NCBI GenBank assembly: GCA_963701665.1
Contig: OY969622.1
Coordinates: 428,132-492,131, forward strand
DNA: 64,000 bases
DNA from: Candidatus Babeliales bacterium
Lineage (GTDB): Bacteria; Babelota; Babeliae; Babelales; JANWKD01
Reading direction: 5' to 3'
Shown: positions 1 through 64,000 of the stretch, in pieces
Position numbering within the stretch: the stretch's first letter is position 1
Layout of the letters: every line of letters starts with the position of its first letter
Notes under the pieces: generated by a model
Databases searched by the model: none
What the model was told of the DNA's origin: nothing
What the model saw: only the letters and a program-made list of their open reading frames with translations
Made by a program: the position numbers and the translations under genes

Positions 1-1
1 T

Positions 2-814
2 CAATTTTGGGGGAAGTAACTGGATGAAACCTACCGTATCGGAAATAACACCCTTTTTCTTGCCGCCAATAAAAAGTTGCCGTGTTGTTGTATCCAGCGT
101 AGCAAATAAGCGATCTTCTGCTAACACATCACTTTTAGTTAATGTATTAAGGATGGTTGATTTTCCTGCATTGGTGTAACCAATTAAGCATATGAGCGGC
201 ACATCATGCGTTAACCGTTGTTTGCGTTGCGTTTCACGCGTTTGATGAATGCGTTCTAACTGTTTTTTGAGTTTGATAATTTCATCTTCAATGTGACGGC
301 GCTCGCGCTCTTTTGCTGTTTCACCCGCGCCTGCCATGGTTCCCGCTGTACCGGATTGTTGCGCTAAATGAACACCTCTTCCTGAAAGTCGAGATTTTTT
401 GTGCTGCAGCATAGCAATTTGTACTTGCGTTTTGCCTTCAGCTGAATGAGCAGATTTTTCAAAAATTTCTAATATGAGTTGCGTGCGATCAAACACTTTT
501 CTGTGCAAGAAGTCTCGCAAATTCCGTTCTTGTTGTGGCGAGATGGGTTCTGAAAGAATTACTTCATCAATATCATGCTTTTCGCATAATTCAAGCAGTT
601 GTTCCAATTTACCTTTTTGAATAAAAGTACCTGGATCGATATCACGTAACTTAAAAAAGATTATTTCATCAAATTTAATATTGTTCGATTTAACGAGATT
701 AACAAATTCTTCAAAATAGGCATTGATATCGGGCGTATGGTTATAGGGAGCGTGGATGCCTACTACAAGGACTTTGGGGCGGTATGCAGAGAGTAATTGA
801 GCTTTTTTTGTCAT
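2..814 (-). CDS. hflX: GTPase HflX (3' end runs off window)
   Basis: Manual translation from ATG at 814: MTKKAQLL..., DRTQLILEIF, LIGYTNAGKSTILN (G1), LFATLDTTTR (G2), SDTVGFI (G3). Confidence 0.95.
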   Translation of the reverse strand, partial: MTKKAQLLSAYRPKVLVVGIHAPYNHTPDINAYFEEFVNLVKSNNIKFDEIIFFKLRDIDPGTFIQKGKLEQLLELCEKHDIDEVILSEPISPQQERNLRDFLHRKVFDRTQLILEIFEKSAHSAEGKTQVQIAMLQHKKSRLSGRGVHLAQQSGTAGTMAGAGETAKERERRHIEDEIIKLKKQLERIHQTRETQRKQRLTHDVPLICLIGYTNAGKSTILNTLTKSDVLAEDRLFATLDTTTRQLFIGGKKKGVISDTVGFIQLLPPKL

Positions 815-881
815 ATGTTTTTATTATTTTCTTATTAAAGTTATCTTTTTTTTCTAATAGTATACTAAAGATGGTGACGAA

Positions 882-917
882 TGTCATTCTGAGGAGCGTA
901 GCGACGTAGGAATCCAG
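882..917. repeat. Solitary TGTC-tagged REP-like palindrome
   Basis: tgtcattctgag-gagcgtagcga-cgtaggaatcca; near reverse complement of 1225-1259. Confidence 0.85.
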
Positions 918-956
918 TCTTTTGTATAAATCCTTTATAAAAACTCTGTTATTGTG

Positions 957-1103
957 ACTTACGCAGTCATGCGGGCCTCATGTCGGCCAGGCACAAGGTA
1001 TTTTGTGCGCCCAAAATACCTTGAACAAAAGGGCGCCAACGTTCCGTTGGATTACTCCCGCTCGGCATGAACCACTCCATCATTGATGCTTCGCATCAAG
1101 ATT
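957..1103 (+). repeat. ~147 bp structured repeat, left copy (inverted relative to 1299-1449)
   Basis: 957-1051 matches the reverse complement of 1355-1449 with about 5 mismatches; weaker similarity continues to ~1103/1299; internal hairpins. Confidence 0.9.
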
Positions 1104-1145
1104 CCAGATTCATGAACTCGCTATCGGATCCTCATTTAACAGAAT

Positions 1146-1259
1146 TGTCATTGCGAGCCCTGTTAAGGGCGTGGCAATCCAGATAATAAAATTAGTTCCT
1201 TGAAATAAGGTTATATTAAAATTTTGGATTCCTACGTCGCTTCGCTTCTCAGAATGACA
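1146..1259. repeat. REP-like doublet (BIME/REPIN-like)
   Basis: tgtcattgcgag-ccctgttaaggg-cgtggcaatcca, AT-rich linker, then tggattcctacg...ctcagaatgaca. Confidence 0.9.
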
Positions 1260-1298
1260 ATACTTATATTGTAAAAGTCATGTAGCGCGACAAGCTCA

Positions 1299-1449
1299 AA
1301 ATCATGATGCGCAGCATCAATGTTTTTGAGTGCGCATTTCGCGCGGGAGAAAGGTCCAACAGAATGTTGGCGCCCTTTTGTTCAAGGTATTTTGGGCGCG
1401 CAAAATACCTTGTGTCTGGCCGACATGAGGCCCGCATAACTGCGTAAGT
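1299..1449 (-). repeat. ~147 bp structured repeat, right copy
   Basis: Reverse complement of 957-1103. Confidence 0.9.
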
Positions 1450-1526
1450 TAAAATTAAAAGCTTTTTCTAAAGAATCATAAATTGAGCAATCTCAATAAT
1501 AATGATAGAATGGCATGGTCGATTAA

Positions 1527-1889
1527 ATGTATAGGGAAGCCATGATGATTAAAAAATATATTTTTGTTGTTACTTTGCTCTGTATTGCACAACCAACACA
1601 AGCAATCATGCGAGAGGTTTTAGATATCGTCACTGCTGGAGTATTGGCAGGAGGTGCCGTCTACGCAGGAAATGAAGCAAAAAAAGAATTTAAAAAATTA
1701 GATTCAAATAAAATATTTAAAGAACAAAAAAAGCAACTAGCAAAAGATATCCAAGAAACGAATTTGAAGAAAATCGGAAATAGTACAAAAGGTATCATGT
1801 GTGAATCTGCAAAGCCTGTTTTATTGACCGCCTATGCGGCGTATACGGGTTTGTTAGCTCTTGTGTTCTTTATTGATGCAATTAGGTAA
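1527..1889 (+). CDS. Hypothetical exported/membrane protein
   Basis: Signal-peptide-like N-terminus (KKYIFVVTLLCIAQPTQA), C-terminal hydrophobic helix; true start may be 1542/1545. Confidence 0.7.
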   Translation: MYREAMMIKKYIFVVTLLCIAQPTQAIMREVLDIVTAGVLAGGAVYAGNEAKKEFKKLDSNKIFKEQKKQLAKDIQETNLKKIGNSTKGIMCESAKPVLLTAYAAYTGLLALVFFIDAIR

Positions 1890-1902
1890 GGCACGTTAAA
1901 AA

Positions 1903-3234
1903 ATGTTTGAATTTTTATCCAACAAATTCGCCCACGTCTTTTCTCGTCTTGCTGGCCAAACGCAGCTGACTGAAAAAAACATCCAAGAAACTATGCAAAA
2001 AGTGCGTGAGGCATTGTTGGGCGCTGATGTGCCGGATGCTGTTGTCGACACTTTTTTGCAGGAAATTTCACAAGAGGTCGTTGGACAAAAATTAATCACT
2101 GCATCGTTGAAACCTGGTGAGCAGTTTATAAAAATTGTTCACAGCAAATTATTGGCGTTTTTAGGTGGGCAAGATACTTCTTTATTTACCTTCCAAATTC
2201 CTTCTATCGTTATGATGATGGGTCTTCAAGGTTCAGGAAAAACAACAACGACCGCAAAACTTGCTCGTTTTATAAAAAAACAAGCTGAGCAACGTGGCAA
2301 AACGCGTGCGATCTTGGTAGCCTCGATCGACTTTTATAGGCCAGCAGCGATCGATCAGCTTGAGATTGTTGCTCGACAAAATGATATTTCCTTTTATAGA
2401 TCTCCTTATACAGAACCTTTGAAGGCTGCGCTGGATATCCATGCATATTATAAACAGCATGGCTTTGAGATGTTGTTGCTTGATACTGCTGGTAGAATGC
2501 ATGTTGATACTGCCATGATGCAAGAAATTCAACTTGTTGATCAGAAATTACAACCGAAATATAAATTTCTCGTGCTTGATGCTATGACAGGGCAAGAATC
2601 ATTGCGTGTGGCACAATCTTTCCAAGATGCTGTCGGATTTCATGGCGCCATTCTTACAAAAATGGATAGTGAAACGCGCGCAGGATGTGCACTCGCCTTT
2701 CGGTATTGTTTGAAAAAACCGATTTTATTTGTCGGAACGGGCGAGAAAGCGAGTGATCTTGAACAATTTAGGCCTGAGCGTATTGCCGACCGCATGTTAG
2801 GCATGGGTGATATTCAAACACTCATTGAAAAAGCCGATGAAAAAATAAAAAAATCTGAACAAGAGGCATTGGCTTCTTCTTTACAAAAAGGCAAAATGAC
2901 GCTACATGATTTTGCCAAACAGCTAGAAATGATGAACAAGATAGGCTCATTGTCTCAAATTATGAAATATATGCCGGGAGTACCCCTTGCTTCTGTATCT
3001 TCAGAAACGATAAACAAGGGCGAAGCTGAGCTTAAAAAGTTCAAAGCTATCATAAGTTCCATGACCATGAAAGAGCGATTGCTCCCTAATCTTCTTAACG
3101 CTTCACGCAAGCTGCGTGTTGCCAAGGGGGCTGGGGTGGTGGTCCACGATGTGAACATGTTATTAGATCGATTTGAAAAAAGTAAGGAAATTGTTAAACT
3201 TTTTAGTAAGTTTAAACGTTTCCCTGGATTTTAA
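1903..3234 (+). CDS. ffh: Signal recognition particle protein Ffh
   Basis: GLQGSGKTTT, DTAGR, TKMD, GMGDI, Met-rich M domain. Confidence 0.97.
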   Translation: MFEFLSNKFAHVFSRLAGQTQLTEKNIQETMQKVREALLGADVPDAVVDTFLQEISQEVVGQKLITASLKPGEQFIKIVHSKLLAFLGGQDTSLFTFQIPSIVMMMGLQGSGKTTTTAKLARFIKKQAEQRGKTRAILVASIDFYRPAAIDQLEIVARQNDISFYRSPYTEPLKAALDIHAYYKQHGFEMLLLDTAGRMHVDTAMMQEIQLVDQKLQPKYKFLVLDAMTGQESLRVAQSFQDAVGFHGAILTKMDSETRAGCALAFRYCLKKPILFVGTGEKASDLEQFRPERIADRMLGMGDIQTLIEKADEKIKKSEQEALASSLQKGKMTLHDFAKQLEMMNKIGSLSQIMKYMPGVPLASVSSETINKGEAELKKFKAIISSMTMKERLLPNLLNASRKLRVAKGAGVVVHDVNMLLDRFEKSKEIVKLFSKFKRFPGF

Positions 3235-3274
3235 CTAAAATTATACCGCTAGGTTTAAAGAAAGGATTTTCTAG

Positions 3275-3520
3275 ATGGCAGTAAAAATACGGCTGTCACG
3301 AATTGGTAAAAAGAATGCTCCTTTTTATCGTATCGTTGCCATTGATTCCCGTAAAAAAAGAGATGGAAAGTATATTGAAGATTTGGGTACCTATAACCCA
3401 TTAACTGGTGAATTAATACAATTCCACCAAGCACGCGTTGATGAATGGCTTAAAAAGGGTGCAATTCCTTCTGAAACCGTTGAACGTTTGCACCGGTTAG
3501 CTAAGCAACGAGCGGCATAG
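3275..3520 (+). CDS. rpsP: 30S ribosomal protein S16
   Basis: MAVKIRLSRIGKKNAPFYRIVAIDSR. Confidence 0.98.
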   Translation: MAVKIRLSRIGKKNAPFYRIVAIDSRKKRDGKYIEDLGTYNPLTGELIQFHQARVDEWLKKGAIPSETVERLHRLAKQRAA

Positions 3521-3534
3521 CACAGGAAGCCTAC

Positions 3535-3759
3535 ATGCTCAAACCATTATTAGAATTTGCAATTAAGCATCTTGTTGATCATCCAGATCAAGTCATACTC
3601 CATGAGACCCAGACAGAATCAAAAATCGTTATAGAAATTAATGTTTCTCCTCTCGATCTTAAACGAGTTATAGGAAAAGACGGCCGTATTGTACGAGCCC
3701 TGAGAACAATGGTAAATAATATCGATGGGGTTGGCCCTGTTGAGCTTATTGTAAAATAG
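3535..3759 (+). CDS. khpA: KH-domain RNA-binding protein KhpA/YlqC
   Basis: LVDHPDQV, VIGKDGR (GxxG), position after rpsP. Confidence 0.9.
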   Translation: MLKPLLEFAIKHLVDHPDQVILHETQTESKIVIEINVSPLDLKRVIGKDGRIVRALRTMVNNIDGVGPVELIVK

Positions 3760-3770
3760 CGTTGTTTCTC

Positions 3771-5090
3771 ATGAATATTTCTCTTCTTACGGTCTTTCCT
3801 CAGCTTTATGATGTTTTTCTTAAGACCAGTCTGATGCAACGAGCGCAAGAAAAGAATATTGTTCGGTATGATGTCGATACCTTTTTTTCGTTCGTTCAGC
3901 CAAAAGAACGCATTGATGCGCCTACCTTTGGGCATGCCGCTGGCATGCTCATAAAGCCGGAGGTTGTGCAAAAAGCAGTTGAGGCTAAAGAGGCCGCTTA
4001 TGGCAAAGCCTATAAAATTTTCTTTTCCCCCCAAGGCAAAAAGCTTACCCAAGATCTCCTGAAAACTATCATTGAAAAAGCACAAAAAACGGAGCATCTC
4101 ATGCTCATCGCAGGACGTTATGAAGGCATGGATGCACGCGTTGAAGAAGTGTATGCTGATGAACTTATTTCAATGGGTGATTTTGTGCTCCTATCGGGAG
4201 ATTTGCCAGCCATGATGATGCTTGAAGGATTAGTGCGCTTGCTTCCTGGCGTTGTTGGTAAACAAGAATCTGTTGAGCGCGAATCTTTTTCCGGTCCTTT
4301 CGTCGACCATCCGGAATATACCGTGCCGGTAACATGGCAAGGACTTGAAGTGCCGGAGATAATACGATCTGGCAATCATGCCGCGATTAAAAAATGGCAA
4401 GAAGAAGCCGCTGCTCAAAACACCGTAAAAGATCATTTTACGTGGCTTTCATCGTGTCTGCTTACGACATCACAAAAAAAATTAGCACGGAACTATATTC
4501 CGGCTCATTATTGTGCCCTCATGCATGATCAGGTTCTTTTACCACAAAATCAGGTAGGTACAACCTCAGTTACTTCCCTCGATATCCATGATATTGCGCG
4601 CTCAGCCTGCACCTTTGGTATTTTGAACTATTTTATTGTTACCCCATTGCTAGATCAACAACGCATTGTCGAGCGCCTGCTTGAATTTTGGAAGACAGGC
4701 GAGGGCGTTGATTATAATCATCATCGGCATCAGGCTGTAAGGAATGTAGAATTGGCTGACTCACTCGCTCAGGTTATTGCTGCTATTGAGGCAAAAGAAG
4801 GCAAAAAACCGCTTCTTGTTGCAACATCCGCGCGCTATCATGATGAGCAGTTTGGTAACAAAATAATTACCTATTTCCAGCAGGATCGTGTGTGGGAATC
4901 CGATCGGCCTGTATTGCTTTTGTTTGGAACGGGCCATGGCCTTGCGCCGGAAGTAGTCGAACGCTGCGACTTTTTATTGACCCCGCTAGAGGGATTCTCT
5001 GATTTTAACCATTTATCGGTACGCTCGGCGGTGGCAATAATTTTGGATCGCTGGCTCGGTATTAACCCACGAATAATTCAGAAACAATGA
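3771..5090 (+). CDS. trmD: tRNA m1G37 methyltransferase TrmD fused to a C-terminal second SPOUT methyltransferase (Tm1570/DUF2168-like)
   Basis: TrmD motifs SPQG, GRYEGMDARV, SMGDFVLLSGD, SGNHAAI; C-terminal LDIHDIARS, LLFGTGHGL, FNHLSVRSAVAIILDRW. Confidence 0.92.
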   Translation: MNISLLTVFPQLYDVFLKTSLMQRAQEKNIVRYDVDTFFSFVQPKERIDAPTFGHAAGMLIKPEVVQKAVEAKEAAYGKAYKIFFSPQGKKLTQDLLKTIIEKAQKTEHLMLIAGRYEGMDARVEEVYADELISMGDFVLLSGDLPAMMMLEGLVRLLPGVVGKQESVERESFSGPFVDHPEYTVPVTWQGLEVPEIIRSGNHAAIKKWQEEAAAQNTVKDHFTWLSSCLLTTSQKKLARNYIPAHYCALMHDQVLLPQNQVGTTSVTSLDIHDIARSACTFGILNYFIVTPLLDQQRIVERLLEFWKTGEGVDYNHHRHQAVRNVELADSLAQVIAAIEAKEGKKPLLVATSARYHDEQFGNKIITYFQQDRVWESDRPVLLLFGTGHGLAPEVVERCDFLLTPLEGFSDFNHLSVRSAVAIILDRWLGINPRIIQKQ

Positions 5091-5187
5091 ACATTGGCAG
5101 AGTAACATTTTTTTTGTATACTTGAGCGTATATACAGCCAAAATACAGGTTTTCTGCTTGAAAAATGAACTATAAGGAATACTTTTC

Positions 5188-5583
5188 ATGAAAGCTAAAA
5201 AATTTACCAAAGAAACCATTCTATCATACGGTACCCAAGATCGTAAGTTTCCTGCATTAGCCATCGGCGATGTGGTTATTGTTGAACAAAAAATAAAAGA
5301 AGGCGATAAAGAACGTCTTCAAGCCTTTGAAGGTGCTATTATTGCGATGAATAACAATGGCGTTGCAAGCACTATCACGGTAAGAAAAATTGGGGCAAAT
5401 GCCGTTGCAATTGAAAAAATATTCCCTTATTATTCCCCTCGTATCGCTTCTATCAAAATTGTCCGTTCTGGACGCGTGCGTCGTGCAAAATTATACTACT
5501 TGCGTGGGCGTGTTGGACGTGCAGCTCATGTCGAGCGCAAAAAATTATTAGGCGCAGCAGCAGAAGCTCAACAAGTTCGATAA
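5188..5583 (+). CDS. rplS: 50S ribosomal protein L19
   Basis: KERLQAFEG, GRVRRAKLYYLR. Confidence 0.97.
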   Translation: MKAKKFTKETILSYGTQDRKFPALAIGDVVIVEQKIKEGDKERLQAFEGAIIAMNNNGVASTITVRKIGANAVAIEKIFPYYSPRIASIKIVRSGRVRRAKLYYLRGRVGRAAHVERKKLLGAAAEAQQVR

Positions 5584-5584
5584 G

Positions 5585-6031
5585 TTGTTTGCATACATGT
5601 GTGAAAAAAGATTTTTTTTCACCTTTGCGCTCGTTTTTTTTGTGCTTATTTTAGCAGGATGTAAAAGAACACAGCAGCATGATGTAGTAGAATCTTTGCC
5701 TGTTCTCAAACAAGAGTTTGTTGAAGCGCGTCTCCATGATGTGCCGCTTTTATTGCGCGCGACAAATCTTTGTATGTTACATAATCAGCAAGATGGTGAT
5801 GCTATTATCCTGAAATATACGTCATATTTTTCTTTAGCTGATGCGGTGATCTTCTATGAAGAACATATGGAGCGTTTTGGCTGGCATAAATTAGCATGTT
5901 TTGAAAGTGGCCAAGAAGTTTTACTCAACTATGAAAAGCCTCAAAAGTATTGCTCTATCTCGTTGCGCATTCAGCAGAATGATGTGTGTGTTGTGATCTA
6001 TTCGGCACCAAAAACATTAGACTATTCATAA
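5585..6031 (+). CDS. Hypothetical lipoprotein
   Basis: Hydrophobic N-terminus with lipobox LAGC. Confidence 0.7.
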   Translation: MFAYMCEKRFFFTFALVFFVLILAGCKRTQQHDVVESLPVLKQEFVEARLHDVPLLLRATNLCMLHNQQDGDAIILKYTSYFSLADAVIFYEEHMERFGWHKLACFESGQEVLLNYEKPQKYCSISLRIQQNDVCVVIYSAPKTLDYS

Positions 6032-6090
6032 TCTTGATGATCTCATTGCAAGTATAGTACGTTAAATAGTAACTAACGCGAACGCAAGGA

Positions 6091-6190
6091 TGTCATCCCG
6101 AGGCGTTAGCCGTGGGGATCCAAACTTTAATTAATTCCTTAAAGGAACTAATTTTATAATTGGATTGCCACGCATTCGCTCGCAATGACA
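6091..6190. repeat. REP-like doublet
   Basis: tgtcatcccgag-gcgttagc-cgtggggatcca, linker, tggattgccacg...ctcgcaatgaca; near-identical inverted copy at 21591-21690. Confidence 0.92.
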
Positions 6191-6245
6191 ACTTTTGTTT
6201 CCAATATCATTTCCTGCGGCATAGTAACATCGAAAAAAAGGGATT

Positions 6246-6482
6246 GTGATGAAAATTAAAAAAATGCTTCTAGTATCGTTTCTTTTTTATGCGCCACTTA
6301 TTGCTATGCAACCACAACAAAAGCAGAAACAGATTTCAAACTACTATCAAAATGTGGAAGATTATTTTCATGGACTGCCAGGCAGCAGTAAGAATGCAAG
6401 CAAAACAACTAAAATATGTATTATAATAACTGAGTGTGATCAAAAATTAAAAGAATCAAAGAAGAAAAAGCCAGGTTCTTGA
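6246..6482 (+). CDS. Small exported hypothetical protein
   Basis: Signal peptide (..APLIA|M), basic C-terminus KKKKP. Confidence 0.6.
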   Translation: MMKIKKMLLVSFLFYAPLIAMQPQQKQKQISNYYQNVEDYFHGLPGSSKNASKTTKICIIITECDQKLKESKKKKPGS

Positions 6483-6486
6483 GCTT

Positions 6487-6918
6487 TTATTTTTTAGATT
6501 CAAGCTCTAATTTTTTTGCCTCAATTTCAAGCCTTTTAGCCTCGTTCTTTGCTTCTTGTTCACGCAATTCTAATTCACGCATTTTAATTTCAGTTGCTTT
6601 TTCTTGTTCGGCTGCTTGTGCGCTTTGACGAGTGCGTTGTTTTTTCATTGGTCTATATTCTTCTTCATAATCGCATTCTTGTCGTTTTCGCTTATTGCTG
6701 CGCGGTCTTTCTATATAGCGGGTTTCTGGTACTTTAATATAACGAACCTCCGAGGGTTGTTGATAAACGGGCTGTTGTCGAGGGGCAGTTAAGGCACTGC
6801 CAACAAGACTGCCCGTGAATCCTCCCGCAAAACTACCGCCAAAATTGCTGCCACCTGCGTATACGCTTGAAACCGCTAAAAAGCTTAGTATTAAAGCTAT
6901 TTTTTGATACATCTTCAT
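6487..6918 (-). CDS. Exported hypothetical protein (Gly-rich segment, basic patches, coiled-coil tail)
   Basis: Signal peptide SVYA, GGSFAGGFTG, KRKRQ, PMKKQR; RBS aggag. Confidence 0.8.
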   Translation of the reverse strand: MKMYQKIALILSFLAVSSVYAGGSNFGGSFAGGFTGSLVGSALTAPRQQPVYQQPSEVRYIKVPETRYIERPRSNKRKRQECDYEEEYRPMKKQRTRQSAQAAEQEKATEIKMRELELREQEAKNEAKRLEIEAKKLELESKK

Positions 6919-7164
6919 ACCAAAAACTCCTTATTTGTCATGTTCTTCTAAATAATTTTTATGTAGTATAAGTTTATTAAAATTCAAATAGAAAAGTCAA
7001 TAATGCTAAAAAATATACGAGAGCTGATTTTAAGCCTATTTGCGAGGTAATAATTGCAAATTAGTAAATAGTGATTATATAAAAATTCCATTAATTGAAA
7101 GATATGGTATAAATGCTATACTTTTTAATAAGTCACTTACTAAGCGAAATGGAAGGCAAGCTCG

Positions 7165-7614
7165 ATGAATTTTAAAAAAATAACCTTTTTGAGTCTATTA
7201 TTATTTCCGATCATTTCATTTGCAGGTTTTGAAGAAATTCATGGACAACTAATTTGTATTTCTTATGAAGGTCTTCGTAATGAGATTAATGATTTCAAAA
7301 GGGAAGTTGAAGGAAAGTTGCATTTAAGTCAAACAGTAGCATTGTTCCAAGCTTCAATGAGTAAAGATGATATTATGAAAAAATTGCCCTGCAATCGTAC
7401 CTATACGATTTTACATTATTATAACGATATTAGGGATTATCAAGCTACAGCCGAACGAATAGTAACATTTTTAAAGAATGAGCGGGCTTTTCCAACTTTT
7501 ACTATTAACATGGAGGAAACAGTTGAGAACCTGACGACTCTGGATGCTGCGATATGGAAACTTTTTTTTGAAGAACTTTGTGAATTAAATGAAAGAAAAA
7601 TGAATGGAATTTAA
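7165..7614 (+). CDS. Exported hypothetical protein
   Basis: MNFKKITFLSLLLFPIISFA signal peptide. Confidence 0.75.
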   Translation: MNFKKITFLSLLLFPIISFAGFEEIHGQLICISYEGLRNEINDFKREVEGKLHLSQTVALFQASMSKDDIMKKLPCNRTYTILHYYNDIRDYQATAERIVTFLKNERAFPTFTINMEETVENLTTLDAAIWKLFFEELCELNERKMNGI

Positions 7615-8221
7615 AAAATTAATTTTAGCAATCTTAGTAATTTCAATGTCTGCACAGTCAGTTGCTTTTGCTTTTGATATTAAAACAGAAGCGCAGAAAT
7701 GCTTGGATTATTTACCAAAAAGTCCAGAAGCCAAGGTTGGATGTGCGTTAGGTGCATTCGGATTGGCAGTCGGTAGCGCTATTAGCTATTGTATATACAA
7801 AGAGTGTCAAAAAAAGAAAGCAGAAAAAGATTTTTGGAATAAAAAATCTGACTCAAAAATTGTAAAATTAGCTGCAGTTTTTATGCAAGATGTTGAAGAT
7901 CGTTTGGCATCGCAGTTAGAAAAGCTACGTGGCTCTTCCCCTTGCATTAAAGCTAATTTGGCGACGTTACAGTATGTGTGCGATCAGATTGAAACATGCC
8001 AAACTTGGCTAGAGCGTTTAACAAAAAGATCGCTTTTTGCGTGTGCCCAAAGAGTGAAAGATTTAGAATCTGATCTTAAACAATTGAGAAACGAGATGGA
8101 TATTTTCGTGAATAATGATTTTATTAAGCAATTCGAAACTCTATCTAATAAAGTACGTAATCAGCCTCCTGTCATTATTGCGTTTCCACCGTATCCCTAT
8201 GGATACAATTATTGCTACTAA
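7604..8221 (+). CDS. Exported/membrane hypothetical protein
   Basis: Signal peptide, one TM helix, coiled coil; overlaps the upstream gene. Confidence 0.75.
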   Translation: MEFKKLILAILVISMSAQSVAFAFDIKTEAQKCLDYLPKSPEAKVGCALGAFGLAVGSAISYCIYKECQKKKAEKDFWNKKSDSKIVKLAAVFMQDVEDRLASQLEKLRGSSPCIKANLATLQYVCDQIETCQTWLERLTKRSLFACAQRVKDLESDLKQLRNEMDIFVNNDFIKQFETLSNKVRNQPPVIIAFPPYPYGYNYCY

Positions 8222-8234
8222 GTTAGGAACATTT

Positions 8235-8645
8235 ATGATCTTTAAAAAATTTTTCTTGTTGTTTTCAATCATGTCATGTGCAGTAGCATTTTCTAATAAT
8301 GATGAAAAGCAGACTCGCTGGTATCACAAGAGTGATAAAGAAATTATTCAGATGCTTGAGGAAATTAACATAGCTCCCGAATTTAATCCGGCTATTTTAT
8401 TAATGCGTATTAAAAATGCACAAAATAAAGAACAGGGGATCCGCGAAATACTTACTGAAATGAATTGTAACATTGGTGAATATAGACATTTTATAGCAGA
8501 TTGTTTTTGGAATTGCTGCGAAATTTGGGAAGTATTAACTGATAAAAATCTTCTTAATACTGCTGCGGGGTCTAAAATAACAGAACTCATGAGAAATTTT
8601 TATACGTTAGAACATGAATTGAAAACGTATGAACATGAACAATAA
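8235..8645 (+). CDS. Exported hypothetical protein
   Basis: Start reassigned to ATG 8235 (RBS agga; MIFKKFFLLFSIMSCAVAFS). Confidence 0.7.
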   Translation: MIFKKFFLLFSIMSCAVAFSNNDEKQTRWYHKSDKEIIQMLEEINIAPEFNPAILLMRIKNAQNKEQGIREILTEMNCNIGEYRHFIADCFWNCCEIWEVLTDKNLLNTAAGSKITELMRNFYTLEHELKTYEHEQ

Positions 8646-9132
8646 AAAATACTTTATATTTGCGGTATTTCTTTTCTATGCTGTACCGATTTTCTCAAAA
8701 GTTACTTTTGAAAAGTCTGTATATGCAACTGCTGCTTATGATGATCACGAGGAATGGACTACTATCATCATCATATTAGATGATGATAGAATTGGGTATA
8801 TTACCTATGCCATTGATCGGTATGATGTAGCTGGTAACATTATCCCGCGTGAACAGTATGCAAAAGCAACGAGTGCGCAGTGCACTGCATATATTAAATT
8901 CATTCTTATTGATGATAACTATCAAAAACAAGGTTTTGGAAAAAAATTGATCCTTGAAGCATTCAAAGATATGAAAAGTAAGAAATGCACCTTAGTAACG
9001 CTCTTATCAAAAGGTGCAGCAATAGGATTTTACAAAAAAATAGGATTTACTACTGACGCACAAGAGGTGAAGCTTTTTATGGAGCTCTTTCATAGAAATG
9101 ATTATATGCCAATGCGGTATGCCTTCAAATAA
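8629..9132 (+). CDS. GNAT-family N-acetyltransferase with signal peptide
   Basis: Motif A YQKQGFGKKLI, motif B AIGFYKKIGF; N-terminal hydrophobic signal. Confidence 0.85.
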   Translation: MNMNNKKYFIFAVFLFYAVPIFSKVTFEKSVYATAAYDDHEEWTTIIIILDDDRIGYITYAIDRYDVAGNIIPREQYAKATSAQCTAYIKFILIDDNYQKQGFGKKLILEAFKDMKSKKCTLVTLLSKGAAIGFYKKIGFTTDAQEVKLFMELFHRNDYMPMRYAFK

Positions 9133-9160
9133 CAGTTTCTCGCCGCTATATAGTAATTAG

Positions 9161-9198
9161 AAAATAGCGATGCAAAAAATGCATCGCTATTTTTTTTG
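9161..9198. terminator. Bidirectional intrinsic terminator
   Basis: aaaatagcgatgca-aaaaa-tgcatcgctatttt between the convergent GNAT gene and murC. Confidence 0.8.
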
Positions 9199-10587
9199 TT
9201 GCGTTAATACGTGCGCGCATTTATATACATTCCCAGCTCCTTGAAATAAGATCAAATCATCTGGTGCAACGATTGCATCAAGATTTCGTTTCAATAATGA
9301 AAAATGTTCTTCATAAGGAACATAGGTAACTGAAAACCGTGGATGCCGTTTTTGAATCGCTTTTGCTAAATTATGCGCGGTAATTTCTGGCAGCGGTGAT
9401 TCACTCGCTGCATAAATATCAGTAATAATGAGATGATCAATGGGACTTTGAACGAGTGTATCGATAAAAAGATCCCACAAAGCGTACGTTCGCGTAAAGC
9501 GGTGAGGTTGAAAAACGACCGTAAGTTTTCCGGACGCGCGTTTGCGATGGAAGGCAACTTCGAGGGTATTCTTAATTTCTTCCGGATGATGCCCATAGTC
9601 GTTGAAAATCTCTGCACCTTTATAGATGCCATTAAAACTGAAACGGCGTTCAACACCTTTGAAATTTGCTAATGCTTGTTTGATATCGGCAAATGGAATT
9701 TCAAGTTCTAAGCATACTGCAAGCGCAGCAAGCGCATTCTGCACATTGTGATTACCCGGCATGGGAATCGTGAGCTTTCCGAGCATCTGTTGCTGATAAT
9801 ATACGCAGCAGGTGGATTGATGTGGCTCTAACACAACATTGTTTGCCCGTATATCGGCTGCTGCATCCAATCCGTATTTTACGATTTTTAAATGAGAGAG
9901 TGGTAATAGGGATCGTACATTTGCATTATCGATGCAGAGAAATGCTTTACCGTAAAAAGGAATGTTGTTGAGAAAGTGCTTAAAAGTATTTTTGATGTCA
10001 TCGACATCACGATACACATCAAGATGTTCAGGGCTAATATTAGTAACCACGGCAAGTGTTGCTTGCAAATGTACTAATGATTTGTCACTCTCATCTGCTT
10101 CAGCAACTAAAAAATCACCTGAACCAAATTGTGCATTGGTTGAAATAGTTTTTAAATGTCCGCCAATAATAACGGTCGGATCTTTTTTAGTTTCGATAAG
10201 AATATGTGAGATAAGTGATGTGGTTGTTGTTTTACCATGGCTGCCAGCGATCGCAATGCTATATTTTGTGCGCATAAGTTCAGCTAACATCAATGCGCGC
10301 GGAATGGTAGGGATGGCACGCGCTTGTGCCGCACGTATTTCAGGGTTGTGCGCGTGAATGGCTGAAGAATATACCACAATATCGATGCTTTCATCATGGC
10401 AAGAAGGGGTATTGTTTCCTTCATAAATTGCGCATCCAAGATTTTTTAAATCATGAATACTTTTTTGATCGAGATCAATATCGCATCCTGAAATGGTATA
10501 GCCTTGATAGCGCAGAATTTTTGCAATGCCGCTCATGCCAATGCCGCCGATACCAACAAAATGAAGATGCACTTTTTTTCTATACAT
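9187..10587 (-). CDS. murC: UDP-N-acetylmuramate--L-alanine ligase
   Basis: FVGIGGIGMSGIA, AGSHGKTTTT, EADESD, DYGHHPEEI, VFQPHRFTRT. Confidence 0.97.
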   Translation of the reverse strand: MYRKKVHLHFVGIGGIGMSGIAKILRYQGYTISGCDIDLDQKSIHDLKNLGCAIYEGNNTPSCHDESIDIVVYSSAIHAHNPEIRAAQARAIPTIPRALMLAELMRTKYSIAIAGSHGKTTTTSLISHILIETKKDPTVIIGGHLKTISTNAQFGSGDFLVAEADESDKSLVHLQATLAVVTNISPEHLDVYRDVDDIKNTFKHFLNNIPFYGKAFLCIDNANVRSLLPLSHLKIVKYGLDAAADIRANNVVLEPHQSTCCVYYQQQMLGKLTIPMPGNHNVQNALAALAVCLELEIPFADIKQALANFKGVERRFSFNGIYKGAEIFNDYGHHPEEIKNTLEVAFHRKRASGKLTVVFQPHRFTRTYALWDLFIDTLVQSPIDHLIITDIYAASESPLPEITAHNLAKAIQKRHPRFSVTYVPYEEHFSLLKRNLDAIVAPDDLILFQGAGNVYKCAHVLTQQKK

Positions 10588-10739
10588 ACATGATTCCCAA
10601 TTTTTATTTACAGATTAGTTGTTATAAAATAACAAAAATGTTTCTGTTCTACAAACTGACAACAATACTATAGAGGTTGATTAGCTGAGAGAATCCATAG
10701 AAATATCCAGTGCGCATGGAAATATGCTTAGGGAAATGT

Positions 10740-10829
10740 TGTCATTCTGAGACAACGAAGTTGTCGTAGGAATCCAATCTGATAAGGATTTTCATTTTAA
10801 AGACTGGATCCCTACGTCGCTATGCTCCT
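10740..10829. repeat. REP-like doublet whose second arm is split by IS110 (remainder at 12029-12038)
   Basis: tgtcattctgag-acaacgaagttgt-cgtaggaatcca ... tggatccctacgtcgctatgctcCT|[IS]|caggatgaca restores a normal arm. Confidence 0.92.
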
Positions 10830-10843
10830 TGTATGTTAAAACA

Positions 10844-11050
10844 AAAAGCATTTAAGAGTAAATTGTGATAATTTAAGAATGAAATATTGTTTAATATCGG
10901 TTGTTTGAGAAAAGCTGATAGATCTCGTCACGCTCCTGGTTTAGAAGAACCGTTCCTGAGTTTGAGACTATCAGCTTACACAAAATTACCTCGAACAATC
11001 ACTAGAGACGTATTAGGTATACGATCTCGTATGTTTACAAGGCTGAGGTA
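10844..11050 (+). ncRNA. Predicted IS110 bridge RNA (target- and donor-binding loops); 5' end approximate
   Basis: TBL stem aagctgatag(10912-21)/ctatcagctt(10968-77) with guides acgctcct and tcctgag; DBL stem tacctc(10987-92)/gaggta(11045-50) with guides acaatcact and tacaag. Confidence 0.88.
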
Positions 11051-11053
11051 TTT

Positions 11054-11995
11054 ATGAAAAACATAGCAGAAGTATATGTAGGTGTCGATATTTCAAAAAA
11101 TAATCTCGATATTTATGTGTATCCTATAGGAAAATTCTTTAAAGTAGCTAACTCAGAAGTTGGCATACAGAACATAATCAAGGAATTAGCTCACTATCAA
11201 GTTACACAAATTGCCTGTGAAGCAACAGGTGGCTATGAACAATTACTTGCCCAATTACTCAAAAAGAACCGATATTCACTTTGGATCGTTGATCCACGAA
11301 GGATAAAAGCTTTTATTATAGCTACTGGCTGTAAAAGTAAAACCGATAAAATTGATGCTAAAAAAATTGCTGAATTCGCTTCTAAAAATTCTCCTAGTTA
11401 CGAGATTGTTAACAAAAGTGAGAATCAGCATAAACTACAAGCTCTAGTTAACCGTAAAAATGATTTAGTAAAATTTTTAGCTGCTGAGAAAACACGACTT
11501 AAACATCCTTCTCACGTATTATATGTTCCTGATATAAAAAGATTTATTGCACTCTTAGAAAGTGAAATTAAATCAATTGAGTCTCGAATACAGGATTTAG
11601 TCAAAGATGATGAAGAGTTACATACAAAATCAAACATTTTGGAATCAATCCCAGGAATCGGTAAAGCTACAGCTGCAACATTACTTTCTTTTGTCCCTGA
11701 GCTTGGGCAGTTAAGCGACAAAAAAATATCCGCTCTAATTGGTGTCTGTCCTTATGACAATGAAAGCGGCAATTACAAAGGCAAAAAATTTATTAAGCAT
11801 GGCAGGCATATTCCTCGTAAAGCACTTTATATGTGTGCATTGACCACGGTAAAGCACCATCTTCCTTTAAGGGAATTTTACCAGCGATTAATGGATGCTA
11901 AAAAACCTTTTAAAGTAGCTATCGTTGCTATTATGCATAAGCTCATTATAATTGCCAATGCTCTATTAAAAAGGGGCGAGTTATGTAGAGCTTGA
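11054..11995 (+). CDS. IS110-family DEDD recombinase/transposase
   Basis: RuvC-like GVDISK, CEATG, KTDKID; C-terminal SIPGIG, GVCPYDNESG (putative catalytic Ser), AIMHKL. Confidence 0.97.
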   Translation: MKNIAEVYVGVDISKNNLDIYVYPIGKFFKVANSEVGIQNIIKELAHYQVTQIACEATGGYEQLLAQLLKKNRYSLWIVDPRRIKAFIIATGCKSKTDKIDAKKIAEFASKNSPSYEIVNKSENQHKLQALVNRKNDLVKFLAAEKTRLKHPSHVLYVPDIKRFIALLESEIKSIESRIQDLVKDDEELHTKSNILESIPGIGKATAATLLSFVPELGQLSDKKISALIGVCPYDNESGNYKGKKFIKHGRHIPRKALYMCALTTVKHHLPLREFYQRLMDAKKPFKVAIVAIMHKLIIIANALLKRGELCRA

Positions 11996-12007
11996 CTATA
12001 AAAATAT

Positions 12008-12013
12008 TTGACT
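12008..12013 (+). promoter_or_regulatory. -35 box (TTGACT) of the IS110 circle-junction promoter; -10 TATGTT at 10832-10837
   Basis: In the joined ends the two hexamers are 17 nt apart. Confidence 0.75.
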
Positions 12014-12098
12014 TTTAACACAATCACTCAGGATGACATCCACCAGTTTAAAATGTTACTTTGCTAATGCTTATGCTCACTATGGGCAGATACATTAC

Positions 12099-12455
12099 TT
12101 ACAGTAATTCGCGTATTTTTAATAATTTTTGTCGGAGTTCAATAAGTTGTTCAACGGATACTGAAAGCACGTTTGTTTGGTTTGACTCCATCGTAGTTTT
12201 TGAAGCGAACAAAGCGTGATTTTTTCCCAATTTTAATGCCTCTTTTGCACCCGCTATGGTAAACTTTTTTTCATAGAGAAGTTCTTTAATCTTACTGAAC
12301 GTTTTTAGATCTTTTTCTTGATAGAAGCGCTGGCCACCTTCTGAGCGCGAAGAATGTACATTGAATTCTTTCTCCCAGAAGCGAATTACAAAGCGTTCAA
12401 CGTTGAGGTGTTGTGCAAGTTCTCCAATACGAAATTGTCGTTTGTTCATTTTCAT
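12099..12455 (-). CDS. MerR-family transcriptional regulator
   Basis: FRIGELAQHLNVERFVIRFWEKEF, GGQRFY; start reassigned to ATG 12455. Confidence 0.9.
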   Translation of the reverse strand: MKMNKRQFRIGELAQHLNVERFVIRFWEKEFNVHSSRSEGGQRFYQEKDLKTFSKIKELLYEKKFTIAGAKEALKLGKNHALFASKTTMESNQTNVLSVSVEQLIELRQKLLKIRELL

Positions 12456-12617
12456 AAATACTCTTCCTTTTTTAAAAGACCTTGTTTTTTTATATAGCTC
12501 AAAATTTAAGTTTTGTATATAAAGATCATCCTTTTGCACTGGATCAAACAGGGAATCTTTGCTATTCTAACTATACTTTGTTTTTCATCCCCGCTATTTT
12601 CACTCATAAGGATTTAT

Positions 12618-14135
12618 ATGAATATTAGAGAATTGTTGATTGTGTTACCTTTGGCGATTTTGACGAGTTTGGGGATACAATACTTCTTTGGTATACGCAA
12701 GGAAGTCCCAACAATTCAGGAAGATCAAAGACCCCTCAATCTCAATGTTACGTTTGTTGAGAAAAAAAATCCTAAAAAACCGGTTATTACTGAGTTTGAA
12801 ACAGAGCATGCGCGGTATAAATTCTCCACTGAAGGTGCATCACTTGAAAATGTAGAATTTAAGCGCAATTGGGGTGGTAAAGAAGGGTATCTGACAACTA
12901 TCTTCCCGCCGGATGCTGAGAACAAGGCTGATCGAGCATTTTTTGTTGCATTGCCGGATGCTACGCCCTATTATTTCGATCTCGTTGATAAACAAGTATT
13001 TGATGATCGCATTGAAATTTCGTACAGCGCAGCATTTAATGATGGGATAATGCGCAAAAAGTTCGTCGTATACAAAAATCTTTTCAAAATAGATCTTATT
13101 ATTTCTCTAGAGCCAAAAAACGCTAACGGCACTCAGTTACGCATGTTCTTACCTGCGCCTATTGTGCCGGAATTGAGAAGCAAAGATATTCTTAAAGGCC
13201 TAGCTGGCGATGCGAATGATACCATCACGAGTGTTGCAATCACCGATGCGAGTGCAAAATCGTGGCGTACGCCGACACTATTTGGCGCTCAAGATCGTTA
13301 TTTTGTACATGCGTGTGTGGCTGATGAGAACAATTTTATTGATCGAGGGTATTTCAATGTTGTTGATGAGCACCATCTTTTTGCGATTTTAGAAAGTCCA
13401 GAAGTGCGTGAACCCTCAACATGGACACTTTCATTTTATGTAGGGCCTAAAGAAGATGAAGCACTCGTTGCTGTAGACCCTCGTTTAGAACAAACGCTCA
13501 ACTACGGTTGGTTTGGGAGAATCTCTCGTCCTGTTTCAAAAATATTATTGCACATTTTAAAACGTATCTATGACTATTGTCATAATTATGGCATTGCCAT
13601 TATTATTTTGACCTTCTTGATGAAAATTATATTGTTTCCTTTTACGTATAAAAGTGAGCAAGGCCTTAAGAAAGGCATGGAATATCAAAAGAAGATGGAG
13701 CATTTGCAGCACAAATACAAGCATGATAAAGAAGGGTTGCGCATTGCACAAGCAGAATTAATTCGAAAGCATGGTATCCCAGGTATTGGCAGTTGTTTGC
13801 CTATGCTGTTATTACAAATGCCGCTTTTTATAGCATTAGGCTGGGTTATTTCTAACTCGATTGAATTATTTATGGCACCGTTTTTATGGATCCACGATTT
13901 ATCAACGCCTGATCCTTACTATATTTTGCCCGTATTGATTCTACTATCGATGATGTTTCATACACCAACTGCTGGTGCAGCGAACGATCCAAAGAAGCGC
14001 GTTTCAACATTTGCGACTGCATTACTTTTTGCCGCATTTGCGACTACCGTTTCTGCTGGGTTAGGTTTGTATCTTTTTACAAGCACAGCGTTGGGAGTAG
14101 CCCAAGCACAGCTAACAAAGAGATTCTTTTCATGA
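12618..14135 (+). CDS. yidC: Membrane protein insertase YidC
   Basis: FYVGPK, NYGWFG, NYGIAIIILT, GSCLPMLL, FLWIHDLSTPDPYYILP; start ATG 12618. Confidence 0.95.
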   Translation: MNIRELLIVLPLAILTSLGIQYFFGIRKEVPTIQEDQRPLNLNVTFVEKKNPKKPVITEFETEHARYKFSTEGASLENVEFKRNWGGKEGYLTTIFPPDAENKADRAFFVALPDATPYYFDLVDKQVFDDRIEISYSAAFNDGIMRKKFVVYKNLFKIDLIISLEPKNANGTQLRMFLPAPIVPELRSKDILKGLAGDANDTITSVAITDASAKSWRTPTLFGAQDRYFVHACVADENNFIDRGYFNVVDEHHLFAILESPEVREPSTWTLSFYVGPKEDEALVAVDPRLEQTLNYGWFGRISRPVSKILLHILKRIYDYCHNYGIAIIILTFLMKIILFPFTYKSEQGLKKGMEYQKKMEHLQHKYKHDKEGLRIAQAELIRKHGIPGIGSCLPMLLLQMPLFIALGWVISNSIELFMAPFLWIHDLSTPDPYYILPVLILLSMMFHTPTAGAANDPKKRVSTFATALLFAAFATTVSAGLGLYLFTSTALGVAQAQLTKRFFS

Positions 14136-14731
14136 TTGAACAGTTGCCGCCATTAGTACATCTGATAAAGCATCTTCAACAAGTTCCTTATTTGGCATCA
14201 AAAAATATTTTTCGTGTTGCTAACTACTTATTGTCAATGGATGCTGCCAAAGCTGAACAGTTTTGTAAAGCGATTTTAATGGCACAGCAAGAAATAGTGC
14301 GTTGTGACTTGTGTTGTACGTGGAAAGAGCGTTCAAAGAAATGTTTATTTTGTGCCTCACCAAAACGCGATCAAAGTGTGATCTGCGTGGTGGAAACATG
14401 GCAAGAATTAATGACGATTGAAAAGACGGGCGGCTATCAAGGCGTGTATCATGTTCTTGGTGGTGTGATTTCGCCACTCGACGGTATTGGCCCGGAAGAT
14501 TTGACAGTTGATCATTTAGTACGACGTATTAATGATGATGTGAAAGAAGTTATTTTAGCAACGAATCAAACGCCGGAAGGTGAAGCGACAGCGGCGTATC
14601 TTGCAAGTAAGCTTAAGAAATTTTCTATTACGCTTTCATGTTTAGCGCGCGGTATTCCGGTTGGTTCTTCACTTGAATTTATGGATCGCTTGACGGTGTA
14701 TAAAGCATTATCCGAGCGAAGACCTTTTTAG
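14132..14731 (+). CDS. recR: Recombination protein RecR
   Basis: C4 zinc finger, YHVLGGVISPLDGIGP, EVILATNQTPEGEATA. Confidence 0.96.
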   Translation: MIEQLPPLVHLIKHLQQVPYLASKNIFRVANYLLSMDAAKAEQFCKAILMAQQEIVRCDLCCTWKERSKKCLFCASPKRDQSVICVVETWQELMTIEKTGGYQGVYHVLGGVISPLDGIGPEDLTVDHLVRRINDDVKEVILATNQTPEGEATAAYLASKLKKFSITLSCLARGIPVGSSLEFMDRLTVYKALSERRPF

Positions 14732-14840
14732 TGTCTTCCCGAGGAGCGAAGCGACGTGGGGATCCAGAACTTTAATAAATCCTTAAGGAATTAATTTTAT
14801 AATCTGGGTTGCCACGCCACATACGTGGCTCGCAATGACA
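14732..14840. repeat. REP-like doublet directly after recR
   Basis: tgtcttcccgag-gagcgaagcga-cgtggggatcca, linker, tgggttgccacg-ccacatacgtgg-ctcgcaatgaca. Confidence 0.9.
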
Positions 14841-14893
14841 GTTTGTTAGCAATGTTATTTTGGTTTAGAGAAATTTTTGTGCTTCAAGTAAAG

Positions 14894-14918
14894 AAGGCGG
14901 TTTTTAAAACCGCCTTTT
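14894..14918. terminator. Bidirectional intrinsic terminator
   Basis: aaggcggtttt-t-aaaaccgcctttt between convergent genes. Confidence 0.75.
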
Positions 14919-14924
14919 AACTTA

Positions 14925-15164
14925 TTATGGAGTATATCCACATTCTTGACTCCCAAGGTCACCATGCACTTTACAGTTATTACAAGCTCTGCAGCATTCA
15001 GGGGTTATCCCCGTTTTTGAGTTACAACATTGTGCACAATCTATTTCAGTGAACGCGCAATTTCCATTGTTACAATTTTGTGATTTTCGTACATTTTTAG
15101 CATCAAGCGTAATAAACGTTGCACAGGTTAGCAAACCAAGGAGTAGTATATAACATTTCTTCAT
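14925..15164 (-). CDS. Small secreted cysteine-rich peptide
   Basis: RBS aaggag, signal peptide ending TLDA, 10 Cys in ~57 aa mature part, own terminator. Confidence 0.75.
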   Translation of the reverse strand: MKKCYILLLGLLTCATFITLDAKNVRKSQNCNNGNCAFTEIDCAQCCNSKTGITPECCRACNNCKVHGDLGSQECGYTP

Positions 15165-15409
15165 AGGTGCTCCTTTTTCAATATTGCGGTAATGTGCTCA
15201 GAGTTGGCACAAAACCACGTCTTGAGGGCCTTGCCTGGAAAAGGTAAGGCGCTCCTTACTATAAGTATATTCTATCTGAAATAATAAAAGCAATAGTTTA
15301 GGGGGATAGCTAAAATTGGGAAATTGTACTATTTTTATTGGTAGCAAAAAGAACATACCAGTGATAGGTTAAATCAAATAATAATCATGATTTTAAAAGG
15401 ATTTTTTTA

Positions 15410-16708
15410 ATGCCAGTACGTTATACTGCATCATCTGCAGCCTATAAAAATCGTCGTGAAGAATTACAAACTCTTGTCAAAAAAATGTACCCCGAAAAAA
15501 AAGGGCTCATTATGCTGTTTGCACAGTTCGAGCCACAAAGTGCCCCTTTTAAACAAGATCCCTCGTTTTATTATTATACCGGCGTGCATGAACCTGCGGC
15601 TGTACTTACACTCGATGTTGAATCGGGAAAATCAATACTATTTGTTCCTAACTTTGGTACTGAACGCGTGAAGTGGATTGCTGATGCACTCGTTCCTTCT
15701 GAAAAACGCGCGCATGAACTTGAGGTTGATGCACTCGAGTATTTGGGAGACATATGTGCCGGCTATACGATGTATCCTTTTTTTGAAAAACGTGAATATG
15801 CAAATGTTTTGGACCTTATAAAAAAATATTGCGATGAAGAACAAACTATTTTTGTATGCAATCCGTTTCGCTCGCACGCGTACGTTAATCAAAAATTTAT
15901 GATCGATCGCATTACGCATTTTGTTCCCGAGCTTTCTGCTGCGAGCGCTGATATTTCTTCGTTAGTTGCCCTGATGCGCAGGAAAAAATCTCATGAAGAA
16001 CTTGAACTTATGTATAAAGCAATCACCATAACGAGTGATGCGCAGGAAACCGCTGCACAGCTGATTAAACCCAATGTGATCGAATACGAAGTGCAAGCTG
16101 GTATTGAATATACGTTTATTGCATCCGGCGGTTCACTCGCCTTTCCAAGCATTGTTGGTGCGGGAATAAATTCTACTATTCTTCATTATCATGATAATAA
16201 TGCCACCATGAAATCAGGTGATTTAGTAGTTGTCGATATTGGTGCACAATTTAATGCCTACTGTGCCGATCTGACGCGTACTTATCCTGTATCAGGAAGT
16301 TTCACCAAACGGCAACGTGAGATTTACGATCTCGTTCTTGACACGCAAGAGTATATAGCGAGTGTTGCAAAACCAGGCATGTGGCTTTCTCATAAAGATC
16401 ATCCCGAGCAATCGCTCAATCATTTAGCAAAAAAATATTTACAGGAAAAAGGGTATGGGGACTATTTTCTCCATGGCATAGGCCATTTTCTAGGGTTAGA
16501 TGTCCATGATGTCGGTGATTATACCATTCCATTGCAGACAGGGGACGTTATTACTATCGAACCGGGTATTTATATTGCCAAGGAGGCACTTGGCGTACGC
16601 ATAGAAGATAACTATTGGGTAGTGGACGATGGAGTGGTCTGTTTGAGCGAAAATCTCCCCAAAACAGCTAATGAAATTGAAGCTATGATGAAAAACAGGG
16701 AACTATAG
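15410..16708 (+). CDS. pepP: Xaa-Pro aminopeptidase (M24B)
   Basis: FYYYTG, VDIGA, DLTRT, HGIGHFLGLDVHD, TIEPGIY, GVRIED. Confidence 0.93.
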   Translation: MPVRYTASSAAYKNRREELQTLVKKMYPEKKGLIMLFAQFEPQSAPFKQDPSFYYYTGVHEPAAVLTLDVESGKSILFVPNFGTERVKWIADALVPSEKRAHELEVDALEYLGDICAGYTMYPFFEKREYANVLDLIKKYCDEEQTIFVCNPFRSHAYVNQKFMIDRITHFVPELSAASADISSLVALMRRKKSHEELELMYKAITITSDAQETAAQLIKPNVIEYEVQAGIEYTFIASGGSLAFPSIVGAGINSTILHYHDNNATMKSGDLVVVDIGAQFNAYCADLTRTYPVSGSFTKRQREIYDLVLDTQEYIASVAKPGMWLSHKDHPEQSLNHLAKKYLQEKGYGDYFLHGIGHFLGLDVHDVGDYTIPLQTGDVITIEPGIYIAKEALGVRIEDNYWVVDDGVVCLSENLPKTANEIEAMMKNREL

Positions 16709-16851
16709 GGTTTTGCTAGGTATTGATGCCAAAATAGATTAAAACCGTCTTTTTATCCCCAAAAACAGGGTAATTTGACGGTTTCATCATTATATGATAA
16801 AATTCTAATAGAAAATCATTATCAATAAAATAAAATGAGAGGTTACATATA

Positions 16852-17988
16852 ATGAAGAAAACTATACTCTTTTCCCTGTTTTTAGCTATTGTTGGTCTAC
16901 AGACTGATTTATTAATGGCTATGAACAAAAGAACAAAAAATGATTCAGTTGAAAGCACCCAAGAATTGAAGGGAAACTCCCCTAAAAAGTTAGCAGTTAT
17001 CTGTTTTGATAAAGTCCTCAATGCAGTTATCGATGAACAAATAGGCTTAACTGATGCGCTCAATGGCATGCCATTAACCGAAGAATTAGCAGAGCAACTA
17101 AGATTGAGATATGTAGAGTTAGTATCGCACATACAAACTGAAGCTGATTTGGATACAATACTTTCATATATTGATCCAAATGAGTCCGTTATCGATGGAC
17201 AGCCTTTATTAACATATTTACTAGCTAATAAAAAGTTACAATTGGCTTATATACTTTTGTTTAAGCATTCAGATGCGTTGGAGTTAACGGTTGTTGATAG
17301 CTATGGACGTTCTGCGCTAATATATGCAATTCGCGCTCAATCATATGAAATGACCTATCATATATTGGATGTATTAGAATGTCGCAATCAGCTTTCTTCA
17401 ATAAATAATGGGCAGTGGGACGCATTTCTTGCGGCATGTAAATATTTTCCTCACGCTATTGAATTGTTAATAGCTAAAGGTATTGATTGTGAAAATAGTG
17501 GTAATAAGGGATTGAAGGCATTTGTAAATAATATAGGTGAAAGAGCTGAGAGAGCTGCTTCTAAAACGATGTATCAATTTGGTTGCTTTAAAAAATTGGT
17601 TCATGCCACTGATTCAGCATTAATAAATGGATACGATCTTTTAACAGATACCATTCTTTATGGCAACGCGCAAATGCTTAAGAAGCTAGTTAAAAGGGGC
17701 ATAGATCCCAATTACAGTAAAAAGCCTAAAGATATGCCTATTTATATTGCAATTGCAACTGGTGAGTTGGAAAAAGTAAAACTATTGGTTGAATGCGGTG
17801 CTGATCTATCACCAGTAAAAAAGATGAGTCCTTTAACATATGCTATAAAACGGTATAAAAGAGCAAGTGAAGATAGTTCTTATGCATATTTTCAGATAAT
17901 AGAGTTTTTATCAAAAAATGGTTCGGTGATGAACAAAAATTTAAAACAAGCGCAAGATCATCCTGAATTATCTAAATTGTTACAATAA
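16852..17988 (+). CDS. Secreted ankyrin-repeat protein
   Basis: Signal peptide; GRSALIYAI, PIYIAIATGELEKVKLLVECGAD, SPLTYAI. Confidence 0.88.
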   Translation: MKKTILFSLFLAIVGLQTDLLMAMNKRTKNDSVESTQELKGNSPKKLAVICFDKVLNAVIDEQIGLTDALNGMPLTEELAEQLRLRYVELVSHIQTEADLDTILSYIDPNESVIDGQPLLTYLLANKKLQLAYILLFKHSDALELTVVDSYGRSALIYAIRAQSYEMTYHILDVLECRNQLSSINNGQWDAFLAACKYFPHAIELLIAKGIDCENSGNKGLKAFVNNIGERAERAASKTMYQFGCFKKLVHATDSALINGYDLLTDTILYGNAQMLKKLVKRGIDPNYSKKPKDMPIYIAIATGELEKVKLLVECGADLSPVKKMSPLTYAIKRYKRASEDSSYAYFQIIEFLSKNGSVMNKNLKQAQDHPELSKLLQ

Positions 17989-18016
17989 TAGTAAGTCTTA
18001 GGGGGAGGAGGTTATA

Positions 18017-39889: not shown

Positions 39890-40572
39890 AAGAGAAGAAA
39901 GTTTTTATTTTTATTGGGCCCCCGGGCGCAGGGAAAGGTTCGCTATCACAATACTGTACGGCCAAATTGGGTTGGAAACAGCTATCGACAGGTTCGCTCT
40001 GTAGGAAAAATATAGACGAGCAGACCGAGATAGGGAAACAAATAGATTTTGCTATAAAATCTGGTAAACTTATATCAGATGATTTAATCGTTAGCATGGT
40101 TGAAGAATGGTTGATTAATAACAGTTCTCATTTCCAAACGGCTATCTTGGATGGATTTCCAAGAACGGTTCAACAGGCTGAAGCGTTAAATGTCCTTCTT
40201 ACGCAAAAAATTAAAAATTGTGATTTAAGGATTATTCGTTTATTCATCTCTGATGATACTATTATACATCGCTTATCAGGCCGTTTGATTTGTAGCAATA
40301 ATAATTGTCAAGCAATTTATTCACTATTACCTTTGTCTGATCATGCTCCTGAGCGTGTGATGACATGCGATACGTGTCAAGATAAGTTAATGCGTAGAGC
40401 AGATGATGCAATGAATGCAGTTATTGAGCGCCTTAAGATTTATCATACTCATGAACAACAGTTATTGAATTACTATCGTGACTACGGTTTTGCTATCAGT
40501 GAAGTTAATGTTGAAAAGCCTTTAAAAGATGTTTTTGATGATTTTCAAAATTTATTGCAGATAATGAAATAG
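39886..40572 (+). CDS. adk: Adenylate kinase
   Basis: GPPGAGKGS, LDGFPRT, Cys-containing LID, RADD. Confidence 0.96.
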   Translation: MKEKKVFIFIGPPGAGKGSLSQYCTAKLGWKQLSTGSLCRKNIDEQTEIGKQIDFAIKSGKLISDDLIVSMVEEWLINNSSHFQTAILDGFPRTVQQAEALNVLLTQKIKNCDLRIIRLFISDDTIIHRLSGRLICSNNNCQAIYSLLPLSDHAPERVMTCDTCQDKLMRRADDAMNAVIERLKIYHTHEQQLLNYYRDYGFAISEVNVEKPLKDVFDDFQNLLQIMK

Positions 40573-41339
40573 TGATGATTACCATTAAAAACAAAGAAGC
40601 AATTGAAAAAATGAAAACGGCGGGAACTTTGCTTGCTGAGATTATGGATGACATTCAGCCATTAATTAAGCCAGGTGTTAGTACCTTGTTTTTAGATTCT
40701 TGGATTGAAAAAGAGCTTTTAAAGAAAAATCTTGTTTCACAAACAAAAGGATATTGTGGATACAAGCATGTGAGCTGCATATCTCTTAATGATGTTGTAG
40801 TTCACGGAATACCGAGAGAAGATGTTCTTTTAAAAGAGGGTGATCTTCTTACCATTGACATATGTGCTGCATGGCAAGGATATTGTGCTGATTTAGCTCG
40901 CTGCTTTTTTGTTGGCAGCACGTCTGCTGATTGCAAAAAATTAGTGGACGTTGCTGAAAGTGCCTTAAAAAAAGGTCTTGAAAAAGCAAAAGTGGGCAAT
41001 AGGCTTTCGGATATATCTGCTGCCATACAGAATGAAGTTGAAAAACATGGCTATGGCGTTGTGCGTGATTTTGCTGGTCATGGTATTGGTCAGCGCATGC
41101 ATGAAGACCCAGAGATCTTGAATTATGGCAAACCGGGTCAAGGCCCTGTTTTGAAAGCTGGTATGACTTTTGCTATTGAGCCAATGATAACCATGGGAAA
41201 ATTTGATGTGTATGTTGCTGCAGATGGTTGGACAGTAAAAACACGAGATAAAAGTTTGGCAGCTCATGTTGAGGATACTGTTGTGATTACAGAACAAGGT
41301 CCTCTTGTATTAACACGCATTAGCCAAGGAGCGCGATGA
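40572..41339 (+). CDS. map: Methionine aminopeptidase type I
   Basis: [32 protein letters not shown]. Confidence 0.97.
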
Positions 41340-41575
41340 GTAATAAAAAAGAAGAAGTGATTAAAATTGATGGCATTGTGAAAGAAACATTGCCTAATGC
41401 TATGTTTCGTGTGCAGATTGAAGGTGGGCATACGGTTTTAGGGCATGTTTCAGGAAAAATGCGTATGAATTATATTCGAATTTTTCCTGGTGATAGAGTT
41501 GCACTTGAGCTCTCGCCCTATGATTTGACGCGCGGTCGAATTGTATTGAGATATAAAAATGAAAAAATGCAGTAA
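41336..41575 (+). CDS. infA: Translation initiation factor IF-1
   Basis: [29 protein letters not shown]. Confidence 0.98.
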
Positions 41576-41602
41576 AAAAAATTAATGTGTATTGGGGAAA
41601 CA

Positions 41603-41719
41603 ATGAAAGTTAGAACATCGGTAAAGAAAATTTGTGAAAATTGTCGAGTTGTTAAACGTGCTGGTGTAGTTCGCATAATTTGTGATAGAAATCCACGACA
41701 TAAGCAACGTCAAGGATAA
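41603..41719 (+). CDS. rpmJ: 50S ribosomal protein L36 (below ORF-track cutoff)
   Basis: Manual translation [38 protein letters not shown]. Confidence 0.97.
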
Positions 41720-41748
41720 ATTTTTGGTGAAATGAACAAGGATTTTTT

Positions 41749-42138
41749 ATGGCAAGAATCGAAGGTGTAAATCTTCCAGGCAGTAAAAGAGTTGAATACG
41801 GCTTAACCTATATTTTTGGTATTGGTCTTAAATCCGCACAGGATATTCTTTCAAGATTAAAGATCAACTTTGATAAACGCGTTAAAGATTTAAGCGATGA
41901 AGAAGTTGCTTCTATACAGAAAGAAATTACCGCTCATTATGATGTTGAAGGTAAGTTACGTATGGAAATCAGAAATAACATCAAAAGATTGCAGGAAATA
42001 GGGGCTTACCGAGGCTTGAGGCATAAAAAAGGACTTCCTGTTCGAGGGCAAAGAACCAAAACGAACGCTCGTACTCGTAAGGGTCCAAGAAAAGCGGGTG
42101 GTGCAGTTGCTCTAAAACGTAAAGTAACTAAAAAATAA
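41749..42138 (+). CDS. rpsM: 30S ribosomal protein S13
   Basis: [27 protein letters not shown]. Confidence 0.98.
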
Positions 42139-42171
42139 CAATATTACTGCGGTGTTGAGGATATTTAAAGA

Positions 42172-42555
42172 ATGGCTTATAAGAAAAAAACCAAAAAAAC
42201 TAAAAGACATATTGATTCAGTGGTGGCCCACGTTAAATCATCATTTAACAATACCATTGTTTCAATAACCACAGAAAGTGGTGATGTTTTGCTAACTGGT
42301 AGCGCAGGACGTGAAAATTTTAAGGGTGCCCGTAAAGGTACACCTTTTGCAGCGACGCAGGTCGGCTTGAAATTAGCAAAAGAAATCTCAGCATTTGGTG
42401 CTAGGAATGTTGAAGTTAATTTGCAAGGGCCTGGTTCAGGAAGAGATGCTGTCGTGCGAGCGTTGCAATCATCCGGGCTCAATATTACCATATTGCGTGA
42501 TGTAACTCCGTTACCATTCAATGGGTGTCGTGCACCAAAAAAACGTAGAGTATAA
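42172..42555 (+). CDS. rpsK: 30S ribosomal protein S11
   Basis: [28 protein letters not shown]. Confidence 0.98.
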
Positions 42556-42587
42556 CGTATAATTTTTTTGTAGGATTTAAGATTGAT

Positions 42588-43148
42588 ATGAAAAAAAAGT
42601 CTACTCCAGTTGGATCTTCTCAAGAGCAAAAAACTGCTGCTCCAAAGCGTATGAAGAAATTGTCAGAATATGGAAAGCAGCTTGAAGAAAAACAAAAAGT
42701 AAAAAGTATGTATGGCATGCTTGAAAGGCAATTCAAGAGATTTTTTAAATTAGCAGCAAAGAGTCAGGAAGCAGCTGGTGAGCGTTTATTGAGCTTATTG
42801 GAGAGAAGACTTGATAATACGGTATACCGACTTAAACTTGCATCTACTCGTGCACAAGCTCGACAAATTATTGTGCATGGTCACATTTTAGTAAATGGAC
42901 ACAAGGTATATTCTCCTTCATATCTCGTCTCTGTTGATGAAGAAATTTCTTTAGCACCTAATGTTACGCAAAAAATAGAATTTTTGGAGAGAGTAATTGA
43001 TAAACGGCTCAATATTGGTGTTAAGGTGCCAGAGTGGTTAGAGTTAAACAAAAAAGATCGAAAAGGTCGTGTTTTACGTCTACCAGTTCGTTCTGATATC
43101 CAAGTGCCAATTGAAGAGCATTTAATTGTTGAGTTATATTCCAAATAA
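42588..43148 (+). CDS. rpsD: 30S ribosomal protein S4 (short N-terminus)
   Basis: [39 protein letters not shown]. Confidence 0.97.
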
Positions 43149-43208
43149 CGCAAGATAATTCTTGCACGTCGCTCAAGATTTCGTTGAGTCGACTTTTCAG
43201 GAGAACAT

Positions 43209-44262
43209 ATGGATAAGAAGGAGTATAAACCTTTAACAATTCCACTGCTTGGTTGGAATAAGAAAACCCTAAGTGAAACGTTCGGTGAACTTGTTGCGCA
43301 ACCATTAGAGCCTGGTTTTGGAATCACATTAGGTAATGCATTACGTAGAGTTTTGCTAGGGGGAGTAGAAGGTTCTGCCGTTACATCCGTCATTATAAAA
43401 GGCGTGAATAACGAATTTTCATCATTGCCAGGTGTTATAGAAGATGCTATGCAAGTAATCCTTAATATTAAGGAAATAGTTGTACGTAATAAAGCATGGA
43501 AAACCTGGTAAAATGCAGCTTACCGTTAAGGGTGAATCAGTTGGTCGTGTTTCAGATATTGTGGCTGATGATCACTTAGAACTTATTAACAAGGATCATG
43601 TTATTGCGCATGTTGCTCCTAACGGCGTTCTTGAAATAGAATTTTTTGTTGAGCCTGGTCGCGGGTATCAACCTGCTCAATGGCCTGCTGGCAAACAATT
43701 GCAAGATGATGGACGCATTTATCTTGACTCTATGTTTTCTCCTGTTCGTAAAGTTACTTTTGATGTTGAAAAGACGCGTGTTGGCCGAGATATTGATTAC
43801 GATAAATTAATTATCCGTATTGATACGGATGGTGCAGAGTCACCCCAAGAAGTCTTACACTATGCAGTTTCTGTATTGCGTACACAATTGGAACATTTTT
43901 TGTTGAATCCAGAAATTCCTTTTAATGATATTTCATCAGTACCTGAAGATGCTGCTAAGTATATTCAGCCAAAAGGCTCAACAGAGCAAGGGCTTAAAGG
44001 TATCCCTGTTGATTTGTTATTAAAGCCAATTAATGAATTAGAATTATCGGTTCGCGCTCACAACTGTTTGATTAATGCAGGCATTAAGCGAGTTGTTGAT
44101 CTGGTTAATTATTCTGAAGATGAGGCACTAAAAATTAAGAATTTTGGTCGTAAATCATTAGATGAAGTTAAAGAAAGCCTTAAAGCATTCGGTCTTTCGT
44201 TCGGCATGAACATCAAAGAATCTGATTTGAAAAAATTAGCAAAAATTGCTGATGAAGAATAA
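43209..44262 (+). CDS. rpoA: RNA polymerase subunit alpha (one frameshift near 43495)
   Basis: [19 protein letters not shown]; [10 protein letters not shown]; [19 protein letters not shown]. Confidence 0.96.
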
Positions 44263-44285
44263 TGAATAACAAAAGGTAAGAACTC

Positions 44286-44642
44286 ATGAATCATCAAAGT
44301 GGTAGAAAAAAATTAAATTTAAAAGGTCCTCATCGTCGAGCGATGTTACGTAATCAAGTTATTCATCTGATTACTTACGGGCATTTGGTTACTACAAAAG
44401 CAAATGCAAAAGAAGTAAAGAAATTAGCCGAAAAAGTTGTTACCATTGCGCGTGCTGGAAATTCATTCAACTCGTTCAGACGTGTTAACGCGTTGCTTCC
44501 TTATAAAAAAGAAGCAGTTAACAAACTTTTTAAAGAAATTGCGCCAACGTACGCAAATCGTCCCGGCGGATACACTCGCCTTATTTCGCTTGGTAAACGC
44601 GTCAGTGATACAGCACCGATTGCAAAATTGGAATGGGTATAA
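44286..44642 (+). CDS. rplQ: 50S ribosomal protein L17
   Basis: HRRAMLRN, TTKANAKE, RPGGYTR. Confidence 0.97.
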   Translation: MNHQSGRKKLNLKGPHRRAMLRNQVIHLITYGHLVTTKANAKEVKKLAEKVVTIARAGNSFNSFRRVNALLPYKKEAVNKLFKEIAPTYANRPGGYTRLISLGKRVSDTAPIAKLEWV

Positions 44643-44866
44643 CGTTAGCTGAACAAATTAAGCAAGCATTATATGCATTACGGCCAGCTCTTGAAAAAGA
44701 TGGCGGTGATCTTGAGTTTGTATCATTTGATGGACAAACAGTGTTTATAAAATTAAAGGGTACCTGTACCAGGTGCCCTTTTTCATTTATTACCGTTCAG
44801 TTAGGTCTTTTTGAGGCGCTCAAACAACAGTTCTCCATGATTCAATCTATTGAAGTTCTGGAATAA
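44633..44866 (+). CDS. NifU/Nfu C-terminal domain protein
   Basis: LRPALEKDGGDLE, LKGTCTRCP (CxxC). Confidence 0.9.
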   Translation: MGITLAEQIKQALYALRPALEKDGGDLEFVSFDGQTVFIKLKGTCTRCPFSFITVQLGLFEALKQQFSMIQSIEVLE

Positions 44867-44905
44867 TCATTAGTTTTAAAGAATTTTTAAAAATATAGAG
44901 AAGTT

Positions 44906-45325
44906 ATGAGCAATAAGAATATTAGAGTCGGATGTGAAATTTTTTTGATAAAAGATGGCGCTCTTTTATTAGGAAAAAGAAAGAATTGTTATGGAGAAGG
45001 AACGTGGGCGTTACCCGGTGGTCATTTAGAACAAGGGGAATTAATAAGTGATTGTGTAAGAAGAGAATTAAAAGAAGAATTAGGAATTGAAGCCTTAGAG
45101 TTTAATCTCATTAGCGTTGCTGAAAATATCGGTGACCATGGTCATTATATACATTTGTCTTTTTTGCTCAAAAGATTTTTGGGTGATATCAAAAACATGG
45201 AGCCTGACCGCTGTTACGAGTGAAAATTTTTTGCTCTATCAAATTTGCCGGAAGAATTATTCAGTCCTCATAGAAACATTCTCAAAAATTACTCTGAAAA
45301 TGTTTTGTATTTAGAAAGAAAATAA
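44906..45325 (+). pseudogene. NUDIX hydrolase with in-frame TGA at 45221-45223
   Basis: Nudix box GGHLEQGE...RRELKEELG; the frame continues after TGA as KFFALSNLPEELFSPHRNILKNY... to TAA at 45325. Confidence 0.75.
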
Positions 45326-45342
45326 TTTTTCCTTATAGGAAA

Positions 45343-48057
45343 TCATCCCTGTTCCATAACTTGCACCGTGCTACCCTGTGCGCCTTTCTCAATCATAAAA
45401 TGTACCGGAAATTGATCTTTCATGGTAGGTAAGTGTGACACGATAATAATTTTGCAAAAATTATTTTGGATTTTATGAAGCGCGTCCATGATGTAAGACA
45501 GTCCTTCTTCATCTTGCGAGCCAAATCCCTCGTCAATGATGAGCGTTTGCAGCGAAGTTCCCGCGCGTCTTGCCAATAATTTTGAAATGGCAATGCGCAG
45601 TGCAAAATCAATTCTGAAAGCCTCGCCTCCAGAAAAAAGCTCGTAAGGCCTGATGCCTTGCGCGTCTGAAATTTTGATGTCGAGCGTTTCCTTCGTTCCG
45701 CCTTTTTGTAAATCGCGCAACGATTCAATCATAATGTGCGATTGATTGTTGGTGAGCTGCCCCAGCAATTCGTTTGCTTCCTGCTCAATTTCTGGCAATG
45801 CTTCTTCAATTAACAACGCTTGAATGCCATCTTTTCCTAATGTTGTTGCAAGAAGCTGGTAATCATCAATTTCTTCTTGTAACACGCGCAGTTCATGTTC
45901 TTGTAGCACGCGTTTTTTTTCAAGCAACTCGAGCGTCGCCTGCTCTTGCTCGAGTTTTCCTTTATCAACGAGCGTTTTCTCTTTGAGCGTTTGAAGCTCC
46001 CTCGTTTCATGGTCAAGAACGCGCGCATCATGATCAATGGCATCTTGTTCTTGTTCTAGATCATTAAAAAGAAGCATATCACGATCTAATTTTTGCAATG
46101 CTTTTTTAAGCTCCTTGAGCGTTTTGCACAGTGCATGTACATCATCTTTTCTTTTTTGTTGTTGTGCAATCTCTTGCAAGAAATGTGCCATCTCTTGTTT
46201 CTGACGCTCGATATCCTGAAGCGCGTGCACTATTTTTTGATGATTTTCTTGATGATACAATGAATTTTTTACCTGCTCATGAGCGCGTGCAAGTTGCTCG
46301 ATCAAAGCTGTGTAGCGTTCGTTTGCAGTGAGGTAGAGATGCTCGCTTTTTTGATGCGCGTGCAGTTCTTCTTGAAGCATGCGTATATCATGTTCACGCG
46401 TTTCAACTTCTTTTTTGAGGATCACAAGCGCGTGCTCAATCTGTTGTTGCTGGGCGCTTGCTTCGTGCTCGTTTTTTTTCAGTTCTTCTACGTGCGCATT
46501 GAATTGTGAACGGAGAAGATTTTTATTTTTTGCGTCTTCAAGCAACGCATGTTGTTCAAGCAATAGTTGCTTTAATGACTTTGTGCAGGAGCTTAAACGC
46601 GCTAAACGATTCTTGTAAAATTTTTCTTCAAGAAGATATTTAGTTTTTAAAAATTTTTTGCGCGAGGCTGATAAATTTTGTTCACATAATGGGCAGCTTG
46701 TTGTGGTGTCGTCATGCTGCAAATGCATTTTTTGTTGAATGTTTAAAAGCTCTTTGGCAATCATATTGCCTTGCGCGCTCCATTGATGATAGATCGTTTT
46801 TCTTTTTTCAAACTGTTTTTCTTGTGCACTCGTATCATGCTCTCCGAGCGCGTGCAGTTCTTTTTCAAGCGCGCGCATCTTGTCTTGTGCGCGTGCACGA
46901 GCTTCATGAAATGCAGTAATTTGGGAGTGCAAAGCTTTTTCTTCTGCTTTTTTTGCAGCACCTTGTGCTTGATGCATAAAGAGTTTTGTTTGCACGTCAT
47001 TCATTTTTTGCCTGAACTCATGATCGTGCGTATTTTTGATGAGCTGCTGCTCTTCCTGTATGCGCAAAATATCAGCTTTCAACTCAAGATTTTTTTGGAA
47101 CTGTTGTTGAAAAAGAGAATTTTTTTCTAACAGCTCTTTGTGCTGCCTTTCAAGTGCTGCAGTATCAGGAAGCGATCGCTGCTGCCGATGAATATTTTTC
47201 CACGCATGATAGGTGCTCAAGAGCTTCTTGTGCAATTCTTGCTGCTCATGGCTGATTTGGTGGTGCTGTTGTATGAGTAGTTTTTTTTGTTCTTGTCTTT
47301 GTGCGCATCGTCGTTTGCGTGTTTCAAGCTCTTGATGCTGCGCATGCATCTTTTTTTCTTTGAGCGTAAGCTGTGCAAAGATATCGACAATGGCGGCAAT
47401 ATTATTTTTTAATGCATCCTTTTTTTCTAACTCTTGCTGAATAGTATGATGGAATGCTTGGAGTTGTTGAAGTTTATAGGCTGCTTCTTTCGTTTTATCC
47501 AACGCAAGTTTTTTCATGACCTCGTAATGCTTGAGCCCTAAAATCGTACTCAAAATTTCCTTGCGATCTTTTGGCGATTTTTTTGAAAACTCGTTGGATT
47601 GTCCTTGGCGTAGAAAGGCTGTATTTATAAATGAGTCAAAATCAAGGCCGAGGGTGGTTTCGATCGTGGTTTGCGTTTCTCGAATCGTTTTGCCCGTTAA
47701 AGCCGTTGATTGATGTCCTGTATCATCAAGTATCCCAAAATCGAGGGCGGCATAGGGTTTCCCGTACGTTTTTGCAAACTCGCGCCTGATGCGATACACA
47801 TTGCCATTAAACATGAAATCCAAAATTACCATCATCTGTGTTTGCCCGAGGCGCAGTAGATGATTATCGGCTTTGGCAACGCCTGAAATTTTACGTGCTT
47901 GTCCCCAAATTGCCCACGTAATGGCATCCAAAAGAGCTGATTTGCCATGACCGTTTTTCCCGCTTAGGCATATAAGAGGATAGGGACCAAAATCGATGGT
48001 TTGGAGCGTGGGGCCATAGCTGAGGAAATTTTTGAGTTGTATTTTTAAGGGGATCAT
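45343..48057 (-). CDS. sbcC: SbcC/Rad50-like SMC-family ATPase
   Basis: LKNFLSY, GKNGHGKS, CPLC zinc hook, FSGGE, LIIDEGFGSQD, long coiled coils. Confidence 0.93.
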   Translation of the reverse strand: MIPLKIQLKNFLSYGPTLQTIDFGPYPLICLSGKNGHGKSALLDAITWAIWGQARKISGVAKADNHLLRLGQTQMMVILDFMFNGNVYRIRREFAKTYGKPYAALDFGILDDTGHQSTALTGKTIRETQTTIETTLGLDFDSFINTAFLRQGQSNEFSKKSPKDRKEILSTILGLKHYEVMKKLALDKTKEAAYKLQQLQAFHHTIQQELEKKDALKNNIAAIVDIFAQLTLKEKKMHAQHQELETRKRRCAQRQEQKKLLIQQHHQISHEQQELHKKLLSTYHAWKNIHRQQRSLPDTAALERQHKELLEKNSLFQQQFQKNLELKADILRIQEEQQLIKNTHDHEFRQKMNDVQTKLFMHQAQGAAKKAEEKALHSQITAFHEARARAQDKMRALEKELHALGEHDTSAQEKQFEKRKTIYHQWSAQGNMIAKELLNIQQKMHLQHDDTTTSCPLCEQNLSASRKKFLKTKYLLEEKFYKNRLARLSSCTKSLKQLLLEQHALLEDAKNKNLLRSQFNAHVEELKKNEHEASAQQQQIEHALVILKKEVETREHDIRMLQEELHAHQKSEHLYLTANERYTALIEQLARAHEQVKNSLYHQENHQKIVHALQDIERQKQEMAHFLQEIAQQQKRKDDVHALCKTLKELKKALQKLDRDMLLFNDLEQEQDAIDHDARVLDHETRELQTLKEKTLVDKGKLEQEQATLELLEKKRVLQEHELRVLQEEIDDYQLLATTLGKDGIQALLIEEALPEIEQEANELLGQLTNNQSHIMIESLRDLQKGGTKETLDIKISDAQGIRPYELFSGGEAFRIDFALRIAISKLLARRAGTSLQTLIIDEGFGSQDEEGLSYIMDALHKIQNNFCKIIIVSHLPTMKDQFPVHFMIEKGAQGSTVQVMEQG

Positions 48058-48202
48058 GGTACGTTTTATTAAATTTTTTAAAAAAATTCGAGGAACGTTT
48101 TATTTTACCACGCAGAGTAAGAGCCTACAAGGTATATAAAATAAACCTTTGGTTGCATTTTTTGCCAAAAAACAGTAAGTTAAAAACATTAAAACAAAGT
48201 AT

Positions 48203-48279
48203 GGTGAGTGTAGCTCAGCTGGTAGAGCATCAGGTTGTGGCTCTGAGGGTCGTGGGTTCGATCCCCACCACTCACCCCA
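48203..48279 (+). tRNA. tRNA-His (GTG), encoded G-1 and CCA
   Basis: Acceptor gtgagtg/cactcac, anticodon loop ttGTGgc, T-loop gttcgat. Confidence 0.96.
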
Positions 48280-48345
48280 GTCATTTCCTTCGGAAATGCC
48301 TGGCAGGCCATCATACTTCGGTAGTATGGACGTGTCTTCGCTTAT

Positions 48346-48603
48346 TTGGAGTTCTTTGTGGTCATTATAGATGGAAATTATTTCTTAGGTAGCCTCTTCA
48401 TCTTATTAGGAGGTGCGCTTCTTCTAAAAGAAATATTTAAATGGGATATACCGATTTTTAAAATCGCGATCAGTATCTTTTTAATCTATTGGGGTTTGAC
48501 ATTACTGTTTCACATCGATACTTCGTTTGAAAAGAAAAGTGACCGTAAGAATCGTCATGTAAAAATTAATTTTCAGTATCCGAAAAATGATTCTGAAGAG
48601 TAA
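48346..48603 (+). CDS. Small membrane protein (two TM helices); start uncertain
   Basis: FLGSLFILLGGALLL...IFLIYWGLTLLF; an ATG at 48326 in another frame may indicate an indel. Confidence 0.55.
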   Translation: MEFFVVIIDGNYFLGSLFILLGGALLLKEIFKWDIPIFKIAISIFLIYWGLTLLFHIDTSFEKKSDRKNRHVKINFQYPKNDSEE

Positions 48604-48691
48604 GCTTTCATAAGCACTATAACCTCAAAAAGTAGTTGCTTTTATTGATAAAAATCGTTACATTAACTTGTACAAAAATTGATTTATCTGT

Positions 48692-48767
48692 CGGGGCGTA
48701 GCGCAATTGGTAGCGCACTCGCTTTGGGAGCGAGGGGTTGCCAGTTCGAGTCTGGCCGCCCCGACCA
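48692..48767 (+). tRNA. tRNA-Pro (TGG)
   Basis: cggggcg/cgccccg acceptor, ctcgc-ttTGGga-gcgag, gttcgag, CCA end. Confidence 0.97.
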
Positions 48768-48901
48768 TTCTGTATAGACTAAATCTGGAGTCAATAATGA
48801 AAAAGACCGAACTATTGCGTTCAACAGGGCTTTTTTTGTAAACTTATACTATAGTAAATAATACTTTTCCGGTGGCTATCTTTTCCCCTCTCATTTGAAA
48901 G

Positions 48902-49810
48902 TTGTATATGAACAGGTTTATTGTATTTATACTTTTTTTTAACGTCTTCATAAATCTGGCTCACATTAAAGAAATAGTGATTTTGGAGCCTTCTACCAGC
49001 CCATTTTCAAAAATGGTTGAAAAACATGTAGCTCATCTTGCTACAAATTATTTTCAGCAGGTTTCATCACATGATATTCAGGTTTTGGTGAATGCGCTAT
49101 TGGCTTCGTATCAGTATGCTAAAGCTGATTTGAAATACGATACGTTAGTTTCTAAAATTCTGGTAAATCTTTGGAAGCTTAAAACCGACCATAATAAAGA
49201 AGAAGCTATAACCAAATTTATTACTCTCTCAAAAAAGTTTATTCGAATCAATGAACAAAAAACATTAGCTGCTGCAGTGTGGCATGGAGTAACGGAATAT
49301 CTTGATGCTCCAGAACAAGAAAATGCAGCGTATATTTTTGCCCAAATAGCGGAAGAAAGAATAAAAATTGTCCAAGAATATTTGGACAATAATAAAGAAT
49401 TATTTTTTCAATCATGTATGCAGGCGCAAGAATACAATCAAAAAGCCGCACAAAGAATTCATAGCATTGCAAATGTTTTTAAAGCGGTATGTGAAATGCC
49501 TTTTGATGGATCGCCAGAAGAATATTCTTTAGCCGCATTAAATGCTGCATATAAGATGGCTCTTATGTTAGAAGAAGAGCAGCCAAAGCTTATGAATGCT
49601 TTAAAGCCTATTTTACACCATATAGAAGATGTTATCTTAATGAATATCATGCTTGATAGCTTATACTATGCAGAATGCTATAGTTTTTTGAAGAAACAAC
49701 ATAATGGTGAAGATACTATGATACTTTTTGATTATGATGGTTTTATACCGGAAGATAAAAGAGCTGATCATCTTCCCTATGTTGTTTATTGTAACGAAGG
49801 GTTACATTAA
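48902..49810 (+). CDS. Exported helical hypothetical protein
   Basis: Signal peptide MNRFIVFILFFNVFINLA; no recognised motif. Confidence 0.75.
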   Translation: MYMNRFIVFILFFNVFINLAHIKEIVILEPSTSPFSKMVEKHVAHLATNYFQQVSSHDIQVLVNALLASYQYAKADLKYDTLVSKILVNLWKLKTDHNKEEAITKFITLSKKFIRINEQKTLAAAVWHGVTEYLDAPEQENAAYIFAQIAEERIKIVQEYLDNNKELFFQSCMQAQEYNQKAAQRIHSIANVFKAVCEMPFDGSPEEYSLAALNAAYKMALMLEEEQPKLMNALKPILHHIEDVILMNIMLDSLYYAECYSFLKKQHNGEDTMILFDYDGFIPEDKRADHLPYVVYCNEGLH

Positions 49811-49910
49811 AAATTCGAAAAATTATTGGCATAAGCCGCATGGAGCGGCTTAACACCAAGTACCAAATGAAACCTCCATGTTCCCCTTGGATTTTATTTA
49901 CTTTGTAAAT

Positions 49911-64000: not shown

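Follow-up and report, generated by a model that had tools for sequence, protein, structure and literature searches.

An IS110-group insertion sequence with a putative bridge RNA in the REP-like hairpin repeats of a Babeliales bacterium

The window (the whole 64,000-nucleotide stretch analysed here) belongs to a Candidatus Babeliales bacterium whose genome is a single contig of 1,337,192 bp with 37.3% G+C. On its forward strand, at 10830–12028, lies an IS110-group insertion sequence of 1199 bp, delimited by blastn, by comparison of its copies and by their flanks. Its sole open reading frame (11054–11995, forward strand) encodes a recombinase of 313 amino acids with a DEDD RuvC-like domain (PF01548: residues 9–150, E 8.9e-22, 78 bits where the cut-off is 29) and a C-terminal Transposase_20 domain (PF02371: residues 194–277, E 1.1e-17). 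The protein aligns over its full length with the solved bridge recombinases of ISCro4 (9t56, E 3.3e-37) and IS621 (8wt6, E 1.5e-35); a stretch reading nESGny is aligned with yESGss of ISCro4, and its serine is the one that we take to be catalytic. The gene is flanked by non-coding ends of 224 nt on the left (10830–11053) and 33 nt on the right (11996–12028). A CT precedes the element and a second CT forms its last two bases, at both junctions in all three copies described below; the window copy reads ...ggatccctacgtcgctatgctcCT ^ tgtatgtt...aatcaCT ^ caggatgaca, where ^ marks a junction. Because the CT is duplicated, the boundary of the element can be moved by 2 nt, and 10828–12026 is equally valid. 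Among the species-representative genomes scanned, the closest transposase outside the genus shares at most 59% amino acid identity with this one.

The element interrupts a repeat. The repeat unit, of about 100 nt, consists of two hairpin arms that are inverted copies of each other, each following the formula tGTCAT-xyz-GAG-[inner stem-loop]-CGTrG-x'y'z'-ATCC. A strict version of this pattern finds 187 arms in the genome as opposed to 4 in a backwards-read control; 63 convergent (inverted) pairs are formed, spanning 103 nt at the median, and 14 intact arms are located inside the window. At the locus of the element, arm 1 of a two-armed unit is found at 10740–10775 (forward strand; tGTCATTCTGAG, a GACAAC/GTTGTC stem, then CGTAGGAATCC), with near-identical arms at eight other places in the genome. 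Arm 2 is split: comparison of flanks identifies its left part (10806–10829, forward strand; GGATCCCTACGTCGCTATGCTC plus the core CT) as the left target and its right part (12029–12038, forward strand; CAGGATGACA) as the right target. The arm type that is split has the inner stem GGAGC-nnn-GCGAC, and the cut falls exactly between the outer and the inner stem. Allowing for one mismatch, a 24-nt pattern of this arm occurs 27 times in the genome and not once in its backwards-read control; a congener has it three times, and two further genomes from this family nine times and once, with controls at zero.

The repeat had been called REP-like in a reading of the sequence alone, and the term holds in part. 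In common with REP, BIME and REPIN sequences, the arms are imperfect palindromes of about 30 nt that are extragenic, present in high copy number (187 arms) and organized as inverted pairs (63); as in those families, the outer-stem triplet varies (TGC, CCC, CCT, CAC), and in the examples inspected the opposite side follows. The conserved end is GTAG in REPs but tGTCAT here, and no single-copy RAYT, the Y1 transposase that mobilises such repeats, was found: a Y1 profile search (PF01797) gave seven matches, all of which belong to six copies of an IS200-like element of 571 bp, five intact and one broken, with three arranged in tandem. 'REP-like' therefore describes shape, copy number and location, and not membership.

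A whole-genome blastn search with 10830–12028 found three full-length copies, each 100% identical over 1199 nt: copy A (genome positions 198284–199482, reverse strand), copy B, which is the window copy (438961–440159, forward strand), and copy C (528785–529983, forward strand). A fourth match is a 72.7% relative, here element D. In the orientation of the element, copies A and B are flanked as …ggatccctacgtcgcTATGCTC-CT ^ IS ^ CAGGATGACA (left end TATGCTC-CT) and copy C as …ggatccccacgtcgcTTCGCTC-CT ^ IS ^ CGGGATGACA (left end TTCGCTC-CT). All three are thus inserted at the identical base, in the identical orientation and in one arm type (…CGTCGC-nnn-GCTC-CT^C(A/G)GGATGAC). The sequence-only reading, which saw none but the window copy, had predicted that a search of the genome would find every copy at (A/T)(C/T)GCTC-CT-C(A/G)G in a fixed orientation; the two copies that it had not seen bear this out.

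Copies A, B and C look like separate insertions rather than the products of a duplication. The copies of the element are identical and the repeat units that hold them are divergent; it follows that the units predate the insertions, which are apparently independent. An alternative is that the copies passed from one repeat unit to another through homologous recombination or gene conversion, or that a repeat unit and its IS moved as a whole, such that a single insertion event underlies all three. Copies A and B, which share 41 identical nucleotides on the left and 10 on the right and belong to units of one subfamily, fit this alternative. Yet, with the IS identical over all 1199 nt, the units of A and B differ within the left 90 nt (at two positions, counted by eye) and cease to match beyond the tenth nucleotide on the right, while the unit of copy C has a different partner arm and other bases in both the hairpin loop and the right target. 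The element of the congener, moreover, behaves alike at another repeat, with four copies at one motif and differing outer flanks. Spread from a single event is, on this evidence, extremely improbable.

If the element has inserted without a scar, its removal should leave an intact arm. Excised forms were computed by script and aligned to intact units elsewhere in the genome. Excised A and B are each colinear, without a gap across the joint, with six intact units (the best, at 267626–267726, 96% identical over 100 nt), and excised C is gapless across the joint with 30 intact units (the best 95.5% identical over 88 nt): the earlier claim that excision of 10830–12028 restores an arm of the local repeat is upheld. 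In the congener (G001), the murC–merR spacer that corresponds to the locus of B is without both the IS and the whole repeat unit, and the unit is also absent from the locus of C; the reconstruction is therefore based on paralogues only. In contigs from four metagenome runs, which cover no more than 21% of the sampled words, we saw neither a joint skipping the element nor a circle junction nor an empty allele of the locus, and an exact 30-nt pattern of the left end had no match in the metagenome contigs. One such contig carries an intact paralogous arm (…gctcct^catgatgaca) and another spans the left junction.

The long left end was analysed by aligning six such ends: those of the element, of element D, of the congener's element, of two relatives at 59% amino acid identity and of one at 45%. 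Their consensus fold comprises two modules, each made of a stem, an internal loop and a hairpin, and 12 of its 31 base pairs are preserved by changes on both sides. The first is the predicted target-binding module (10912–10977, forward strand), with a stem formed by 10912–10927 and 10961–10977, a hairpin at 10938–10951 and guides in the internal loop: the left target guide CACGCUCCU (10929–10937, forward strand) on the 5' side and the right target guide UUCCUGAG (10953–10960, forward strand; reverse complement CTCAGGAA) on the 3' side. The left target guide matches the left flank at seven of nine positions in all three copies, including all six proximal ones; over the core and the next four bases the right target guide matches A and B at six of six positions and C at five of six, the single difference being a G:U pair. 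The second, predicted from sequence and comparative fold to bind the donor (10988–11049, forward strand; hairpin 11004–11029), contains a left donor guide ACAAUCACU (10995–11003, forward strand) identical to the last nine nucleotides of the element (12020–12028), and a right donor guide UACAAG (11036–11041, forward strand) complementary to CT plus TGTA at the left end. The guide strings picked out in the sequence-only reading prove to occupy the 5' and 3' sides of the first internal loop in this conserved fold, at positions that in the siblings covary with the flanks. An Rfam search of window positions 10000–13000 (E up to 1) gave no match.

The two ends also carry the halves of a candidate promoter. 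TTGACT, a −35 half, is found in the 33-nt right end (12008–12013, forward strand) and TATGTT, a −10 half, in the left end (10832–10837, forward strand); only across the junction of right and left ends in a circle do they form a promoter, the computed junction reading TTGACT-17 nt-TATGTT, a match to consensus only. The same halves, read by eye, are present in the ends of element D, the G001 element, L019 and L020, and L021 has TTGATT and TATGAT. In the integrated copy a consensus promoter scan found seven sites, with 5.5 ± 2.7 expected, and none upstream of the RNA on the forward strand. Together these data support the prediction that the left end encodes a bridge RNA with a target and a donor loop. 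The element combines the features of the IS110 group: both recombinase domains, a long left end, scarless insertion at a CT core with no long terminal inverted repeats, a predicted two-loop RNA and a candidate junction promoter. Judged from sequence comparison, it is very probably an autonomous IS110-group insertion sequence that chooses its landing site by means of a bridge RNA.

A further prediction concerns related elements: if the target loop specifies the landing site, then loop and flanks should vary together. Among the siblings the donor loop and the ends of the element are near-invariant; the target loop is variable and tracks the flanks. Element D, from outside the window, has an intact ORF of 313 amino acids (216 of 315 residues identical to the protein of the element; 69% aa), carries the loop UUGUCGCGCU / GGUAG and is inserted at TTGTCGCGCT^ACAGGA; an unoccupied near-copy of this target (TTGTCGCGCTACATGA) is present in the window at 1278–1293 (reverse strand), in a different repeat module. 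The congener G001 has five copies of an element 78% identical at the nucleotide level, with the loop GUCAAGCU / CAUAG. Four of these are inserted at GGCAAGCT^ATGGCGG, with differing outer flanks; the fifth is at GCCTTTGCT^ATGATGG, where the left flank is a poor match, and off-target insertion therefore occurs.

Searching metagenome contigs for the stems of the scaffold added 16 further loci. Of 27 scaffold loci, five were dropped (an end or a flank was missing), which left 22 sites and 16 guide sets for a comparison of each guide with its own flank and with the flanks of others; the register of the left guide was free, the best being chosen, for own and cross pairs equally. Guides match their own flanks at a mean of 11.8 of 15 positions and those of others (330 cross pairs) at a mean of 8.2 of 15, with 3.3% of the cross pairs reaching the own median; a smaller, earlier version of the comparison gave 12.3 and 8.3. 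For 18 distinct pairs, concordance by position, which anchoring inflates beside the core, is 0.94, 0.89, 0.83 and 0.67 going left from the core and 0.5 or less beyond; on the right it is 0.78–0.94 at five bases and then about 0.1. From these values the guide of the clade seems to be split into about 4–5 bases, the CT and 5 bases.

This covariation bears on a second alternative, namely that direct recognition of the arm's DNA hairpin by the recombinase, through protein or structure, sets the target, and that the similarity of loop and target is irrelevant or secondary. Palindromes are indeed frequent among targets in the clade (in the minimum-energy fold of 17 of the 19 that were reconstructed, the two flanks pair with each other across the core), and for ISPpu10 a preprint describes added specificity from a stem-loop at the target (10.64898/2026.03.19.712850). 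The energies of these reconstructed folds are nevertheless unremarkable (z mostly −2 to +1), and siblings that share one protein and RNA scaffold occupy different sequences, each following its own loop. Direct recognition of the hairpin is therefore very unlikely as an account of targeting; target structure may help, without explaining the covariation.

We return to the bridge RNA reading and to the sites that its guides would favour. The guide was modelled as a 12-mer, chosen after the analysis of concordance by position. A 15-mer / 13-mer model, which this replaced, has no perfect site in the genome, and 72 of its 84 sites at three mismatches are non-repeat. The guide-implied 12-mer, CGCTCCTCAGGA, falls where the inner stem of one arm type joins the outer. 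It has five exact sites, all repeat-borne and all empty, and 19 sites with one mismatch, 16 of them repeat-borne. Among unused sites with at most one mismatch, repeats account for 21 of 24, and with the occupied sites included for 24 of 27; the guide alone therefore suffices to explain why all three insertions are in repeats.

Three empty sites in the window had been named in the sequence-only reading, and each is real when read directly. The first, at 887–900 (reverse strand; TACGCTC-CT-CAGAA, reading tacgctcctcagaa), is in an intact arm and has one mismatch to the 12-mer; the second, at 14736–14750 (reverse strand; TTCGCTC-CT-CGGGAA, reading ttcgctcctcgggaa), is also in an intact arm and of the one-mismatch class, its 12-mer being that of the site of copy C. 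The third, at 1241–1254 (forward strand; TTCGCTT-CT-CAGAA, reading ttcgcttctcagaa), was rightly ranked as weaker because it has T instead of C beside the core. Arms with the inner stems ggctttagcc or ggcgttagcc match the left guide poorly, as had also been noted: they are without GCTCCT, and none is found among the sites with at most one mismatch.

Each site in use has one mismatch: at −5, A and B have T where the guide implies C, and in copy C a G stands opposite a U; a left guide of nine nucleotides, in the style of IS621, leaves two to three distal bases unmatched at these sites. IS621 is described as strongly favouring perfect matches (PMC11208160). That five perfect sites are empty while sites with one mismatch are used may be due to chance, given just three events, or to some further factor, for instance the bases of the hairpin loop or the structure of the DNA, for which ISPpu10 is a reported case.

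The sequence beside the core is itself concentrated in the repeats. GCTCCTCRGG occurs 23 times, compared to about 1.0 expected from base composition. Of the repeat-borne GCTCCTC[AG]G sites, 29 of 30 are outside ORFs of at least 150 amino acids, in a genome 82.5% of which consists of such ORFs, and of the non-repeat sites four of five are inside ORFs. The target being a junction in a high-copy intergenic repeat arm, almost every good site is therefore an extragenic repeat arm, which accords with the earlier suggestion that the repeat offers many harmless intergenic landing sites. The same suggestion held that the target loop had adapted to this repeat. The arm type is indeed abundant in this genome (27 occurrences) and scarce in the congener, where the element is absent (3); adaptation as such would be an evolutionary reading of these counts.

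In so dense a genome most random insertions would be harmful, and the copies seen might simply be the survivors of random insertion, retained in harmless intergenic repeats. However, selection cannot yield the identical nucleotide and orientation in three of three copies; about 17% of the 1.34 Mb is outside long ORFs; and the covariation of guides and flanks is left unexplained by selection. The probability of random insertion followed by selection is close to negligible.

By analogy with IS621 (PMC11208160), the element would excise as a circle, and the joining of its right and left ends would create a promoter of the sigma-70 type, TTGACT-N17-TATGTT. This promoter would drive an RNA of about 200 nt from the 224-nt left end, a length estimated from the position of the promoter. 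The first internal loop would pair with the host target, its left guide reading the bottom strand of ...CGCTC-CT and its right guide the top strand of CT-CAGGA, and the second would pair with the element's own joined ends, the donor; the DEDD/serine recombinase would then exchange strands at the CT core. From this analogy we infer the transcription of the RNA, the formation of the circle and the pairing itself.

As IS621 is described (PMC11208160), the likeness is extensive: a two-domain recombinase, a long left and a short right end, a CT core, a two-loop RNA with four guides, a promoter rebuilt at the junction, and a repetitive extragenic palindrome as natural target. The same account gives IS621 target guides of 9 nt (left) and 4 nt (right) and an 11-bp target, and includes, in the anatomy of IS621 and the IS110 group, a longer left end, the reconstitution of a promoter across the core and the use of REP elements as natural targets (PMC11208160). 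The differences are that IS621 targets ATCAGGCCTAC in enterobacterial REPs (PMC11208160), as opposed to another sequence in another repeat family here; that its guide is described as split 7+2+2, compared to apparently about 4–5 + 2 + 5 in this clade; and that the host here is a Babeliales bacterium with a small genome and the system is known from its sequence alone. ISPpu9 and ISPpu10 of Pseudomonas putida, and other IS110 members that recognise REPs, are similar in having several copies, all at a fixed position in a REP (PMC1525189; PMC12288879; 10.64898/2026.03.19.712850). In their published descriptions many repeat targets are empty, nearly all are intergenic and convergent pairs are frequent, and, as with GTCGC-nnn-GCTCC in the present case, a short stem-loop shares its 3' half with the left target. 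They differ in repeat family and in phylum.

Among the papers listed by one narrow search of the published literature for IS110 elements and palindromic repeats of Dependentiae/Babeliales, none named either group, and we found no account of the element. It is apparently new, and its repeat family and lineage are other than those of IS621 and the ISPpu elements. Choi is said to have described, in 2003, insertion of IS110-family elements into repetitive palindromes. Such insertion has long been known (Tobes & Pareja 2006, PMC1525189), and the RNA-guided basis of IS110 targeting has been published since 2024 (PMC11208160). The element is a clear yet ordinary case of a known targeting strategy, and leaves the known mechanism unchanged.

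A broader proposal, which we put forward tentatively and with considerable doubt, is that in closely related bridge-RNA elements, from two small genomes of one genus, retuning has been confined to the target loop, each element turning to a different module of one composite hairpin-repeat system (the arm junction; TTGTCGCGCT^ACAGGA; and GGCAAGCT^ATGGCGG, nested in long arms). The repeats would then be partitioned safe harbours, the turnover of guides would track the abundance of modules in each host, and the guide would be split into a short left and a long right part, unlike that of IS621, and the left target would be carried by a DNA hairpin, in its 3' half. If this is true, the clade is a natural test case for structure-assisted targeting.

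What the element adds is reach and material. The strategy by which IS110 elements land in palindromes is now extended to a little-studied lineage of small genomes and to a repeat of different sequence. The element and its relatives form a compact natural series: at least three siblings, about 70–80% identical, with the same scaffold and donor ends and different target loops, whose targets, whether used or unused, are all visible in the genome sequences. Such a series is useful for the study of natural reprogramming of the target loop and, with three one-mismatch sites used and five perfect sites empty, of tolerance to mismatches.

The IS110 element inserts into a family of two-armed hairpin repeats. 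In the same-genus genome G001 the orthologous spacers at murC (L099) and at the locus of copy C (L122) both lack the entire repeat unit, and arms of the type split by the window's element number just 3, against 27 in this genome. Together these data indicate that the repeat family has expanded, or turned over, since the species split. The mobile unit may extend beyond the two arms: in the repeat subfamily in which copies A and B reside, repeat copies have in common a further stretch of approximately 25 nt past the end of the arm (…gatgaca-cctctgtttaaaatgttaatttt; genome 517560-517760 and the right flanks of A and B).

A possible mover of the hairpin repeats, judged by sequence resemblance, is a 571-bp IS200-like element encoding a Y1 transposase of 144 aa. 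Six copies are found in the genome (1252945-1254647, 79,7xx-80,3xx, 216022-216592 and 53044-53611; loci L001-L007): three form a head-to-tail array that repeats every ~566 nt, and in one copy the reading frame is interrupted by two TAA stops. The right-end hairpin (ccacggcttttaagccgtg) is similar to the inner portion (ccacggct...agcc) of one type of arm, and tgtcat occurs near the left hairpin.

Comparison of window 10400-12400 with soil, estuary and freshwater metagenomes (three studies; runs X1, X2, X5 and X6) gave short contigs that match parts of the IS110 element with zero differences; coverage is low, and either the organism or else the element is widespread. A 56-aa ORF (window 10887-11057, plus strand) covers the entire region of the predicted bridge RNA and is most likely spurious.

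A sibling IS110 element, D, lies outside the window (genome 534758-535939, plus strand, 1182 bp; L017:1437-2618). The ORF of its recombinase is intact (313 aa), with 69% amino acid identity to that of the window's element, and the left flank matches D's own target loop at 10/10 positions (TTGTCGCGCT). This target is a repeat module other than the one used by the window's element; at least eight near-copies without insertion are present in the genome, one of them in the window (1293..1278, minus strand). Some arms, genome-wide, carry a long nested insert (…gagccgtcctacttcgccaaggcttcgcaggatcc…; e.g., at 29960, 47698, 145804, 992757 and 1197284), and the IS of the congener (G001 locus L016), together with many metagenomic siblings, targets a related module, …AAGCT|TCGCC / GGCAAGCT|ATGGCGG ("|", junction). 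Several of the sibling elements thus apparently use distinct modules within a single composite repeat system.

Follow-up and report, generated by a model that had tools for sequence, protein, structure and literature searches.

An IS110-group insertion sequence in a Babeliales genome with a probable left-end bridge RNA that reads its own ends and a host repeat

The DNA analyzed here, a stretch of 64,000 nucleotides from the genome of a Candidatus Babeliales bacterium (contig OY969622.1, positions 428,132 to 492,131; "the window," whose own numbering is used below), contains an insertion sequence of the IS110 group. Very probably, this element carries in its left end (LE) a bridge RNA system of the IS621 type, which recognizes a repeat of the host genome as well as the ends of the element itself. 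The reading is carried by features observed directly in the sequences compared, i.e., the anatomy of the element and the structure of its copies, the complementarity of the guides, the covariation of guides with targets and of stem partners with each other, the catalytic residues of the recombinase, and a promoter motif at the joined ends. The IS110-group features tested were all found here, except a 5′ stem-loop. Transcription, binding of the RNA by the protein, and the chemistry of recombination are presumed by analogy with IS621. Since bridge RNAs have already been predicted for thousands of orthologs and for 85.7% of the IS110 elements catalogued (PMC11208160), the element is one more example of a known system. 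The features referred to in the text are the following.

10740..10829, + strand: left part of a host repeat (REP/MITE-like), about 100 nt once rejoined with 12029-12038; contains the left target and CT core at 10822-10829
10830..12028, + strand: IS110-group insertion sequence, 1199 bp, with an LE of 224 nt and a right end (RE) of 33 nt; boundaries set by flank divergence among three copies
10832..10837, + strand: candidate -10 hexamer TATGTT in the left end, partner of the RE -35 across the joined ends
10910..10979, + strand: predicted target-binding stem-loop (fold z -4.54; stem covariation; guides match the flanks and covary with them)
10987..11050, + strand: predicted donor-binding stem-loop (fold z -2.35; guides equal the RE terminus or complement the LE terminus)
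11054..11995, + strand: recombinase gene, 313 amino acids (aa), RuvC-like DEDD domain plus Tnp domain, catalytic equivalents D12, E56, D98, D101, and S238
12008..12013, + strand: TTGACT, a candidate -35 hexamer on the RE side; after joining, it would be the counterpart of the -10 at 10832-37
12020..12028, + strand: left donor (the terminal 9 nt of the element, CT core included); sequence conserved in element 2, L005, L006, and the G001 element (see below)
12029..12038, + strand: right target (CAGGA, 12029-33) and remainder of the interrupted host repeat, from sequence, flanks, and a repeat census

The element, its copies, and its recombinase

The host genome is a single contig of 1,337,192 bases with 37.3% G+C. 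A DNA search of it identified three copies of the element that are 100% identical over the 1199 bp of window 10830-12028 (element 1) and a fourth copy, in locus L004, that is 73% identical (element 2). In an alignment of the flanks of the three identical copies, the left boundary falls directly behind ...GCTCCT, and the last letters of the element, ...ACAATCACT, precede C(A/G)GGATGACA, which defines an element of 1199 bp with CT at both junctions. This CT core adjoins the element on its left side (10828-29) and makes up its two final bases on the right (12027-28) in all three copies, and all three are inserted at one shared position of one repeat family. The region from 10700 to 12200 holds a single open reading frame (ORF), of 313 aa at 11054-11995, with 224 nt of noncoding sequence before it and 33 nt after it. 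Genes neighboring the element encode a Mur ligase, a MerR-family regulator, and YidC.

The predicted protein matches Pfam PF01548 (DEDD_Tnp_IS110; 8.9e-22) and PF02371 (Transposase_20; 1.1e-17), as well as the NCBIfam model NF033542, "IS110 family RNA-guided transposase," at 202.5 bits against a cut-off of 140. Its matches in the PDB include the ISCro4 transposase (9t56; 3.3e-37) and the IS621 transposase (8wt6, chain 8wt6_A; 1.5e-35), both over residues 8-308. Residues D12, E56, D98, D101, and S238-G239 align with D11, E60, D102, D105, and S241-G242 of IS621, whose chain numbering is offset by two in the 8wt6_A alignment; the roles of the IS621 catalytic residues are described in PMC11208158. 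By a hand count of the identity line, roughly 100 of the 301 aligned residues, about one third, are identical to IS621. The closest named recombinase relative, with 59% aa identity, is that of L005, from a Candidatus Babeliales metagenome-assembled genome (MAG). That the element comes from a poorly studied lineage, as the initial annotation supposed, is plausible. The recombinase ORFs are open and without stops. Judged from its sequence, the protein is a full-length IS110 recombinase with its DEDD and Ser residues, as the initial annotation had it when calling a compact IS110 recombinase of 313 aa; both domains are kept.

The element at 10830-12028 is intact and probably recently active. The opposite reading, i.e., that it is a decayed or domesticated relic whose RNA motifs persist while the element itself is immobile, could draw on the occupation of only 3 of the 43 copies of the host repeat and on the contigs of four DNA sequencing runs (short low-depth pieces only), among which no joint, circle junction, or empty site of the locus was seen. 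Against it stand the 100% identity of the three copies over 1199 bp and their open ORFs, the retention of the five catalytic residues, of both guide loops, and of the junction promoter motif, and the existence of a relative of 78% DNA identity with five copies in a same-genus genome, G001. Three identical copies with open frames and intact motifs make a dead relic very unlikely. The search of sequencing runs listed no RNA run with element sequence.

Two candidate empty sites were rejected. A loose end at 10829 turned out to be another repeat copy of the genome. The second was the interval of about 50 nt that separates murC from a merR-like gene in G001 (L098, G001:C7:87300-88600, compared with window 10200-12700); it is no precise empty site, repeat and element both being absent there, and the two were thus either gained here or lost in G001. 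Elsewhere in the host genome, one copy of element 1 (C1:528785-529983) and the single copy of element 2 (534762-535940) lie about 4.8 kb apart on the same strand, and recombination between them is conceivable, given their identical donor ends.

Loops, guides, and the host repeat

The target-binding loop has a 10-bp closing stem (10912-21/10968-77) and an inner GGTT/AACC stem (10938-41/10948-51) that forms a short hairpin between the two guides. A second stem tier of 5 bp pairs TCTCG (10923-27) with TGAGA (10963-67), leaving a smaller exposed loop than the initial annotation implied. The left target guide (10929-10937, CACGCTCCT) lies on the 5′ side of the internal loop. Within it, ACGCTCCT (10930-37) matches the left flank ATGCTCCT (10822-29) at 7 of 8 positions and the repeat at window 887-900 at 8 of 8. 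On the 3′ side, the right target guide TCCTGAG (10954-10960) is the exact reverse complement of CTCAGGA (12027-33). The donor-binding loop is closed by 6 bp, TACCTC (10987-92) with GAGGTA (11045-50), and has an inner stem of 9 bp (11005-13/11019-28). Its left donor guide ACAATCACT (10995-11003) is identical to the RE terminus at 12020-28 (9/9), and its right donor guide TACAAG (11036-11041) is the reverse complement of CTTGTA at 10828-33, i.e., the core plus the start of the LE (6/6). Candidate handshake guides follow the right guides in both loops, TT at 10961-10962 in the target loop and GC at 11042-11043 in the donor loop.

All coordinates, stems, guide strings, and matches that the initial annotation had given for these two loops were recovered in the sequence. 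It had equated the four-guide layout around a CT core with the bridge-RNA mechanism of IS621, and here too the comparison agrees in architecture. In IS621, the left guides pair with the bottom strand, and hence read as the top strand, while the right guides pair with the top strand; the core is included in all four guides, and the target loop precedes the donor loop (PMC11208160). Guide order, strand polarity, and CT core of the present element match this definition exactly.

Folding, proposed at the outset as a check, was in line with the two loops. Taken by itself, the hairpin of the target loop has a folding energy of -25.4 kcal/mol (z -4.54), which none of 200 shuffles reached; for the donor-loop hairpin, z is -2.35 and 5 of 200 shuffles are as good, and for the whole 210 nt, z is -2.48. 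The donor loop of element 2 was unrecovered by single-sequence folding (z -0.61). No 5′ stem-loop was evident at 10845-10909, where z is +1.19 and 179 of 200 shuffles fold as well, and RNAalifold predicted no consensus pairs for the 5′ region from five relatives.

The four guide matches were also compared with chance, using random sequences of the first-order composition of the left end. Single guide matches occurred in 662, 157, 22, and 1450 of 20,000 such sequences and two or more in 72; all four were held by none (0/20,000).

The repeat into which the element is inserted has 43 copies in the genome according to a census by loose regular expression, 3 of them occupied by the element, and further copies match window 10717-10829 at 84 to 97%. 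It is a composite palindrome of about 100 nt, with arms TGTCAT.CTGAG...GTAGG.ATCC and GGATCC..ACGTCGC....CTCCTC.GGA.GACA and an AT-rich spacer between them. The best match to the 14-mer specified by the guides is an unoccupied repeat copy at genome position 1322478 (13/14). Seven more repeat copies match at 12/14, including window 887-900 (minus strand, genome 429018), while the occupied sites match at 12/14 (two copies) and 11/14 (one copy); the guides thus fit the repeat consensus better than they fit the occupied sites. As read from these matches, the guides would specify a host repeat family, and the claim that the element has a target specificity of its own holds.

Element 2 has its target in a second repeat family, of which at least eight further copies keep the 9-nt left target intact. 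Copies of this family, of the form ...CATTGATGCTGCGCATCATGATTTTGAGCT-TGTCGCGCT-AC..., are found at L004 1400-1440 and at genome positions 29874, 47612, 157027, 415635, 1261831, 1310117, 429410, and 30214; the one at 429410 falls inside the window, at about position 1279 on the minus strand. With regard to host biology, two repeat families of a reduced genome serve as landing pads for elements that are very probably RNA-guided.

Target choice may depend on more than pairing and also require that the repeat have a certain structure or context (e.g., a hairpin). Such a requirement, which would add to the main reading, would explain why all copies occupy a single position of the repeat family and why the best-matching copy is empty. 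All three copies do lie at the same point of the same family, the guides fit the unoccupied copy at 1322478 better than they fit the occupied sites, the insertions of element 2 and the G001 element likewise lie in repeats, and a preprint on ISPpu10 describes a sequence-structure dual-match logic (10.64898/2026.03.19.712850). However, since 43 repeat copies offer near-identical sites, insertions would be limited to repeats even if pairing were the sole determinant, and three insertions are too few to give meaning to an empty best site. We regard the additional requirement as possible, if clearly the less probable case, and retain guide pairing with the repeat as the main reading.

Covariation of guides, targets, and stems among relatives

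Sister elements with the same termini and donor guides differ in their target loops. In element 2, termini and donor guides are the same as in element 1 and loop 1 contains TGTCGCGCT and CCGGTAG; the left guide matches the element's own left flank, which ends in TGTCGCGCT, at 9 of 9 positions and the right guide its own right flank (ACAGG after CT) at 6 of 7. The G001 element, again with the same termini and donor guides, has GTCAAGCT and GTCATAG in loop 1. Four of its five copies are inserted in ...GGCAAGCT | ATGGC..., with 7 of 8 matches for the left guide and 6 of 7 for the right guide. In the fifth copy, L093 (G001:C6), the right guide matches at 6 of 7 positions and the left at only 3 of 8. 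L005 and L006 (uncultured-bacterium MAG), each with 59% aa identity, also have their own target-loop guides and target sequence. L005 matches at 5 of 5 positions in the right half and at 2 of 7 in the left, a true poor left match. L093 and L005 look like natural half-match insertions, and their poor left halves resemble, by analogy, the half-match insertions described for IS621 (10.64898/2026.08.31.748434).

For the wider set of orthologs, element ends were located independently of the guides under test, the RE via the donor guide and the LE via the right donor guide. Twenty-three sources were kept, among which the RE was found in 16 and the left boundary, by an exact 6-mer, in 9; L009 (a duplicate of L008) and L070, L080, and L082 (weak matches) were dropped. 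Over 16 loci, 70 of 80 positions of the right-target guide agreed with the guide's own flank, compared with a noncognate mean of 1.3 of 5, and 0 of 20,000 permutations scored as high. For the left-target guide, the count was 37 of 63 positions over 9 loci against a noncognate mean of 1.75 of 7, with 1 of 20,000 permutations as high. The low left scores of L037, L008, and L050 are due to one-column register shifts of otherwise matching strings; the right-end call of L050 is doubtful because its core reads AA. Guide-target covariation among orthologs, suggested initially as a check, is thus borne out on both sides of the core. Overall, the target-loop guides differ between relatives and the donor-loop guides are conserved.

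A covariance model was built from five close sequences in a single round and searched against 72 sources, i.e., the window, L004, and 70 of 80 loci (L022-L026, L030, L032, L058, L059, and L067 were omitted as further copies from genomes already included). Twenty-four of the 72 sources had a match at E<=0.05, on the + strand and just upstream of the recombinase gene; at this threshold, and with a model made from only five close sequences, the other 48 had none. In the host genome, the model gave exactly four matches, each directly upstream of one of the four recombinase genes, and hence no orphan bridge RNAs. A search of window 10000-13000 against Rfam 15 (E<=10) returned no bridge-RNA match, a result to be read bearing in mind that Rfam may or may not hold such a family; the matches to BMV3_UPD-PK3 and MIR171_1 were discarded as chance-level and outside of or unrelated to the RNA. 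The covariance-model search advised by the initial annotation was therefore positive with our own five-sequence model and negative with Rfam.

Among 22 orthologs, 88.2% of 669 stem cells pair, compared with 35 to 43% when the partners are slid by one to three columns, bearing in mind that such counts favor structure because the alignment was fitted to the model. In the same 22-row alignment, compensatory changes were seen in 31 of 33 stem pairs, including 15 of 15 in the closing stem of the target loop, and 97.3% of the cells of the donor-loop inner stem pair across orthologs.

These data bear directly on a rival reading of the left end, i.e., as a mere 5′ leader with subterminal protein-binding repeats in which the flank matches are coincidental and the protein alone picks the target. 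Taken alone, the donor-side matches can be read as subterminal direct and inverted repeats, and the closing stem of the donor loop overlaps the ribosome-binding site (RBS), as a leader structure might. But the matches of the loop 1 segments lie in DNA beyond the ends of the element; segments and flanks vary in step in element 2, the G001 element, and the orthologs while the protein stays homologous; and all four matches together occurred in 0 of 20,000 random sequences. A simple leader is, on this evidence, extremely improbable, and we continue with the left end as very probably encoding a bridge RNA.

Joined ends, proposed mechanism, and known systems

Joining the ends of the element creates the motif TTGACT-17-TATGTT. 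The same arrangement is found in element 2, L005, and L006, and L007 has TTGATT-18-TATGAT; of the relatives examined, these four are the closest. In the integrated copy, no promoter-like site was found on the + strand upstream of the RNA. From the position of the motif, transcription would start near 10844. In IS621, expression is driven by a junction promoter and is weak from integrated copies (PMC11208160; PMC13626964), and the predicted junction promoter and the integrated copy without a promoter-like + strand site upstream of the RNA fit that account.

The handshake guides of IS621 are the nucleotides just 3′ of the right guides; they pair with positions 6-7 of the noncognate DNA after exchange and should not pair with the cognate DNA (PMC11208158). 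In the present element, U10961 is complementary to donor A7 and G11042 to target C7, and no pair would form at the cognate positions. Pairing of the first handshake nucleotide with the noncognate position 7 was also counted among relatives, with 13 of 16 loci for the target loop (donor position 7) and 8 of 9 for the donor loop (target position 7). The donor-loop nucleotide is G here, opposite target C, and C, opposite target G, in element 2, L005, and L006.

In the mechanism proposed here after that of IS621, excision would join the right and left ends, and the RE-LE junction would thereby assemble a sigma-70-type promoter, with the -35 from the right end and the -10 from the left end, from which a bridge RNA of about 200 nt would be transcribed from the left end. 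The target-binding loop would pair with a 13- to 14-nt site in the host repeat, the left guide in top-strand sense and the right guide in antisense, and the donor-binding loop would pair likewise with the joined element ends. Strands would then be exchanged at the shared CT core by a tetramer of the 313-aa DEDD/Ser recombinase, and the first nucleotide 3′ of each right guide, complementary to the noncognate position 7, would pair with the top strand after exchange.

The 3′ arm of the donor-loop closing stem includes GAGG (11045-48), 5 nt before the ATG at 11054, which is the only evident RBS of the recombinase; the overlap of RBS and closing stem is also seen in element 2, L005, L006, and the G001 element. 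As this GAGG pairs with CCTC (10989-10992), folding of the bridge RNA would hide the RBS. Tentatively, and as a reading that we consider rather unlikely in its joint form, the bridge RNA may have been reprogrammed naturally among three sister elements and the RBS overlap may act as a switch between guide and messenger. With regard to the first part, three same-genus sisters with one donor loop and three target loops would each be aimed at a different repeat family and, their donors being identical, the RNA of each sister could move the circles of the others to its own repeat. With regard to the second, a transcript in the folded guide form would be closed to translation, and one in the open form would be unable to guide. 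A guide/messenger switch via the RBS is not described in the passages of the bridge-RNA papers compared, and in the Durrant paper the words ribosome, Shine, and RBS are absent.

The element leaves the understanding of the mechanism unchanged. It adds a compact bridge recombinase (313 aa, 1199 bp), found in a small AT-rich genome for which Babeliales MAGs are the nearest named relatives; among the matches listed in our literature search, no paper joined an IS110 or bridge recombinase with Dependentiae or Babeliales. It also offers a natural experiment, in that three close relatives share a donor loop and have three target loops with known natural targets. With the donor loop shared and the target loops different, the loops could be exchanged as a way to study handshake positions, the tolerance of mismatches, and the rules of programmability.

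Among known systems, IS621 of Escherichia coli is close in nearly every aspect of organization. In both, the recombinase is a two-domain DEDD/Ser protein (residues 8-308, E 1.5e-35), the LE is long and the RE short, the target loop comes first and the donor loop second, and the guides agree in order and strand polarity. Both further have a CT core and handshake guides, rebuild a promoter at the junction (here as a motif only), and have REP-type host repeats as targets. They are also alike in a natural target that departs from the guide-encoded one at one or two distal positions, in IS621 at one (PMC11208160). Differences lie in the size of the protein (313 aa, compared with 326 aa in IS621, with about one third aa identity), in the AT-rich 5′ region without an evident 5′ stem-loop, in the inferred length of the RNA (about 200 nt, compared with 177 nt), in the target and donor sequences, in the donor-loop closing stem that doubles as RBS, and in the host, here with a 1.34-Mb genome of 37% G+C. 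ISCro4 (9t56) is the best match of solved structure (E 3.3e-37, residues 8-308) and agrees in domain order and catalytic motifs; at 341 aa, it is a distant relative, compared by protein only.

The IS110 group is distinguished by a long LE and short RE from the IS1111 group, which has a short LE and a long RE with the RNA downstream of the gene (PMC11208160). Elements of the IS1111 group (bridge/seekRNA) share with the present one the recombinase family and the principle of RNA-guided target choice. Unlike theirs, the RE is here only 33 nt long and the RNA lies upstream of the gene; this RE, together with the location of all the model matches upstream of genes, does not fit membership in that group. 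The L005, L006, and G001 elements have termini and donor guides identical to those of the present element and the same RNA architecture, as well as, in the two scored for it (L005 and L006), the same junction promoter motif, and each differs in having its own target-loop guides and target sequence.
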